Shown in pieces: positions 1 to 64,000 of a DNA stretch of 64,000 nt (positions are counted from its first letter, which is position 1; every line of letters starts with the position of its first letter). The DNA is from a virus. The notes beneath the pieces were generated by a model. That model saw only the letters and a program-made list of their open reading frames with translations. It was not told the DNA's origin and ran no database searches. The position numbers were made by a program, and so were the translations under genes. The stretch spans positions 10,271 to 74,270 of IMG/VR virus record IMGVR_UViG_3300009502_000041; one strand, given 5' to 3'.

Positions 1-1158
1 GATCTTTACCTGATTACATGGAATGCTCAACGCAAAATTTCCATTATTATCTACATACTTATAATAATCACTATCAAACAATTCAACAATGTCAGTATCT
101 GGATCAAAATTAGAGAGTAATTGTAAATCACCGTTAGAATCTATTTGTATATTTGGAGAGCTTGGTAAAATCGAAAATACCTTAATCTCTATTGGTGCAA
201 CTCTATTAACACGAATATCAATATTACCATAATTTGAATATAGTGGAATACCAGCGGTAGAATCCAATGAATAAGACATTGCATAAAAGCCTCTGTTTGT
301 TCTTGAAACATTTGGATTGCCAAACATTGCCATTTGACCCATTGTCATTGAAGTACCAAATATCACAAAATTTGATTCAATATTTGCACGAACCCTAAAA
401 TCTTGACGTGTAATGCCAATTTCAAAATTTGTTATATCCCCCCAAAAAGGAAATATATTTACGTCAATTTCTTGTGTTTCAATGTTAGGCAAATCGTTTA
501 AATCTTGACTTGGTTTTATTTCATTTCCATTTTTTGTAAATAAATTTGCAGGATAACCTGCAGTAATCATACTCTGTGGTGACATTGAATATTTTCCTAT
601 GTCCGTAATATCTACACTCATATGCACGGTTTGTGTTCCTACAGGCACACCAAAAATCATATAATCGCCATTATCATTAGTTAGTGCAGTATATTTATAA
701 TATTTTTTATATACATCAAGGAATGGTTGATTAGACACAAGTTCAGGTTTAATTAAAAATGATCCAAATGGTTGTGCTGGTTTATATGTGCCCACATTAG
801 TATCATATTGAGATACACGTGGTAGTAAATTATATCTTTTTCCTTCATTATTTGTATCTCTAGGTGTTGTATAAGGATAAATGCTAGTTATTTCCCCATC
901 ATTAGCATCACTATCTGTTAAAGGGATAAATACACTTATTTTAGTATTTGGTATACCAACACCACCATTAGCAAGTACCCTTCCAATTAGAACACCATAA
1001 TCTGAATTAAAATTTTGATATGCATCATTTGCATCTAATTTCATTGTAAGAAATTCAAGAGTATCAACATCTTGCTCAAGTTTTATTTTGATGTGCATAT
1101 CCAGCCCAACATTGCTCGTATTCCCCGTTCCCAAATAAATTCTTTGCGATTTGTTCAT
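1..1158 (-). CDS. Partial large phage protein, probably structural; runs off the window start and is absent from the ORF track
   Basis: ATG at 1158, open to the window edge (MNKSQRIYLGTGNTS...YGVLIGRVLANGGVGIPNTKISVFIP...TNDNGDYMIFGVPVG, beta-sandwich/carboxypeptidase-regulatory-like signature); GTATTTAT motif 16 nt upstream. Confidence 0.75.
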   Translation of the reverse strand, partial: MNKSQRIYLGTGNTSNVGLDMHIKIKLEQDVDTLEFLTMKLDANDAYQNFNSDYGVLIGRVLANGGVGIPNTKISVFIPLTDSDANDGEITSIYPYTTPRDTNNEGKRYNLLPRVSQYDTNVGTYKPAQPFGSFLIKPELVSNQPFLDVYKKYYKYTALTNDNGDYMIFGVPVGTQTVHMSVDITDIGKYSMSPQSMITAGYPANLFTKNGNEIKPSQDLNDLPNIETQEIDVNIFPFWGDITNFEIGITRQDFRVRANIESNFVIFGTSMTMGQMAMFGNPNVSRTNRGFYAMSYSLDSTAGIPLYSNYGNIDIRVNRVAPIEIKVFSILPSSPNIQIDSNGDLQLLSNFDPDTDIVELFDSDYYKYVDNNGNFALSIPCNQVKI

Positions 1159-1450
1159 ATTCAAATATTTTTTATAAATACTAAACCAAAGGAAATCTTA
1201 TTAATAGAAATTATTTTTAAAATAATTTTTCGTGTTTTTTTAAAAATTTAAACATAAATAATCCAAATTTTTAAAAATTTGAATATAAAAAATCTAAAAT
1301 TCTTAAAATTTGGGTTTATAGGGAAGAGCAACTGACTTATAATAATACACCTCACGTTCCTTTTGAAATATTTTTTAGTATTTATTGAAAACAACAATTA
1401 AATGGTTTCTGAAAATAAAATAATAATAAAAAACATTAATAATTAACAAA

Positions 1451-4279
1451 ATGACAGAATTTGTATTTACTTCCCCGGGGGTTAAATTTCGTGAACGTGA
1501 TTTATCATACGTGGTCCGCTCGGTTGGAATAACGACACTTGGTGGTGTTGGTGAAACACTTAAAGGACCAGCCTTTGAGCCTATTTACATTCAAGATAAA
1601 ACACAATTCTCACAAAGATTTGGTGCGCAGAGTGTAGCTAGATTATCCAATGGGAATCCCCAATATCAATTACCTTATGTAGCTAACGCATATTTAGAAG
1701 AATCTAATCAAATGTGGATAACAAGAATATTAGGTTTAAGTGGATATGATGCGGGTAAAGCATGGGCAATTACTTTAGAAGCGGGTGTTGATCCGATAAC
1801 AGTATCTGCAACAACGGCAACAACTTTTACCAATGTGCCGTTTATCAACTATTCATATCTTGGTGTTGGGATACAGGCAGTCGGTAACACTGGTGTGACA
1901 TTTTTAGGGTTTGATAAAATAAGTGCAACTAATTTTACGGGTAGGTCATATAATTTTATTGTCACATCATATACAGCAGCTACAGGTGCTGGTAATGTAA
2001 GTGGTCACACAACAGTATTGGTAGGTACTGAATACACTGCATATAAGAACATGGTATTAGCAAAAGTTAGAAGTAGAGGTACTACTTATGATCACGTAAA
2101 TTTACCAACATCAGTTAAATGGAATATAAAAGATTTAACACTTCCACTTTCAGGCAATACAACCACATTGGGTACGGGTAATTTATTTGGTACATTTAAA
2201 TTGATTACAACAAGTGGTTTAACAACACAATCATATGTGGTATCATTAAATCCTGATGCAAGCAGTTTTTTACCAAACGTAATTGGTTTAGAGTCTAAAG
2301 ATAAAACAACTAAAATTTGGACAGAAGCCGTGTATCCAGACCTAATTAAAAAACTTGATGGTGATGGTGATACATATCCAACAGGATTAACTAAATATGG
2401 AATATCTGGAGTTGCACCATATGCATTTGGGGTTAGTAGTGATTTAATTAAATGTGAATCCAGCTTTTTTGGTAACTATAAAACACAATTTAAAACCCCT
2501 GAAACCCCTTGGATTGTATCACAATTAAAAGGTAATAAAGTAAGTAGATTAGCTAAATTTATTAGTATTTCGGATGGTAATGCAGCAAATCAAGAAATTA
2601 AAGTTAGTATTGCTAACATCAATCCTCTAACATATGAGTTTGATGTGCTTGTTCGTGATTTTAATGATACTGATGATAATGTTAATCTTTTGGAATCATT
2701 TACGAAATGTACAATGATTATTGGACAAAATAATTACATTGGACAGCGCATTGGTACTTCAGATGGTGAATATGACCTTCAAAGTAAATATATTATGGTT
2801 GAGGTAGGTACAGATATTGCGGTAGGGGATTTTCCTGCTGGTTTCGAAGGCTATTCCTTTAATAACTATGCTGTTTCTGCAACCACTACTGGGAATACGG
2901 CAGGAATTATTGCAGGTATTACTCCAAAGATTTTTTACAAAACTCAATACAATACAGATGAAAGAGTAAAAAAAGTATATTTAGGTATTTCTGAAAATGC
3001 TTATGATGCATCCAATGTTATTGGAACTGGGATTAATCAGAATTTCTTTAATTTTAATGGTCAGGAAAGTACTGGTAGTCACATTAAAACAATAGGATTT
3101 CACATGGATAAATATGCAACAGGCATTACCGAAAATGGGTATGATTTTGATTGTGGTAATGGTAAATTTCAAGTTGCAGATGATGTTCTTGATCCAACAT
3201 TGACATATTATGACATTAACACAAGAAAATTCACATTAGTCCCTGCGGGCGGTTTTGATGGTTGGGATGTAAATAGGGGTGTTGATGGAGTTGGTTATAC
3301 TCGCTCATATAGTGATAATTATAGCCTTAATAAAATTTGGGACGGGGTTAATCCTAATGGCAGTCCCATGAATGATTTTCAAGCATGGCAAACAGCAATT
3401 AATACTTTCTCAAATCCTGAAGAAGTTACAATTAACGTATTTGTTACACCGGGTATTAATTGGTCAGATCAAAATATTTTAATTCAAAATACAATTGAAA
3501 TGATTGAACAGCAAAGAACCGATACCCTATACGTTATAGATGCGCCAGATATTGACATTCCCGTGACAATCGGTGATGGAGGTAAGTCAGATGTTATAGC
3601 AGCGCAAGGAGTTGTTGATTTAATTAACACATCAAGTATTGATTCAAGCTATTCTTGTACATATTTTCCTTGGATTCAAATGAGGGATACTCAAAATAAT
3701 GTTAATATGTACATTCCACCAACAGGTGAAGTTGTAAAAGCAATGGCATTTACTGATAATACTTCATTTCCTTGGTTTGCTCCAGCTGGTTTAAATCGTG
3801 GTGTAACAGGTGCAAGAAAATCTAAATATAAATTATCACTTGAGGCTCGTGATATTCTTTATGCGGGTAGAATTAATCCAATGGCTGACTTTGCTGATTC
3901 TGGAACTGCAATCTTTGGACAAAAAACACTTCAGGTTAAAGAAAGTGCACTTGACAGAATAAATGTTCGTAGATTATTACTTCAAATTAAAGTACTTATT
4001 GCAAACATTGCAATCAGACTAGTGTTTGAACAAAACGACCAAGCAACTATTGATCAATTTTTAGCTAAAGCAACTCCTGTTCTCGATACAATTAAAAGAG
4101 AAAGGGGATTACAAGATTTTAGAATTAAAATGGATAGTAGTAATAATACACCTGAGACAATGGATAGAAATGAGCTTTATGGCGAAATCTTCTTAAAACC
4201 AACACGTGCAGTTGAATTCATTGGAATTACTTTCACAATAACACCTTCAGGAGCATCATTTGCAGATGTTGGTGCATAA
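1451..4279 (+). CDS. Tail sheath protein (T4 gp18-like)
   Basis: N-terminal SPGV..RERD; C-terminal PWFAPAGLNRG, IFGQKTLQ, LDRINVRRLL, FEQND, KPTRAVEFI sheath motifs. Confidence 0.96.
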   Translation: MTEFVFTSPGVKFRERDLSYVVRSVGITTLGGVGETLKGPAFEPIYIQDKTQFSQRFGAQSVARLSNGNPQYQLPYVANAYLEESNQMWITRILGLSGYDAGKAWAITLEAGVDPITVSATTATTFTNVPFINYSYLGVGIQAVGNTGVTFLGFDKISATNFTGRSYNFIVTSYTAATGAGNVSGHTTVLVGTEYTAYKNMVLAKVRSRGTTYDHVNLPTSVKWNIKDLTLPLSGNTTTLGTGNLFGTFKLITTSGLTTQSYVVSLNPDASSFLPNVIGLESKDKTTKIWTEAVYPDLIKKLDGDGDTYPTGLTKYGISGVAPYAFGVSSDLIKCESSFFGNYKTQFKTPETPWIVSQLKGNKVSRLAKFISISDGNAANQEIKVSIANINPLTYEFDVLVRDFNDTDDNVNLLESFTKCTMIIGQNNYIGQRIGTSDGEYDLQSKYIMVEVGTDIAVGDFPAGFEGYSFNNYAVSATTTGNTAGIIAGITPKIFYKTQYNTDERVKKVYLGISENAYDASNVIGTGINQNFFNFNGQESTGSHIKTIGFHMDKYATGITENGYDFDCGNGKFQVADDVLDPTLTYYDINTRKFTLVPAGGFDGWDVNRGVDGVGYTRSYSDNYSLNKIWDGVNPNGSPMNDFQAWQTAINTFSNPEEVTINVFVTPGINWSDQNILIQNTIEMIEQQRTDTLYVIDAPDIDIPVTIGDGGKSDVIAAQGVVDLINTSSIDSSYSCTYFPWIQMRDTQNNVNMYIPPTGEVVKAMAFTDNTSFPWFAPAGLNRGVTGARKSKYKLSLEARDILYAGRINPMADFADSGTAIFGQKTLQVKESALDRINVRRLLLQIKVLIANIAIRLVFEQNDQATIDQFLAKATPVLDTIKRERGLQDFRIKMDSSNNTPETMDRNELYGEIFLKPTRAVEFIGITFTITPSGASFADVGA

Positions 4280-4297
4280 ATAACATCTAATAGATTT

Positions 4298-4333
4298 AAA
4301 AAGCCGTTAATTTAGTTATTAACGGCTTTTTTT
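4298..4333 (+). terminator. Intrinsic terminator after the sheath gene
   Basis: AAAAAGCCGTTAAT-6 nt loop-ATTAACGGCTTTTTTT. Confidence 0.85.
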
Positions 4334-4397
4334 ATTGAAATCAAGTATTTGTATTTGCAAGACCGACTTAGTTGGTTAAATATAAAATACTTCAATT

Positions 4398-4713
4398 ATG
4401 GCAACAATTGTTAATTTAATTTGTAAAGAATGTGGAATTTCGTTTAATGTGAAAAAGGGTAATGAAAAAATGTTTTGCTCAAAAAAATGTAAATCAGATA
4501 ACCGACATAAGATAGATGAAATATATTTTATTGAAAAAGATTGTAAATGCTGTAGTAAAACATTTAGATCAAAAATAAAAGAAAATAAAATTTTTTGTTC
4601 TTATAAATGTGCTGGTCAATACAAATAAAACAGAACATCAAATTATGTTAGAAAGAAAAATACTTAGAATATATGATTGTGGAAACATTAAATATATTGA
4701 TATATGCATTTAA
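4398..4713 (+). pseudogene. Internally deleted homing endonuclease remnant (Zn-finger N-terminus plus Hef-like C-terminal tail)
   Basis: 4398-4628 encodes two CxxC...FCSxKC repeats; another frame at 4624-4713 reads KTEHQIMLERKILRIYDCGNIKY, matching the IYDCG/IFDCG ends of the intact nucleases at 5785 and 18970. Confidence 0.75.
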
Positions 4714-4745
4714 TAAAAATTCTACCAATTGGTAGAATTTTTATT
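4712..4745. terminator. 34-bp perfect palindrome, probable bidirectional terminator
   Basis: AATAAAAATTCTACCAATTGGTAGAATTTTTATT is its own reverse complement. Confidence 0.65.
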
Positions 4746-4789
4746 TTAAAATTAAGTATTTATTAATAAAAAATAGAGAATAAAATAAA

Positions 4790-5134
4790 ATGACTAAAAT
4801 AAAAAAATTTATGAATAAAAAATTGGTTGAGAACAATGAATTTAATAAAGATATGATAGAAGAAGTTTATGAAACTATTGATGCGCCTATCGAACAAACA
4901 TTAAACGAACAAAACTATTTTCTCGGTCAAACTGATGTTGAATCGGTAGATATAGACGTTCTTCCTGAAGAGCCAATTGAAGAGATTATTGATTCATATC
5001 AAGATGATGTGGTTGTAGATGAAATTAGTGTTCCAGTTTTTGTTTTTGAAGAAGAGCCGTTTATGAAAACAATTGAGGATTTAACATATAGTGAATTAAA
5101 ATTGTTAAAAAGAACGGGTGCAATGCCCAAATAA
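4790..5134 (+). CDS. Hypothetical acidic protein
   Basis: ORF with GTATTTAT motif upstream at 4756; no family recognised. Confidence 0.7.
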   Translation: MTKIKKFMNKKLVENNEFNKDMIEEVYETIDAPIEQTLNEQNYFLGQTDVESVDIDVLPEEPIEEIIDSYQDDVVVDEISVPVFVFEEEPFMKTIEDLTYSELKLLKRTGAMPK

Positions 5135-5214
5135 AAAATTTTATTATAAATTTTAATCGTAACAGTATTTATGATAAAATAAAAATAACAAAACAAAATT
5201 TAACAAATAACAAC

Positions 5215-5706
5215 ATGGCAGGAGAAATGATAAGGGGGATTCCATTTGAATACGAACCAAAAAGAGTTAATAGATTCTTTGCGGAATTCGCAAATGAATT
5301 GGGAATAGAAGTTTGGAAAGTACAAAAGTTCAAAAGACCTTCAATGAAAATCAATTCAGTACAAATTGATTATATGAACGAAAGAAATTATGTTGCAGGT
5401 AGATATAATTGGGAAACAATGAGCGTTACATTTATTGATCCAATCGGTCCGTCCACCTCACAACAACTTATGGAATGGGTTCGTTTACACGCAGAATCAC
5501 TTACAGGAAGAATGGGCTACGCTGCAGGATATAAAAAGAATATTCTACTAAAAGCATTGGACCCAACAGGGGTTGAGGTTGAAAAATGGTTCTTGGAACA
5601 ATGCATGATTACCTCAATTGATTTTGGTGATAATGATCATGGAAGTGATGAATTAACAAATATTACTTTGGAGTTGCAGCCGTGGAGGTGCATATTAAAC
5701 ATGTAA
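5215..5706 (+). CDS. Tail tube protein (T4 gp19-like)
   Basis: EPKRVNRF, YVAGRYNWETMSVTFIDPI, QQLMEW, YKKNILLKALDPTG..VEKW; lies downstream of the sheath. Confidence 0.93.
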   Translation: MAGEMIRGIPFEYEPKRVNRFFAEFANELGIEVWKVQKFKRPSMKINSVQIDYMNERNYVAGRYNWETMSVTFIDPIGPSTSQQLMEWVRLHAESLTGRMGYAAGYKKNILLKALDPTGVEVEKWFLEQCMITSIDFGDNDHGSDELTNITLELQPWRCILNM

Positions 5707-5736
5707 TCAGACACTTACAAATAAGTTAATAAAATT

Positions 5737-5775
5737 AAACAAACCACAAATAATTTATATATTTGTGGTTTGTTT
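5737..5775 (+). terminator. Hairpin/terminator after the tube gene; overlaps a TATATTTG host-type promoter element
   Basis: AAACAAACCACAAATA-loop-TATTTGTGGTTTGTTT. Confidence 0.75.
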
Positions 5776-5784
5776 TTATATATT

Positions 5785-7281
5785 ATGAATAAATCAGAAT
5801 TGCAAGAATATTTTTTATCAAATAATAAGTCTGGTCATAAAACCAACGAAAGGTGGTTGTCGGTTAACAATACCTTGTTGTATAACGAAATTGTTGATAA
5901 ATATAAAAGCATTGTAGCCACTTTTAGTGAGAAAGTATGTCTATATGTTAATGGTTTAAATGATGTTCCTAAATGTCCTAATTGTGACAAGAACGTAAAA
6001 TACAACGGTACTCTTCGTAAGGGATATAATAAATATTGCTCGATTAAATGTCTAAATTCATCTGAAGAACATAAAAAATTGATAATAGCCTCTAATAATC
6101 TTAAGTACGGTGTTGATAGTCATAACCAAACAGAGTTGGTTAAATATAAGAAGAAAGAAACTTCATTAAAAAATTACGGTGTTGATAATCCAATGAAGTG
6201 TAATAAAATTTCGTTAAAACAAAAAACAACTTTACTTGATAAATATAACGTTACTAACCCAATGAACATTGGTTCGGTTATTAACAATAGAATAGACAAT
6301 GTTATTAACGGAACTGAGCTTAATATTCAAAGAATGTTAAACAGGATAACAGATACAAGCATTAAATTCATAAAACACGATAGTAATAAAAATGTGTTTT
6401 TTCATTGTAATAAGTGTAATGCCGACTTTAATTTAAATAGCAACTTATTAACATCAAGAATAGCAAACAATACGACAATATGTACAAACTGTAATAAAAA
6501 CAAATCATATAGTAACATTTTGCTACAATTAACCACATTCTTAGATTCAATTAACATTAATTATATTATTAATGATAGGAAAATATTAAAAGGCAAAGAA
6601 CTTGATATCTATCTTCCTGATCATAAATTAGGAATTGAGATTAATGGTTTGTATTGGCACAGCAATAAATATAAAAGAAATAATTATCATTTAAATAAAA
6701 CAAAATTGTGTGATGCCAATGGCGTGAAACTTTTACATTTTTTTGAAGATGAAATATTGGGTAAAATAGATGTTGTTAAAAAGATAATATTAAATAAAAT
6801 CAATGATAAAATAGAAGAAAATATTTATATTATTAAAGAAGTTAATAATATTGAGCTAACGAACAAATTTTTATTAGAAAACACTTTAAGTCTTAATGAT
6901 TATTCTGACATTAAAATAGGTGCTTTTAAAAATGATAATTTAGTTTCGTTAATGCAATTTAATAAAAGTAAAAGCATTGACGAATATAAATTATCTGGAT
7001 TAAATATAGAGAATTGTGCCGAACACACATTAAGATATTTTATCGATAATTATTCGCCAAAATCAATAATAGTTTTTAATGACAGAAGGTTTTTAAATAA
7101 TATTTATGAAAACTTGGGGTTTAAAATTATTAAAAATACGAAACCTAAATATCGCTATATTATATCTGGAAAGTTTAAAAGGTATTTACGATCTGAATTG
7201 ACTGAAACCGAATTAAAATCCAATGGTTTGCATAAAATTTATGATTGTGGTTCGGTTAAGATGAAATTAACAATTAATTAG
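5785..7281 (+). CDS. Hef-like free-standing homing endonuclease (Zn ribbon, KYGV repeats, Vsr/PD-(D/E)XK domain)
   Basis: CPNC...YCSIKC, KYGV/NYGV repeats, ELDIYLPDHKLGIEINGLYWHS, C-terminal IYDCG; first ATG at 5785. Confidence 0.85.
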   Translation: MNKSELQEYFLSNNKSGHKTNERWLSVNNTLLYNEIVDKYKSIVATFSEKVCLYVNGLNDVPKCPNCDKNVKYNGTLRKGYNKYCSIKCLNSSEEHKKLIIASNNLKYGVDSHNQTELVKYKKKETSLKNYGVDNPMKCNKISLKQKTTLLDKYNVTNPMNIGSVINNRIDNVINGTELNIQRMLNRITDTSIKFIKHDSNKNVFFHCNKCNADFNLNSNLLTSRIANNTTICTNCNKNKSYSNILLQLTTFLDSININYIINDRKILKGKELDIYLPDHKLGIEINGLYWHSNKYKRNNYHLNKTKLCDANGVKLLHFFEDEILGKIDVVKKIILNKINDKIEENIYIIKEVNNIELTNKFLLENTLSLNDYSDIKIGAFKNDNLVSLMQFNKSKSIDEYKLSGLNIENCAEHTLRYFIDNYSPKSIIVFNDRRFLNNIYENLGFKIIKNTKPKYRYIISGKFKRYLRSELTETELKSNGLHKIYDCGSVKMKLTIN

Positions 7282-7295
7282 CTTTTAGTTGACAT

Positions 7296-8087
7296 TTACT
7301 CTGCAATCTCTTTCATTCTTTTACTTAAAATCTGCTTAACGTAATATTCTCTATTTTTAGTTTCAATAATTTTATAATTATCATTATTATGTGAAAACCA
7401 GACCAAGTAAGATTTTCCTAACTTTATAGGTACATTTTTTTCAATGATTTGCTTATATAATTCTAACTGTAAGGAATATATTTCCAAGTCAGATTCTTCA
7501 AGCATATATAATTCGTCTTTTAAATGTCTAGATTTACACTCAGCAGTAAAATCTTTGTTAGTTTTATAATCCCAAATCTGAAATTCATTGGCTTTCACAT
7601 TATAAAATAAAATATCCAACATTCCACCAATATTTGTCTCCTTATCATAAATAACAAATTCGGTTCTAACTGGAATTAATTTACCTTGAACATCAGCATA
7701 AAAATTATCAACATGTTGTTTTGTTGTTCTGTATTCTTCCCATATTGGGTCAAATCCAAATTCATTTAATATTGTTTGTTTGGGATATTCGAATTTTTTA
7801 TTTTGGAAAAGATTTTCTGCATAATCATGAATTGCAGAACCTTTGATTGTTCCTTTTTTATTAATGAAGTTCCATGCCCTTAATATTTCAGAAGGTTTGA
7901 GATTAAGTTGATTTCCTTTATATTCTGACCAATATTCCCCATTAAATTCCTCTTGATATTTATGAATCAATGTTGTAACCGAAATAAATTCTTCGTTTTT
8001 AACATAATATTTATGAAATTCATCATAAAATGTTACATCGTTAAATGCGGTAAACAATTCGCTGGGTATATCTATTGAAATTTTCAT
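7296..8087 (-). CDS. PD-(D/E)XK exonuclease (Cas4/YqaJ-like)
   Basis: HKYY..SVTT, GSAIHDYAE, E...GGMLD...IWDYKT, YSLQLELY motifs. Confidence 0.85.
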   Translation of the reverse strand: MKISIDIPSELFTAFNDVTFYDEFHKYYVKNEEFISVTTLIHKYQEEFNGEYWSEYKGNQLNLKPSEILRAWNFINKKGTIKGSAIHDYAENLFQNKKFEYPKQTILNEFGFDPIWEEYRTTKQHVDNFYADVQGKLIPVRTEFVIYDKETNIGGMLDILFYNVKANEFQIWDYKTNKDFTAECKSRHLKDELYMLEESDLEIYSLQLELYKQIIEKNVPIKLGKSYLVWFSHNNDNYKIIETKNREYYVKQILSKRMKEIAE

Positions 8088-8107
8088 TATGCAAACTTAC
8101 AAAAAAA

Positions 8108-9007
8108 TTAATTAATTACAATATTTTTTTGTAAGATTGAATCGAAATTAATTTTTTCTAAATTATTAACAAGCGCATCTTTATCCGCAGGCAATCCAGA
8201 ATATCCATGAATATGGCTTATTATTACATTACGCATGATATTTAGCGCCTCAGCAAGAACATCGCCCCTTACCATTGGGTGTCCTTCGGCAAAAATTCTT
8301 TCTCTATCTTTTTGCACTAAACGTGCTGGTTTAAATTGTGGTGTTCCTTCATGTGAAATTAATGCAATTTTATCACTCATTACAATTGTGCTACTCTGAT
8401 ATGCAGAAACGGTAGCATTAGCAGCACCAGTTTTTGCTTCATAAACAAGACTAATTTCTGCAGGATTTTTTGTGTTAAGTTTTAATATATTGTCATTCTC
8501 ATGTTTTCCAGCTCTAATATGTACCTCATTTATGCGCAATATGACATCAGTATTTATTTTACCAACGATTGCCACATCGGTTTTAAGAGGAAATACGCCA
8601 ATTGCATCAGGATATGTAGATGCTGCTGGTTCTGGTATAGTAAGTGCCACATTGGTCGTTGAAAAGGCAGTGTATATTGAATCGAACCCAATTCTTTGTG
8701 GTTGTGATATAACACTCCCAAGCCAAAATCTACTTCTTTCAGGATATTTAATATCTTCAATAAACACCCTAACCATTTCGCCAACCTGTGGATAAAGATG
8801 AAAAAACTTTGGGAGCAATGGATAACAATAAGGCAAATCAGCATTAGATGTTTTGTTATCCAACCCCAATATTTTAACCTGAATTCTTCCACCATCAGTT
8901 GAATCCTCAATAGATATTACTTCACCATAATAAATTGTTCTGGTTGGTTGAATATTATCCTCTCTTTTAAAAGGATTACTAGTTTGTATTATTGGCTTGT
9001 CAAACAT
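8108..9007 (-). CDS. Baseplate central spike, gp5/gpV-like OB-fold protein
   Basis: GEVISIEDSTDGGRIQVKI, PLLP, PQVGEMVRVF, RFWLG OB-fold motifs; C-terminal HxH (SHIHG) typical of metal-tipped spikes. Confidence 0.8.
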   Translation of the reverse strand: MFDKPIIQTSNPFKREDNIQPTRTIYYGEVISIEDSTDGGRIQVKILGLDNKTSNADLPYCYPLLPKFFHLYPQVGEMVRVFIEDIKYPERSRFWLGSVISQPQRIGFDSIYTAFSTTNVALTIPEPAASTYPDAIGVFPLKTDVAIVGKINTDVILRINEVHIRAGKHENDNILKLNTKNPAEISLVYEAKTGAANATVSAYQSSTIVMSDKIALISHEGTPQFKPARLVQKDRERIFAEGHPMVRGDVLAEALNIMRNVIISHIHGYSGLPADKDALVNNLEKINFDSILQKNIVIN

Positions 9008-9213
9008 TATCTATTTGTTGTTTCTTCTATTAATGCAATATAATTTTTTTCAATTTTATCTAATATTTCAATTTTATCATTAATTATTCTATCAAGATTG
9101 TCAATTTCGTAACTATGATCAATAATTTCTTGTTTTAGCTCATCATGCTTTTCTTTAATATCATTAATCATTTTATTTAACTCAATTAATGTGTATTTAC
9201 TTAAATCTTCCAT
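9007..9213 (-). CDS. Hypothetical coiled-coil protein
   Basis: ORF with TAATG stop/start coupling to both neighbours. Confidence 0.7.
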   Translation of the reverse strand: MEDLSKYTLIELNKMINDIKEKHDELKQEIIDHSYEIDNLDRIINDKIEILDKIEKNYIALIEETTNR

Positions 9214-9620
9214 TATTGTATTACCCCAAATCCTTTAATATATGTAATTGTTGACCCAAACACACTAACAGGACCTGTTGGAGAAATACCGAAAGCAGAT
9301 ACTGCCATCCCGGGCGGTATTCCTACACTAATAACAGCATCTTGCTGAAAAGCATTCACGATTTCCTCAATAGCAATCCTCCACATCTTTTCATCGGGAT
9401 TAATTGCTCCCGATGGTAATGCACCAACAGGTAAACCCGCCTCACTCTTTCTCGCTATTATATTTGAGGCAATTTTTGTTGGTGATAATCCTGTACGTTG
9501 AGGAACACCTGTTAAAATAAGTGGAACTGGAATTTGTGGCGGAACACCAATAGACGATAATTGTAATATTTTATCAAAACCGTCAATAATCGATTCGGGA
9601 CTATTAAAATCAATTGCCAT
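9213..9620 (-). CDS. Hypothetical protein, probably baseplate-associated
   Basis: Coupled ORF in the same operon as the spike gene. Confidence 0.7.
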   Translation of the reverse strand: MAIDFNSPESIIDGFDKILQLSSIGVPPQIPVPLILTGVPQRTGLSPTKIASNIIARKSEAGLPVGALPSGAINPDEKMWRIAIEEIVNAFQQDAVISVGIPPGMAVSAFGISPTGPVSVFGSTITYIKGFGVIQ

Positions 9621-9795
9621 TTTTGTTTTCCTTTAATTCTTTAATGCCTATCCATTTCCAGCCTAAGAATAATCTTGTGGCAAATCTTCTAAACCAATTT
9701 GGTTTAATTGAAGTTGCCAATTGTGTTCCATTTATATCTTTATCAATAAGATATACGCCCAGAAATTTCTTATTTATTTTTTGATCTACTATCAT
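9610..9795 (-). CDS. Hypothetical small protein
   Basis: 61-aa ORF overlapping the next start; KPNWFRRF..LFLGWKW. Confidence 0.6.
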   Translation of the reverse strand: MIVDQKINKKFLGVYLIDKDINGTQLATSIKPNWFRRFATRLFLGWKWIGIKELKENKNGN

Positions 9796-9827
9796 AACAT
9801 ATAATTTAAATTATTAATTTTTATTAT

Positions 9828-11150
9828 TTATCCAGAACTAACAACCTTTGCTATTTTTGTGGGTAATAAACTTTTTAATATTTTTATATATTGATTAATT
9901 TTTTCTTTTAAAACCATTTTTATTATAGGTACGAGTAGTAATATTAAATATTTCTTCACTAAATTAAAAATATATTCAGTAATCATTGCAATAATTTGTT
10001 TTACGTTACATTTAATAAAAATTTTAAACTTCTTTAAATCATCTTTAGCCTGACTTATTAATATTTGACCGTTATTTTGTAATCCACTAATAATACCCAA
10101 AAGAGTACGTACTTGTGGTGATGTTGTTAATGCTTTGGCTAATGATTGTGTAATAAATTGAATTATTTTTTGAAAAAACCCGTCTTTAATTGAGTCTTTG
10201 TTTTCATCTGCAACTGTTTGATCAGAAATACTTTTATTAATACTATCATTAATTTGATTACCAACATAAAAAGAATCGGTTGATCCAGATATATTTGACA
10301 CAATATTACTTAAATCATTTAAGGATAATTTTGCTCCATATACTCCACATCCCATATCATAATTAACAACCCCATTAACCATTTCATTTGCCTTGGTTAA
10401 TAATTCATCATTATCATTAGGAGAAAGTTCAAAAGTATCGTTATCATCATCAATTAATTGCTGAATTAATTTGTCAACAACTAATTCTTGGTATACCTCA
10501 TCAACTGTTTTATTTTGACCATTGGTAATACTCCCATAAATTTTATTCATTACATTACTGATAATTTCTTTTTTATCAATAATTGTTAAGCTGTCAATAT
10601 ATTTATTTGTCCAAGTACCAATAGTCGCAGCTGGATCGCCTTTTAATGTTATTTTATCGGTAATTGAAGAATATGTCATATTTAAACCGCCAATACTTGT
10701 GGTACTTTCATTTTTAATTGCACTATATAACGAATTATCAAAATTAGGTTTAATTTTTTCATAAAGTAAACTTCCTACTTTTGAATCTGGATTAGTTTTT
10801 AATTTACCATAAACATCAATATTTTTTACAGGTATTTGATACCCCGTTACAGAAAATGCTGTGGGTAAATTAATACCAGAATTAAATTGAGTTGCTTGTT
10901 TTTTTAATGCATCTTTCATTTTAGGTTCAATACCATCAATAAATTTTGTTAATAATTCACCAGTTAATTCTTGAAGTGCTACAGTACCGACAATTACCTT
11001 CAGAGTATCTAATAAAAACGGAATAACGTCTTTTTTATTGTTGATTGAAGGGAAAAGGTTTGTAGTGTTCGTTTTATCAATAGTTTGAATAATTGATGTA
11101 TACGAACCAATTTTACTAAAAACATTTTTTTTACTATCACTCAAACTCAT
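9828..11150 (-). CDS. Hypothetical protein, probably virion-associated
   Basis: 440-aa ORF in a late operon; no family recognised. Confidence 0.75.
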   Translation of the reverse strand: MSLSDSKKNVFSKIGSYTSIIQTIDKTNTTNLFPSINNKKDVIPFLLDTLKVIVGTVALQELTGELLTKFIDGIEPKMKDALKKQATQFNSGINLPTAFSVTGYQIPVKNIDVYGKLKTNPDSKVGSLLYEKIKPNFDNSLYSAIKNESTTSIGGLNMTYSSITDKITLKGDPAATIGTWTNKYIDSLTIIDKKEIISNVMNKIYGSITNGQNKTVDEVYQELVVDKLIQQLIDDDNDTFELSPNDNDELLTKANEMVNGVVNYDMGCGVYGAKLSLNDLSNIVSNISGSTDSFYVGNQINDSINKSISDQTVADENKDSIKDGFFQKIIQFITQSLAKALTTSPQVRTLLGIISGLQNNGQILISQAKDDLKKFKIFIKCNVKQIIAMITEYIFNLVKKYLILLLVPIIKMVLKEKINQYIKILKSLLPTKIAKVVSSG

Positions 11151-11536
11151 TATTTACTATTATTTTGTTTTTTTCTCTCAATTTCACTCTGAACAAAATT
11201 TAATAATTCATTTCTTCTATCTGTTGTTAATGTTCCAGTTTCTTCAGATTTTGATGTTTCGTTGTTGTTATTAGATTTATTATCAAAAACCACCTCTTTC
11301 AAATATTTTAACAACATGATTTTTTGATCTTGATTTTTTGCTTCAGCAGCAATAAGTTTAACAATCTGATCACCAATTGCGGCAACTTCACCACTTTCTT
11401 TTACTTTAGTTTCCCACTTAGTAAAAAGTCTAGTGATTTTTGCTTTAATGTTATACGAGTCATCGTAAATTTCTTGAAGCAGTTTATTTACACTTTCTTC
11501 ATTGAATTGCAGGCGTTTACGTAAAGGTCTTGGCAT
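11150..11536 (-). CDS. Hypothetical helical protein
   Basis: First ORF of the operon; GTATTTAT on the minus strand at 11559-11566. Confidence 0.75.
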   Translation of the reverse strand: MPRPLRKRLQFNEESVNKLLQEIYDDSYNIKAKITRLFTKWETKVKESGEVAAIGDQIVKLIAAEAKNQDQKIMLLKYLKEVVFDNKSNNNNETSKSEETGTLTTDRRNELLNFVQSEIERKKQNNSK

Positions 11537-11569
11537 TGTAAATATAGTTTTAGTACATATAAATACTAG

Positions 11570-11725
11570 TTATTTTGATTTATATATATTATTAAAAAAT
11601 CCACGTTTTAGTATTACGCTTGTACTTATACGGTAAGTTAAAATATCTTTTTTATAATAATCATGAGTAAAATCGGCTATTTTATCAATTTGTTCTTTAA
11701 TACAAGCTATTCTATAAGACATCAT
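11570..11725 (-). CDS. Possible 51-aa hypothetical protein (below the ORF-track cutoff)
   Basis: MMSYRIACIKEQIDKIADF...; preceded by GTATTTAT (11754-11761) and a TTCCACC/GGTGGAA hairpin. Confidence 0.3.
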   Translation of the reverse strand: MMSYRIACIKEQIDKIADFTHDYYKKDILTYRISTSVILKRGFFNNIYKSK

Positions 11726-11855
11726 TCCACCAAATTTTTTTAGGGTGGAAGTAATAAATACTTTATAACAATTAAACTACATGTCACATTATATACATAA
11801 TCATATCATTTTTTATATTTATATTCATAATGTTTATATTTTTTATTAATTAATA

Positions 11856-12722
11856 TTAGTCATCTAAATAATCAAATTTCTCAATAAAATAAATATCTTT
11901 AAATGGTTTAATTGCAATTCGTATTTCCTTGGCTGATAAATTTGTTTGTTCTTTTAAAAAAAATAATATTTTATTTTTTGCAAATTTATTTGTAATTCTT
12001 TTATTAAATCTACCATCTGGACTATCTTCCATAAACAACACATGCCAATTTTTTAAAACATTAACAATTGCATCTCCAACAATAATTTCGTTTTTTTTCA
12101 TTAAACAATCACCATTGATTTTAATTTCAATTTTATTAACAACTCCGTTAATTAATTTTTCAAGTTGGTGTTGATTTTCCATTTCAATTTCATAAGTATA
12201 TTCACCATTCTCATTAATTTCGTCAACATAGTCATCAAACGGTAAATTAATTTTCATTTCAGTATAACTTTTTTTACCATGATCTTTATAAAAATTTCTG
12301 ATTATCGTTTGACAATAACTAAACGCCCTTGAATTAAATATTCGATAATTATTTATTTGGTCTTCATTAATTAAATCATTTAATCTATAATTTGCTTCTT
12401 CCACAAACCAGAATCTATTATTAATATCTAATTTATTCCATTTAGACGTTCCACATTTATTAATTTCAATAATAAATGGTCTATACTTAATCATATTTTC
12501 AATTAAATGAGAAAGTGCGTTTGATTCCACTTCAATCATATCATAATTACCAATATATATTGGGTAACGTCTTAATATAGATTGTATCATTTTTCGAAAA
12601 GGTTCTATAAGAATTTCGTTATATATCTTATTTTTTTCCTCAAATGAATTTGATTTAATGTAGTTTAAAACTGCATTCTCTTCTTTTTCGGCAAAATACG
12701 GTGTATTATTTTCATTTTTCAT
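11856..12722 (-). CDS. Phage sigma factor, gp55-like (probably late)
   Basis: YFAEKEENAVLNY...FRKMIQSILRRY...ALSHLIENMIKY...RAFSYCQTIIRNF resembles sigma region 2 of gp55-like proteins. Confidence 0.6.
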   Translation of the reverse strand: MKNENNTPYFAEKEENAVLNYIKSNSFEEKNKIYNEILIEPFRKMIQSILRRYPIYIGNYDMIEVESNALSHLIENMIKYRPFIIEINKCGTSKWNKLDINNRFWFVEEANYRLNDLINEDQINNYRIFNSRAFSYCQTIIRNFYKDHGKKSYTEMKINLPFDDYVDEINENGEYTYEIEMENQHQLEKLINGVVNKIEIKINGDCLMKKNEIIVGDAIVNVLKNWHVLFMEDSPDGRFNKRITNKFAKNKILFFLKEQTNLSAKEIRIAIKPFKDIYFIEKFDYLDD

Positions 12723-12749
12723 TATTTAAAATAGATTCAATATATAGTA

Positions 12750-13574
12750 TTATTCCGAAATTATTTGTTTATGAAGTCTTGACACATCAATTGTCCTGTC
12801 GTTCATAATGTTTGCTTCTGTGGTTGCAGTATCAAACCAGAACTTTCTTTCGTTAACTGACATAGTTTTTAAATAATTATCAAAGAGACTATTTTCTCTT
12901 GTTGCAAGGTGTTTATATCCAATTTTAGGTATTGAAAATACTTTACATGCATTATTTAATGCCCTGAGTAAAAATTCATACATGAAGCTTAATTTAATGT
13001 TTGATTTATACCCCCCAAGATTTTCAAATTCCAATTTCTTTATAATTGCACCCGATAATTTAAAATCACTATATTGCTTTAATGCATTTGCATTTAAATA
13101 ACCCATTTCGCCATTTTCGCCCACAAACTGTTGTGCCCACACAGTTTCATTGGTTAATTTAATACCCTCATTTTTTTCATTAACCTCAATCATCATAGTT
13201 AAAAAGATATCAATATTAGGAAATGACTCAATGTATTTATTTGCATTCTTGAAATAAGTGGTACTATACTCATCATCAAATTCAAGTACCGAGAAATATT
13301 CGGTTGTTACAGATTTTACCGCAAGATTTACTTGAGATTGATAATCCGTTTTACCTTCATTTTTGAGATATGTAACATCTGGATGAACATAATTATAAAC
13401 TTTCATTTGTTCTTCAATCTCTGGAGGATATACTATAATCACTTTCGGTAAATTAAGACTTAAGTCTTCATTAACAAGATCTTCTTGTTTAAGTATTGAT
13501 TCAATTGCTTTATTTAGGTAGTTGTTAACCACATCATTATATTCGTGAACTGGAATTATTACTGTAATATTCAT
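12750..13574 (-). CDS. Glycosyltransferase family 2 (GT-A fold)
   Basis: ITVIIPVHE, NLAVKSVTTEYFSVLEFDD, FENLGGY; likely start MNITVII at 13574. Confidence 0.85.
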   Translation of the reverse strand: MNITVIIPVHEYNDVVNNYLNKAIESILKQEDLVNEDLSLNLPKVIIVYPPEIEEQMKVYNYVHPDVTYLKNEGKTDYQSQVNLAVKSVTTEYFSVLEFDDEYSTTYFKNANKYIESFPNIDIFLTMMIEVNEKNEGIKLTNETVWAQQFVGENGEMGYLNANALKQYSDFKLSGAIIKKLEFENLGGYKSNIKLSFMYEFLLRALNNACKVFSIPKIGYKHLATRENSLFDNYLKTMSVNERKFWFDTATTEANIMNDRTIDVSRLHKQIISE

Positions 13575-13596
13575 TTTTATATTTTTTAATTTAAAA

Positions 13597-14739
13597 TTAT
13601 TCTTTTGTTTCTGGTTCAATTGCTTTTTGCATTAAAATTATTCTATCATTAAGAAATCCTTGATAAACTTCAGTTAATTGATTTTCGGCAGCTTCTTGAG
13701 TGTATTTTGCAACCACAACATCCATTGATTCATATAGTTTAGCATCAACATTATCATCTAAGAATTTAATTAAAACCTCACCAACTAACACTGGTAGATC
13801 ATAATAATTATCAGTCCAAACTCCAGCGCCTTCAACAACATTTGTCACTATACCATTTTCATCTCTTTTAACCATAAATTCTGGCATAATATCTGGTTTT
13901 AAACAAATTGGAACTACTCCCGATTTCATGCACTCTAAAGGAAACGTACCAAAAGAAGCAATTCTATCAATCCAAACTGCAGCAAAGTTACCTTGTAATC
14001 TTTTTGCAAAATCAATTCTACGCATTGCCTGTGGCGGTTTGCTCTTTGTAAGCATAGGGTCAAACGTTACCCAACTATATTGTGGATATCTGCTAAAGAA
14101 TAACTTGACTAGTTTTGAAATTTCATTTGCATTTCTACCTATTACAGAAATAACAGGTTTTTGTGGTAATTTTGATTTTTCAAAATAATCTGGAATACCA
14201 ATATTATATGTTTTAATGTTAAACTTATTAGTTCCATAGAATGTTTCAACCCATTCTTTAAGTGTTTGTGAGGTTGTAATAATATCATTAATACCAAAAG
14301 ATTTCCAATCAGTACCCGGGATTAAACTATTCACCATATAATCAACAGATTGCAATAATCCAATTCTTATACATGGCAAATTTTTGGTTTGTTCCATAAC
14401 GTTTGAATATACTTCGGGAATGACCATCACGTCTTCAGGTCCGACCATCAGTTTAGGGTCTGACATTGACATGTGTTTAAAACCCGTTAATTCTTTCTCA
14501 ATCCAAGCGGGAACAGCATAGTCACCCTTTTCAACCAACATAATTACTTCATATCCCATATTTTTTACAACTGTTGCATGGAAATAAATTTCATACACAC
14601 TTGCCACAGGACTTTGTGCTTCGGGTACAACAAATAAAAATTTTGATTTTTTTTCTGCCATTTTACCAAGTGATTCTTTAATTTTCTCAATTTTTTCTAA
14701 TTCAGCCTTTTGAACTTCATTATTTAATACTTCGCTCAT
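13597..14739 (-). CDS. Glycosyltransferase, GT-B/GT4-like
   Basis: IASFGTFPLECMKSGVVPI resembles the GT4 E-x7-E region (FGxxxLEAMxxG). Confidence 0.7.
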   Translation of the reverse strand: MSEVLNNEVQKAELEKIEKIKESLGKMAEKKSKFLFVVPEAQSPVASVYEIYFHATVVKNMGYEVIMLVEKGDYAVPAWIEKELTGFKHMSMSDPKLMVGPEDVMVIPEVYSNVMEQTKNLPCIRIGLLQSVDYMVNSLIPGTDWKSFGINDIITTSQTLKEWVETFYGTNKFNIKTYNIGIPDYFEKSKLPQKPVISVIGRNANEISKLVKLFFSRYPQYSWVTFDPMLTKSKPPQAMRRIDFAKRLQGNFAAVWIDRIASFGTFPLECMKSGVVPICLKPDIMPEFMVKRDENGIVTNVVEGAGVWTDNYYDLPVLVGEVLIKFLDDNVDAKLYESMDVVVAKYTQEAAENQLTEVYQGFLNDRIILMQKAIEPETKE

Positions 14740-14743
14740 TTTT

Positions 14744-15481
14744 TTAATTTTTAAATTTAATTATTTTTTCAAATTCTGGATTTTCGTATAATTCAGCAAT
14801 TTGTAATATTTCTAAAGAACCAGATTTAATGTTTTCATTATATGGTCTTTTTACTTTAATTAATTTTTGTCCCCAAGGAGCACCTAATTGTAATATTTCA
14901 GGGTCTGTTGTAATTAATACATCAATATCTTTCCACATTTCGGTTGCTTTATCAACAAAACAAATATTTTTAAATCTAGATGTCATCTTACTTAAAAAGA
15001 AAAGTGTTGATGGAATGCTAAATCTATTTTCAACAGAAAATAATGTAAATTCTACACTATCACCATATTTTAAAAGAAAATTATTTACATGTAAATCCAT
15101 TTGCTTATACATAATCGGTGCAGATGCATGAATTTCAAAAACAAAATCTTCATACATAAACCTATTATATACTTCTTTTGCAGTTAATTTAATCTCTTTA
15201 GGTGCTTTAAACAAAAAAGCATCTGCTGGTGCTTCACCAAGTTTTTCATCGTGTTGATAATCCAAAGGATTAATGTCTTCGGGAAGATCACCCGGTTCTT
15301 TCAATTCTTTAATCACCTCAACAGTATCTTTCCAAGGATAATTCTTAAAAAAGTCATATACATATGGTTGTTCAGGAACACCCTCATCGGTGAACTCTTG
15401 ACAAAAGAATCGATCTGTCTGAATCCATTTACTTCTGAACACCTCATTAATATCAATACCCACCCTTATTTTCTTACTCAT
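14744..15481 (-). CDS. HAD-superfamily 5'(3')-nucleotidase-like protein
   Basis: N-terminal VGIDINEVFR (DxD-like), DVLITTDP, KRPYNE typical of NT5C-like phage proteins. Confidence 0.6.
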   Translation of the reverse strand: MSKKIRVGIDINEVFRSKWIQTDRFFCQEFTDEGVPEQPYVYDFFKNYPWKDTVEVIKELKEPGDLPEDINPLDYQHDEKLGEAPADAFLFKAPKEIKLTAKEVYNRFMYEDFVFEIHASAPIMYKQMDLHVNNFLLKYGDSVEFTLFSVENRFSIPSTLFFLSKMTSRFKNICFVDKATEMWKDIDVLITTDPEILQLGAPWGQKLIKVKRPYNENIKSGSLEILQIAELYENPEFEKIIKFKN

Positions 15482-15752
15482 TTTTTAATTTTAATTGTTC
15501 CAATTGATATTGGAGATTTTCTTGTAATTTTTTCATCATTTCTGTATGTTCAAAAATTAATTCACTATCTGTAATATATTTTGGGTTTATACATTCTATT
15601 TTTATATTAGTAGATTGTATTGGTATTGATATGATTTCACCCTCAAACGTGCTGGGAATAATTTTTTTTGTTACATTTGTAACAAAACTAGGTATGTCTT
15701 CACTACGCACCCCTGCAATTCCAACATATATTACAAATATTTTAGTTTCCAT
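15474..15752 (-). CDS. Hypothetical protein
   Basis: ORF coupled to its neighbours; likely start METKIFVIY. Confidence 0.7.
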   Translation of the reverse strand: METKIFVIYVGIAGVRSEDIPSFVTNVTKKIIPSTFEGEIISIPIQSTNIKIECINPKYITDSELIFEHTEMMKKLQENLQYQLEQLKLKNE

Positions 15753-16920
15753 TTTTAGACTCACTTAATAATTGTTTATTTACTTTTATAAATAACTTAC
15801 AGTCATCAATTAAATTATTTTTTTTCATGTAATTAAAATAATTATAATTATCATATTTAATAGTTGTAATATTAGGTATATTATTATCTGTAATATGTTT
15901 TTGAATAATTTCAAAATTTATTACTTCTTTAAATTTATTTAATAGATGTTTTAAATTATTTCTCATTACATACAAATAACAACCATAATTATTTATAAAC
16001 AATTCATTATATGAATTACATTTATTAATTACATTTATAGCCAATTCAACATTCCAACAAATACGATCTTTAATTAAGTGTTTAGTGTATTCATTCAATA
16101 ATTTGGTTTTTTTTAATAGATTATATGTTTTAGGTTCATTAATAATAAAATCATGGTAATTATTATATTTTTCAATAATTTTAACAACATCGTTTACATT
16201 AAAAATATTATTTTTTATTAGTTGATATAAATATTTATCATTAATTTCTAATATTTTATTTTCAGTAATATTTGAATTGGTAATATTATTAATTATATGT
16301 AAATTTGTTATAAGCTGTTGTTTTATGTCAAAAATATATTTTTTACTAACTTCATTAATAACAATTAAACTGATGTTATTATTTATACATAAATCAAATT
16401 TAATTTTATCTTTAATATTATCAGTGTGCCACTGTTTACCATTGTATTCAAATCCTAAATTAAATTCTTCAATATAAATATCAATTTCATAAGGTTTTAT
16501 TGCCTTTCGATTATTATATTCAACAATACAATTAGGAAATAAAATTTTTAAAATTTCAAATAGTAATAATTGTGGGGTAGAGTAATGCTGTTTAATCATG
16601 TGTTTACAAACATCATCAACAATTTTTAATTGTCGACACGTTGTATACGCACTTGGGTCAGCTAACTGAAATTCACCTCTGGTTTTATATTTTAATGCAA
16701 CTTCTGTTAAATATTCTATATTTAAATCTCTACCCACCATTTTATTTCTTTTTCCAATTTGTTTTGAGATATGTAATACAGATTTTCTTAAATTAAGCTC
16801 ATTCGCTTTATTAGAAATACCCTTTTCAGACCTATTCAAAATAATTGATAATTCCAAATCACTTTTGTTTAAAAAATTAGCTTTTAGGTAATCAATATCC
16901 GTTTTTATCCAATAATTCAT
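15742..16920 (-). CDS. Homing endonuclease-like protein (Myb/HTH N-terminus, ALKY repeat, Vsr/PD-(D/E)XK domain)
   Basis: Likely ATG 16920 (MNYWIKTDIDYL..LNRS..ISNKA); VALKYKTRGEF..SAY..VCKHM repeat; YEIDIYIEEFNLGFEYNGKQWH. Confidence 0.75.
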   Translation of the reverse strand: MNYWIKTDIDYLKANFLNKSDLELSIILNRSEKGISNKANELNLRKSVLHISKQIGKRNKMVGRDLNIEYLTEVALKYKTRGEFQLADPSAYTTCRQLKIVDDVCKHMIKQHYSTPQLLLFEILKILFPNCIVEYNNRKAIKPYEIDIYIEEFNLGFEYNGKQWHTDNIKDKIKFDLCINNNISLIVINEVSKKYIFDIKQQLITNLHIINNITNSNITENKILEINDKYLYQLIKNNIFNVNDVVKIIEKYNNYHDFIINEPKTYNLLKKTKLLNEYTKHLIKDRICWNVELAINVINKCNSYNELFINNYGCYLYVMRNNLKHLLNKFKEVINFEIIQKHITDNNIPNITTIKYDNYNYFNYMKKNNLIDDCKLFIKVNKQLLSESKNGN

Positions 16921-16921
16921 T

Positions 16922-17692
16922 TTATTTTCTTTTTTCTTTAAAGTACTCGTCAAATTTATTTTCAATAACATCAATAAGCGGATTTCTAACATTTTTATCA
17001 GCATTACTCATTTCAACAACACCAATATTTTCAGTATTATTAAACATTTTAATTAAATGTTTTAATGAACTGTCTGATTTATTTGTAATATCAATTTGAT
17101 TGGTATCACCTAACATAATTAATTTACAATTTTCCCCAATGCGAGTCATTGAGGTATGTGAATTATCCATCGTTATATTTTGTGCTTCATCACTGATTAT
17201 TAAGCAATTATCTAAACTAACCCCACGCATAAACGCAAGTGGTAATGGTTTAACAATTTCTTTTTCAATTAAAGATTTTAATGCAATGCTCCCAATTATT
17301 TTTTCCATGTTAATATAATAACTTAACATGAAGGGTGTTATTTTATCGTCCAAACTTCCTTTAAGATAACCTAAATCTTCTGATTTTAAAGTAGTTACCG
17401 ATTTTACTAAATATATTTTATTATAACCATTTTCTTTTTTTCTTAAAAGACTTAAAGCATATGCAACAGCAATATAAGTTTTACCAGAACCTGCTCTACC
17501 ACCGCATATTGTAATTTCATTATTTTTTATTGAGTTTATTAAATTTTTTTGACTGTCATTTTTTGCTGTTAATTTTATTTCTGTTTTTATAATTTTACTA
17601 ATTTCTTCTTTAACCCTTGAAGAAACAATATTACAATCTGTTGATGTTAGTTCCTGAAAATCCTTTTCTTCCTTAACTCTATCCCTGCCCAT
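16922..17692 (-). CDS. phoH: PhoH-family ATPase
   Basis: GRAGSGKT Walker A, LGYLKGSL, PLAFMRG, ISDEAQN, TRIGE..K..LGDTNQID, VRNPLI. Confidence 0.95.
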   Translation of the reverse strand: MGRDRVKEEKDFQELTSTDCNIVSSRVKEEISKIIKTEIKLTAKNDSQKNLINSIKNNEITICGGRAGSGKTYIAVAYALSLLRKKENGYNKIYLVKSVTTLKSEDLGYLKGSLDDKITPFMLSYYINMEKIIGSIALKSLIEKEIVKPLPLAFMRGVSLDNCLIISDEAQNITMDNSHTSMTRIGENCKLIMLGDTNQIDITNKSDSSLKHLIKMFNNTENIGVVEMSNADKNVRNPLIDVIENKFDEYFKEKRK

Positions 17693-17848
17693 AAATTATA
17701 TTTAATGTTTTACTTTAAGTAATTTTTATAAAATGTTTTTAACCATACATGTTAATAACTACTATTACGTAATTTAATTTAAAATCTTGAATTATGTTAC
17801 AAAATTTTTTTTATAGTATTTATTGAAAAACTATAAAATTTTATAATT

Positions 17849-18778
17849 ATGGAAAATAATAAATTACCTCAAAGAGAAAGTGTTTCAGATGCATTAAAAA
17901 AATATAAAGAAGCGAATGATAAAGTATCTGATGAATCACAATATGTAAATTCAGTTTCAAATGTCTCAAATGTTTCAATTCCAAAACCAACACAATTTAA
18001 TCAACAGGATTTTGAAAAAACAATGACTAAAGAAACTGATCCAGATTTAATGACTTCTTATGAAGTAGTTAAATTACCATCAAAAGGCATGTTTTATTCA
18101 CATGGTATTTCAGAAGTCAATGTTGAATATATGACTTCAAAAGACGAAGATTTATTAACTACACCATCATTAATTGAAAATGGAACTGTTTTAGATAAAC
18201 TTTTAAAAAGAAAAATTAAAACTCAAGGAATTAATATTGATGAATTATTAACGGGCGATAGAAATGCAATCATTTTATTTCTTCGTACTTCGAGTTATGG
18301 TTCAGACTATACAGTACAAGTAACTGACCCAAGATCAGGCATACCGTTTACAACTACAGTTAATTTATTAAAATTACAATATAAAGAACCTAAAGAATTT
18401 CCTGATGAATTTGGATATTTTTCTGTGGAACTTCCTATGCGTAAAAAAACTGTTAAATTTAAATTATTAAGTTCAGGTGATGAAAATTTAATCTTTAAAA
18501 AAGCAGAATCAATTAAAGAAGTGTATAATGAAGAATTTAGCCAGTATAACACAATGAAATTAAAATCACACATTGTTGCGATTAATGAAAAGGCTGATAG
18601 GTCATATATTGACAGATTTATTGATGCAATGCCTGCTTTAGATGCATATACCATTCGTAAAAAATTGATGGAAGTATCTCCAGATGTTGATATGAATTAT
18701 GAATTTATGACCAATGATGGTTATAAATTTTACACAAGTTTAAGTGTTGGTGTAGATTTTTTTTTCCCTCAAATTTAG
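17849..18778 (+). CDS. Tail assembly chaperone / baseplate hub-like protein (gpG equivalent)
   Basis: LPSKGMFY, MTSKDEDLLT, LLTGDRNAIILFLR..SYG, terminal DFFFP; lies upstream of the tape measure. Confidence 0.8.
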   Translation: MENNKLPQRESVSDALKKYKEANDKVSDESQYVNSVSNVSNVSIPKPTQFNQQDFEKTMTKETDPDLMTSYEVVKLPSKGMFYSHGISEVNVEYMTSKDEDLLTTPSLIENGTVLDKLLKRKIKTQGINIDELLTGDRNAIILFLRTSSYGSDYTVQVTDPRSGIPFTTTVNLLKLQYKEPKEFPDEFGYFSVELPMRKKTVKFKLLSSGDENLIFKKAESIKEVYNEEFSQYNTMKLKSHIVAINEKADRSYIDRFIDAMPALDAYTIRKKLMEVSPDVDMNYEFMTNDGYKFYTSLSVGVDFFFPQI

Positions 18779-18969
18779 CGGGTGAGTATAAGAAGATGGT
18801 TGATGAAGAAATCTTCATTTTAACTAAACACGCCAAATTTCAAGCAGAATATATTGAGAAACTTCCAATATATCGTAGACGACATTTCTTATATTTACTT
18901 CAAAGAGAGAATGAAGAAGTAGAAAAAATGCAAGATAAAGCAAGAAGTAAGAATAATAGACCAAGGTAA
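18757..18969 (+). CDS. Frameshift extension of the tail assembly chaperone (gpGT equivalent)
   Basis: T9 run at 18757-18765; the -1 frame is open to TAA at 18969 (PSNLAGEYKKMVDEEIFILTKH...LPIYRRRHFLYLL...). Confidence 0.75.
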   Translation, partial: FFFPSNLAGEYKKMVDEEIFILTKHAKFQAEYIEKLPIYRRRHFLYLLQRENEEVEKMQDKARSKNNRPR

Positions 18970-20577
18970 TTAGTTAATATTTAATATAAATTTACTTTTA
19001 CCACAGTCAAATATTTTTAAATATTTATTATTTATATCTTGTTCTTTGTCATTATTAAAAACCTGTATTTCTTTTTTATTATATCTCGTTAATCCACTTG
19101 ATTTAAAATAGTAATAATCTGGCTTGGTATTATTTAAAAAACTAAAACCGAGTTGTTTTAATAAACTATCATTTGAATATCTTCTATCCGAAAAAGTTAT
19201 AATTGACTTTGGTTGATATGTTATAATAAAATAATTTAATAACTTACTTGCACCATCAACTACATAATGATTGATCTTATTACAAATATTAATCATTTTA
19301 TATTCATTCTTATTAGTTTTTTTAAATGATATTAAAAAAACTAATTCATCATCATTATATAACCCAAAATTTAATTTAGATTTAGTATAATCGTGAATAT
19401 TATTTTCATTTAGAAATATTTTAGACTTATCAGAATTAATATTATTAATAACACAATCCTCACTAAATATTTTACTGTTAAATATGTTTAATTTTGATTT
19501 AATTATACTTTTAACAATTTCTTTTTTAAAAACCCACTCATCTTCAAAAACATGTAATAATTGAATTTCTTTTTTCTCACATAATTCTGTTTTATTTAAA
19601 TGGTATTTATTATTTTTATATATGCTAGAGTGCCAATATAAACCATCAAATTCAACTCCTAACCTGCTTTCAGGTATGTAAATATCAATTTCTTTATTAT
19701 TTAAAATTGTTTTATTTTTTTCTGTTTTAAGTTTTAAATCATTTTCTATAAATGATTTAATTTCATCTTCTTTAAGCGAAGAATTATTTCCAACTGGATT
19801 GCATATTATACAAGGATTTTCACATTTTCCTAAAATAACTCTCCAATAAAATACTTTTTTATTTATGGTATATTCACTATGTATTTTACACTGATTTTTA
19901 ATTAAATAATTATTGTTACCATTATTAGTAATTATTACATCTTTACCCATAATGTCGGCAGATAATTTAATTGTATTTTTTGTTTGATTTATTATTGATT
20001 TATTTTTAATGTTAATATTTTTCATTGGGTGAGATACTCCGTAATTTTCAAATAAGGTCTTTTTTATTTTATTTTTAACCAAAGGAGATTGTGATGGATA
20101 ATTAACACCTAAGTTTTTTTGATTTGTTTGAATTACTTTATTTTTAATTTCTTTTGATTGTGAAATATGTTCAACCCCATATTTTTTAATTAAACTATTT
20201 TTTATTTTGTTTTTAACGTCTGCATTTTGAAAAACACAATTGCTACCATATTTTATATTATTGGTGCTTTTTATTCTATTTTTAATATTATTATCATTAT
20301 TAATACATTCATTTGAGCAATATCTAAAATATTTGTTATTGGTATTACCCCAATTTACATTCTTATTACAAACTGGGCATACTGGTATTTTTATTATATT
20401 ATTTACATAATTAAATAATTTCTGTTTAAAACTAAAATTATTTGAAAAATATAATAAATCATGTATATTTATTTCATCATAATTTATATTATGGTGTGAT
20501 TTAATATAACTTTCACGACAAACATTAGGGTTTTTATTATTTTTAATTAAAAAAATAAATTCTTCTTTATTTATCAT
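18970..20577 (-). CDS. Hef-like free-standing homing endonuclease
   Basis: CPVC..YCSNEC, KYG repeats, EIDIYIPESRLGVEFDGLYWHS, FEDEW, SDRRYS, IFDCG; paralog of the gene at 5785. Confidence 0.87.
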   Translation of the reverse strand: MINKEEFIFLIKNNKNPNVCRESYIKSHHNINYDEINIHDLLYFSNNFSFKQKLFNYVNNIIKIPVCPVCNKNVNWGNTNNKYFRYCSNECINNDNNIKNRIKSTNNIKYGSNCVFQNADVKNKIKNSLIKKYGVEHISQSKEIKNKVIQTNQKNLGVNYPSQSPLVKNKIKKTLFENYGVSHPMKNINIKNKSIINQTKNTIKLSADIMGKDVIITNNGNNNYLIKNQCKIHSEYTINKKVFYWRVILGKCENPCIICNPVGNNSSLKEDEIKSFIENDLKLKTEKNKTILNNKEIDIYIPESRLGVEFDGLYWHSSIYKNNKYHLNKTELCEKKEIQLLHVFEDEWVFKKEIVKSIIKSKLNIFNSKIFSEDCVINNINSDKSKIFLNENNIHDYTKSKLNFGLYNDDELVFLISFKKTNKNEYKMINICNKINHYVVDGASKLLNYFIITYQPKSIITFSDRRYSNDSLLKQLGFSFLNNTKPDYYYFKSSGLTRYNKKEIQVFNNDKEQDINNKYLKIFDCGKSKFILNIN

Positions 20578-20707
20578 TTCTAATATTTTTAATTATAAAT
20601 TGTCTAATTTCATGTGACATAGTAGTTCTATTTTTTTCTGTTATAATTTTAAATTGATTGAACAATTCTTCATCTAGCCTGATCATTAAAGTTTTTACTT
20701 TTTTCAT
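20567..20707 (-). CDS. Ribbon-helix-helix (Arc/CopG-like) DNA-binding protein, 46 aa; absent from the ORF track
   Basis: MKKVKTLMIRLDEELFNQFKIITEKNRTTMSHEIRQFIIKNIRNDK: alternating beta strand followed by two helices; GTATTTAT upstream at 20726-20733. Confidence 0.75.
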   Translation of the reverse strand: MKKVKTLMIRLDEELFNQFKIITEKNRTTMSHEIRQFIIKNIRNDK

Positions 20708-20812
20708 AACATTGTTATTACATTTATAAATACAAAGATATAAATAATAATTAAATATATTTTAAAATATATTATTTAACTCTTTGTATTTATATAAAAA
20801 CGTTAAATTATC

Positions 20813-23347
20813 ATGGCTAAAAATCCCACTTCTGTAAATGCTAATAATCTTAAACAAGTTAATGATGCACTAGAAAAACAAGCCAAATTATATTCCGATC
20901 TCGGTGCTAAAGAAGAAGCAATGTTTTTAAAACAGAAAATGGCTGAAAATAACAGAACGGCTATTAATAAACTTCTTAAAGAACAATTAGAATTAACTAA
21001 TTTGATCGGTCCTAAGACCATTGAACAAGAAGAAACACTTGCAAAAATTCCTGCTCTATTAAATAAAATTACGAAAGAACACGCAAAATTAATTGCCGAT
21101 TTAAAAACCGAAAATGAATTATTAAAATCTGGTGTTAAATACAGACAAATTGCTGTTGATTTAACAAGAGAATTGGGCAATCAATTAAAACTTGGGTGGA
21201 CATATTTACAAGCATCAGATAAAGCAATTAAATCAACAATTCTTAATTTAGGAATGTCTGGTGCTAAAGCAGTCGAAATGAGATTATCTTTTGAGCAATC
21301 CGCACAATTTGCTGCAACTTTAGGTGCTAATTTGGAAGATATTCAAAAAATAATGGAGGGTTTTGCTGATGAAACTGGTAGAGCACGTGTATTATCAGCT
21401 CAAATGGTTGAAGATGTTGTAACTATGGGTAAAGGTACTGGATTAGGTATTGAAAATGCAACTAAACTTGGTGCTCAATTTGAATATATGGGTGTTGATG
21501 TTAAAAATACAATGAATTTTGTACAAGGTGTTGTAGACACATCTGAAAGAATGGGTGTTAATACAACTAAAGTATTAAAAACAGTTAATGATAATTTTAA
21601 AAAATTAAGTACTTTTACTTTTCAGGGTGGTGTAAAGGCAATGGGTCAAATGGCAATGAATGCCGAAAAAACTAGAGTAAGTTTAGCTACCGCACTTAAT
21701 GTTGCCGAAGCAACTAGAGGATTAGATCAAGTTATTGAATTAGGTGCTAATTTACAGGTAATGGGTGGTGAGTTTGCTAAAATGGACCCATTCCAATGGT
21801 TATATATGGCTCGTAATGAACCAGATAAAATGACTGAAAAAATTTCTGAAATGACAAAGGGTATTTATACACTTAAAAAAAATTCAGATGGTACTTTTGA
21901 AAAATTTATAAGTCCTGAAGATAGAGATAGACTTGCAAACGTTGCAAAATCATTAGGAATATCACAAGAAGAAATATCACAAATTGCACAAAGAAGACTT
22001 GATTTAAGTCTTTTAGATAAACAAACTGCTGGAATGGGTTTAACTAAACGTGAAAAAGAATTAATTCAAGGTGCATCCACAATGAATAGTGCCACAGGTA
22101 AATATCAAGTATTACTTGGTGGTCATATGCAAGATATTAGTACTTTAACTAAAGACCAAGCAGATGCATTTGCTAAAGAACAAGTATTACTTAAAGATAG
22201 AGCAAAAGAAGCCCAAACCTTTGATGAGGCATTTAAAAACACCATAAACGCATTAAAAGCAGCATTATTGCCTTTGTTAGATAATGTGAATGGTTTATTA
22301 AAAACCGTTAGACCAATTTTTGATGCAATAAGTAAGTTTGGAACTGGTGGTGCGATTGCAACATTATTACTTGCGGGTCTTGCGTGGAAAGGCGTTGTTG
22401 GTGTTCTTGGTAGATTAACAAGTACTTTTGTTGAAAAAGGAGTTTCTACTGTAGGTGGTTCTATTGGTAGAATGTTTGGGAAAAACCCAGTATATGGGCC
22501 ACAATTACCCCCACCCACAGCACCAGCAGGTGGTGGTACATTTGGGGGTGGTGCAGGTGGTACTGCATTAGGTATTGGTGCAGGTATTGGTGCTGCTGCT
22601 TTAGGTACTGGCGCAGGTGTTGGTGCTGCTGCTGCTGGTATTAGTTTATTGGCAGATGCAATGAGTAAATTGGATGTTGAAAAAGCAAAAATTTTACAAA
22701 ACATAGTAATCACAATTGGTTTAATTACAGCAGCTGGAATTGCAGCTGCTACCACATTAATGTTTGCTGCACCATCAATAGTTGCTTTTGGCACAGCAGC
22801 GGGTGCAGCATCTATTGGTATTGGTATGTTAGCAATAGCATTAACACCGATTGGTCTTTCAGTTTTAGCAATAGGTGCAGGTATTGGTCTTGCAACAGCT
22901 GGAATTGGATATATGTTTACAGGAATTGGTAATTTAGTAACAGGAGTTGGTAATTTAGTTACATCATTTTCTAATTTAAAAATAAGTAGCGAAACACTTA
23001 CAGCAATAAAAACAATTGCACTAAGTGCACCAGATTTTAAAATAGTTGGTGATAGTTTTGCTAATATAAATGCAGCTTTATCTGGAAGTAAAGATGATTG
23101 GGTTGCTGTTCAAAATGCAATTACTGCAATTAGCGGTGCAAACATATCTGGTGGTGGAATGTTGGCTGAATTAGCAAACCTATTGAGAAGTCCATTAAAA
23201 GTTGAATTCACCGATAAAAATGTTGCTATCGTAAGTAATATTACAATGGAAATAGATGGGGAGAAATTTATGCAAAAAGTATATAATATTAATACTTCAG
23301 TACAAAAACTTGCATCTGCTAGAAATGGAACAGGTGGACAAGTGTAA
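20813..23347 (+). CDS. Tape measure protein
   Basis: Long Ala/Gly/Leu-rich helical protein with hydrophobic C-terminal segments, located between the chaperone and baseplate genes. Confidence 0.85.
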   Translation: MAKNPTSVNANNLKQVNDALEKQAKLYSDLGAKEEAMFLKQKMAENNRTAINKLLKEQLELTNLIGPKTIEQEETLAKIPALLNKITKEHAKLIADLKTENELLKSGVKYRQIAVDLTRELGNQLKLGWTYLQASDKAIKSTILNLGMSGAKAVEMRLSFEQSAQFAATLGANLEDIQKIMEGFADETGRARVLSAQMVEDVVTMGKGTGLGIENATKLGAQFEYMGVDVKNTMNFVQGVVDTSERMGVNTTKVLKTVNDNFKKLSTFTFQGGVKAMGQMAMNAEKTRVSLATALNVAEATRGLDQVIELGANLQVMGGEFAKMDPFQWLYMARNEPDKMTEKISEMTKGIYTLKKNSDGTFEKFISPEDRDRLANVAKSLGISQEEISQIAQRRLDLSLLDKQTAGMGLTKREKELIQGASTMNSATGKYQVLLGGHMQDISTLTKDQADAFAKEQVLLKDRAKEAQTFDEAFKNTINALKAALLPLLDNVNGLLKTVRPIFDAISKFGTGGAIATLLLAGLAWKGVVGVLGRLTSTFVEKGVSTVGGSIGRMFGKNPVYGPQLPPPTAPAGGGTFGGGAGGTALGIGAGIGAAALGTGAGVGAAAAGISLLADAMSKLDVEKAKILQNIVITIGLITAAGIAAATTLMFAAPSIVAFGTAAGAASIGIGMLAIALTPIGLSVLAIGAGIGLATAGIGYMFTGIGNLVTGVGNLVTSFSNLKISSETLTAIKTIALSAPDFKIVGDSFANINAALSGSKDDWVAVQNAITAISGANISGGGMLAELANLLRSPLKVEFTDKNVAIVSNITMEIDGEKFMQKVYNINTSVQKLASARNGTGGQV

Positions 23348-23477
23348 ACATAAATACCTAATTATCAGCTATTTAAATTTATTTTATTATTTATTTAATT
23401 GTTAATATTTGTTAATAAAAGTTAAATATTAATATTTTTATCAAAAACATGGTAATTACTAACTTTATTTTTTGTAA

Positions 23478-23580
23478 CTTTGACGTAGCTTTACGCAAGC
23501 GCACAGCATAGCGTACTGACGTACACTACACAGTCTCGCACCGCACGCTACTTTCTTCAGTTCTGCGAACCAAAGAACAA
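23478..23580. other. GC-rich, self-complementary intergenic element (candidate ncRNA or origin element)
   Basis: About 50% GC inside very AT-rich flanks; complementary pairs CTTTG/CAAAG, GTAGC/GCTAC, TAGCGT/ACGCTA and GTAC-TGAC-GTAC. Confidence 0.4.
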
Positions 23581-23842
23581 ATTTACAAGGTTTGTTATTG
23601 AATTTTTCAAATCCAATTAAAACTTGACATGATAGGGTAGCTATATTCATTTTATAAATAAAATTCAAATTAAAAATCAAAAGTAGTAATTAAATTATAA
23701 TAAAAAATAATTATTACAAATTATTACCCAATTTTTTTGTTAAAATAATGGTGAGAAAAATTTTTGGGTTTTGGAGCGGTCTATTCCAATGTAAAAATAC
23801 AGTAAATAAAATCAATATGCAAGTATTTATTTAAAAAAATTA

Positions 23843-26800
23843 ATGGCAAATACATCTGGTATTCCAACTTCAAGATTATTAACTAGTACGGAGGCTTTGA
23901 GAAAGACATTAGCTGCTAGAAATATTTATGCACCTGATACTGAATATCCTATTAATACTCAAACTACAGTTAATAAAACTGTTGATGCTATTAATAGTGT
24001 TATTGCAGGAATAACACCTTTCAAATCGATCAATCTTGAAAATACTGTATTTGGTAGAATTGTAACAAATCAAACTCCAATTTCAACAATTGGTTTAGCT
24101 ATGCTTGCTAAACAAATGGCACTCAATTCGATGTCACATGCTTCTCAGCAAGTATTACCTGTATTAAATTTAAGTAATGTTTTAACTGGAAAACCAATAA
24201 TATCATTTAGCAAGAATTATAATATTACGGTTAAATCAAGCACAAGCTTTTTAGAAAAATTAAGTCATATTGCTGCATATTGGTATCCAAATAGAGATTA
24301 TCCATTTAAGCCAACCTCAACCAATGATGATTATATCAAAAATAGTGGTAAGGGACAATTAAGTTTAATGTATACTGCTATTAATAGAAATCCCTATAAA
24401 CAGGGTAAAGTTGGTGATGTTTTTTCTGAATATGCAGATGTTGTAAAAATACCAATTAACCCAAGAGATGTAATTTATAATATAGGTAATAAAACTTTTT
24501 TTAATTATAATGATAATAAGGAATATCCTTATTTGAAAACAGTACCTAAAGAAAGTTCAATTGCACAGGCAAATGCTGGAATGAATCAGGCATATGTTTT
24601 AAATGGTTCATCAATACAAGAATATGCACCAACTGCTGAGTTTATTGATAATAATTTTGGAAGCACTATTTCTAAAGTATCTGACGAAATGTTAGATGAA
24701 GGATTTTTAAACTTATATTCTGACTATAATATGAATAGTTGGGTTGGTGATAATACTGAATTTAGTGATTTAATTGAAAATAAAGTTGTTTGGGGTAGAG
24801 ATGGTGTTACTAAAGAAACTGCTGCAATAACATCTGGTTTACAAGGTCTTCCTAGTGGTGTTTCAGTTGTTCCTCAAAATTTATCTAGTGGATTTAACAT
24901 AAATGCTGGTTTATTGGAATATACGAGAAATCTAGTAAATGCTACAGAAGGTTCTGTTGTTGATATTACAAGAAAAGCATATTTAAAAGACGGTAAAATT
25001 GCTGGATTTAATGGTTCTGCACTATGGAGAGCACCCTCAACGTCATTTCCTGAAAATGCTGGAAAAGTTGGCTTACGTCAACATTCCGTATTAGATCAAT
25101 ATGATAGATTTGCAAAAGCAATTCGATTTAATGGTAATAATTTATATCAGGGAAATGAAGATTCTGTAATATTCAATTCAGTGTTACCACGCATACATCC
25201 CGTTTTAAATAAAAAAGGTGTGTTGGAAAATAAAAATATGATGTTTAGTATTGAAAATCTTGCCATTCGTGTAATAAGCACTAACGATGGTTTTGGTGTG
25301 ATTGATGATGAATATGGTTCACCTATACCAGCAAGTGAAGTCGGTCAGTTCAACGGGCGTGTGATGTGGTTTCCACCATACAACTTGGAAGTTAATGAAA
25401 CTGCAACAGCTAAATATGAGTCTACTGTAATGGTGGGAAGAAATGAACCAATGTATAATTACATGAATTCAGAAAGAAGTGCAACATTAAATTTTTCTTT
25501 ATTGGTTGATTATCCACCACAATTAAGAAATTTTGCTAATAGCGAGACTGCTCATAAAGACATTGCGGAATTTTTTGCATTTGGAGGCGATTCAACTGCT
25601 TTACAGGGAAAATATAAAGGTGATTCTGAATATAAAATAAAGCAACTAGAAGAGGAAATAAATAAAATTAATGGTGGTGGTGCAATCTCCGAACCAAAAA
25701 TTAACGTTCCTACCCCTATCTCAATATATTTTCCAAACAATATTCCAGAAGAGGGAGATGATCTTAATTCAATTATTGATGAGATGTATAAAGGCGGTAA
25801 GGGCGGTTATCATTATGAGATTATTCCTAATTGTAAATCGAGTGATGGGGGTCATTACGCATTAAATGCTCCAATTTATTGGATTAGTGGTGTTACTCAA
25901 GAATTTGATGACATAACTGGAAAATTTGTATATTATGCACCAACTTCACCATCATTTTCACAATATGAGTATTCATCCACTAATCAAGACGGATTTAGTT
26001 CTAGTTTAAATTTAAATAAAGTATTAAAAGATGTGTATGATAATGAAATGCTTAGAAAATATTATAGTATTAGAATAGTAGGTGCTGCATCAAAATTATA
26101 TATTGAAAATGGTACAAACGGTACTGAGGTTAATTTTAATAATCTTTTGGGTCAAAGAAGGGCAGATGCTGCAAAATCTTTTGTAGACCAAAGATTAATT
26201 GCAATTTATGATAAATCAGCAACAGAATTGGGTATTGATATAGTTACTTCAACTTCAGGTAGTATTAGTGCTAAAGCCCCCGCTACTGCTGATGCAATAC
26301 CATTATTATCTACTAAACTGGAGAGAAATGCTAGTATTAATATATATCGAAATAACAAGACTTTTGACGAAAAAGCAAAAAAATTAACCATAGAAGAAGA
26401 AGAAACAATTAAACAATTACAAATCGAAATTGACGTTTTAACAACTCAGATTAATAATACTAAATCACCAAGAGAATTAATTTATAATGAAAGAAAAGCA
26501 AGTGAGACCGCAATTTTAAATGGTTTTAAATCAGTTACTGGTAATTATTTGTATCCAGCATTTCATTCTCAGACACCAGAAGATTTTCATAAAAGATTAA
26601 CATTTTTACAACAATGTACAAGACAGGGTGCAGCTAAAAGATATGATGTTGTAAATGAAAATGGAACATTAAGAGCAAAGAATTCGGTTTTCGGTAGACA
26701 ACCCATATGTATTTTAAGGGTTGGCGATTTCTTTTATACAAAAGTTATAATTGAAAATGTTAACATTGACTATAATGAAGTTCCTTGGGATATGAACCCA

Positions 26801-27106
26801 GAGGGATTTGGCATGCAACCAATGATGGCTAAAGTTACATTACAAATGAAATTAATTGGTGGTCAATCGTTGAAAGGACCGATCGATGCACTTCAGAATG
26901 CCGTTTCGTTTAACTATTATGCTAATTCATCTTATAGTTCAGATGGTATGTATAAATTGCCTTCAGACCAAGCAACTGCGCAGTCTTCATATATCAATGG
27001 CATTTTAACTACCGAAAAAAATAGTCTAATGGGGGCATATGATAAAAAACATCCCAAAAACACTAACACTGTAATTAATGGACAAACAACCGTTAATAAT
27101 GAATAA
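23843..27106 (+). CDS. Large baseplate/tail-tube initiator protein with an OmpA-like insertion
   Basis: FPPY..GRNEPMYNY.NSERSATLNFSLLVD and FGRQPICILRVGDFF..PWD..QPMMAKV tube-initiator motifs; sits between the tape measure and the gp53-like gene. Confidence 0.7.
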   Translation: MANTSGIPTSRLLTSTEALRKTLAARNIYAPDTEYPINTQTTVNKTVDAINSVIAGITPFKSINLENTVFGRIVTNQTPISTIGLAMLAKQMALNSMSHASQQVLPVLNLSNVLTGKPIISFSKNYNITVKSSTSFLEKLSHIAAYWYPNRDYPFKPTSTNDDYIKNSGKGQLSLMYTAINRNPYKQGKVGDVFSEYADVVKIPINPRDVIYNIGNKTFFNYNDNKEYPYLKTVPKESSIAQANAGMNQAYVLNGSSIQEYAPTAEFIDNNFGSTISKVSDEMLDEGFLNLYSDYNMNSWVGDNTEFSDLIENKVVWGRDGVTKETAAITSGLQGLPSGVSVVPQNLSSGFNINAGLLEYTRNLVNATEGSVVDITRKAYLKDGKIAGFNGSALWRAPSTSFPENAGKVGLRQHSVLDQYDRFAKAIRFNGNNLYQGNEDSVIFNSVLPRIHPVLNKKGVLENKNMMFSIENLAIRVISTNDGFGVIDDEYGSPIPASEVGQFNGRVMWFPPYNLEVNETATAKYESTVMVGRNEPMYNYMNSERSATLNFSLLVDYPPQLRNFANSETAHKDIAEFFAFGGDSTALQGKYKGDSEYKIKQLEEEINKINGGGAISEPKINVPTPISIYFPNNIPEEGDDLNSIIDEMYKGGKGGYHYEIIPNCKSSDGGHYALNAPIYWISGVTQEFDDITGKFVYYAPTSPSFSQYEYSSTNQDGFSSSLNLNKVLKDVYDNEMLRKYYSIRIVGAASKLYIENGTNGTEVNFNNLLGQRRADAAKSFVDQRLIAIYDKSATELGIDIVTSTSGSISAKAPATADAIPLLSTKLERNASINIYRNNKTFDEKAKKLTIEEEETIKQLQIEIDVLTTQINNTKSPRELIYNERKASETAILNGFKSVTGNYLYPAFHSQTPEDFHKRLTFLQQCTRQGAAKRYDVVNENGTLRAKNSVFGRQPICILRVGDFFYTKVIIENVNIDYNEVPWDMNPEGFGMQPMMAKVTLQMKLIGGQSLKGPIDALQNAVSFNYYANSSYSSDGMYKLPSDQATAQSSYINGILTTEKNSLMGAYDKKHPKNTNTVINGQTTVNNE

Positions 27107-27124
27107 AATTTAAAATAATTAATT

Positions 27125-27439
27125 ATGCCATACGTAGATTATAACAGATATTCAATATTAGCAAATGACAACGGTACAACAGAACTAATGCCTTTTGTCA
27201 ATTTACCAATTAATCAAAGTGACAAATATGAAAACTGGAACACTGAGTTTAGTAGGTTGGACAAATTATCACAAAAATATTATGGTAATCCATTTTATGA
27301 TTTTTTAATATTATATGCTAATAATATTTATCTTAGTGAATTTGACATTCCAGACAATGCGGTTATAAGAATTGGATTTCCTCTAAATAAAGTTAAGGCA
27401 GATTATGAAGCAGCTTTAACTCAATTTAAAAAACAATAA
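27125..27439 (+). CDS. Baseplate wedge protein, gp53/LysM-like
   Basis: RLDKLSQKYYGNP..LILYAN...IPDNAVIRI. Confidence 0.85.
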   Translation: MPYVDYNRYSILANDNGTTELMPFVNLPINQSDKYENWNTEFSRLDKLSQKYYGNPFYDFLILYANNIYLSEFDIPDNAVIRIGFPLNKVKADYEAALTQFKKQ

Positions 27440-27445
27440 TAATCC

Positions 27446-27476
27446 TTGTAAATTACAAATATGTTTTATATATTTG
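27446..27476 (+). promoter_or_regulatory. Bacteroidota-type housekeeping promoter (-33 TTG, -7 TAnnTTTG) at the head of the glycan operon
   Basis: TTG 27446-27448, 20-nt spacer, TATATTTG 27469-27476. Confidence 0.6.
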
Positions 27477-27506
27477 CGGTTGGAATATACTGTAAATATA
27501 TAAACA

Positions 27507-27855
27507 TGAAATACGATGAAATAGTTAAGCAGTTTCAAAGCAATATTTTTGAAACGTTAACAATAACAGAAGTAGCTTTGTTAAAAAATCTAAAGGTGCT
27601 TATTCTAGCGCATTTAAAAATGGTTGGTTTGATGAAGTTTGTTCACATATGATTATAAAACATAAACCAAAAAATTATTGGAATAAGGAAATGTGCACAA
27701 AAGAAGCGTTAAAATATAACGGCAGATACGAATTTCAAAAAAATTCAATGAGTGCTTATCGTTCGGCAATTTTAAATGGCTGGCTAGATGAGGTTTGTTC
27801 GCATATGGTAATTTCTGAAATCTATTTAAAAACACAAAAGAATAATGAAAGATAA
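27507..27855 (+). pseudogene. Remnant of a repeat-type homing endonuclease (two DNA-binding repeats, no nuclease domain)
   Basis: Frame open from 27553: NRSSFVKKSKGAYSSAFKNGWFDEVCSHM then YWNKEMCTKEALKY..SAY..NGWLDEVCSHM, the same repeat as at 49763. Confidence 0.7.
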
Positions 27856-28537
27856 AATAATAGTAGTTTTCTCTTCACATTTAGGAGAAGAATACGATAA
27901 TAAATTCATTAAGCATATTAGTGATACCATTGGAGTTAAGCATACAGCAATTGCTTACCCCAATTACAATCAATTTAGTTTACCTGAAGTCTACAATCTG
28001 GCAATAAAAGAAAATAATGCCAAAAATGTGATATTTGTGTTCTGTCACAATGATCTAACCATACTCAGCCCTAATTGGGGAAGATTATTACTTACAAAAT
28101 TTAATAGCACTAATTATTCGATTATTGGTGTTGCTGGTACTACATACCTTAACGAAAATGGTGTTTGGTGGCACGATAGATCAACAATGCATGGCGTTGT
28201 TGAACATACCGATGGAACAAACACATGGGTTAATGAATACTCAAAACCACGTGCTGGACATATCACTCCCGTTGTTTTAATTGATGGTTTATTTATGGCT
28301 GTTGATTGTAATAACATTGAACATCAATTTGATGAAGATTTTAAAGGCTTCCACCACTACGATACTTCGTTTTGTTTACCTAATGCAATTGCTGGCGTAA
28401 ACATTGGTGTAACCACCGATATAAGAATTTTACACCAATCAGTGGGTATGACAAATGACCAATGGGAATTAAATAGGATACAATTAGTAGAAAAATATAA
28501 AAACGAATTACCAATTTCAATTAATGATTTTAATTAA
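27845..28537 (+). CDS. Glycosyltransferase, GT2-like
   Basis: SLPEVYN, FVFCHND, GVAG, IDGLFMAV, FDEDFKGFHHYD, HQSVG. Confidence 0.85.
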   Translation: MKDKIIVVFSSHLGEEYDNKFIKHISDTIGVKHTAIAYPNYNQFSLPEVYNLAIKENNAKNVIFVFCHNDLTILSPNWGRLLLTKFNSTNYSIIGVAGTTYLNENGVWWHDRSTMHGVVEHTDGTNTWVNEYSKPRAGHITPVVLIDGLFMAVDCNNIEHQFDEDFKGFHHYDTSFCLPNAIAGVNIGVTTDIRILHQSVGMTNDQWELNRIQLVEKYKNELPISINDFN

Positions 28538-28543
28538 AAATTT

Positions 28544-29176
28544 ATGATTAAAGTAGATAAAATAGATGGCGGATTACCAATAAGCATTATTGTACCTCTA
28601 AGTAAAAGCAGAAAAGACTTTTTTGAGCACATGGTATTACCGCTAATTGAAGCAAATGATGTTAATGAAATTATTGTTAATGATGATGAGGGACGTGCAC
28701 CTAAAAAAAGAAATGCAGGATTTAAAAAATCAACTCAGCCATTCATACTGTTTGTAGATGATGATATTCTACTACCAAGTAATTATGCATCAACATTATA
28801 CAAAACTTTAATGAAAAATCCCGATGTTGATTTTGTATATACTGGGTATAATGGCATTGTGTTACATCCCGAATCACACCCAATAGGAAGAAATTTTCAA
28901 ATTCCACCAATTGAATTTAGTATTAACGCTTTAAGACAAGGAAATTATATTTCGACAATGACATTGATGCGCAGAGAAGTATTTCCAATGTTTGACGAAA
29001 ATTTAAAAAGACTACAAGACTGGGACATGTTTTTAACTATCTGTAAAAATGGTGGTAAAGGCATTTTAGTGCCGAATTTAACCTTTTATGCATTCTACCT
29101 TGATTCGGGTATTACTTCTAATGATAATAGTGAAATTGATGCTCTAAATGCAATAAGAATTAAACATCAAATTTAA
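28544..29176 (+). CDS. Glycosyltransferase family 2
   Basis: ISIIVP, RNAG, ILFVDDD, FDENLKRLQDWDMFL. Confidence 0.92.
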   Translation: MIKVDKIDGGLPISIIVPLSKSRKDFFEHMVLPLIEANDVNEIIVNDDEGRAPKKRNAGFKKSTQPFILFVDDDILLPSNYASTLYKTLMKNPDVDFVYTGYNGIVLHPESHPIGRNFQIPPIEFSINALRQGNYISTMTLMRREVFPMFDENLKRLQDWDMFLTICKNGGKGILVPNLTFYAFYLDSGITSNDNSEIDALNAIRIKHQI

Positions 29177-29188
29177 GTATTTATTTTA

Positions 29189-30379
29189 ATGAAGAAACAA
29201 AACATTAAAATTAAAACGATAATAAAAAAAAGAATTGAAAATAATAATATTTTTTTTATTGGGAATAAAAAAATGAATGAAAGAGATTTGAGAAGAATAA
29301 ATGGTGGGAGTAATAATCTTAAATCATTATCTTGTAATGAAAAGCAAAATAATGATTTAAGACAAATAAATTCACCAATAGAACCAGAAAAATTAATATT
29401 AAAAACTGTATCAAAATATAGTTTATTGACCAATAAAACCGCATTTAAATCAGGTTTAACTCTTAAGACCGCACCCAAATCGGTTATTCCTGATAAAGAA
29501 ATGAGTAATTTCATTACATCAGAAGCAACATCCCGTGATGGTAGAAGAAATACAACAAATAACTTATCTATCGACCATTCTACTTCGTTGAGTCGTGACG
29601 AAAGAAGAACAGGATATAATGTTCAAACGTTATTAAATAACAGTATATATCAAATTAAAGCATTTGTTGATTATGATGTTGTGATATGTATCCCTTCTTA
29701 TAATAGATACGAAAAGGTTAAAAGATTGATATCTCAATTTTATTCACAAACAACAAAATATAGATTTAAAATAATATTGTTAAATGATGGATCAACAGAT
29801 AATTCATATAATGATTTAATAAAAGAATTTCCACAAATCACATATTTAAGCAATAAAACCCCAAACGGTAAAACAATGCATTGGTATTGTTATAATCAAA
29901 TGTGGAGTTATTTAAAGAACATTGAATATTATACCGTATTGCAAATGGACGATGATTTCATATTATCAAAAAATTTTTTAAATAATATTCTTGATTTATA
30001 TTTTAAATTAAAACAAGAAAATAATACAATATTAGCAATTTCCCCTCATTTATGGTCGTTTAATAAAAAAAGTAATCATGAAATGTGGTGGGATAAAAAA
30101 GATTTTGTTGATGGAATTGCGTTAATTGATGAATCTGTAATTTCCTCAATGAAATATGAAATGAAAAAAGTTGATGTTGTAATGGTAAGTAAACCGGGCA
30201 TACCCGTTCGTACATGGATACAAATATCCGAAGCAATTGTGAAAATGGGCGGAATTATATATAGAACACAGAATTCATTAGTATATCATGATGGTAATGA
30301 TGATTCAAAGTTACATGGCGATGTTAGAAAAAAGGGCAAAAATGGGGTTTATACACAAAAATATATCGAAAAACTATGA
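29189..30379 (+). CDS. Glycosyltransferase family 2 with a long basic N-terminal extension
   Basis: VVICIPSYNR, LNDGSTD, QMDDDF after ~160 aa of low-complexity sequence; start uncertain. Confidence 0.85.
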   Translation: MKKQNIKIKTIIKKRIENNNIFFIGNKKMNERDLRRINGGSNNLKSLSCNEKQNNDLRQINSPIEPEKLILKTVSKYSLLTNKTAFKSGLTLKTAPKSVIPDKEMSNFITSEATSRDGRRNTTNNLSIDHSTSLSRDERRTGYNVQTLLNNSIYQIKAFVDYDVVICIPSYNRYEKVKRLISQFYSQTTKYRFKIILLNDGSTDNSYNDLIKEFPQITYLSNKTPNGKTMHWYCYNQMWSYLKNIEYYTVLQMDDDFILSKNFLNNILDLYFKLKQENNTILAISPHLWSFNKKSNHEMWWDKKDFVDGIALIDESVISSMKYEMKKVDVVMVSKPGIPVRTWIQISEAIVKMGGIIYRTQNSLVYHDGNDDSKLHGDVRKKGKNGVYTQKYIEKL

Positions 30380-31110
30380 TAAGCGTAATTTTAAATGTTT
30401 ACAAAAGACCTCACATGTTAGAGAAGCAAATTGAGGCAATAAAAAACCAATCGGTTAATGTTAAAAGTGAAAATATACATGTTTGGTATAATAAAACAGA
30501 TGTTGCACAATATTTTCCTTTTGATAAGAAAATTAATACATATGCATGTAATTGGAATACGAAATTTTGGGGTAGGTTTACAGTACCTTTATTAGTTAGA
30601 ACACCTTATGTTGCAATGTTTGATGATGATATTATTCCCCAAAAAGATTGGTTAAAGAATTGTATAAATACAATTCAAAAACCCGAAACAAATGGTATTT
30701 TAGGCGGTAGTGGAGTTTTATTAAAAGCCAAATCGTATACACCTTTTGATAAATTTGGATGGAATGGTAATCATTTAGATAAAACTGAACGTGTTGATTT
30801 AGTTGGACATGCTTGGTTTTTTAAACAAGAATGGATAAAATATCTTTGGTATGAAAAACCATCCACATGGGAAAATGGTGAGGATATAATGTTTTCATTT
30901 CTTGCACAAAAATATGGAAATATAAACACTTTTGTTCCACCACATCCTGAAAATAATAAAGCATTATGGAGTTGTGATTTTAAAATTGGTAATGAGGTGG
31001 GCAATGATAAGAATGCTTCTTGGTTAAAAGGTGCACATTACGGTCAGAGAGACGAAATTGTTAAATATTGCATTAATAATGGATGGAAAACCGTTAATAA
31101 TATCAAATGA
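30376..31110 (+). CDS. Glycosyltransferase family 2
   Basis: ISVILNVYKR, YVAMFDDDIIP, VDLVGHAWF, GEDI. Confidence 0.88.
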   Translation: MISVILNVYKRPHMLEKQIEAIKNQSVNVKSENIHVWYNKTDVAQYFPFDKKINTYACNWNTKFWGRFTVPLLVRTPYVAMFDDDIIPQKDWLKNCINTIQKPETNGILGGSGVLLKAKSYTPFDKFGWNGNHLDKTERVDLVGHAWFFKQEWIKYLWYEKPSTWENGEDIMFSFLAQKYGNINTFVPPHPENNKALWSCDFKIGNEVGNDKNASWLKGAHYGQRDEIVKYCINNGWKTVNNIK

Positions 31111-31811
31111 AAAATCATTCATTTGATATTATTAAATTAATTGAAACCAAAGAAGGGTGTTATTTTTTTAGGATTTTTATGGGCAGATGGTCATATTAAC
31201 AAGAAGTCATCGAGAGTTAGTTTAGATTTGGTTAGAGACGATGCCGATTATTTATATAAACAATGTTTAGTCATATCAAATGATTTTAATATGAAAATGA
31301 AACCCGAATATATTAGAAATGATTCATTGACAGTTAGGCGTAAACCTCAAAATATTATATATTTAACAAATAATAAATTATCATTATTTTTAAAAAATCA
31401 TGATTATATGAATAAAAGTAATGTTAGTGCAGATTCAATATTAGAAATTGTTAAATATAAAAATTTCTGGTTTAGGGGATATTTCGATGGTGATGGATCA
31501 TTATTAATTAGAGAAAGAAATAAAATATTTAATAGTAGTTTACAATTTTCATCAAGTATTGAACAGGATTGGAAATTTTTGTTAAATCTTTAAATTTAAA
31601 AAGCTTTAAAATAATTAGAAGAATTGAAAAATCTGGAAATTCTTCGATGTTTAAATCAGAATCGATTTATGAATCAAAAATATTTTTAGATTATGTTTAT
31701 TCTGATTATTTAAATATTGGCTTACATAGGAAATATTTAATATATTTACAATTAAAAGAAATAACTTTGAAAAGAAAAAGTAAATATGAAAACATTTGCA
31801 GGGGATTTTGA
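31107..31811 (+). pseudogene. LAGLIDADG homing endonuclease with two frameshifts
   Basis: ATGA-coupled start at 31107; FLGFLWADG and FRGYFDGDG motifs; frame breaks in T runs at ~31163-31169 and ~31576-31580; C-terminal LHRKY. Confidence 0.8.
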
Positions 31812-32511
31812 TAAATTTTTAAATAAAATTAAAAATAATAAATCATTTTCGTTATCTCGTTGGGGTGATGGTGAGTTGTCCATTTTAGAAGGTCTTTATA
31901 TTGACATTCGCTCAAAAGGCAATGGTGAATTCAGATACGATCCTAAATTGGATCAATATACTAGTGTTAGAAATAAATTAAATTTGTCTTTCATTGGTAA
32001 GTCTAATGAATATTATATAGGAATTGCATGCCCTTGTTGTGTTGGTGATGACAAATACCAATATATGAAGAAAAAATCAAAACAAGATGAGGAACACTTA
32101 ACTTGGGCAAATATTTTTGTTAATGCTAATTATAGTAAGACAATTAATGACTTAATTCCTGAATTTAAAAATCATACGATTAATCTTGTTGTTAATAAAA
32201 ATTCTAAATTAGATAAATTACCGTTTAAACCTAAAAAAGTTTGGTATGTTGGAACCGATGCTTGGGAGAGTGATTATAAATTAGTCGGTGAGATGATAAA
32301 ACACATAAAAGATAATTCAATAATGAATGAGATATTTTTATTTGCTGCCGGACCGTTGGCAAACATTCTTACGTATGAATTATGGTTTTATGCAAGTAAG
32401 AGTAATACCTATATAGATATTGGTTCGATTTTAGACCCATATTTACAATTAAAATTAACAAGAGGATATCACTTAGGTGCAACTACTTTAAATAAAATTT
32501 GTAGGTGGTAA
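31786..32511 (+). CDS. GT-D fold (DUF1792-like) glycosyltransferase
   Basis: SLSRWGDGE, AAGPLANIL, YIDIGSILD. Confidence 0.7.
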   Translation: MKTFAGDFDKFLNKIKNNKSFSLSRWGDGELSILEGLYIDIRSKGNGEFRYDPKLDQYTSVRNKLNLSFIGKSNEYYIGIACPCCVGDDKYQYMKKKSKQDEEHLTWANIFVNANYSKTINDLIPEFKNHTINLVVNKNSKLDKLPFKPKKVWYVGTDAWESDYKLVGEMIKHIKDNSIMNEIFLFAAGPLANILTYELWFYASKSNTYIDIGSILDPYLQLKLTRGYHLGATTLNKICRW

Positions 32512-32530
32512 TATATTAAATGTTTATAAT

Positions 32531-33181
32531 ATGAATAATATTGTTTTTGCACATAACGTATATAATAGATTAAAAACTTTAAAAGACACTATTTTAGTTG
32601 AGAAAAAATATTTTCCCAATTCAAATATTAGTGTGGCTTGTAATGATGTTTTTATTAATATTTTTTATGATATTACTAATTTTTCTGTTATTCGTTTTAA
32701 TGAACGTGAACATAAAATTGGTTGTGTTAATGGTTGCATATCATCGATAAAACAGTTATTAAACCAAGTGTTTGATGTGCTAATTTTTTCACATGATGAT
32801 GTTAGAATTAATGAACGTTATATTAATATTGTTGAAGAACACATTAACAGTATTATTGAAAACAAATATGATTGTATTTGTCGTAAACCATTAAATGGAT
32901 ATGGGGATGATTATTATCTCATGGAAGTGTTTTATATATCAAAAGAGGCTGCTGTTAAAATATTTTCAAATTTAAATACAATAAATAATGAATCAGAAAT
33001 CCCAACCGATATTAGAGGTTCGATTTCTCCAGAGGTTTTTTTATTTCAAAATATAAATAAATTTAATCTCAAAATTAATGAAATTAAATATGTTCATAAT
33101 GATAATGATTATAATGAAATACTAGGAAAAACAATGGGTTATGAACATTTGAATGCTGGAAATAGAGGTTGGATTGATTAA
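32531..33181 (+). CDS. Hypothetical protein, possible GT-A glycosyltransferase
   Basis: HNVYNR...DVLIFSHDDV DxD-like motif within the glycan cluster. Confidence 0.55.
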   Translation: MNNIVFAHNVYNRLKTLKDTILVEKKYFPNSNISVACNDVFINIFYDITNFSVIRFNEREHKIGCVNGCISSIKQLLNQVFDVLIFSHDDVRINERYINIVEEHINSIIENKYDCICRKPLNGYGDDYYLMEVFYISKEAAVKIFSNLNTINNESEIPTDIRGSISPEVFLFQNINKFNLKINEIKYVHNDNDYNEILGKTMGYEHLNAGNRGWID

Positions 33182-33203
33182 ACAATTAAATATATATATA
33201 GTT

Positions 33204-33827
33204 ATGAATAAAAGAGAAGATTTTGTGTTATCGTATTACGATGGTTTTAATAAATTAACTGGGGTTAGTTTAGAAGATTTTGAGAATTATTATAATGAAG
33301 CCATTTATGGTGGATACCCCGAAGAACCGGGTGGTAGTATCTGGGAAAGTGAGGGTAAATCTATATATGTATTAATACGTATATTAAAACCTAAAAAAAT
33401 ATTGGAAATTGGTAATTTTTTGGGAAGAAGCTCAAATCATATACTACAGGCAGTTGAAAAAAATGGCATGGGCGAAGTTACATTGCTTGATATTGAGGAA
33501 CGTTTACAATACGATAAACTTCACAATAAAAATTTTAATAGAGTTCTGGATGACTCATTAAATCATTTATCATCCCCAATGCAATATGATTTATTTGTAC
33601 AAGATGGAAACCATGCTCGTGAACATGTAACTAAAGAAATTAAGTTGATTTTAGATAATAATTTACCTAGTAATTATTATATTTGGGCACATGATTATTA
33701 TATGAGAACACATCCTGATTGTGGAGTGTGGTTAGCTTGGGATGAAATGAAATCAAAATTTAATGACTTTCAAACATTTCAAGATTCTAAAAGTAATTGT
33801 GGTTGCTCAATAGCAAAAAAAATGTAA
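33204..33827 (+). CDS. Class I SAM-dependent methyltransferase (Methyltransf_24-like, sugar O-methyltransferase candidate)
   Basis: KPKKILEIGNFLGRSS, DLFVQDGNH, HDY; ATG at 33204. Confidence 0.82.
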   Translation: MNKREDFVLSYYDGFNKLTGVSLEDFENYYNEAIYGGYPEEPGGSIWESEGKSIYVLIRILKPKKILEIGNFLGRSSNHILQAVEKNGMGEVTLLDIEERLQYDKLHNKNFNRVLDDSLNHLSSPMQYDLFVQDGNHAREHVTKEIKLILDNNLPSNYYIWAHDYYMRTHPDCGVWLAWDEMKSKFNDFQTFQDSKSNCGCSIAKKM

Positions 33828-33828
33828 A

Positions 33829-34098
33829 ATGTATAATCCTAAAGAATATTGGGAAAATGAATTGGGTGGAGTTGAAAATTGGAAACACGATGCAGATACT
33901 TCACCCAATATTGTTAGGTCAATTGATAGACTTAGAAATGTAGTAATACCAACTATTGTTAATTTAAAACAAGTCAACGGTGGTAATATTTTAGATGCTG
34001 GATGTGGATGCGGATACTGTGCAAATGAATTTAATTTATCAAATTCATTTAATAATGTATATGGCATTGATTTTCAAATAATATACGCCAAAAAATGA
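33829..34098 (+). pseudogene. Truncated class I SAM methyltransferase
   Basis: YNPKEYWE...ILDAGCGCG...VYGID, then a stop after only 89 aa. Confidence 0.65.
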
Positions 34099-35036
34099 CA
34101 AAAATTGCTTTTCATAGTAATCAATTATGTTTGAGAGGTACTGAAGTGGCTTTATATGACTATGCTAAGTATAATGAAGAACTACTTGGAAATAAAAGTA
34201 TTATTATTTCTAAACATCCAGATGTGTGGAAATATTCACATCCATTGGCGATTGAAAAATTTAAGAAAAGATTTCCTGTTTATTTTTATAATGATTTTAA
34301 TGAGGTTGAAAAAATATTGGATAATAATAATGTGGATATTTTTTATGCAATTAAAGCTGGAATAAATGATGGAATTGTTTCGACTAGTAGAAAATCTGTC
34401 AATCATGTCGTATTTCAAAATTATGAGCCACATGGTAATGTATATGCATATGTCTCAGAATGGCTTGGGAGAAGGTATAATTCACCCTTTGTACCACATA
34501 TGATAACGTTACCCGAAGTGAATGATGACTTAAGAAATGACCTGAATATACCCAAAAACGCAATTGTTTATGGTCGTCATGGTGGTGCAGAAACATTTAA
34601 TTTGCCTTTTGTTTATGATGTAATAAAACAAATATTATTAAAAAGAAGTGATATTTATTTTCTTTTTTTATATACAAATAAATTTATTGATCATAAAAAC
34701 GTAATTTATTTGGAAGGCAATAGTGATATGGAATATAAGACAAAATTTATTAATACTTGCGATGCAATGTTACATGCTAGACATCAAGGCGAAAGTTTTG
34801 GATTGTCTGTAGGGGAATTCTCAATTAGAAATAAGCCCGTTATAACATGGACACATGGTAGAGATGGTGCACACATCGAAATGCTGGGTAATAGGGGAAT
34901 TTATTATAATAATGATGTTGAATTATTCAATATTTTAAATAACTTTGTACCTGACCCTACAAAGGATTGGAATGCATTTAAAAATTATAATTCGGAAAGT
35001 GTTATGAAAATATTTAATAATGTTTTTTTAAAATGA
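34095..35036 (+). CDS. Glycosyltransferase GT4-like (GT-B)
   Basis: RGTEVALYDYA; CDAMLHARHQGESFGLSVGEF..KPVIT. Confidence 0.88.
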   Translation: MTKIAFHSNQLCLRGTEVALYDYAKYNEELLGNKSIIISKHPDVWKYSHPLAIEKFKKRFPVYFYNDFNEVEKILDNNNVDIFYAIKAGINDGIVSTSRKSVNHVVFQNYEPHGNVYAYVSEWLGRRYNSPFVPHMITLPEVNDDLRNDLNIPKNAIVYGRHGGAETFNLPFVYDVIKQILLKRSDIYFLFLYTNKFIDHKNVIYLEGNSDMEYKTKFINTCDAMLHARHQGESFGLSVGEFSIRNKPVITWTHGRDGAHIEMLGNRGIYYNNDVELFNILNNFVPDPTKDWNAFKNYNSESVMKIFNNVFLK

Positions 35037-35785
35037 AAATAGCGACCCATTTATTGTTTTTTAACCAAGACAATTTCATATTAAAAAATATTGAAATGAT
35101 TGCGCCGTTTGTAGATAAAATATATGTCACTTGGAGCGAATTTCCTTGGTTATACAATTTACAGGCAAGAGATTTGTTTAAAAACAAATCAAACCCCGAA
35201 CTTCTAAAACAATCGCCATATTACGATAAAATTGAATTAATTATAGGTGAATGGAATCTTGATGAAGACCAAAGAAACGCATGTCTTGATGCCGCAAAGC
35301 GTGATGAAATGGATTATCTGTTAATAATAGATGCTGATGAGTTTTATACTCACGAAGATTTAAAAAAACTAATAACCGATATAGCAAACAATCCTGATTA
35401 TGAATATTATACTACACCTTGGTTTACATATTGGAAAGATTATAATCATGTTATAGTTAACAAAAACGGTAATTATATTAATGGCTTTCCAGAAGTTTGT
35501 GTTAATTTAAAGTATAATAACAGATTTATTAGATGCAGAAGACCATCAGGCACAAGAATTAAAAAATTGACCTCATTATGTGGGCATGCATCATATGTAT
35601 TAAACAATGAGGAGTGTTGGAGTAAAATTAATACTTGGGGTCACGCCCATCAATTTAATAGAAATCAGTGGTATATGGATAAATGGATTAATTGGAATGA
35701 AAACACAATAAATTTACATCCAATTGACCCAAGCGCATGGTATAGAACAATTAAAACACCTGAAGAATTAAAATTAAATATATGA
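35033..35785 (+). CDS. Glycosyltransferase, GT2-like
   Basis: QRNACL..DYLLIIDADEFY. Confidence 0.8.
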   Translation: MKIATHLLFFNQDNFILKNIEMIAPFVDKIYVTWSEFPWLYNLQARDLFKNKSNPELLKQSPYYDKIELIIGEWNLDEDQRNACLDAAKRDEMDYLLIIDADEFYTHEDLKKLITDIANNPDYEYYTTPWFTYWKDYNHVIVNKNGNYINGFPEVCVNLKYNNRFIRCRRPSGTRIKKLTSLCGHASYVLNNEECWSKINTWGHAHQFNRNQWYMDKWINWNENTINLHPIDPSAWYRTIKTPEELKLNI

Positions 35786-36795
35786 TACTTATTGCCTACG
35801 GGACCCGTCCAGAAATACTTAAAATACAGTCGGTTATAAATGTTTTTGATGAGAATAATGTTCAATGCGTAACATTATTTACTGGTCAACACGCTAATTT
35901 AATTGGTAGACATAATCCAAACTATATAATTGATATTGTTGATATACCTTATGTTAGTAGACTCGATTGTATTGTTAAATCAATAATGGGTTTATTTACA
36001 ACAATAGGTCTCCACCCAGTTAAAACAGATTATGTTTTGGTTCAGGGCGATACTACCACAGCACTTGCTGTTGCTTTAACGGCATTTCATAATGGTATAA
36101 AGGTTATTCATTTAGAAGCTGGATTGCGAACATACGATAATAATAATCCATATCCAGAAGAGGTAAATAGAAAAATGATATCACAAATTGCTGATATTCA
36201 TTTATGTCCAACAGAACACGCAAGATTAAATCTTGTTAGTGAAAACATAACAAAAAATGTATTTGTTGTTGGCAATACGGTAATTGATAATTTATTACCG
36301 TATAAAAGTATGTGTGAATATACAAACAAAATATTGGTTACAATGCATAGACGTGAGAATCATCACTGGTTGGATAAATGGTTTATTGAAATCAACGAAT
36401 TGGCTAAGGATCATCCCGAATATGAATTTATATTACCGATACATCCGAACCCAAATGTGATGAGGTATAAGCATTTATTAACGAACGTAAATGTTATTGA
36501 CCCATTATCATACGATGCAATGCTGAGTTTATTGGTTAAAACAAGACTTGTTATTACTGACAGTGGTGGATTGCAAGAAGAAAGTAGTTTCTTTAATAAA
36601 AAATGTTTAACTTGCAGAATTGTTACAGAAAGACCCGAAGCAATAGGACAGAGCACATTTATGGTTGAAAGTCCATCAGTATTGAAAAAAATATTTGACG
36701 AACATATTGATAATTATGAAATTAATTATGTTTCACCGTTTGGTGACGGACACTCTGCAGAAAAAATACTAAAAATATTAAAGAATATTATATGA
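35782..36795 (+). CDS. wecB: UDP-N-acetylglucosamine 2-epimerase (non-hydrolysing)
   Basis: GTRPE, TGQH, VQGDT, HLEAGLRT, PEEVNR, GNTVID, HRREN, TDSGGLQEE, TERPE, PFGDG. Confidence 0.96.
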   Translation: MILIAYGTRPEILKIQSVINVFDENNVQCVTLFTGQHANLIGRHNPNYIIDIVDIPYVSRLDCIVKSIMGLFTTIGLHPVKTDYVLVQGDTTTALAVALTAFHNGIKVIHLEAGLRTYDNNNPYPEEVNRKMISQIADIHLCPTEHARLNLVSENITKNVFVVGNTVIDNLLPYKSMCEYTNKILVTMHRRENHHWLDKWFIEINELAKDHPEYEFILPIHPNPNVMRYKHLLTNVNVIDPLSYDAMLSLLVKTRLVITDSGGLQEESSFFNKKCLTCRIVTERPEAIGQSTFMVESPSVLKKIFDEHIDNYEINYVSPFGDGHSAEKILKILKNII

Positions 36796-37553
36796 GGAAA
36801 GTACTAGTAATTGGCGATAGCTGTCAGGACATATTTAATTATGGGGTTTGTAATAGATTGTGTCCTGAAGCACCTGTACCTGTTTTTAACCCAACTAAGA
36901 TGATAATAAACGGGGGAATGTCAATCAATGTATTTGAAAATCTTAAATCATTAAAAATTGATTGCGACATTGTAACCAATGATCACAGACCAATAAAAAC
37001 AAGATATGTTGATGAGGTTTCAAACCAAATGTTATTAAGGGTGGACGAAAAGGATGTCGTTAAAAGAATTGAGGAAAAAAGATTAAAATCAATTGACTTT
37101 AGTAAATATTATGCAATTGTAATTAGCGACTATAATAAGGGATTTTTAGATGAAGAAGATATATATAGTATCACCAATTCACATTCATTAACTTTTTTGG
37201 ATACAAAAAAAGAAATTAAAACGTGGGCAATGAACACCAATTTTATTAAAATTAATGAAAATGAATATAATCGAAATTTATTTTATTTTAAAAATCACCA
37301 TACTAAAGACTTAATAGTAACATTAGGCAAGAATGGTGCAATGTTAAATAGAGAAGAAATATTTCCAATTACTGGTAATCATGATATTAAAGATTTGTGT
37401 GGTGCTGGTGATACTTTTTTTGCAGGACTTGTTGCGGATTTCATAAATAATAACGATATTCGCAGTGCAATAGTATTTGCAAATAAATGTGCATCATGGG
37501 CTGTTACACAAAAAGGAGTTTCTGTTATGAATTTAATAAATGAAATAAAATGA
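36792..37553 (+). CDS. hldA: D-glycero-D-manno-heptose-7-phosphate kinase (HldE/RfaE kinase domain, PfkB family)
   Basis: VLVIGD..D...RLCPEAPVPV, KTR, LLRVD, SDYNKG, VTLGKNGA, GAGDTF. Confidence 0.85.
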   Translation: MRKVLVIGDSCQDIFNYGVCNRLCPEAPVPVFNPTKMIINGGMSINVFENLKSLKIDCDIVTNDHRPIKTRYVDEVSNQMLLRVDEKDVVKRIEEKRLKSIDFSKYYAIVISDYNKGFLDEEDIYSITNSHSLTFLDTKKEIKTWAMNTNFIKINENEYNRNLFYFKNHHTKDLIVTLGKNGAMLNREEIFPITGNHDIKDLCGAGDTFFAGLVADFINNNDIRSAIVFANKCASWAVTQKGVSVMNLINEIK

Positions 37554-37840
37554 ATATTTTTGTAGATATCGACAATACCGTTTGTTTAACCAGAGATAGT
37601 GATTACGAGAATTCCGAACCGATTTTCGAAAACATTGCTAAGATTAATAAATTATTTAACGAAGGAAATAATATTGTCTACTATTCGGCAAGGGGAAGGA
37701 GATCAGGGGTCGATTGGACAGAGTTTACAATAAAGCAGTTGCGGGAGTGGAATTGTAAATATAACGACTTGTTTATGAATCATAAACCCGATTATGATTT
37801 GTATATTTGTGACAAAACCAAGAGAATTGAAGAAATTTAA
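37550..37840 (+). CDS. Small HAD phosphatase (capsule-biosynthesis-phosphatase-like)
   Basis: VDIDNTVC, YSARG, KPDYDLYICDK. Confidence 0.75.
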   Translation: MNIFVDIDNTVCLTRDSDYENSEPIFENIAKINKLFNEGNNIVYYSARGRRSGVDWTEFTIKQLREWNCKYNDLFMNHKPDYDLYICDKTKRIEEI

Positions 37841-37850
37841 ATAATTATCA

Positions 37851-38387
37851 TTGAAAAAGATTTACAATTTTACAACAGATAAGAAAGAAATTTTAGAAGT
37901 ATTAGACGTGAGACGAAAATTCGTTAACTACTTTTTTATGTGTTTTCATCCTTGGAGCAAAAAGAAAGCAAAAATTGTTTTCACTAATGGTTGTTTTGAT
38001 TTAATTCATTCTCAACATGTAAATCTTTTAAATAAATCCAAAGAACTTGGATTTTATTTAGTTGTTGGGGTAAATTCAGACAAATCGGTTAAATTGCTTA
38101 AGGGAGAAGATAGACCTATTTTTAATGAAGACGATAGAGCATTTATTCTCTCAAGTTTAGAGGCGGTTGATTGCGTGATAATTTTTGATGATTATTCGGT
38201 GTTAGATTTGATTAAATTCATTAAGCCAGACATTATAACCAAGGGTGATGATTATCAAATAAACCAATTAAATAATGTTGGTGGTGAATTTGTTAAAGAA
38301 TATGGAGGTAAATTAGAAATTATTCCCACAAAAAAGGGAATGGCAACTAGTGATATTATTAATAAAATTATAAAAATTTACAAATGA
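37851..38387 (+). CDS. hldC: Heptose-1-phosphate adenylyltransferase (HldE/RfaE domain II)
   Basis: VFTNGCFDLIHSQH, VVGVNSDKSV..LKG..RP, KPDIITKGDDY, GMATSDII. Confidence 0.88.
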   Translation: MKKIYNFTTDKKEILEVLDVRRKFVNYFFMCFHPWSKKKAKIVFTNGCFDLIHSQHVNLLNKSKELGFYLVVGVNSDKSVKLLKGEDRPIFNEDDRAFILSSLEAVDCVIIFDDYSVLDLIKFIKPDIITKGDDYQINQLNNVGGEFVKEYGGKLEIIPTKKGMATSDIINKIIKIYK

Positions 38388-39019
38388 AAATTGGAAACAT
38401 TATTTATGAAAAAGAATTGGTTAATCATGTTAAAGTAGATTTTGTTAATTATTATAACGAAGCCATTGAATATGATAAACTCGATAAGACTTTACCTACA
38501 TTATGTGTTGGTTGGTCGTTTATGAAGAGTTGTAATGTTGATAATGAAATAATTCAAAACGCAGACATTCTAAAGAAGAAAATAATTGCAAATGAGTTAT
38601 ATTGGGAATGTAGTTTTGAGGAAAGCAAATCGTCTCACATTAAAGGAGTTGGAAGTTTTATAAACCTAATTCCTCAACTTTATTTTCCACCAAAATATCA
38701 ATACATAAATTTAGACCCAGTGTTTTTTCAATTAAAAGATATTGAGGATTTAATGGATGTGATTCCAAAGCACTTTGATGTTTTATATAGGTTTAAAGAC
38801 GAAATGCTTTATATATTATTTCAAAATAAAATATCTGGCATAAATTTAAAAACATATGAATTTTATAAATTTGATATTGAGAATTTATGTAATAGAATTT
38901 CCGAGAGAGCAAATACAATTCACATTGATTTGGATGGTAAAATTCATGAAGATTATTATAAAATTTTACCCAATTTTACCCAACTTAAAAGATATCTAAT
39001 CACATTGTTGACAAAATGA
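38384..39019 (+). CDS. Hypothetical protein
   Basis: ATGA-coupled ORF; LPTLCVGW motif, no family assigned. Confidence 0.75.
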   Translation: MKIGNIIYEKELVNHVKVDFVNYYNEAIEYDKLDKTLPTLCVGWSFMKSCNVDNEIIQNADILKKKIIANELYWECSFEESKSSHIKGVGSFINLIPQLYFPPKYQYINLDPVFFQLKDIEDLMDVIPKHFDVLYRFKDEMLYILFQNKISGINLKTYEFYKFDIENLCNRISERANTIHIDLDGKIHEDYYKILPNFTQLKRYLITLLTK

Positions 39020-39057
39020 ATGTTTCGTAGTATTTATATGAAATAAATATAATTATT

Positions 39058-39240
39058 ATGGAAAATAATGTAGAAAAAGCAGTTAACAATTTTATTGGTA
39101 CTTCTGAAGAAGAAGAATTGAAAAATTCTAATGGTAACACCAAGAAAGTTATCTTAAATCAACGTGAAGGTTTGATTGAGAGGGTTGACCGTTTATATAT
39201 TACCGAAGACGGAAGACAGTTACTAAGAGAACAATATTAA
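39058..39240 (+). CDS. Hypothetical small protein
   Basis: GTATTTAT at 39030; ends ITEDGRQLLREQY. Confidence 0.7.
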   Translation: MENNVEKAVNNFIGTSEEEELKNSNGNTKKVILNQREGLIERVDRLYITEDGRQLLREQY

Positions 39241-39254
39241 AAAACATTCATTCA

Positions 39255-40379
39255 ATGGAAAATAATGCAAAGACAAAACTTTTTGAGGAACAACTTAGAA
39301 AGTTTAAATATCGTGTTGATTATAAAGTAAACGAGTCTCCAAGATATCGTCCATTAGTTGGCGAAGACGAAGAGTTTGATGAAGTTCCTTCATTAACCAA
39401 TGAGGCTGGCGATCAAGAAGATGCGCCAAAACCAGAGGGAGCAGTTCCTCCAGCACCAACAAATGATCAGCCAATGGGAATGGAAAATGATTCTCAACCA
39501 CCAGTACCAACAGAACCACCAGTACCCGCATTTGATGCAGCAGGTGGAATGCCACCTCCAGATGGAGCACCCGCAGGAATGGACGGTATGCCACCAATGG
39601 GAGGTGCACCAGTTGAACCACAACAACAGGTAGATGATATTCAGAATGAAATTATTAGGCATAATATTGAGGCAATGAAAAGTATTCATGATCAATTGGA
39701 GAGCTTAAATAATATGGTTCAGGGATTAAATGGTAAGTTGGAAACATTGGGTGCTGATGTTGAGGAAGTTCGTGAACCAACCAACACAGAAAAACTCATG
39801 AATAAATCAAAAGTTTCGTATCCATATTATTTTAATTTAAATGATTTATGGACGGGAAACTGGTTTAATGAAAAGAGAGAGCAAGAAATGGAAAAGGGTG
39901 TAAGGGAATTACCTGACGGTACTTTTATTGCAGATTTTGATGATTTGCCTCAAAAATCTAAAACTGATGTTCAAAATAGTTTTAATGAGATTAGTGAATC
40001 TAAAAAAAAAGTTAAACTAAAAGAAGATTTTGAATTGAACACCAAATCTGAGATTGATGGTGTTTCAGATAAAAAAATAGCAATTAATCGAATTTACAAT
40101 AAAGTATCGCCATTAATTAAGGGATTTTTTAGTGATACTGGTTGGGAAAATGTTCATAAAGTTTTTAAGGTTTTTGAAAGCATGGGCTTAGATTGGTCAA
40201 TTGTTAAAGCGGAGTATGATGGCTCTATGCCACCACAGCGTAAGACTTGGTATTTTGAAATTAGTTTTGTTGACAAATTAGGTAAACCAAAACGGATTGG
40301 CGGTAATTTAACCGCAGCTGGTGCTGGAAGAGTTGAAGACCCTTTAGAAAGATATGATATATCGTTAGTACTATATTAA
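39255..40379 (+). CDS. Pro/acidic-rich coiled-coil protein, possible head scaffold or internal protein
   Basis: Pro-rich disordered tract, coiled coil, VNE/LKE motifs. Confidence 0.65.
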   Translation: MENNAKTKLFEEQLRKFKYRVDYKVNESPRYRPLVGEDEEFDEVPSLTNEAGDQEDAPKPEGAVPPAPTNDQPMGMENDSQPPVPTEPPVPAFDAAGGMPPPDGAPAGMDGMPPMGGAPVEPQQQVDDIQNEIIRHNIEAMKSIHDQLESLNNMVQGLNGKLETLGADVEEVREPTNTEKLMNKSKVSYPYYFNLNDLWTGNWFNEKREQEMEKGVRELPDGTFIADFDDLPQKSKTDVQNSFNEISESKKKVKLKEDFELNTKSEIDGVSDKKIAINRIYNKVSPLIKGFFSDTGWENVHKVFKVFESMGLDWSIVKAEYDGSMPPQRKTWYFEISFVDKLGKPKRIGGNLTAAGAGRVEDPLERYDISLVLY

Positions 40380-40381
40380 TT

Positions 40382-40828
40382 ATGAAAGTATTTCATTCAC
40401 ATGGTACAAAAGAAAGACTCTTCGAAATGATGAAAAGGGTTAGTAATCTTAATGAACAATTATTGCCGTTTCAAAAAAAAGATGAAATTTTAAATAATTT
40501 TGTTGAGTTTGCAATAAAAAAACTTGATTTGGAAAATGATTCACCAAATGTGGTGGTATCTCATAAAGATAATGATGCTGAAGAAATGAAATCTTTTGGG
40601 AAATTTTTCCCCGACACTAACGAAATTAAGGTTGTTGGAACAAACAGAAATTTAGCTGATGTGTTAAGAACGATTGCACATGAAATAGTGCATTACAAAC
40701 AAAATAAAGAGGGTAAATTAAATCAAAACTCAGGTGAGACAGGAAGTGCCGAAGAAAATGAAGCAAACGCACTTGCTGGTGTTCTTATGAGGGAATTTGG
40801 TAAAATGCATCCAGAAATATTCGAATAA
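40382..40828 (+). CDS. Zincin-type metallopeptidase-like protein (HExxH)
   Basis: LRTIAHEIVHYKQ...ENEANALAG. Confidence 0.75.
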   Translation: MKVFHSHGTKERLFEMMKRVSNLNEQLLPFQKKDEILNNFVEFAIKKLDLENDSPNVVVSHKDNDAEEMKSFGKFFPDTNEIKVVGTNRNLADVLRTIAHEIVHYKQNKEGKLNQNSGETGSAEENEANALAGVLMREFGKMHPEIFE

Positions 40829-40840
40829 AAAATTTATACA

Positions 40841-42874
40841 ATGAAAATATACAACCAAATTGGTAGTAAAGACAGACTTTTTGAAATGATGAAAAATGTC
40901 AACAAAGTCAAATTAAATGAAGATTTTAATGCAAACGCATCTGACATTCTGGATATTGAGTTTAATGGACTAAAAAACCAAACACTTAAAGTTCAACAAA
41001 GTAATGTTCAGGCAAGTGATAATAAAAGCTATGTTGAGTTGGTTTGTCTTGACGAACAAGGGAATGTAATAGACTTTAATTTCGAAGTGGAAGCATCTGA
41101 GGGTGATCAAGACGGTGTGTATAATATTAACGGAGCTAAATTATTGGGATTTAAATTTACGAATAAGGCTGGAAGTAATACAGTTTCAATTGATGAAAAT
41201 GGGTTGGCTCAATTTAATTCCTTGCATGGTAATGAGTTGGTTGATGTTGTTAGTAATTATGCCGATTTTGAGTCGGGTACACCAGAAATTGACGAATCTT
41301 TTGTAGAGATAGCAAAAAAAATTGATTCTTATCCATTCGGTGGTACGCCAAGAACAATGCAAACATCTAAGGCATATGCAGATGAAAAACCTACAAATCC
41401 TAAACTTAGAGTTAAATCTCCAGAATTGAATAAATATGTTGATGAGGGAAATTTACCAGTTAATGACTTGCCAGATAATAAAATACAAATTATAAAAACA
41501 GCAATTAATAATTTAGAAACAAAAGGCATCTCAAAAAGTATGTTAACAACTGGTGAGGTTAATTCTGAAATTCAAAGAATGTTAAGTAGTGGTGAAGCTA
41601 GTTTGGATGAAACTACAAATACAACCCAAACGGTTGATACTGCACCAACGGTTGATATAAAATCAATACCTGATTTTAATACCAAAGATATTAGCACAAA
41701 ATATTATGAAGAATTGCCACCAGTAACAAAATTTGAGGTAATTCAACAGGCACTGCCAATTACAGACAAACTTTTTAAAAACTTAGGTAGAAATCCACAA
41801 GAAGCATCACGAGAAGAATATGCTGACGTACTGAAAAGAGTTGCAACAAAAATGTATCAAAAGCATATGACGCAAATGAATGGAAGTGGTGATTTGGAAG
41901 AAGGGTTTGGAAAAAATCTTGCAGCAGGTGCATTAATGACGGCAGCTACAATGGGGGGTATGAATAATCAAGCACAAGCAGCACCTCATTTTGGTGATAA
42001 ACTAAAAGCAAAAATGGAAAAAGTTGGTGGTGGTGTTCAAAAAACTATTGATAATTTTAAAGATAGAGTTGCTAATTTTAGAACCCAAGGGGGTGGAATA
42101 CAAACAGAACCATCAGAAACCTCAACACAAACGTATGAGAGAATGAGTAAAGAAGACGGATTTGGACAAGGTAAATCACCAGACCAAAGTACAGCAAAAA
42201 AGATTGCACTGAATAATGCACAACATAATCTTGCTAGAGTCGCCACTGGAAATAGAACTACAGTAAATGCAAATGTTAATAGCACTAATATTACAGATGA
42301 GGTAACTTATAGAAATAAAGATACTGGGGAATATACGACATATGTGGTGGTGACAGCTAATGTACAGAATCTTAGAGAAGACGATGAAATGTCATTTGAG
42401 CCAAACGGCGATGAGGTTGAACAACTTGCACAAGATAATGAAATACGGAATGATAACGAAGAATCGCCATTAGAATTCGACCCAGACCAAGTATTGGCGG
42501 GATTAAAAGTGGAGATGGAAGAAAATCCAAATCCAATGGAAGCGTTGGAAATTGTTATGGGTAATTTGGAAGAAGACCCAGAATATTATGTAGTTGGAGA
42601 TGATAATGTCGATGGTCAAGAAGAAAATCCTTCGACCGAATTTACAACCGATGATACTGAAGATATTTTACTAGGTTATAAACAAAAGGGCGATGTGGAT
42701 GAAGAAATGATTGGTGCTACTGGTGCAAAACCTGTGGTAGATACCAATACAGCCAAATATGATCAAGATTCAGAAAGAAAATACAAAGAATACCAAGCTA
42801 AAGATTTTAATTCACTACCCGATAATGATAAGGAAGAATATTTTACGCTGTGGCAACAATTTAAAGACAAATAA
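40841..42874 (+). CDS. Multidomain acidic protein, probable internal head protein (LPP20-like and DUF5661-like segments)
   Basis: Leader shared with 40382; GQGKSPDQSTAKKIALNNA; DQVLAGLKVEME..ALEIVMGNLEEDPEYY. Confidence 0.65.
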   Translation: MKIYNQIGSKDRLFEMMKNVNKVKLNEDFNANASDILDIEFNGLKNQTLKVQQSNVQASDNKSYVELVCLDEQGNVIDFNFEVEASEGDQDGVYNINGAKLLGFKFTNKAGSNTVSIDENGLAQFNSLHGNELVDVVSNYADFESGTPEIDESFVEIAKKIDSYPFGGTPRTMQTSKAYADEKPTNPKLRVKSPELNKYVDEGNLPVNDLPDNKIQIIKTAINNLETKGISKSMLTTGEVNSEIQRMLSSGEASLDETTNTTQTVDTAPTVDIKSIPDFNTKDISTKYYEELPPVTKFEVIQQALPITDKLFKNLGRNPQEASREEYADVLKRVATKMYQKHMTQMNGSGDLEEGFGKNLAAGALMTAATMGGMNNQAQAAPHFGDKLKAKMEKVGGGVQKTIDNFKDRVANFRTQGGGIQTEPSETSTQTYERMSKEDGFGQGKSPDQSTAKKIALNNAQHNLARVATGNRTTVNANVNSTNITDEVTYRNKDTGEYTTYVVVTANVQNLREDDEMSFEPNGDEVEQLAQDNEIRNDNEESPLEFDPDQVLAGLKVEMEENPNPMEALEIVMGNLEEDPEYYVVGDDNVDGQEENPSTEFTTDDTEDILLGYKQKGDVDEEMIGATGAKPVVDTNTAKYDQDSERKYKEYQAKDFNSLPDNDKEEYFTLWQQFKDK

Positions 42875-42898
42875 GTAATTAAGATTCATACATAATTT

Positions 42899-42924
42899 AA
42901 AGACTGTTAATAGCAGTCTTTTTA
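42899..42924 (+). terminator. Intrinsic terminator
   Basis: AAAGACTGTT-AAT-AGCAGTCTTTTT. Confidence 0.8.
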
Positions 42925-42955
42925 TTTTTATAGTATTTATAGTAAAAAAAGAAAA

Positions 42956-45900
42956 ATGTCAACATTTCGAAACTATTTTTTAAAGAATAATACTTTAATA
43001 GATAATAATCTAACAAATTCTTCACAGAATCCAGTGTGTGAAATCTCATACGGGACTTATAATAAGCAAGTTAGCAGATTTATTTTTGATGTTGATTTAA
43101 GTAATTTACAAGATAAAATTGCAAATGGTTTTATTAACCCAAATAGAATTGTTAAACATGTATTGCATATGACCAATACAATTAGTGGTGCAGAACAATA
43201 TGTTGGCAAAAAATCGTATTCGTTAAGTATTGATAGAGCAACTAGTTTTAATTTAGAAGTTTTTAATGTTAATGAGGATTGGGATGAAGGGGGTGGTTAT
43301 GATTTTATTTATAATGATAGCCAATTATTGGATTCTACGGTATATCCACAAGCATCAAATTGGTTTAGCAGAAAAACCGCAGATACATGGTTAACGGCTG
43401 GAGCATATTTTAGTGGTAATACTGAAATAATTGGAACACAAAGATTCGAAACTGGTGGTGAGAATCTTGAAATAGATGTTACTGATTATATTAATCGAAG
43501 ATTATTATATGGTAATATTTATACTGGCACTACTAATTATACAGGTACTACTAACTATACTGGTGAAACTACGGGAACTACTGGTTATACAGGAACTACT
43601 GGTTATACAGGAACTACTGGTTATACAGCCACGACATTTGGATTAGGTATTAAGTTCACAGATGTTTATGAACAACTCGATCCTGAATTTAGACAAGCAG
43701 TTGCGTTTTATACAAAACATACAAATACTTTTTATGAACCATACGTAGAGACAATTATTGATGATACAATCACTGACGATAGAAATTATTTTTATTTGGA
43801 TAAAGATAATGATTTATATTTATATGCAAATGCAGGACAGTCACAACAAAATGTTATTGTAAATCAAGTTAATATATATGATAATGAAGATATGTTACTT
43901 GGTAGTTTATCAGGTAACTCAATAGTTAATGTAAGTAAAGGTGTTTATAAAATAACGTTAAACATTGATTCACAATCATATCCAGATGCCGTTATTTTTA
44001 GGGATGAGTGGATTATAACTATTAATAATAAAGAGATCACACATAACGGTGAATTTTATTTAATATCTCAGGATAAATATTTTACCTTTAATCAATCAAA
44101 CCAAATTGATTTTAATAACTATTTTTTCTATTTCTGGGGAATTGGGGAAAAGGAAAATATTAGAGCAGGTGCGGTTAAAAAAATTAAATTAACAATAAAA
44201 GAATTGTATTCAAACCAAGATAGTTTTTTACCATTAGAAATTGAATATCGTTTATTCACAACAGTTGGAAAAAAATACGAAATTGATATAATTCCGTTTA
44301 CTCTTACAAATAGAACTAATACTGGATATGAGTTTAGTCTTGATACTTCGTGGTTAATTCCCCAAGACTATTATTTACAAATTAGAATGAAAAATGGTGA
44401 TTATTATGAAAATAAGCAAACACTATCGTTTACAATTGTAAGTGACGGTATTTTTGGCAATTTATCACATAAAATAACCACAACAAAAGCACCTAAAACA
44501 ACCACCAGTACATCAACAAGTACTAGCACCAGTACCAGTACATCAACAAGCACTAGTACTAGCACCAGTACCAGTACATCTACAAGCACCAGTACATCTA
44601 CAAGTACTAGTACATCTACCAGTACAAGTACCACAACTAGTACAAGCACCACAACTAGTACATCTACTAGTACAAGCACCACAACTAGTAGTACAACCAC
44701 GATAGCGCCAATACTTAATCCATTAACATTGTCTTTTGACAGTATTTTAAACGCTAATTTATTAATTGGTGGGAATTCATCGGATGTTAATGTGTGGAAT
44801 ACATTTTTTGATTTACCCACTAACGGTAATTCGTTTGTAATTGCAACGGTAAGTGGAAATAGTGTAACTTTGCTTGGGGGAAACAATATTCATTTAAGAG
44901 ATTCATTATTCTATGTAAATACTGTTCAAGGTAATACAACTTTAGTATCGATTGTTGATAGTTCATGTATTATTTCATCAGGAAATCAAGGTTTTATGTG
45001 TTGTGTTTCATTAACCACAATAAGTTTACCTTTATTAATTTCGGATAATGGACATTTTCTTTATGGGTGTACTTCCTTAACAACCGTTGATTTACCAAAA
45101 CTGACCAATTCGGGAATATTTGGTTTTGGGTTTTGCACTTCATTAACATCAATTAATTTACCAAGTTTAATTACAACAGGAGATTATTGTTTTTATAATA
45201 GTACTGGTTTATATACTGTTAATTTACCATTTTGTGTTAATTTGGGTAGTACCACTGGAAATGACTATGTATTTGGCGGAATTAGTGGAAGAGCTATTAC
45301 ACTTTCCGTTCCTCCAGCACTAATGACGTGTAATAATGGAAATCCAGATGGAGATATACAAGATTTCCTGTTTAATAATAATTCATCAATAATTTCCCCA
45401 GTAATATCTTTAAGTTTTAATAATATTACAAATGCCGATTTATTAATTGGAGGGAGTTCGTTAGATGTTAATGTTTGGAATACATTTTTTGATTTACCAA
45501 ATAATGGAAATCCTTTTATTTCTGTGAGTGTTAGTGGAAACACTGTTGAATTATTTGGAGGAGAAGGTATTTTTCTTAAAGATTCATTATTTGATGATGC
45601 TGGAAGATATGGAACGAATTTATTATCTTTTATAGATTATGGAAGTATTATGAGCACTGGTTATGATTGTTTTGGGGCTGATAATAATGGGGGATGTCCT
45701 AATTTAATCACAGTGGTTCTACCAAGTGTTGCAACACTTGGTAATTATTGTTTTTTGGGGTGTTTTTCCTTAACAACCGTTGATTTACCAAGTTTGATTG
45801 TCGCAGGTCAAGGGAGTTTCCAACAATGTTCAAGTTTAATATCTATTAATTTTCCAAGTTTAATTAATATTAAAGACTATTGTTTTTATGGTTGTACATC

Positions 45901-47140
45901 ATTAATAAATATCAATATACCTGCTTGTATAAATTTAGGAACAACAACAGGAAATAACAATGTATTTTCAAACATTAACTCAAATATCATCACATTAACA
46001 GTTCCTTCTACATTGATGTCTTGTGATGGAGGTTTACCTGATGGAGATATAGTTATATTACAAGGAAATAACACAGTAACCGTCTTAACTAATGCGTTAC
46101 AAATATCTATGACGTTTGTGAACACAAGGAGTTTAACTTTTTTTATTGGCAATGATCCTAGTGATATCAATGCGTGGAATACTAAATTTAATCTACCTAC
46201 AAACGGTAATATATTTACTTCTGTTATTGTAAGAGGAAATTCTGTTATATTATTAGGTGGAAGTAATATTCATTTGAAAGACAACTTATTTAATCTTACT
46301 CTTGGTAGTAATGATAATGGCTTAGTGTCTTTTATTGATGGTGGATGTATTATAAGTGCAGGAAACAATGTGTTTGGAAATCAAAATCAACAAAAAGCCA
46401 ATAGTAGTTTAACTACAATTAATCTTTCTGCTTTAACTACTGCTGGAAATGATTGTTTTTCTAATTGTTTTATGAATTACTTTAATGCACCATTATTGGA
46501 AACAATTGGTAATTCATGTTTCTATTACTGTTATTATTTGACTTCACTTAGTCTTCCTAGTCTAATAACCGCAGGGAATGAATCGTTTGCTTTGCTGAAC
46601 TCATTAACAAATCTTGACTTACCTAAATTAACAACTGCTGGAACTTCCTGTATTTCTTCTTGTTCTAGTTTGACTTCACTTAGTCTTCCTAGTCTAATAA
46701 CCGCTGGGTATCGTTGTTTATATAACAATACTAATTTAACCTCTTATGATTTACCAAAATTAACAAGTGCTGGCAGTGAATGTTTTAGTGGTTGTGTAGC
46801 ATTAGTAAATGCTAATTTTCCAAGTTTAACTACTGCTGGAAATACTTGTTTTTCTTATTGTACAGGACTAGTAAATATTAATTTACCAAGTTTAACTATT
46901 ATTAGGGATAATTCTTTTACTGAATGCAGTTCATTAATATCAATTAATTTACCAATTTGTACAAATTTGGGATCAACTATTGGTAACAATGGTGTATTTG
47001 ATGGAATAATAGGAAATACAATAACATTAACCATACCTTCAGCATTAATGACTTGTAATGATGGTATAACCACTTTTGATCCTGATGGAGATATTCAATA
47101 TTTACAGGCAAATAATACGGTAAATGTGATAACCGTTTAA
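42956..47140 (+). CDS. Large virion-surface protein: conserved N-terminal domain, Thr/Ser linker, three BspA-type leucine-rich-repeat modules
   Basis: CTSLTTVDLPKLT..G..CF repeats (LRR_5/BspA-like) in three modules starting ~44723, ~45404 and ~46103; late motif upstream. Confidence 0.8.
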   Translation: MSTFRNYFLKNNTLIDNNLTNSSQNPVCEISYGTYNKQVSRFIFDVDLSNLQDKIANGFINPNRIVKHVLHMTNTISGAEQYVGKKSYSLSIDRATSFNLEVFNVNEDWDEGGGYDFIYNDSQLLDSTVYPQASNWFSRKTADTWLTAGAYFSGNTEIIGTQRFETGGENLEIDVTDYINRRLLYGNIYTGTTNYTGTTNYTGETTGTTGYTGTTGYTGTTGYTATTFGLGIKFTDVYEQLDPEFRQAVAFYTKHTNTFYEPYVETIIDDTITDDRNYFYLDKDNDLYLYANAGQSQQNVIVNQVNIYDNEDMLLGSLSGNSIVNVSKGVYKITLNIDSQSYPDAVIFRDEWIITINNKEITHNGEFYLISQDKYFTFNQSNQIDFNNYFFYFWGIGEKENIRAGAVKKIKLTIKELYSNQDSFLPLEIEYRLFTTVGKKYEIDIIPFTLTNRTNTGYEFSLDTSWLIPQDYYLQIRMKNGDYYENKQTLSFTIVSDGIFGNLSHKITTTKAPKTTTSTSTSTSTSTSTSTSTSTSTSTSTSTSTSTSTSTSTSTSTSTTTSTSTTTSTSTSTSTTTSSTTTIAPILNPLTLSFDSILNANLLIGGNSSDVNVWNTFFDLPTNGNSFVIATVSGNSVTLLGGNNIHLRDSLFYVNTVQGNTTLVSIVDSSCIISSGNQGFMCCVSLTTISLPLLISDNGHFLYGCTSLTTVDLPKLTNSGIFGFGFCTSLTSINLPSLITTGDYCFYNSTGLYTVNLPFCVNLGSTTGNDYVFGGISGRAITLSVPPALMTCNNGNPDGDIQDFLFNNNSSIISPVISLSFNNITNADLLIGGSSLDVNVWNTFFDLPNNGNPFISVSVSGNTVELFGGEGIFLKDSLFDDAGRYGTNLLSFIDYGSIMSTGYDCFGADNNGGCPNLITVVLPSVATLGNYCFLGCFSLTTVDLPSLIVAGQGSFQQCSSLISINFPSLINIKDYCFYGCTSLININIPACINLGTTTGNNNVFSNINSNIITLTVPSTLMSCDGGLPDGDIVILQGNNTVTVLTNALQISMTFVNTRSLTFFIGNDPSDINAWNTKFNLPTNGNIFTSVIVRGNSVILLGGSNIHLKDNLFNLTLGSNDNGLVSFIDGGCIISAGNNVFGNQNQQKANSSLTTINLSALTTAGNDCFSNCFMNYFNAPLLETIGNSCFYYCYYLTSLSLPSLITAGNESFALLNSLTNLDLPKLTTAGTSCISSCSSLTSLSLPSLITAGYRCLYNNTNLTSYDLPKLTSAGSECFSGCVALVNANFPSLTTAGNTCFSYCTGLVNINLPSLTIIRDNSFTECSSLISINLPICTNLGSTIGNNGVFDGIIGNTITLTIPSALMTCNDGITTFDPDGDIQYLQANNTVNVITV
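43520..43636 (+). repeat. 18-bp coding tandem repeat (YTGTTN/YTGTTG)
   Basis: ACAGGAACTACTGGTTAT-type units, about six copies. Confidence 0.9.
44498..44701 (+). repeat. Thr/Ser low-complexity coding repeat (~68 codons of T/S)
   Basis: TTTSTSTSTS...TTTSSTTT encoded with mixed codons. Confidence 0.92.
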
Positions 47141-47181
47141 ATTTTTATTTTTTAAATATAATTAAAAAATTTTAAAAACAC

Positions 47182-47212
47182 TTGTATTTATAATAAATGA
47201 AGGCTATATTTG
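47182..47212 (+). promoter_or_regulatory. Bacteroidota-type promoter, overlapping a GTATTTAT motif, upstream of SSB
   Basis: TTG 47182-47184, 20-nt spacer, TATATTTG 47205-47212. Confidence 0.65.
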
Positions 47213-47260
47213 TAGCACAATTATATAATTGAAAATAATTTTAACTGTAAATTTTTTAAA

Positions 47261-48487
47261 ATGGAAAACCAAAATTCAAATGCGACAAATGCCCAAGGCG
47301 GCAATTTGTCAGATTTAAAAAGAATGTTTAATGACTACCAGAAAAAACAAACCCAAGCTGGTTCAGGTAACAGAAAAACACGTGAGGACATCTTATCAAA
47401 GTACTTCGTCCCTCGTAAAACCAAAGAATTGTTTAGGATTCTTCCCCCAAAAGGAAACAAGAAACACATTGAAGAAGCATTCTTCCATGTTGTCACTACT
47501 AACGCTGCTGGTGGTAAGAAAAAGCACGGTACTGTTGTTTATTGTCCTGCTCACAATGACGTTAAGGTAAAAAAAATGGACAGTAACGGTAATCCTGTTT
47601 TGGATTCTTCTGGTATTCAAATTATGATTCCAGCACCATGTCCTTTGTGTGCAAAAAACAAAAAACTCATTGCAACACAAGATCAATCTTTAAAGGGCAT
47701 TAAGAAAGAGAACATGAATGATGATCAATTGAAGATTAAGGCAAAAAATGATGAAATCTACAAGGATGCCATCAAATGGGAAGCGAAAAAATTTTACATC
47801 GTTCGTGGTATTGACAAGGGTCAAGAAAAAGACGGTGTTAAATTCTGGAGATTTAAACACAATTACAAAAATCAAGGTACTCTTGATAAACTTCTTCCTA
47901 TAATTCAAGAATATATGGAAGTACAACAGGCAGATTTTTCTAACCCTCAGAATGGTACTGATTTAAGTATTATTATGACCGATAGCGAATTCAATGGTCA
48001 TGTTTACAAAACAATTTCTGCAATTAGTTATCGTGGTAAATCACCACTTCACAGCGATCCTTTGGTTGCAAGACAATGGCTTGATGATGATATTATTTGG
48101 AGAGATGTTTTTCTACCCAAAAGAGCACCAAACACAACTCCTTATGAGTTTTTGGAGATGATTGTTAGAGGAGAAAATCCTTATTGGGACGACACTGACG
48201 CATCTAACAAGCATTGGGTGTTCCCAAATCGTCCTGACTTGGAAGAAGCAGCAAATACTCGTAATCGTAATCTTGATGCCGATGCTGAAGAAGATTTTGA
48301 ACAAGCATCTGACTTGGATGAAGAATATCCACGTGTCACAATTAATAACATTACCGAATCAAAGGTAGGTACTTATAATGACAATGCATCTGATTTGGGG
48401 GCTGAAATACTTGCAAACGCACCAAAGGTTGTTGATGTAGTAGAAGAAGAACCTGAGAGTGATAATTATGAGGATCTTCCTTTTTAA
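47261..48487 (+). CDS. Single-stranded DNA-binding protein (T4 gp32-like)
   Basis: FRILPP, H...C..CPLC Zn ligands, GVKFWRF, NGTDL, acidic tail ending EDLPF. Confidence 0.85.
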   Translation: MENQNSNATNAQGGNLSDLKRMFNDYQKKQTQAGSGNRKTREDILSKYFVPRKTKELFRILPPKGNKKHIEEAFFHVVTTNAAGGKKKHGTVVYCPAHNDVKVKKMDSNGNPVLDSSGIQIMIPAPCPLCAKNKKLIATQDQSLKGIKKENMNDDQLKIKAKNDEIYKDAIKWEAKKFYIVRGIDKGQEKDGVKFWRFKHNYKNQGTLDKLLPIIQEYMEVQQADFSNPQNGTDLSIIMTDSEFNGHVYKTISAISYRGKSPLHSDPLVARQWLDDDIIWRDVFLPKRAPNTTPYEFLEMIVRGENPYWDDTDASNKHWVFPNRPDLEEAANTRNRNLDADAEEDFEQASDLDEEYPRVTINNITESKVGTYNDNASDLGAEILANAPKVVDVVEEEPESDNYEDLPF

Positions 48488-48509
48488 GTATTGAGATTTT
48501 AAAATTAAT

Positions 48510-48535
48510 AATAAGGGGATGAAAATCCCCTTATT
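48510..48535 (+). terminator. Hairpin/terminator after SSB
   Basis: AATAAGGGGAT-GAAA-ATCCCCTTATT. Confidence 0.75.
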
Positions 48536-48563
48536 TACATAATTTAATTAAACATAAAATTAC

Positions 48564-49667
48564 ATGGCAAAAATAGAAGAAGTTCCCTCAAACGATAAGG
48601 GACGTAAACCAACAGCGAAAAAAACATTTTCTTTGGATGATTTTAAGAAAAAAATAGGGGGAGAAGATATACCAGATAAACCATTACTTTGGATTCCAAT
48701 TGATAGTGCATTGGAAAATGTTACAGGTATGCCCGGTTTTCCGAAAGGATACATATCAACCTGTTGTGGTTTTTCGAACAGTGGAAAATCTACTGCAATT
48801 TGTTTAGGAATTGTTTCTGCACAGAAAATGGGATTACTACCAATAATTATTGATTTAGAAAATAATTTAAGTAAATATAGGTTAACCACAATGGGATTTG
48901 ATTGGGATGGTGATTATATTTTTATTGATAATGAATATTTACTTACAAATTTTGGTAAAGTTAGCGATAAGACTAGAAATTATGCCTCAATTGAAGATTT
49001 GGCTAATTGCATAAGATTCTTTTTAAAGGAGCAAGAATTGGGAAATATACCATATGACATGGTGTTTGCAATCGATTCTATTGGTACGTTAAATTGTAAT
49101 AAAACAATTAATGCTGCTGAAAAAAATGAGTCAGATTCAAATTTCTGGAATGCTGGTGCATACGAAAAAGAATTTATGTACCTATTTAATGATGTAATTC
49201 CAAACAGTAGAAAATCAAATAAGCCGTATACTAATACAGTTATTGCCGTTCAAAAAATAGGCAGAGATGCTATGAATAATACCATAACCATGAAAGGTGG
49301 ACGTACTTGGGAATATGTACCAAGATTGCAATATTATTTTGGGGGTATTTTATCTAAGGGGGTTAAAAAAATCACAGCCGTTTCAAAAAAGAAAGAAATT
49401 TCATATGGGGTTTCCGTAAAGGTAAATATTTTGAAAAACCAGATCGACGGCCCGCTTGGTGGTATTTCGATGGAAGGTTCAATTATATCAGTGCCACACG
49501 GTTTTATTACTGCAGAAGGGATTGAGGAATATAAAAAGAAAAATATTTTATATTTCCGTAATTTATTTGGAAACGATGAATTAACTGTTGATGACATTAG
49601 TACTGGTGAACGAATTGAAGGTAGTGATGGTAAATTATTATATGATTTTATTGATAAGTCTGAATAA
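48564..49667 (+). CDS. recA: RecA/UvsX-like recombinase
   Basis: GFPKG, GFSNSGKST Walker A, IIDLE, AIDSIG, KGG, ILKNQ. Confidence 0.85.
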   Translation: MAKIEEVPSNDKGRKPTAKKTFSLDDFKKKIGGEDIPDKPLLWIPIDSALENVTGMPGFPKGYISTCCGFSNSGKSTAICLGIVSAQKMGLLPIIIDLENNLSKYRLTTMGFDWDGDYIFIDNEYLLTNFGKVSDKTRNYASIEDLANCIRFFLKEQELGNIPYDMVFAIDSIGTLNCNKTINAAEKNESDSNFWNAGAYEKEFMYLFNDVIPNSRKSNKPYTNTVIAVQKIGRDAMNNTITMKGGRTWEYVPRLQYYFGGILSKGVKKITAVSKKKEISYGVSVKVNILKNQIDGPLGGISMEGSIISVPHGFITAEGIEEYKKKNILYFRNLFGNDELTVDDISTGERIEGSDGKLLYDFIDKSE

Positions 49668-49716
49668 GGGATATAATATAAATAAAAATAACTATTTAAC
49701 TGAGAAATAAATTTTA

Positions 49717-49753
49717 AAAATATTGTGGAAGTTTAATATTTCCACAATATTTT
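49717..49753. terminator. Hairpin between the recombinase and the GIY-YIG gene
   Basis: AAAATATTGTGGAA-loop-TTCCACAATATTTT. Confidence 0.65.
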
Positions 49754-49762
49754 AATTAAACA

Positions 49763-51148
49763 ATGAAACCTATTAATTATTGGACATACGAAAATTGTAA
49801 AGTAGAAGCATTGAAATACCACAATAGGGTTGATTTTAGAATAAAATCCAGCGGTGCTTATTATTCGTCCCGTAAAAATGGGTGGCTAGAGGAAATTTGT
49901 TCACACATTATAAACAAGAAAAAAACAAGTAATTATTGGACTTATGATAAGTGTAAAGAAGAGGCATTAAAATATAAAACAACAAATGAGTTTAAACTAA
50001 ATTCCGTGGGGGCATATGGATCATCAAAGAGAAATGGGTGGATGGTGAAAATATGTTTACATATGATCCAAAAGAAAAATTCTAGTTATTGGGAAAATAT
50101 TGAAAATTGTAAAAACGAAGCATCGAAATATAAAAATAGAGGAGAGTTCAAATCAAAATCTAATTTATCATTTAAAATATCTCGTAAAAATGGTTGGTTA
50201 AATATTGTTTCTCCACTTACGAATGTCAATGCTGCCCCAAATAATTATTGGATATACGAAAGGTGTAAAAAGGAGGCATTAAAGTATTCCACGAGAAGTG
50301 AATTTAAAAGGAAATCCATAGGTGCTTATGCTGCTTGTTTGAGAAACAAATGGGATGATGAATTATTTTCACATATGATAAGAATTGGAAATAGATATTT
50401 AAAATGTGTTTATGTTTATGAGTTTTCTGATAATTGTGCGTATGTTGGACTTACATATAATATGGAAAGTAGAACTCATGATAGAAATAAAACTGCAACC
50501 GATTCTGTTACAAAACATATTAAAGAAACGGGGATAAAAAACCCAACATTAAAACTGTTAACTGATTATATTAATGTTGATGAGGCGGTTATTTTAGAAG
50601 AAAAATATGTGAAAGAATATAAAAATAATGGTTGGTGTTTATTAAATAGTGCAAAAACTGGTAGTGTTGGTAGTGTTAGAAAATGGAACAAAGAAAAGTG
50701 TTTGAATGTTGCATTAAGATGTAAAACATATGGTGAATTTAGTAAAAATTTTTCTGGGGCGTACCAATGTGCCTGTACAAACGGTTGGTTGAATGAAATT
50801 TGTTCTCATTTAACAAGAAAAAATAAAAAAGGGGGTTATTGGACAAAAGAATTGTGTAAATTGGAATTCTTGAAATATAAAACACTAAAGGAAATAAGAT
50901 TAAATTCCAAAACGGCATATTCTAAGGCATCTAAGAATGGATGGCTCAGTGAATTAAATTCGCATATGATAAGGTTTGTAAAAAGTAGAGGATATTGGAC
51001 AAAAGAACGTTGTTTAGAAGAGGCACTTAAACATTTTAAAAAAACTGAGTTTCGTAAAAAAAATGGAAGCACATATGTTATTGCATGCAAAAATGGTTGG
51101 CTAAATGATATTTGCTCTCATATGATCAAAAAAGAACCTAAATTATGA
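49763..51148 (+). CDS. GIY-YIG homing endonuclease flanked by seven ~52-aa repeats
   Basis: CVYVYEFSDNCAYVGLT..R..E..LLN GIY-YIG core; YW..E.C..EALKY..EF...GAY...NGW...CSHM x7. Confidence 0.85.
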   Translation: MKPINYWTYENCKVEALKYHNRVDFRIKSSGAYYSSRKNGWLEEICSHIINKKKTSNYWTYDKCKEEALKYKTTNEFKLNSVGAYGSSKRNGWMVKICLHMIQKKNSSYWENIENCKNEASKYKNRGEFKSKSNLSFKISRKNGWLNIVSPLTNVNAAPNNYWIYERCKKEALKYSTRSEFKRKSIGAYAACLRNKWDDELFSHMIRIGNRYLKCVYVYEFSDNCAYVGLTYNMESRTHDRNKTATDSVTKHIKETGIKNPTLKLLTDYINVDEAVILEEKYVKEYKNNGWCLLNSAKTGSVGSVRKWNKEKCLNVALRCKTYGEFSKNFSGAYQCACTNGWLNEICSHLTRKNKKGGYWTKELCKLEFLKYKTLKEIRLNSKTAYSKASKNGWLSELNSHMIRFVKSRGYWTKERCLEEALKHFKKTEFRKKNGSTYVIACKNGWLNDICSHMIKKEPKL

Positions 51149-52197
51149 AAACCCGCACATTATTAATTGATGGATCATATTTATTGAAACGTTCGTTTCA
51201 TGGGGCTAAAGACATTTACAATTCTAAAGGAATACATATTGGTGCAATATATCAATTTTTAACCACCGTAAGAATGTTAATATCAAAACACGCAATAAAC
51301 CGCTGTGTGGTTTTCTGGGACGGTGATCAAGGAGGAAAACAACGTTATTTAATTAGTTCTGATTATAAAAGTAACAGAAAAAATAAGGATTGGCATAATA
51401 GAATCGAGCTTTCTGATTTCGAAATAAAAAAAGAGAAAGAAAAAGAAGAATCGATTTTATATCAACGAATAAAAATTAAAAATTATCTTGAGAACGTTTT
51501 TATAAAACAAATTGAGGTGTTAGAATGTGAGGCAGATGACCTAATTGCCAAGTATTGTATTGAACATAATAATAAGGAAGAGCTATTTTTATTCACAAAT
51601 GACCGTGACTTCGCTCAACTTTTATATTTAAATATGGTCATAATTTTTGGTAACATACCCGAACCTGTTAATAAGACTAATTACATGATGCATTTTAATC
51701 ATCATTATTCAAATGCATTAACATTAAAAATAATTTGTGGAGATGTTGCTGATAATATTAAAGGAATTGAGGGAGTTGGTGAGGATACGCTATTAAAATT
51801 ATTTCCAGAACTAAAATTTAAGCATTTATCTGATAGGGAGATTTGCACCAAAGCAGACGAGATAAATAAAGATAGAATTTTAAATAAAAAGAAACCTTTA
51901 AAATCGTTAGAAAACTTACTTAACAATATTGAGCGTTTAAAGACTAATTTTAAGCTTATTAATTTGCGTGAGCCAATGCTTAACGAGGAAGCAATTGAAG
52001 AGTTAGAGCAGCTAGAAATGCCATTATCTCCTGATAATAGAGGAAGTAAGTATCTTTATAGATTAATGATGGAAGATGAGTTTTTAAAAGTGTATGGTAG
52101 TACATTTGTACAATATGTAGAACCGTTTTATACTGTAATAATGTATGAAAAACAATTACTTACAGAATATAGAAAAAATAATAAAAATAGTTTATAA
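51145..52197 (+). CDS. 5'-3' exonuclease / flap endonuclease (T4 RNase H, PolI N-terminal-like)
   Basis: LLIDG, VFWDG, YKSNR, EADD, TNDRDFAQL, GDVADNIKGIEGVG. Confidence 0.93.
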   Translation: MKTRTLLIDGSYLLKRSFHGAKDIYNSKGIHIGAIYQFLTTVRMLISKHAINRCVVFWDGDQGGKQRYLISSDYKSNRKNKDWHNRIELSDFEIKKEKEKEESILYQRIKIKNYLENVFIKQIEVLECEADDLIAKYCIEHNNKEELFLFTNDRDFAQLLYLNMVIIFGNIPEPVNKTNYMMHFNHHYSNALTLKIICGDVADNIKGIEGVGEDTLLKLFPELKFKHLSDREICTKADEINKDRILNKKKPLKSLENLLNNIERLKTNFKLINLREPMLNEEAIEELEQLEMPLSPDNRGSKYLYRLMMEDEFLKVYGSTFVQYVEPFYTVIMYEKQLLTEYRKNNKNSL

Positions 52198-52202
52198 AAC
52201 TC

Positions 52203-52233
52203 TTTGTTATTTAGAAAGATTCTCATATATTTG
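52203..52233 (+). promoter_or_regulatory. Bacteroidota-type promoter
   Basis: TTTG 52203-52206, 19-nt spacer, TATATTTG 52226-52233. Confidence 0.7.
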
Positions 52234-52264
52234 TGAATATTTAACAATTTAATTATAATTAAAC

Positions 52265-52912
52265 ATGTACGAAAAAGAATATAACAATATGTTCAAGTTC
52301 TCCTTGCATCAGGAAGACGTTTTGTTATGCGAAAAAGTGTTCGATGCTGACCAGTTTAACCCCTTTACCAGATATTCAATTGATATTAGGGAAATTCTTC
52401 CACGTGCAATTACTAAATTGCAAAAAACATTATCAAAGAAAAGTTATTATACACAAGTGGACGAAGACTTTGATTTGTATCAATATCATCAAAAGATGGT
52501 TAATTTATATATACCTGAATATAGAGGTTTTATGAGATATAATCCACAGCAAGTCGTTCAACAAATTGACAATAAAGTTATCAGGGGTGTTGAAAATAAA
52601 ATAGGATTCTATATCAACGATAAGCCTATTGTTGAAAGAACTTTTTATGTTGATGGTTTTAATCCTATTGCTAGATGGTCATTTGATATTGTAGACGCAG
52701 TAAGTGATATCAGTGATGCAATTTACGATCAGATTAAAAAAATTGACATTAAAAATATGTGGGATGATTATGATTTGATTAATGTATATGGATACTCGAT
52801 TTCTCAAATTAGAGAATTCTCACCCGCAAAAAGAGAAGATTTATTAAGAAAAATTAGAGGAAATGTTTCGTATGGTGTACATTCAATGACACTAACCTCA
52901 ACAGGAAACTAA
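52265..52912 (+). CDS. Hypothetical protein in the replication block
   Basis: 215-aa ORF with an internal duplicated F.L....L/I.E..F..D.FNP..R.S.DI motif. Confidence 0.75.
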   Translation: MYEKEYNNMFKFSLHQEDVLLCEKVFDADQFNPFTRYSIDIREILPRAITKLQKTLSKKSYYTQVDEDFDLYQYHQKMVNLYIPEYRGFMRYNPQQVVQQIDNKVIRGVENKIGFYINDKPIVERTFYVDGFNPIARWSFDIVDAVSDISDAIYDQIKKIDIKNMWDDYDLINVYGYSISQIREFSPAKREDLLRKIRGNVSYGVHSMTLTSTGN

Positions 52913-53003
52913 TTGTTTTGTAATACAATTCAACAAATTTTTTATTTTATAAGGTAGTTGCATAATTTGGTTTATGTGACTACCGTTATACACCCAATTC
53001 AAA

Positions 53004-54407
53004 ATGAGCGAAACAACAGAAAATACTCTCTCTTCGTATCTCGGTCCTGAATTTCAAACACATCTCATGTGGCAATTACTGGTTGAGCCAGAGTTTGCAG
53101 AAAAAACAATATCTAGTTTGGCTATCGAATATTTCGATGACCCAAATCTTAAGAGATTATTTATAATTGTGCTTGAGTTTTATAAAGAATTTGGCAGAGT
53201 TCCAAATTTACAGAATCAGAGTATCCATCAAGCAATTAATAAATATAAAACACCCAACAACTATATTGAAGAAGAATCGCTTTTTTCCGTAATTAAACGA
53301 ATTAGTTTATGGAATGAAATGATTATTAACAAACAAATGTTATATAATGGGGATGTTGTCCAAAAAACCACCAACAATTTCATTAAACAACAAGAATATC
53401 GTAAATTAGCTGAATATATTTTGGATAAGACCAAAAATGGTGAAATTAAAAATAAGTTTATTGTCTCGCATATAGAAGATAAGTTTCAGAAGATTACCCA
53501 TATTGGTGAAGAGAATGATGATTGCGAAGAAGTGTTCGAAAATATTGATCGTGCGCTAAGAAAAGAATTCAGACAAACAATCCCAACAGGTGTCGATGTA
53601 ATTGATACATTAACTGGTGGCGGATTAGGTAAGGGTGAAATTGGTTTAATATTAAGTCCTTCGGGAGTGGGAAAATCGACATTGCTAACCAAAATTGCCA
53701 ATACTGCTTATGAAGAAGAAAAAAATGTTGCTCAGGTGATATTTGAAGACACTCAGGATCAAATTAAGCGTAAACACTATGCAATATGGTCAGGAATTCC
53801 GTTAAGTAAAATGGATGATGAAGAAGAAAATATTATTGTAACCAAAAAAGCGTATGAAAAGGCAGAAAGCCTAAAAGGTAAAGGCAGACTTATTATTAAA
53901 AGATTTAGTCAAGAAAATACCAACATTAAAGATGTTCGTAATTGGATGCAATCTCAAGAGAAAAAGTATGGATTTAAATTTGATTTACTTGTTTTAGATT
54001 ATTTGGACTGTTTGGAATCACATAAAAATGCTCCCGATAGAAATGAGAATGAATTGGCAATCATAAAGGGATTTGAAGCGTTGGCATCTGACTTTGATAT
54101 ACCTTGTTGGTCAGCCATCCAAGCAAATCGTTGTTTAGATTTAAACACAATTGTTAACATTAAAAATATGGGAGATGTTAAGATAAAAACAGTGAACATA
54201 GGTGATGAAATATTAACAGCAAAGGGATATAAGAAAATTACAAATGTGTTTCCAATAACCAAACAAAGAACTTATAAAATAAAAACAAAAAGCGGTAAAG
54301 AAATAATTTGTTCTGAAAATCATAAATTCCCTACGGCATGTGGTACTCTAAAATCAATTAAAAGTGGGTTATTGGTTGGCGACAAATTATTTACAAAAAA
54401 CAATTGA
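53004..54407 (+). CDS. dnaB: Replicative helicase (DnaB/gp41), N-terminal part fused to split intein N-fragment
   Basis: IPTG..ID...GG, SPSGVGKS Walker A, LVLDYLD, SAIQANR followed by CLDLNT intein block A; stop at 54407. Confidence 0.92.
   Translation: MSETTENTLSSYLGPEFQTHLMWQLLVEPEFAEKTISSLAIEYFDDPNLKRLFIIVLEFYKEFGRVPNLQNQSIHQAINKYKTPNNYIEEESLFSVIKRISLWNEMIINKQMLYNGDVVQKTTNNFIKQQEYRKLAEYILDKTKNGEIKNKFIVSHIEDKFQKITHIGEENDDCEEVFENIDRALRKEFRQTIPTGVDVIDTLTGGGLGKGEIGLILSPSGVGKSTLLTKIANTAYEEEKNVAQVIFEDTQDQIKRKHYAIWSGIPLSKMDDEEENIIVTKKAYEKAESLKGKGRLIIKRFSQENTNIKDVRNWMQSQEKKYGFKFDLLVLDYLDCLESHKNAPDRNENELAIIKGFEALASDFDIPCWSAIQANRCLDLNTIVNIKNMGDVKIKTVNIGDEILTAKGYKKITNVFPITKQRTYKIKTKSGKEIICSENHKFPTACGTLKSIKSGLLVGDKLFTKNN
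54132..54404 (+). mobile_element. Split intein N-fragment (91 aa)
   Basis: C1 CLDLNT..., block B ICSENHKF, ends L.VGDKL. Confidence 0.9.
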
Positions 54408-54546
54408 AAATGATGGAATTAAAGATGATATATTATTTGCAAATGGATTTAATTTATTGAGAATTCCTGAAAGAGAATATAAAAATGGTAAAGAAGAAAC
54501 TGTTTTAAAATGTTTAAAATTTATTAATGAAGCGTATTATGGATGA
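54399..54546 (+). pseudogene. C-terminal remnant of a Vsr/DUF559-like endonuclease between the intein halves
   Basis: ENDGIKDDILFANGFNLLRIPEREYK...LKCLKFI in a third reading frame. Confidence 0.7.
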
Positions 54547-54664
54547 AATTAGTTTAATTGAAGACGAAATAGAATCTATTGAATATTTTGGTGAGGTAGA
54601 TACTATAGATATTACAGTCAAAGACACTCACATGTTTTTTGGTAATAATATTTATACACATAAT
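54527..54664 (+). mobile_element. Split intein C-fragment (46 aa)
   Basis: Block F (TIDITV..HMFF) and block G (YTHN) with +1 Ser. Confidence 0.9.
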
Positions 54665-55459
54665 TCTGGGTTTGATACCGAATTTATTGAAGCTCATCAC
54701 ACTGGGGGTAATATTAAAAGAGTTCAAAAGGCACACTTTTTCATGTCAGTAGGAAAAACTCCTGATCAGAAAGAAGCTGGACTTGCTAATATTAGAATTA
54801 TTAAAGCTAGATTTGCAAAAGATGGGCAAACATTTACGGATTGCATTTTTGATAATGATAAAATGGAAATTGTTATTCGAGATGATGATAATAAGTATAC
54901 TAAATTATCCAAAGGATTAAAACATCATGACGAAAAAGATATTGCCAAACTAGAAAGTAAAGCAAATAAATTAAATGAAATGTCTTCAGACATTCGAATG
55001 CATGAAGCTATAAGCAGAGCAAATTCAGATTCGATATTGGGTAACTTGTTAACATCATATACCAAAGAATTTGGAGAAGAAAATAAGTTTGTTAATATCT
55101 TACAAGTAGATGAAGAATTTTTTATTGATTCGATAAAGACTGATAATGCCGAAGAAGAAATAAACAAACTTCTTCAAAACCCATTAAACAAATCTTTTGA
55201 GTTGGAAATTGAATCTGAAGAGATTCAGCAAGAAAAAGTTATATTTGATGAATTTGTCGAAAAAATTGGTGAATTATCTAACAATACTCAATTTGTACCA
55301 TTTAAAGCCGTTCTCCCTCGTTACAGTAGCGAAATTCTTAGCATCAATGAAGTTGAAAACAATTTGATCGACCCCGATGAAACGCCTAGCGAACATATAG
55401 GTATTCATGAAATGTTAAAAAAAGCACGTAGTAATCAGGGGATAATAAAAAAAGAATGA
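54527..55459 (+). CDS. dnaB: Split intein C-fragment fused to the helicase C-terminal part
   Basis: MKRIMDEI...DITVKDTHMFFGNNIYTHN/S, then helicase motifs (KRVQKAHF, IIKARF) and an acidic tail. Confidence 0.9.
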   Translation: MKRIMDEISLIEDEIESIEYFGEVDTIDITVKDTHMFFGNNIYTHNSGFDTEFIEAHHTGGNIKRVQKAHFFMSVGKTPDQKEAGLANIRIIKARFAKDGQTFTDCIFDNDKMEIVIRDDDNKYTKLSKGLKHHDEKDIAKLESKANKLNEMSSDIRMHEAISRANSDSILGNLLTSYTKEFGEENKFVNILQVDEEFFIDSIKTDNAEEEINKLLQNPLNKSFELEIESEEIQQEKVIFDEFVEKIGELSNNTQFVPFKAVLPRYSSEILSINEVENNLIDPDETPSEHIGIHEMLKKARSNQGIIKKE

Positions 55460-55519
55460 TTTTTATAAAATAATGTGACATTTATAAAGTTAATGTGTAT
55501 TTATGGTTTAAAGATATAT

Positions 55520-55610
55520 TGCGTTGTGGAGAAGTTGGTCATCTCGCCTGTCTCATAAGCACGGAGTTCCCTAACTAGGATTTACGGCTGTTCGAATCAG
55601 CCCAACGCTA
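55520..55610 (+). tRNA. trnM: tRNA-Met(CAT), initiator-like, with a long variable arm
   Basis: Acceptor GCGTTG/CAACGC with 1:72 mismatch, D arm GAG/CTC, CTCATAA loop (anticodon 55554-55556), T arm GGCTG-TTCGAAT-CAGCC; CCA not encoded. Confidence 0.85.
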
Positions 55611-55612
55611 CA

Positions 55613-55801
55613 AAATTAACTACGAAAAAGGAGTAGATGGTGAAGCTGGGAGAGCAGTGACTCAACGGTGTCACACTAAGGATAGGTAGAAATACCCAAC
55701 TCTCTAATGGTGTGTGAAGCCCATATACATTGCCCGAAAGGATAAACAATGGTGTATCTGGCAAGCCAGATACCTAATAAAAGCCATCAAGTAGTTAATT
55801 T
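55613..55801 (+). ncRNA. Unidentified multi-branched structured RNA (~190 nt)
   Basis: 11-bp closing helix AAATTAACTAC/GTAGTTAATTT enclosing at least six helices, two with GAAA tetraloops; no ORF. Confidence 0.7.
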
Positions 55802-55822
55802 GTTTTTATTGAAACTAAAATT

Positions 55823-55857
55823 AAAACCTCAAAGGATAATTTTCCTATGAGGTTTTT
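55823..55857 (+). terminator. Intrinsic terminator of the tRNA-ncRNA transcript
   Basis: AAAACCTCA-AAGGA...TCCT-ATGAGGTTTTT. Confidence 0.75.
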
Positions 55858-55934
55858 ATGTTTATTAATAAATTTAATGGGTTTGTTCTGTATTTATAGT
55901 AAATAATATAACAAGCAATTAAATATAAAATAAT

Positions 55935-57089
55935 ATGGGCAATTTTTTTGCACAGCCAAATTTAGATAATCTTCAATTTAAACAATTGACTAGTAGTGAA
56001 TTAAAGTTATGTGGTCAAACCAAAATAGCTACAACAAGCGGATTAACTTTAAGTAATGGTGTTGGTGGTTATGTACCAATTATTGCAACTGGTGGGACTA
56101 ATAATAAGGTATTAACGTATCTTAATGGTAATATTGTACTTCGACCTACAACTGGTGGTGGTAACATGGTTTATACTGGTGCATCACCTACAACATGTAC
56201 TGTTGGTGGGTTACCTGCTGGTTGTGCAATATATAATCAATCAATATCGACAATTCTTGAACAAATTTTAGTACCAACAATTAATCCAGTTGTGACAGGA
56301 CCTGTCAACAGTTCATTTACGCTTTCTCCGCCAACAACAATATATGAAGTAGGTACATGTGTGACAAATATTTGTGCAACATCTTGTTTTAGTAGGGGTA
56401 GTGTAGCTCCACAATATAATGGTGGTTCTCCATATAGAAGTGGTTTGCCGAATACGTATAATTATATTCAATTGGGGGGTATTTGTGCAGCGACAAATTC
56501 AACTGCGTTATGTAATTGTTATTTATTTACACCATCTAAGATTCAAGTTGGTAATAATGTTGTTTCTACATCCATAACGTATTCTTCTGGTAGTACACCA
56601 GTGTATAATAGTGCTTGCAGTGTTTGGCTTACCGCACTACCCTCTGGAACAACAAGCCCTTCATTATCTTACACTATTTGTGGTCTATATCCTTATTATT
56701 GGGGAAACATAGCCAGTGGAGGGTCTCCTGCAGGTGGTAATAGACCATTAATAAATAAATATTTGGTAACTGGCGGAACTAAGGTGGTAGATTTTAGTTC
56801 TGATTTATTATTAATTAATTTTAATAGCACTTCTGATGATTACATTTGGTTTGCAATCCCTAGTGAGTCTGCAAGTAAAACAAAATGGTATGTAGATGCG
56901 TTAAATAATGGTATTATTGGTGGTGGTGTAAATGTTGGGGGTAATTTGTTTCCTGATTTTGTTGTTGTAAATGATGTTGCGTCTACAACATGGTCAAGCG
57001 TTATTGGTGGTTCACCTCATTCGTATAAAGTATACGTTAGTAATTATCAAACAGCATTGAATACAATAATTGAATTTAAAAATATTTAA
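55935..57089 (+). CDS. Virion structural protein (fibre-associated, Cys/Thr/Gly-rich)
   Basis: Late motif at 55890; TVGGLPAG, LEQILVP, YPYYWG, YIWFAIP, YKVY motifs seen in phage fibre/Ig-like proteins. Confidence 0.7.
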   Translation: MGNFFAQPNLDNLQFKQLTSSELKLCGQTKIATTSGLTLSNGVGGYVPIIATGGTNNKVLTYLNGNIVLRPTTGGGNMVYTGASPTTCTVGGLPAGCAIYNQSISTILEQILVPTINPVVTGPVNSSFTLSPPTTIYEVGTCVTNICATSCFSRGSVAPQYNGGSPYRSGLPNTYNYIQLGGICAATNSTALCNCYLFTPSKIQVGNNVVSTSITYSSGSTPVYNSACSVWLTALPSGTTSPSLSYTICGLYPYYWGNIASGGSPAGGNRPLINKYLVTGGTKVVDFSSDLLLINFNSTSDDYIWFAIPSESASKTKWYVDALNNGIIGGGVNVGGNLFPDFVVVNDVASTTWSSVIGGSPHSYKVYVSNYQTALNTIIEFKNI

Positions 57090-57102
57090 AAAATAAATAG
57101 AA

Positions 57103-59913
57103 ATGGCAATAACTTTAAATGATAATATAAAGATAAATGCAGGTAAACCATATGATAATAGATATTTATCTTCAAATAATACTGTGTTTTCATCAACTAG
57201 CGAGACTAATATAACAATACCAATTAGTTTTAGATATACAGGTTTAACTGTTAACGTAGGTGGGACAGAATATTGGTATAAAAATGGCGTATCTGACATA
57301 AATTTAATCGAAAAAAAATATGGTAATGATATTCCGCTTACTATTGTTACTGGAGCAACAAATTTAGGTTTTTTTAGTGGTAAAACTGGCGTGCAAACGT
57401 TGCCTATTACTCATTTACTTAATAGTAGTTTTAATGGAAATTATAAGTCTTTATATAATTATTATTATAGAGATGTAAACGGAATCATACATGTTGGAAC
57501 ACCTACAGATGGAATTAATAAAAGAGGATTTTTAAAAACGACTGTTCCTACCAAATCGTTAATTTGGAATGAATATGTAGGTGGTTCTGATTTATTGGGG
57601 TGGATTTTAATTGATGAAAATATTGATAATCAATTAGGAACGTTTCAATACAGCAGTGTTCCTTCTTATTATGATGGAATAACAAAATTTCCATATGATC
57701 AAACTTCTTGGATAACAAGTGTAGCATATAATAATGGATCAGATTTGGTCGTTGGAAGTGTTGTTGGGAGCTTAACTACTGGAAATACTATTAGTATTGG
57801 TGGTGGTGTTTATGGTAATGAAACAAATAATATTTTAAATTTTAGAACAATTAAATCAAAAACTCCTGATGTAATAGCATTATCTATTGACGAGTCTTTT
57901 GTGTATGTTTCAGGAAAAACGGGGGACAGTGCGGGTGCAACAAATGGTTTGAGTCTAACAGGCAAAAATATTAAACTTGGTGGTACATTAACTGGGAATA
58001 CAATTATTAGTGGAAATAATTCAAATTCACTGTCATTTAATTCATTATCGGCATTTAATCTGTCTTTTGGTAGTGCAACAATAACTGATAATGGGACTGC
58101 GGGTAGTCTTAAATATGCAGCAGATTATAGCCCGAATTACACTAATCGCTCAATTCCAGATGTTGAATATGTTAATGCGGTTGCAGCAGGATTAAAACCA
58201 ATTGAGGCTGTTAGGGTTGCAACAACAGGAATTTTAGTGTATCCATATAGCGGATTAACTATTATTGATGGGGTACATCTTTCGAACGGCGATAGAGTTT
58301 TGGTTAAAAATCAAGATACTGTGCCTCAAGCAAATGGGGTGTGGGTTGTAAATTATGGAATTTGGACACGTGCTGCAGATTTTGACGGTACTCCTGTAGG
58401 TGAAACGCTATCTGGAACATATATGTGGGTTTTAGATGGTGTGACAAATATTGCAAGCGCTTGGGTGTTAATAACCCCCGATCCTATTTTAATAGGAACA
58501 ACTCCGTTAAATTTTGCATATTATAATCACGCTTCAGATGTAACAAGTGCTATTGATTCTGGAATTGTTATTACAAATTCTAGTGGTAAAACATATGTAG
58601 CACTAGATGGTGTTGCAAAAGATGTTAGGTTATATGGTATAACTGGGGCAACAAATGGATTGAATCTTCAAGGAAGAAATGTTCGTTTAGGTGGTGTATT
58701 AACAGGAAACACAAATATAACAGGTAATTACAATTTAAATATTTGTAACGGTGCTCAATTAAATACAATTTTGGGTTATCAAATAAGTGGGTGTACAATT
58801 TTAAGAACTGCGCCTAATACAATATCGAGCGTTTACTTGGGATGTGGTTCTGGAAATAACACATCCACAGGATTAAATAATTTTGCCGTTGGTTGTCAGG
58901 CATTGTATTCAAATACCACTGGGGACAATAACATTGCGGTTGGTTCATATGCTTTGGCTAGTAATACTTGTGGTAATAGTAATATTGCAAATGGATATCA
59001 AGCATTATCAAATAATAGCTACGGGGCTGGAAATATTGGCATTGGACATCAAGCATTAATGAATAATACTGGTGGTACACAAAATATTGGAGTTGGACAT
59101 AATGCATTGAGTAATAATATTAGTGGTGATCTAAATGTCGCAATTGGTGCTTATTCGCTTTATTACAATACTTGTGGGTGTGAAAATGTTTCACAAGGAT
59201 ACGGTACACTCCTAAATAATACGTATGGAAATAGTAATGTTGGTATTGGAAATGGTAGTTTACGTGCTAATGTTAGTGGCTCTGGAAATATCGCAATAGG
59301 GACGGGTGCAAAATCTAATGGTATTTCTGGATGTAATAATACCATAATAGGTATTGCATCAGGATATTTAAATTTAACGGGATCAAGCAATATTTTTATT
59401 GGTGCATGTTCTGGATATAATGAAATGAGTTCAAATAAATTATATGTTGCTAATACGTGTACGAATCAGCCTTTAATTTACGGTGATTTTGTTACAAAAT
59501 GTGCAATAGTTCATGGTGCGTTTAAAACAAGTGGAACAACATCATTATTAGTAGCACCTGTAACGGGAACAACAACAGATGACGTTTTAATTTGGAATAG
59601 CGTTGATAAGAACATAAAAAGAATATCTCCCAATGTAGGTAATGTTTGTAATGTTTCTTCGCCATATGTAACAAAAGGTAGTGATAGTTTTATTGGTGTA
59701 TGTGTTGCATCAGTCATTGATTTATATGCAACGCCCGCACTTGGTCAAACAATAACGGTTACCGATATAGGTGCATGTGCAAATATCAATCCAATTACCA
59801 TTTGTAGTTCGTTGGGAATTAACGGTAACCCATATGCAACAATAAACACTGATTTTGGTTCGATGACGTTTAAGTTTAACGGAAGTTTTTACAGTATTAT
59901 TGCGATGGTCTAA
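57103..59913 (+). CDS. Tail fibre protein
   Basis: VRVATT..IDGV.L..GDRVLVKNQ...NGVW...WTRAAD fibre domain; NGL...LGG.LTG repeats; N.A.G..AL..N..G beta-helix repeats. Confidence 0.85.
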   Translation: MAITLNDNIKINAGKPYDNRYLSSNNTVFSSTSETNITIPISFRYTGLTVNVGGTEYWYKNGVSDINLIEKKYGNDIPLTIVTGATNLGFFSGKTGVQTLPITHLLNSSFNGNYKSLYNYYYRDVNGIIHVGTPTDGINKRGFLKTTVPTKSLIWNEYVGGSDLLGWILIDENIDNQLGTFQYSSVPSYYDGITKFPYDQTSWITSVAYNNGSDLVVGSVVGSLTTGNTISIGGGVYGNETNNILNFRTIKSKTPDVIALSIDESFVYVSGKTGDSAGATNGLSLTGKNIKLGGTLTGNTIISGNNSNSLSFNSLSAFNLSFGSATITDNGTAGSLKYAADYSPNYTNRSIPDVEYVNAVAAGLKPIEAVRVATTGILVYPYSGLTIIDGVHLSNGDRVLVKNQDTVPQANGVWVVNYGIWTRAADFDGTPVGETLSGTYMWVLDGVTNIASAWVLITPDPILIGTTPLNFAYYNHASDVTSAIDSGIVITNSSGKTYVALDGVAKDVRLYGITGATNGLNLQGRNVRLGGVLTGNTNITGNYNLNICNGAQLNTILGYQISGCTILRTAPNTISSVYLGCGSGNNTSTGLNNFAVGCQALYSNTTGDNNIAVGSYALASNTCGNSNIANGYQALSNNSYGAGNIGIGHQALMNNTGGTQNIGVGHNALSNNISGDLNVAIGAYSLYYNTCGCENVSQGYGTLLNNTYGNSNVGIGNGSLRANVSGSGNIAIGTGAKSNGISGCNNTIIGIASGYLNLTGSSNIFIGACSGYNEMSSNKLYVANTCTNQPLIYGDFVTKCAIVHGAFKTSGTTSLLVAPVTGTTTDDVLIWNSVDKNIKRISPNVGNVCNVSSPYVTKGSDSFIGVCVASVIDLYATPALGQTITVTDIGACANINPITICSSLGINGNPYATINTDFGSMTFKFNGSFYSIIAMV

Positions 59914-59942
59914 TTTTAATATAATAAAAATTTAAATAAAAC

Positions 59943-62900
59943 ATGGGTTTTACAACAAAACAAAATTTAGTTAACACTAAACACTGTCAGGAAACTGGAG
60001 GTATGTTAACATTATCTGGAAATACTATAATATCAAGCGGTGGTAGTATTCAATATGCCGTTGATGAAAGCAATACTTTTGGCAAATTTTCAATTGTTGA
60101 TAAAAATTATGTAACAGGATTAACATCCGTTCTTGGAATTCAAACAGCTAATAATGGTTTAACTAAAAATGGATTAAATGTAAGACTTGGTGGTGCATTA
60201 ACAGGAAGCACTTCATTAACAGGTGCTTATACGTTGAATATATGCGGTGGTGCACAATTAAATACAGTATTGGGTTATCAAATAAGTGGAAGTACAATTT
60301 TAAGAACTGCACCAAATGCAATAAGCAGTGTTTATTTAGGTAACAATTCATTTAATTATAACGTTAGTGGTAGTTGTAATATTGGTATTGGCTATGGTAG
60401 TGGATATAATTCATTGGGTAGTGGAAATATATTTTTAGGTAATTGTTCTGGTTATAATGAATTAGGTTCTAATAAGTTATATATCTCCAATTCAAGCAAT
60501 GCTCAACCGTTAATATATGGGGATTTTAGTCAAAATTGTGCAATTATACACGGTGCACTTAAAATAAGTGGAACTACTTCTTTAATAACAATACCAACAA
60601 CAGGATCGATGTCTGATTCGATTTTATTGAGAGCAAACAATGGTGAGATTAAAGAAATTAGTAGCGGTACTTTACTTGGATCAACAATTAGTGGCGTTAC
60701 TAATGGTTTAACAAAAATTGGACGTACTGTTGTGCTTGGTGGTGCATTAACAGGAGATACTACAATTAGTGGTATAAACGTGTTTTCGGTTACAAGTCCT
60801 AGTTATATTGATAATAATCAATACATTAGATTTTGTAAAACACCACCAATAAGGGGATTTTGTGAGGGCAGTTTATATTATGAAAAGAATAAACTAAATT
60901 TTGATAGAGATATTAGTGGTGTTACGCTTCAAGTTGGTGAAGAAACTGTCGTATATGTGTGCAATATTTCTGCAGGAGTAATTTCCAATGGTACTGTTGT
61001 GTATATTTGTGGTGCACAATCAGGATTGCCCACAATTGACAAAGCAATTGCAAGTAATAAATCTCAAGCAGAAAATACTCTTGGTTTAGCAACAGATGAT
61101 ATTTATGTTAATAGTAAGGGTTATGTCACATTAATGGGTCTTGTTAATGATTTAAATACCTCTACTTGGACTGCTGGAACTCCACTATATCTTTCTGACT
61201 CACAATCAGGTTGTTTTACTTGCACACCACCTTCATACCCAAATGAAAAAATGTTGGTGGGTTATGTTACTTATCAGGATTCATTAACTGGTGCAGTGCT
61301 GGTGGGTGTGCGTGATAATACTGAATATGTTGATGATGGTACATTTACAGGATATACTGCAAGTACTTCAAATATTCTTATGGGTAAAATGACGTGCATT
61401 GATTTTGATAGTTATACTGGTGCAACTGCGCCAATTATTAATGGTTTGGTTTCAATGTGTGGATGTGCAATTACTGGTGCAACAAATGGATTGAGTAAAA
61501 CTGGAATACATACAGTTTGTTTGGGTGGGACATTAACTTCTCCTGTAATAATTTCAGGAAATCAAAAATTAACTTTAGGTGATTTAAACGGGGTTGATAT
61601 AAGCACAATAAATGGATGTGACGTAAATCTTAATTCCAAATCAAATGGATCAATATTTATAAAATCACAGTGTAATACTGTTGCAAGTGGTTCTGATTTC
61701 ACTTGTGCAGTAGGGATAGCAATGAGTGTAAATGCTGGTGGGTTTGTTGTTCATGACGATAGATGTACAGTAAATCGAACTGGTATTGTATATGCATCTG
61801 ATTATTCGAGCAATTATGTTAATCGCTCGTTAGTCGATAAAGCATATGTTGATAGCGTTGCAACGGGGTTAAATTCTAAAACAGCCGTATTTGTAGCAAC
61901 AACTGGGAATATTGTGTTAAGCGGTCTTTCAATTGTTGATGGTATTCAAACAACAATTGGTATGAGGATACTTGTTAAAGACGAGTTAACTGGATGGAAA
62001 AATGGAATTTATAGCGCAAATACTGGGAATTGGGGTCGCACCTCAGATTATGATTTTACTTCAAATGGGCAAGTATCAAATGGTGACTTAATTCCTGTAA
62101 GTAGTGGAAACTCTCATGCTAATAGTATTTGGATCATGTCCTCACAAAACCCAATTATAAGTGGTGTGACTAATCTTATATTTACACAGTTTTTACAACA
62201 AATTGGAATTACTGAAGGCAACGGTATTAATGTTATGGCGGTTGGAATAAATAAACAGATTTCTGTTGAATTATATTCTACCAATGCAGGGCTTTGTTTT
62301 AATGGTACTGGTTTACAACAAGATTGGAATGTATATAATAAAGGAATGTGTTATAATTCTGGTAAGGTTGACATTAGAGCAACAACTGGAATTGCTAGTG
62401 GTTCAGAAATTGGAGTTAGAATAAACACTGGAGGTACTAATGTTTTATATGTTGATTCATCGACAGTTGCTAGTTGTTTAGGAACTCCTATAATTACATC
62501 AAATAATGGGTTAACTAAAATCGGATCGAATGTTGTTTTTGGTGGAATGCTAACTGGAAATACCACAATACTTGGTAATAGTAAATCACTTTCGTTTGGT
62601 TCTACAGCATGTAAAATTCAAGATTTTTGTATTAATTACCAAGGAAGTGCGAAAATTTGTGATTATAATTTATCCCCTGTTGGTGTACAATATGGCGCTG
62701 ATTATACTACGTCTTTTATCACTCGTTCACTTGTTGATAAAGGCTATGTTGATGGTAAAGTAATTTCAGGTGTTTTGGCTTGTAATGGTTTAACTAAAGT
62801 AGGTGGAACTGTAATACTTGGTGGTCAACTAACTGGTGATACTCAAATATGGTTAGGTTCAGGTAGGTTATGTTTTAATGATGGTGGACTTAGTTGCGTT

Positions 62901-64000
62901 GATTTATTATCTACTTGTAGTGCTTTGCATTTACAAGATGGTATGATATATATGCAAGGATGTAGCGTTGGTACATGTAATGCTAAAGTTTGTGTTACTA
63001 GTGGTGCAACAATTTCGTTGACAACAAATAATGCAACTTGTGGAATATTATTTACCACATCAGTTTCTGGAATGGGTGCTATTTATGCCTCAGATTATAG
63101 TAATACTTTTGTTAATGAATCATTGGTTACAAAGAGATATGTAACTGGCTTAACTACAACATCTGGTGTTCAAACAGCAAACAATGGTTTAACTAAAATT
63201 GGAAATAATGTTCGTTTAGGCGGCGCATTAACTGGAAACACTTCGTTAACAGGTGTTTATACATTGAATATATGTGGTGGTGCACAATTAAATACCGTAT
63301 TGGGTTATCAAATAAGCGGTAATACAATTTTAAGAACATCCCCGAATAGTATTTCAAACATACTAATTGGTTGTGGTGCAGGAAATAATACTATGACGGG
63401 CACTAATAATGTTGCAATTGGATCTCAATCATTATTATCCAACACTACTGGTTGCAATAACACCGCTAATGGTTATCAAGCATTATGTTCTAATACAACT
63501 GGCTGTAATAACATTACAAACGGTTATCAAGCACTTCGTTCTAATACAACTGGTAGTAATAATACTGCCATTGGTTGTTGTGCGCTTTATGCCAATACTT
63601 GTGGTAATAATAATATTGCCAGTGGTTATAATGCACTATTTTTTAATGCTACTGGTAGTAATAATATTGCCAATGGTTATAAAGCACTTCGTGCTAATAC
63701 AACTGGTAGTAATAATACTGCCATTGGTTGTTGTGCGCTTTATGCAAACACCACTGGCTGTAATAATACAGCTAGTGGTTATCAAGCACTTTATGCAAAT
63801 ACTTGTGGTAAAAATAATATTGCTAGTGGTTATAATGCACTGTTTTTTAATACTACTGGTTGTAATAACACCGCTAATGGTTATTATGCGCTTTATGCAA
63901 ACACCACTGGCTGTAATAATACAGCTAGTGGTTATAAAGCACTTCGTGCTAATACAACTGGTAGTAATAATACTGCCATTGGTTGTTGTGCGCTTTATGC
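59943..64000 (+). CDS. Very large tail fibre protein, partial (>1350 aa); runs off the window end and is absent from the ORF track
   Basis: ATG at 59943 (MGFTTKQNLVNTK...), frame open to the window end; same modules as 57103 plus tandem 14-aa repeats. Confidence 0.88.
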   Translation, partial: MGFTTKQNLVNTKHCQETGGMLTLSGNTIISSGGSIQYAVDESNTFGKFSIVDKNYVTGLTSVLGIQTANNGLTKNGLNVRLGGALTGSTSLTGAYTLNICGGAQLNTVLGYQISGSTILRTAPNAISSVYLGNNSFNYNVSGSCNIGIGYGSGYNSLGSGNIFLGNCSGYNELGSNKLYISNSSNAQPLIYGDFSQNCAIIHGALKISGTTSLITIPTTGSMSDSILLRANNGEIKEISSGTLLGSTISGVTNGLTKIGRTVVLGGALTGDTTISGINVFSVTSPSYIDNNQYIRFCKTPPIRGFCEGSLYYEKNKLNFDRDISGVTLQVGEETVVYVCNISAGVISNGTVVYICGAQSGLPTIDKAIASNKSQAENTLGLATDDIYVNSKGYVTLMGLVNDLNTSTWTAGTPLYLSDSQSGCFTCTPPSYPNEKMLVGYVTYQDSLTGAVLVGVRDNTEYVDDGTFTGYTASTSNILMGKMTCIDFDSYTGATAPIINGLVSMCGCAITGATNGLSKTGIHTVCLGGTLTSPVIISGNQKLTLGDLNGVDISTINGCDVNLNSKSNGSIFIKSQCNTVASGSDFTCAVGIAMSVNAGGFVVHDDRCTVNRTGIVYASDYSSNYVNRSLVDKAYVDSVATGLNSKTAVFVATTGNIVLSGLSIVDGIQTTIGMRILVKDELTGWKNGIYSANTGNWGRTSDYDFTSNGQVSNGDLIPVSSGNSHANSIWIMSSQNPIISGVTNLIFTQFLQQIGITEGNGINVMAVGINKQISVELYSTNAGLCFNGTGLQQDWNVYNKGMCYNSGKVDIRATTGIASGSEIGVRINTGGTNVLYVDSSTVASCLGTPIITSNNGLTKIGSNVVFGGMLTGNTTILGNSKSLSFGSTACKIQDFCINYQGSAKICDYNLSPVGVQYGADYTTSFITRSLVDKGYVDGKVISGVLACNGLTKVGGTVILGGQLTGDTQIWLGSGRLCFNDGGLSCVDLLSTCSALHLQDGMIYMQGCSVGTCNAKVCVTSGATISLTTNNATCGILFTTSVSGMGAIYASDYSNTFVNESLVTKRYVTGLTTTSGVQTANNGLTKIGNNVRLGGALTGNTSLTGVYTLNICGGAQLNTVLGYQISGNTILRTSPNSISNILIGCGAGNNTMTGTNNVAIGSQSLLSNTTGCNNTANGYQALCSNTTGCNNITNGYQALRSNTTGSNNTAIGCCALYANTCGNNNIASGYNALFFNATGSNNIANGYKALRANTTGSNNTAIGCCALYANTTGCNNTASGYQALYANTCGKNNIASGYNALFFNTTGCNNTANGYYALYANTTGCNNTASGYKALRANTTGSNNTAIGCCALY
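63405..64000 (+). repeat. 42-bp coding tandem repeats (14-aa NNTAxGxxALxxNTTG-type beta-helix units)
   Basis: AATACAACTGGTAGTAATAATACTGCCATTGGTTGTTGTGCGCTTTATGC recurs at ~63543, ~63695 and ~63951. Confidence 0.9.

What the first reader, a model, noticed from the sequence alone, without database searches (positions are those of the whole stretch)
55613..55801. Unidentified ~190-nt highly structured RNA co-transcribed with a tRNA
Seen: the element starts 2 nt after the tRNA discriminator and is closed by an 11-bp helix (55613-55623/55791-55801). Inside are GATGGT/GCCATC, GGAGAG/CTCTCT enclosing GTGAC/GTCAC and GGTA-GAAA-TACC, then GTGTGTG/CATATAC, CATTG/CAATG around CC-GAAA-GG, and GTATCTGG/CCAGATAC. 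It is much more GC-rich than the genome, has G-U pairs in the plus-strand sense, and is bracketed by a GTATTTAT promoter (55497) and a terminator (55823). I cannot match it to tmRNA, RNase P, SRP, 6S or a self-cleaving ribozyme. Inference: a discrete late phage ncRNA released by tRNA processing.
Basis: partly seen in the sequence, partly recalled or inferred. Interest (0 to 1): 0.75.

Follow-up and report, generated by a model that had tools for sequence, protein, structure and literature searches.

The report
New pseudoknotted RNA in phage tRNA operons
The flagged stretch is a real gene for a folded, multiply knotted non-coding RNA of about 190 bases, from a family of at least 96 copies that sits mostly in the tRNA gene rows of uncultured phages of Bacteroidota, is in no RNA catalogue searched, and has an unknown function.

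Summary
The element at 55613-55801 (+) is real. It belongs to a conserved structured-RNA family with 96 model-confirmed loci and 77 distinct sequences. Thirty-five base pairs in six helices are 95.9% paired across the family, and 27 of them show compensatory changes. It missed three crossing helices (Pa, Pb, PK), and three of its local helices are not conserved.

No Rfam 15 family matches at E<=10. T4 rnaC/rnaD are not homologous. None of 50,697 cultured-phage records holds it.

Context:
- In most viral loci the RNA fills a "tRNA slot": 25 of 77 have a same-strand tRNA directly on both sides (0-4 nt before and 3-8 nt after P1 in the 45 loci inspected), and 46 have one within 12 nt downstream.
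- A few copies lie between protein genes.
- Others are stand-alone terminated genes in Bacteroidales genomes.

Relatives appear in river RNA libraries.

Best reading: a stable RNA cut out of the tRNA transcript by tRNA-processing enzymes, which binds an unknown partner in trans. A ribozyme, an aptamer or a cis-acting stability module are not excluded. This scan had already noted look-alikes of this family on other DNA; those were first-reader notes without follow-up.

The parts
55497..55504 (+). GTATTTAT promoter-like motif, 16 nt before the tRNA
   Evidence: The motif occurs 23 times in the window against 10.7 +/- 3.1 in shuffles, mostly just upstream of ORF starts. It recurs at 55890 before the next gene. 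Its function is inferred.
55520..55610 (+). tRNA(CAU) with a 1:72 U-U mismatch and a variable arm of about 21 nt; no encoded CCA
   Evidence: Rfam tRNA 41.6 bits, E 1.9e-7; ARAGORN. The arm shows a compensatory U-A to C-G change in L002.
55613..55623 (+). P1 5' strand (closing helix, pairs with 55791-55801)
   Evidence: All 8 modelled pairs covary and 94.9% of cells are paired.
55631..55634 (+). Pa 5' strand GAGU (pairs with ACUC at 55660-55663; crosses P2)
   Evidence: The central pair is C-G in 54, A-U in 10 and U-A in 6 sequences. Found by the all-against-all covariation scan. This is the weakest helix, at 85.9% paired.
55636..55641 (+). P2 5' strand GAUGGU (pairs with GCCAUC at 55783-55788)
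   Evidence: 6 of 6 pairs covary and 99.3% of cells are paired.
55645..55648 (+). Pb 5' strand GCUG (pairs with CAGU at 55655-55658; closes the P3 5' strand as a 6-nt loop)
   Evidence: 4 of 4 pairs covary, for example U-A 42 / G-C 29 and G-C 40 / U-A 24. It is the local minimum-energy hairpin in 38 of 59 distinct segments.
55649..55654 (+). P3 5' strand GGAGAG (pairs with CUCUCU at 55700-55705); the first pair is a near-invariant G-U
   Evidence: 5 of 6 pairs covary. The first pair is G-U in 72 of 77 sequences.
55655..55663 (+). Pb 3' strand (55655-58), G, Pa 3' strand (55660-63)
55664..55684 (+). Conserved core: AACGG, the PK 5' strand UG(U)CACAC at 55669-55676, then UAAGGAUA
   Evidence: The family consensus CgcAAgGGUaCACACUaAG is 97% or more conserved at the capital letters. 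PK covaries in L091 (UGAACAC with GUGUUCG).
55685..55696 (+). P3a, an optional GNRA-capped hairpin GGUA-GAAA-UACC
   Evidence: Present in many members and absent in others. G-C changes to A-U in L002. Loops are GAAA, GUAA and similar.
55700..55716 (+). P3 3' strand CUCUCU, linker AAUG, PK 3' strand GUGUGUG (55710-55716)
   Evidence: PK is 99.6% paired, and 2 of 7 pairs covary.
55719..55762 (+). P4, a variable hairpin. Here it is GCC/GGC, AUAUAC/GUGUAU, AUUG/CAAU and CC-GAAA-GG
   Evidence: The segment between PK and GAUUCC is 12-62 nt and folds as one hairpin in nearly all of the 44 foldable sequences of A5, often GNRA-capped.
55769..55782 (+). Conserved 3' junction GAUACCUAAUAAAA (family consensus GAUuCcugAuAAA)
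   Evidence: consensus. It is unpaired in the model.
55783..55801 (+). P2 3' strand (55783-88), AA, P1 3' strand (55791-55801)
55823..55861 (+). Intrinsic terminator: stem 55823-55856 followed by a U run
   Evidence: -19 kcal/mol, z -4.7, and none of 200 shuffles folds as well. Compensatory changes in L002.

Best explanation
55613-55801 encodes one member of an uncatalogued family of compact structured RNAs. Members span 107-245 nt from P1 to P1, with a median of 153. They are carried mainly by uncultured phages of Bacteroidota.

Shown here:
- A conserved architecture in which the closing helices P1 and P2 enclose a core.
- In that core, a small hairpin (Pa plus Pb) presents two of its loops to distant strands.
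- This forms P2, P3 and a further 7-bp pseudoknot (PK) around about 35 near-invariant unpaired bases.
- There are two variable, often GNRA-capped, peripheral hairpins (P3a, P4).

Inferred:
- In this window the RNA is transcribed with tRNA(CAU) from the GTATTTAT promoter and ends at the terminator at 55823.
- Endonucleolytic 3' processing of the CCA-less tRNA (RNase Z type) frees its 5' end.
- In tRNA arrays, RNase P cutting at the next tRNA frees the 3' end.
- The result is a stable RNA with both ends locked in P1.
- It then acts in trans by binding a specific partner with its invariant core. The partner is most likely a protein or RNP of tRNA metabolism, translation or tRNA-targeting host defence.

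The identity of the partner is unknown. My confidence that this is a real, conserved, pseudoknotted RNA family is about 0.95. The figure given in the confidence field is for the whole chain, including excision and action in trans.
For: Structure:
- 35 pairs are 95.9% paired in 77 distinct sequences, against 75.5% in shuffles and 32-52% when the partners are slid.
- 27 pairs have changes on both sides. The 9- and 45-sequence sets give the same result.

Novelty:
- No Rfam hit at E<=10 for the window or for four relatives.
- No hit of the model on T4 rnaC/rnaD.
- No blastn hit in cultured phages.

Excision:
- 61 of 77 loci have tRNAs within 1.5 kb, and 41 have five or more.
- All 412 of those tRNAs lie on the element's strand.
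- 30 loci have a tRNA within 10 nt upstream, 46 have one within 12 nt downstream, and 25 have both.
- In the 45 loci inspected the gaps are 0-4 nt upstream and 3-8 nt downstream, and the upstream tRNAs lack CCA.
- There is one copy per locus and one copy in a complete 340-kb phage.

Action independent of the flanks:
- Members lie between ORFs (L091).
- Members also occur as stand-alone genes with terminators in Bacteroidales genomes.

Expression hint: contigs of 149-200 nt from four river metatranscriptomes carry close relatives of the core.
Against: - No transcript ends, stability, partner or phenotype have been observed.
- The RNA-library evidence consists of assembled contigs of relatives, not reads of this phage.
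- Clustering of neighbouring ORFs found no recurrent protein gene, so nothing points to a protein partner.
- So intricate an invariant core is as typical of ribozymes and aptamers as of protein-binding RNAs.
- Pa/Pb and P2/P3 might be alternative rather than simultaneous folds.
Confidence: 0.55

Rival explanations
1. It is a ribozyme. Either it is self-cleaving, helping to cut the tRNA transcript as HDV-like theta ribozymes do next to phage tRNAs, or it is a trans-acting catalytic RNA.
For: - The core is multi-pseudoknotted, with many invariant unpaired bases.
- The strand order P3 5' - PK 5' - P3a hairpin - P3 3' - PK 3' resembles the nested double pseudoknot of HDV-like ribozymes.
- The first P3 pair is G-U in 72 of 77 sequences, as at the HDV cleavage site.
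- Precedent: theta ribozymes abut phage tRNAs (PMC10879173).
- P1 starts 0-4 nt after upstream tRNAs.
Against: - No HDV, twister, hatchet, pistol or hammerhead model hits at E<=10.
- The P4 hairpin lies after the P2-equivalent strand, not before it.
- The linker where the catalytic C would sit is A/U-AUG.
- A cut at the base of P3 would fall in the middle of the RNA.
- There is only one copy per array of up to 26 tRNAs, and some members have no tRNA nearby.
Confidence: 0.12
2. It is a small-molecule aptamer. Either it is a riboswitch acting on the terminator or the next gene, or it is a free RNA that sequesters a metabolite or signalling nucleotide.
For: - Its size, junction-plus-pseudoknot build and invariant pocket-like core are typical of aptamers.
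- Two covarying and possibly exclusive pairing sets (Pa/Pb against P2/P3) could be a switch.
- In the window, L148, L142 and L154 a terminator follows P1 directly.
- In L091 an ORF starts 25 nt after it.
Against: - Most members are inside tRNA arrays, with a tRNA 3-8 nt after P1, which leaves no room for an expression platform.
- In the window the next gene has its own GTATTTAT motif after the terminator.
- Downstream genes are unrelated among loci.
Confidence: 0.1
3. It is a cis-acting transcript module. It would be a knotted structure that blocks exonucleases or insulates the folding and processing of neighbouring tRNAs and mRNA segments, with no role once released.
For: - It occurs at the 3' end of operons (window, Bacteroidales 3' regions) and between cistrons (L091).
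- The knotted topology recalls exonuclease-resistant RNAs.
Against: - About 35 invariant unpaired bases across very different phages are more than a mechanical block needs.
- There is one copy per array.
- Ordinary terminator hairpins already follow it.
Confidence: 0.12
4. It is not an RNA gene but a chance inverted repeat, a protein-coding remnant or a DNA-level site.
For: - The fold z-score is similar on both strands (-3.4 and -2.9).
- A 55-aa ORF lies on the minus strand.
Against: - Compensatory changes occur in 27 pairs.
- G-U pairs make sense only on the plus strand.
- All 412 tRNAs are on the same strand.
- 96 loci are confirmed.
Confidence: 0.01

Closest known systems
Phage T4 small stable RNAs, species 1 (rnaC) and species 2 (rnaD)
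   Same: They are encoded in a phage tRNA gene cluster on the tRNA strand, abut tRNA genes, and are released with the tRNAs. Their biological roles are unknown (annotation in AF158101; PMC3014915). The window's phage is a distant T4-like myovirus.
   Different: There is no homology. The family model scores nothing on the T4 region with filters off. T4 rnaC ends in a tRNA-like T arm. This family has a closed multi-pseudoknot fold.
HDV-like theta ribozymes next to phage tRNAs (Kienbeck et al. 2024, PMC10879173)
   Same: They are structured RNAs placed directly beside phage tRNAs, and they are pseudoknotted. A G-U wobble sits at the base of the helix that corresponds to HDV P1.
   Different: - This family is three to four times larger.
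- The helix order does not fit the HDV fold.
- No cytosine sits in the equivalent linker.
- There is one copy per array.
- Some members have no tRNA nearby.
- No Rfam ribozyme model hits.
GOLLD and ROOL large ornate RNAs (Rfam; PMC12286853)
   Same: They are phage-borne, often near tRNAs, known from lake and gut metagenomes, intricately folded, and of unknown function.
   Different: They are 500-800 nt and form homo-oligomers. Their Rfam models do not hit this element. Homology was tested only through those models.
THF-I riboswitch aptamer (recalled from memory, a lead only)
   Same: It shares an 11-nt string (GAGUAGAUGAU in the L043-type members), GUGUGUG/CACAC complements and a three-way-junction-with-pseudoknot build.
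   Different: The Rfam THF model does not hit at E<=10. The CACAC and GUGUG strands come in the opposite order. The context is not a 5' leader of folate genes.

Membership tests
Any Rfam 15 family | Covariance-model match at or near the gathering score | tested here: not met
   There are 0 matches at gathering score in the whole window. At E<=10 only chance-level hits touch the flanks, both in the window and in four relatives.
T4 rnaC/rnaD-type stable RNAs | Encoded in a phage tRNA cluster on the same strand, abutting tRNAs | tested here: met
T4 rnaC/rnaD-type stable RNAs | Sequence and structure homology to rnaC or rnaD | tested here: not met
   cmsearch with filters off on AF158101 69500-74000 found no hit at rnaC or rnaD.
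HDV-like (theta) ribozymes | Nested double pseudoknot in the order P1-P2-P3-P1'-P4-P2' | tested here: not met
   The order here is P3-PK-P3a-P3'-PK'-P4. The hairpin follows the P2-equivalent strand.
HDV-like (theta) ribozymes | G-U wobble closing P1 at the cleavage site | tested here: met
   The first P3 pair is G-U in 72 of 77 sequences. This is a resemblance only.
HDV-like (theta) ribozymes | Catalytic cytosine in the strand before P2' | tested here: not met
   The linker consensus is nAUG, where n is A, U or G.
HDV-like (theta) ribozymes | Self-scission | not testable with these tools
   This needs an in-vitro transcription and cleavage assay.
Riboswitch | 5' leader position with an expression platform before a recurrent class of genes | tested here: not met
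   Most copies lie between tRNAs with 3-8 nt to the next tRNA. Downstream genes are unrelated.
Riboswitch | Ligand binding | not testable with these tools
   This needs in-line probing or calorimetry.
   The covarying structure is a branched, pseudoknotted core and not a rod. The 6S models do not hit.
GOLLD / ROOL | Match to the family model; size 500-800 nt | tested here: not met
   There is no hit. Members are 107-245 nt.

The most novel reading that the evidence does not exclude
The RNA is a new functional class, either a ribozyme or a high-affinity aptamer or decoy, that Bacteroidota phages express from tRNA arrays. After excision by RNase Z and RNase P, its 5'-phosphate and 3'-hydroxyl ends, held together by P1, are sealed by an RNA ligase into a circle of about 170 nt.

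The lead is a single 200-nt contig in a river RNA library. Its first and last 30 letters are the same part of the core, which gives a 170-nt cycle with no room for a tRNA. All four near-complete element-bearing phage genomes encode RNA ligases, but so do two of four element-free relatives.
Probability: 0.12. Interest if true: 0.9.

Novelty: new variant of a known kind. Interest (0 to 1): 0.62.

Why it matters
Small stable RNAs in phage tRNA clusters have been known since T4's species 1 and 2 RNAs, and their roles are still unexplained. This family is a widespread and far more intricate example. It has a six-helix fold with three crossing helices and an invariant core, the kind of complexity that in bacteria has usually meant a ribozyme, an aptamer or a ribonucleoprotein scaffold.

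It is carried by phages with large tRNA arrays, which are now seen as tools against tRNA-targeting defences. A role in that conflict or in translation takeover is therefore worth testing.

A copy in a cultured isolate (Dysgonomonas sp. 521) makes experiments possible without first isolating a phage. A 77-sequence covarying alignment is ready for structure determination and for a catalogue entry.

Tried and rejected
- **Rfam.** Gathering threshold on the whole window and E<=10 on the region and on four relatives gave nothing.
- **Cultured phages.** blastn of three family members against 50,697 records found only tRNA or chance hits.
- **T4 rnaC/rnaD.** Fetched and searched with the model; no homology.
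- **Close relatives of the window's phage.** The 64 loci found through the upstream 310-aa gene mostly have the tRNA(CAU) but not the element. Only L002 and L043 have it. Four of five large related records lack it.
- **Hammerhead.** CUGAUGA occurs only in L071. Elsewhere the motif is CUGAUAA, which lacks the G needed in the hammerhead core. Rejected.
- **11-nt GAAA receptor (CCUAAG/UAUGG).** The UAAG and UAUGG strings are there, but the register has an extra G. Rejected by eye.
- **THF riboswitch.** A resemblance recalled from memory; no model hit and the strand order is reversed.
- **RNase P, tmRNA, SRP, 6S, Y RNA.** No model hits. The strand order does not fit RNase P P4.
- **Neighbour-protein clustering.** In 45 loci there is no recurrent real protein family; most "families" are antisense translations of tRNAs.
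- **Flanking ORFs of L091 and the Bacteroidales loci.** PHROGs and Pfam gave DUF5053, HTH_3, AAA_15, a PglZ response regulator and unknowns, with no common theme.
- **Bacteroidales sample.** A search of 151 genomes of the order of Dysgonomonas sp. 521 found only the seed genome. The RNA is not a housekeeping RNA there.
- **RNA ligase co-occurrence.** Ligases are present in 4 of 4 near-complete positive genomes but also in 2 of 4 negatives, so this is uninformative.
- **RNA-library contigs.** They cover only 55672-55725 of this window, because they come from relatives. They say nothing about ends, strand or abundance for this phage.

Full report
**Observation.**
- ARAGORN and the Rfam tRNA model place a tRNA(CAU) at 55520-55610/11. 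It is 91-92 nt long because of a variable arm of about 21 nt.
- The element begins two bases later with an 11-bp helix, 55613-55623 with 55791-55801.
- Folded alone, the plus strand gives -52.3 kcal/mol (z -3.4) and the minus strand z -2.9. Thermodynamics alone is therefore weak evidence.
- The element has 40.7% G+C in a window of 29.8%.
- GTATTTAT is over-represented (23 against 10.7 expected) and usually lies just before ORFs.
- A good terminator hairpin follows at 55823-55856.
- Rfam 15 has no match, even at E<=10.

**Finding relatives.**
- The upstream 310-aa gene led to 64 related viral loci. Most have the tRNA(CAU), but only L002 (94% identical) and L043 have the element.
- Conserved-motif scans added L066, L091 and metagenome members.
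- Laying river metatranscriptome contigs on the window showed relatives whose flank reads UGUCGCAAGGGUA. A pattern allowing for that variant found 48 further viral loci, every one confirmed by the covariance model. A second pattern found 37 more loci, 34 of them confirmed by the model.
- The total is 96 confirmed loci and 77 distinct sequences (alignment A6).
- Three blastn searches of 50,697 cultured-phage records found nothing.
- A scan of one genome per prokaryote species gave five true hits, all Bacteroidota. One is a Schleiferiaceae contig with a tRNA array. The others are Tannerella, Tannerellaceae and Ca. Symbiothrix MAGs and the isolate Dysgonomonas sp. 521.
- Of 151 sampled genomes of that isolate's order, only the isolate itself has it. 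In bacteria it is therefore sporadic and probably carried by mobile elements.

**Structure.** An all-against-all covariation scan then revealed further helices:
- Pb: 55645-48 with 55655-58. This closes the P3 5' strand as a six-base loop.
- Pa: 55631-34 with 55660-63. This crosses P2.
- PK: a 7-bp pseudoknot, 55669-76 with 55710-16. It is confirmed by a double compensatory change in L091.

On 77 distinct sequences, the 35 pairs are 95.9% paired. Shuffles give 75.5%, and sliding the partners gives 32-52%. Twenty-seven pairs change on both sides.

The first P3 pair is G-U in 72 of 77 sequences. P4 is a hairpin region of 12-62 nt, often GNRA-capped.

About 35 unpaired bases are near-invariant: GUAG, CGCAAGGGU, CUAAG, AUGG and GAUUCCUGAUAAA.

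They compete with the conserved helices, and one is broken in L002.

Pa plus Pb form a small hairpin whose internal and apical loops are the 5' strands of P2 and P3. The two sets may coexist as a knotted fold. Alternatively, Pa/Pb may be a folding intermediate or an alternative state. I could not decide between these.

**Context.**
- In 61 of 77 distinct loci there are tRNAs within 1.5 kb, and in 41 there are five or more.
- All 412 of those tRNAs are on the element's strand.
- Thirty loci have a tRNA within 10 nt upstream, 46 have one within 12 nt downstream, and 25 have both.
- In the 45 loci inspected, the gaps are 0-4 nt upstream and 3-8 nt downstream of P1, and the upstream tRNAs lack an encoded CCA.
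- There is one copy per locus, and one in a complete 340-kb phage.
- By established knowledge of tRNA maturation, RNase Z-type cleavage after the discriminator and RNase P cleavage at the next tRNA would leave an RNA with a 5' phosphate and a 3' hydroxyl, closed by P1.

Some members differ. L091 lies between two ORFs with no tRNA within 14 kb. The Bacteroidales copies are stand-alone genes with their own terminators, beside DUF5053, HTH, AAA_15 ATPase or PglZ genes. The RNA's function therefore does not depend on flanking tRNAs. No protein gene recurs beside it.

**What it is and how it may work.** It is a new family of compact pseudoknotted RNAs of Bacteroidota phages. This window's phage is a distant T4-like myovirus whose sheath is nearest to those of a Microcystis phage and a Flavobacterium phage.

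I favour a stable, excised RNA that binds a partner in trans (0.55 for the whole chain). A ribozyme (0.12), an aptamer (0.10) and a cis-acting stability or processing module (0.12) remain open.

The helix order resembles an HDV-like double pseudoknot, with a G-U at the base. It fails two defining features: the position of P4, and a cytosine in the linker. It also fails all ribozyme models.

**An unexplained lead.** One 200-nt contig in an RNA library begins and ends with the same 30 letters of the core. That is a 170-nt cycle, which could be a circularised RNA or two abutting copies. Abutting copies were never seen in DNA. RNA ligases are present in all four near-complete positive phage genomes but also in negative ones. 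I rate circularisation as possible but not shown.

**Comparison and novelty.** The closest known things by behaviour are T4's rnaC and rnaD, small RNAs from the T4 tRNA region whose roles are unknown (PMC3014915). There is no homology to them. Theta ribozymes (PMC10879173) and GOLLD/ROOL (PMC12286853) share the phage-tRNA neighbourhood but neither the fold nor the size.

Earlier first-reader notes of this scan describe look-alikes in other genomes, always in tRNA arrays. None had been followed up. Follow-ups of other tRNA-slot RNAs reached similar conclusions for different families. I found no paper describing this family, though the library searched is incomplete.

Noticed in passing
window 55520-55610: The tRNA(CAU) has a U1-U72 mismatch, which is initiator-like. 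L043's 75-nt version also keeps it. It has an irregular anticodon stem and a variable arm of about 21 nt with a 7-nt loop. The arm shows a compensatory change in L002. In related phages the same tRNA is 73-92 nt long.
   Followed up: partly
L043 4376-4534; also L066, L074, L056, L030, L057, L008, L010, L062, L035 and others: A second conserved structured block of about 150 nt ('RNA X', with the covarying helix UGAUGC/GCAUCA changing to UGAUGU/ACAUCA) follows the tRNA(CAU) in many relatives of this phage. It sits between the tRNA and the element where both exist. It is absent from the window. There was no Rfam hit in L076, which contains it.
   Followed up: partly
run X15, record 2: A 200-nt contig from an RNA library has the same first and last 30 letters, which are the core of the element. 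This is a 170-nt cycle, meaning either a circular RNA or abutting tandem copies.
   Followed up: partly
L038 4180-4255, L057 4274-4348, L071 830-911; L095 and L112: Related phages carry tRNAs with UCA anticodons (which would read TGA) or CUA anticodons (which would read TAG) near the element. This hints at stop-codon suppression or recoding in some of these phages.
   Followed up: no
window, 23 sites including 1378, 17816, 20786, 23823, 29177, 42933, 55497, 55890: GTATTTAT is twice as frequent as expected and usually lies 10-75 nt before ORF starts, so it is a candidate promoter element of this phage.
   Followed up: partly
L077 275-340: There is a sub-threshold match (36 bits; gathering score 56) to the Bacteroidetes FopS sRNA family just upstream of that locus's copy of the element. 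This fits a Bacteroidota host.
   Followed up: no
L154 665-2387: In a Tannerella MAG the element, with its terminator, is followed on the same strand by an AAA_15/AAA_21 ATPase gene and a 173-aa ORF, a pair that looks defence-like. In Ca. Symbiothrix it faces a PglZ-domain response regulator.
   Followed up: no
window 5770-7281 and 18970-20577: Two large homing-endonuclease-like genes (phrog_3339 / HNH) lie among the structural genes.
   Followed up: no
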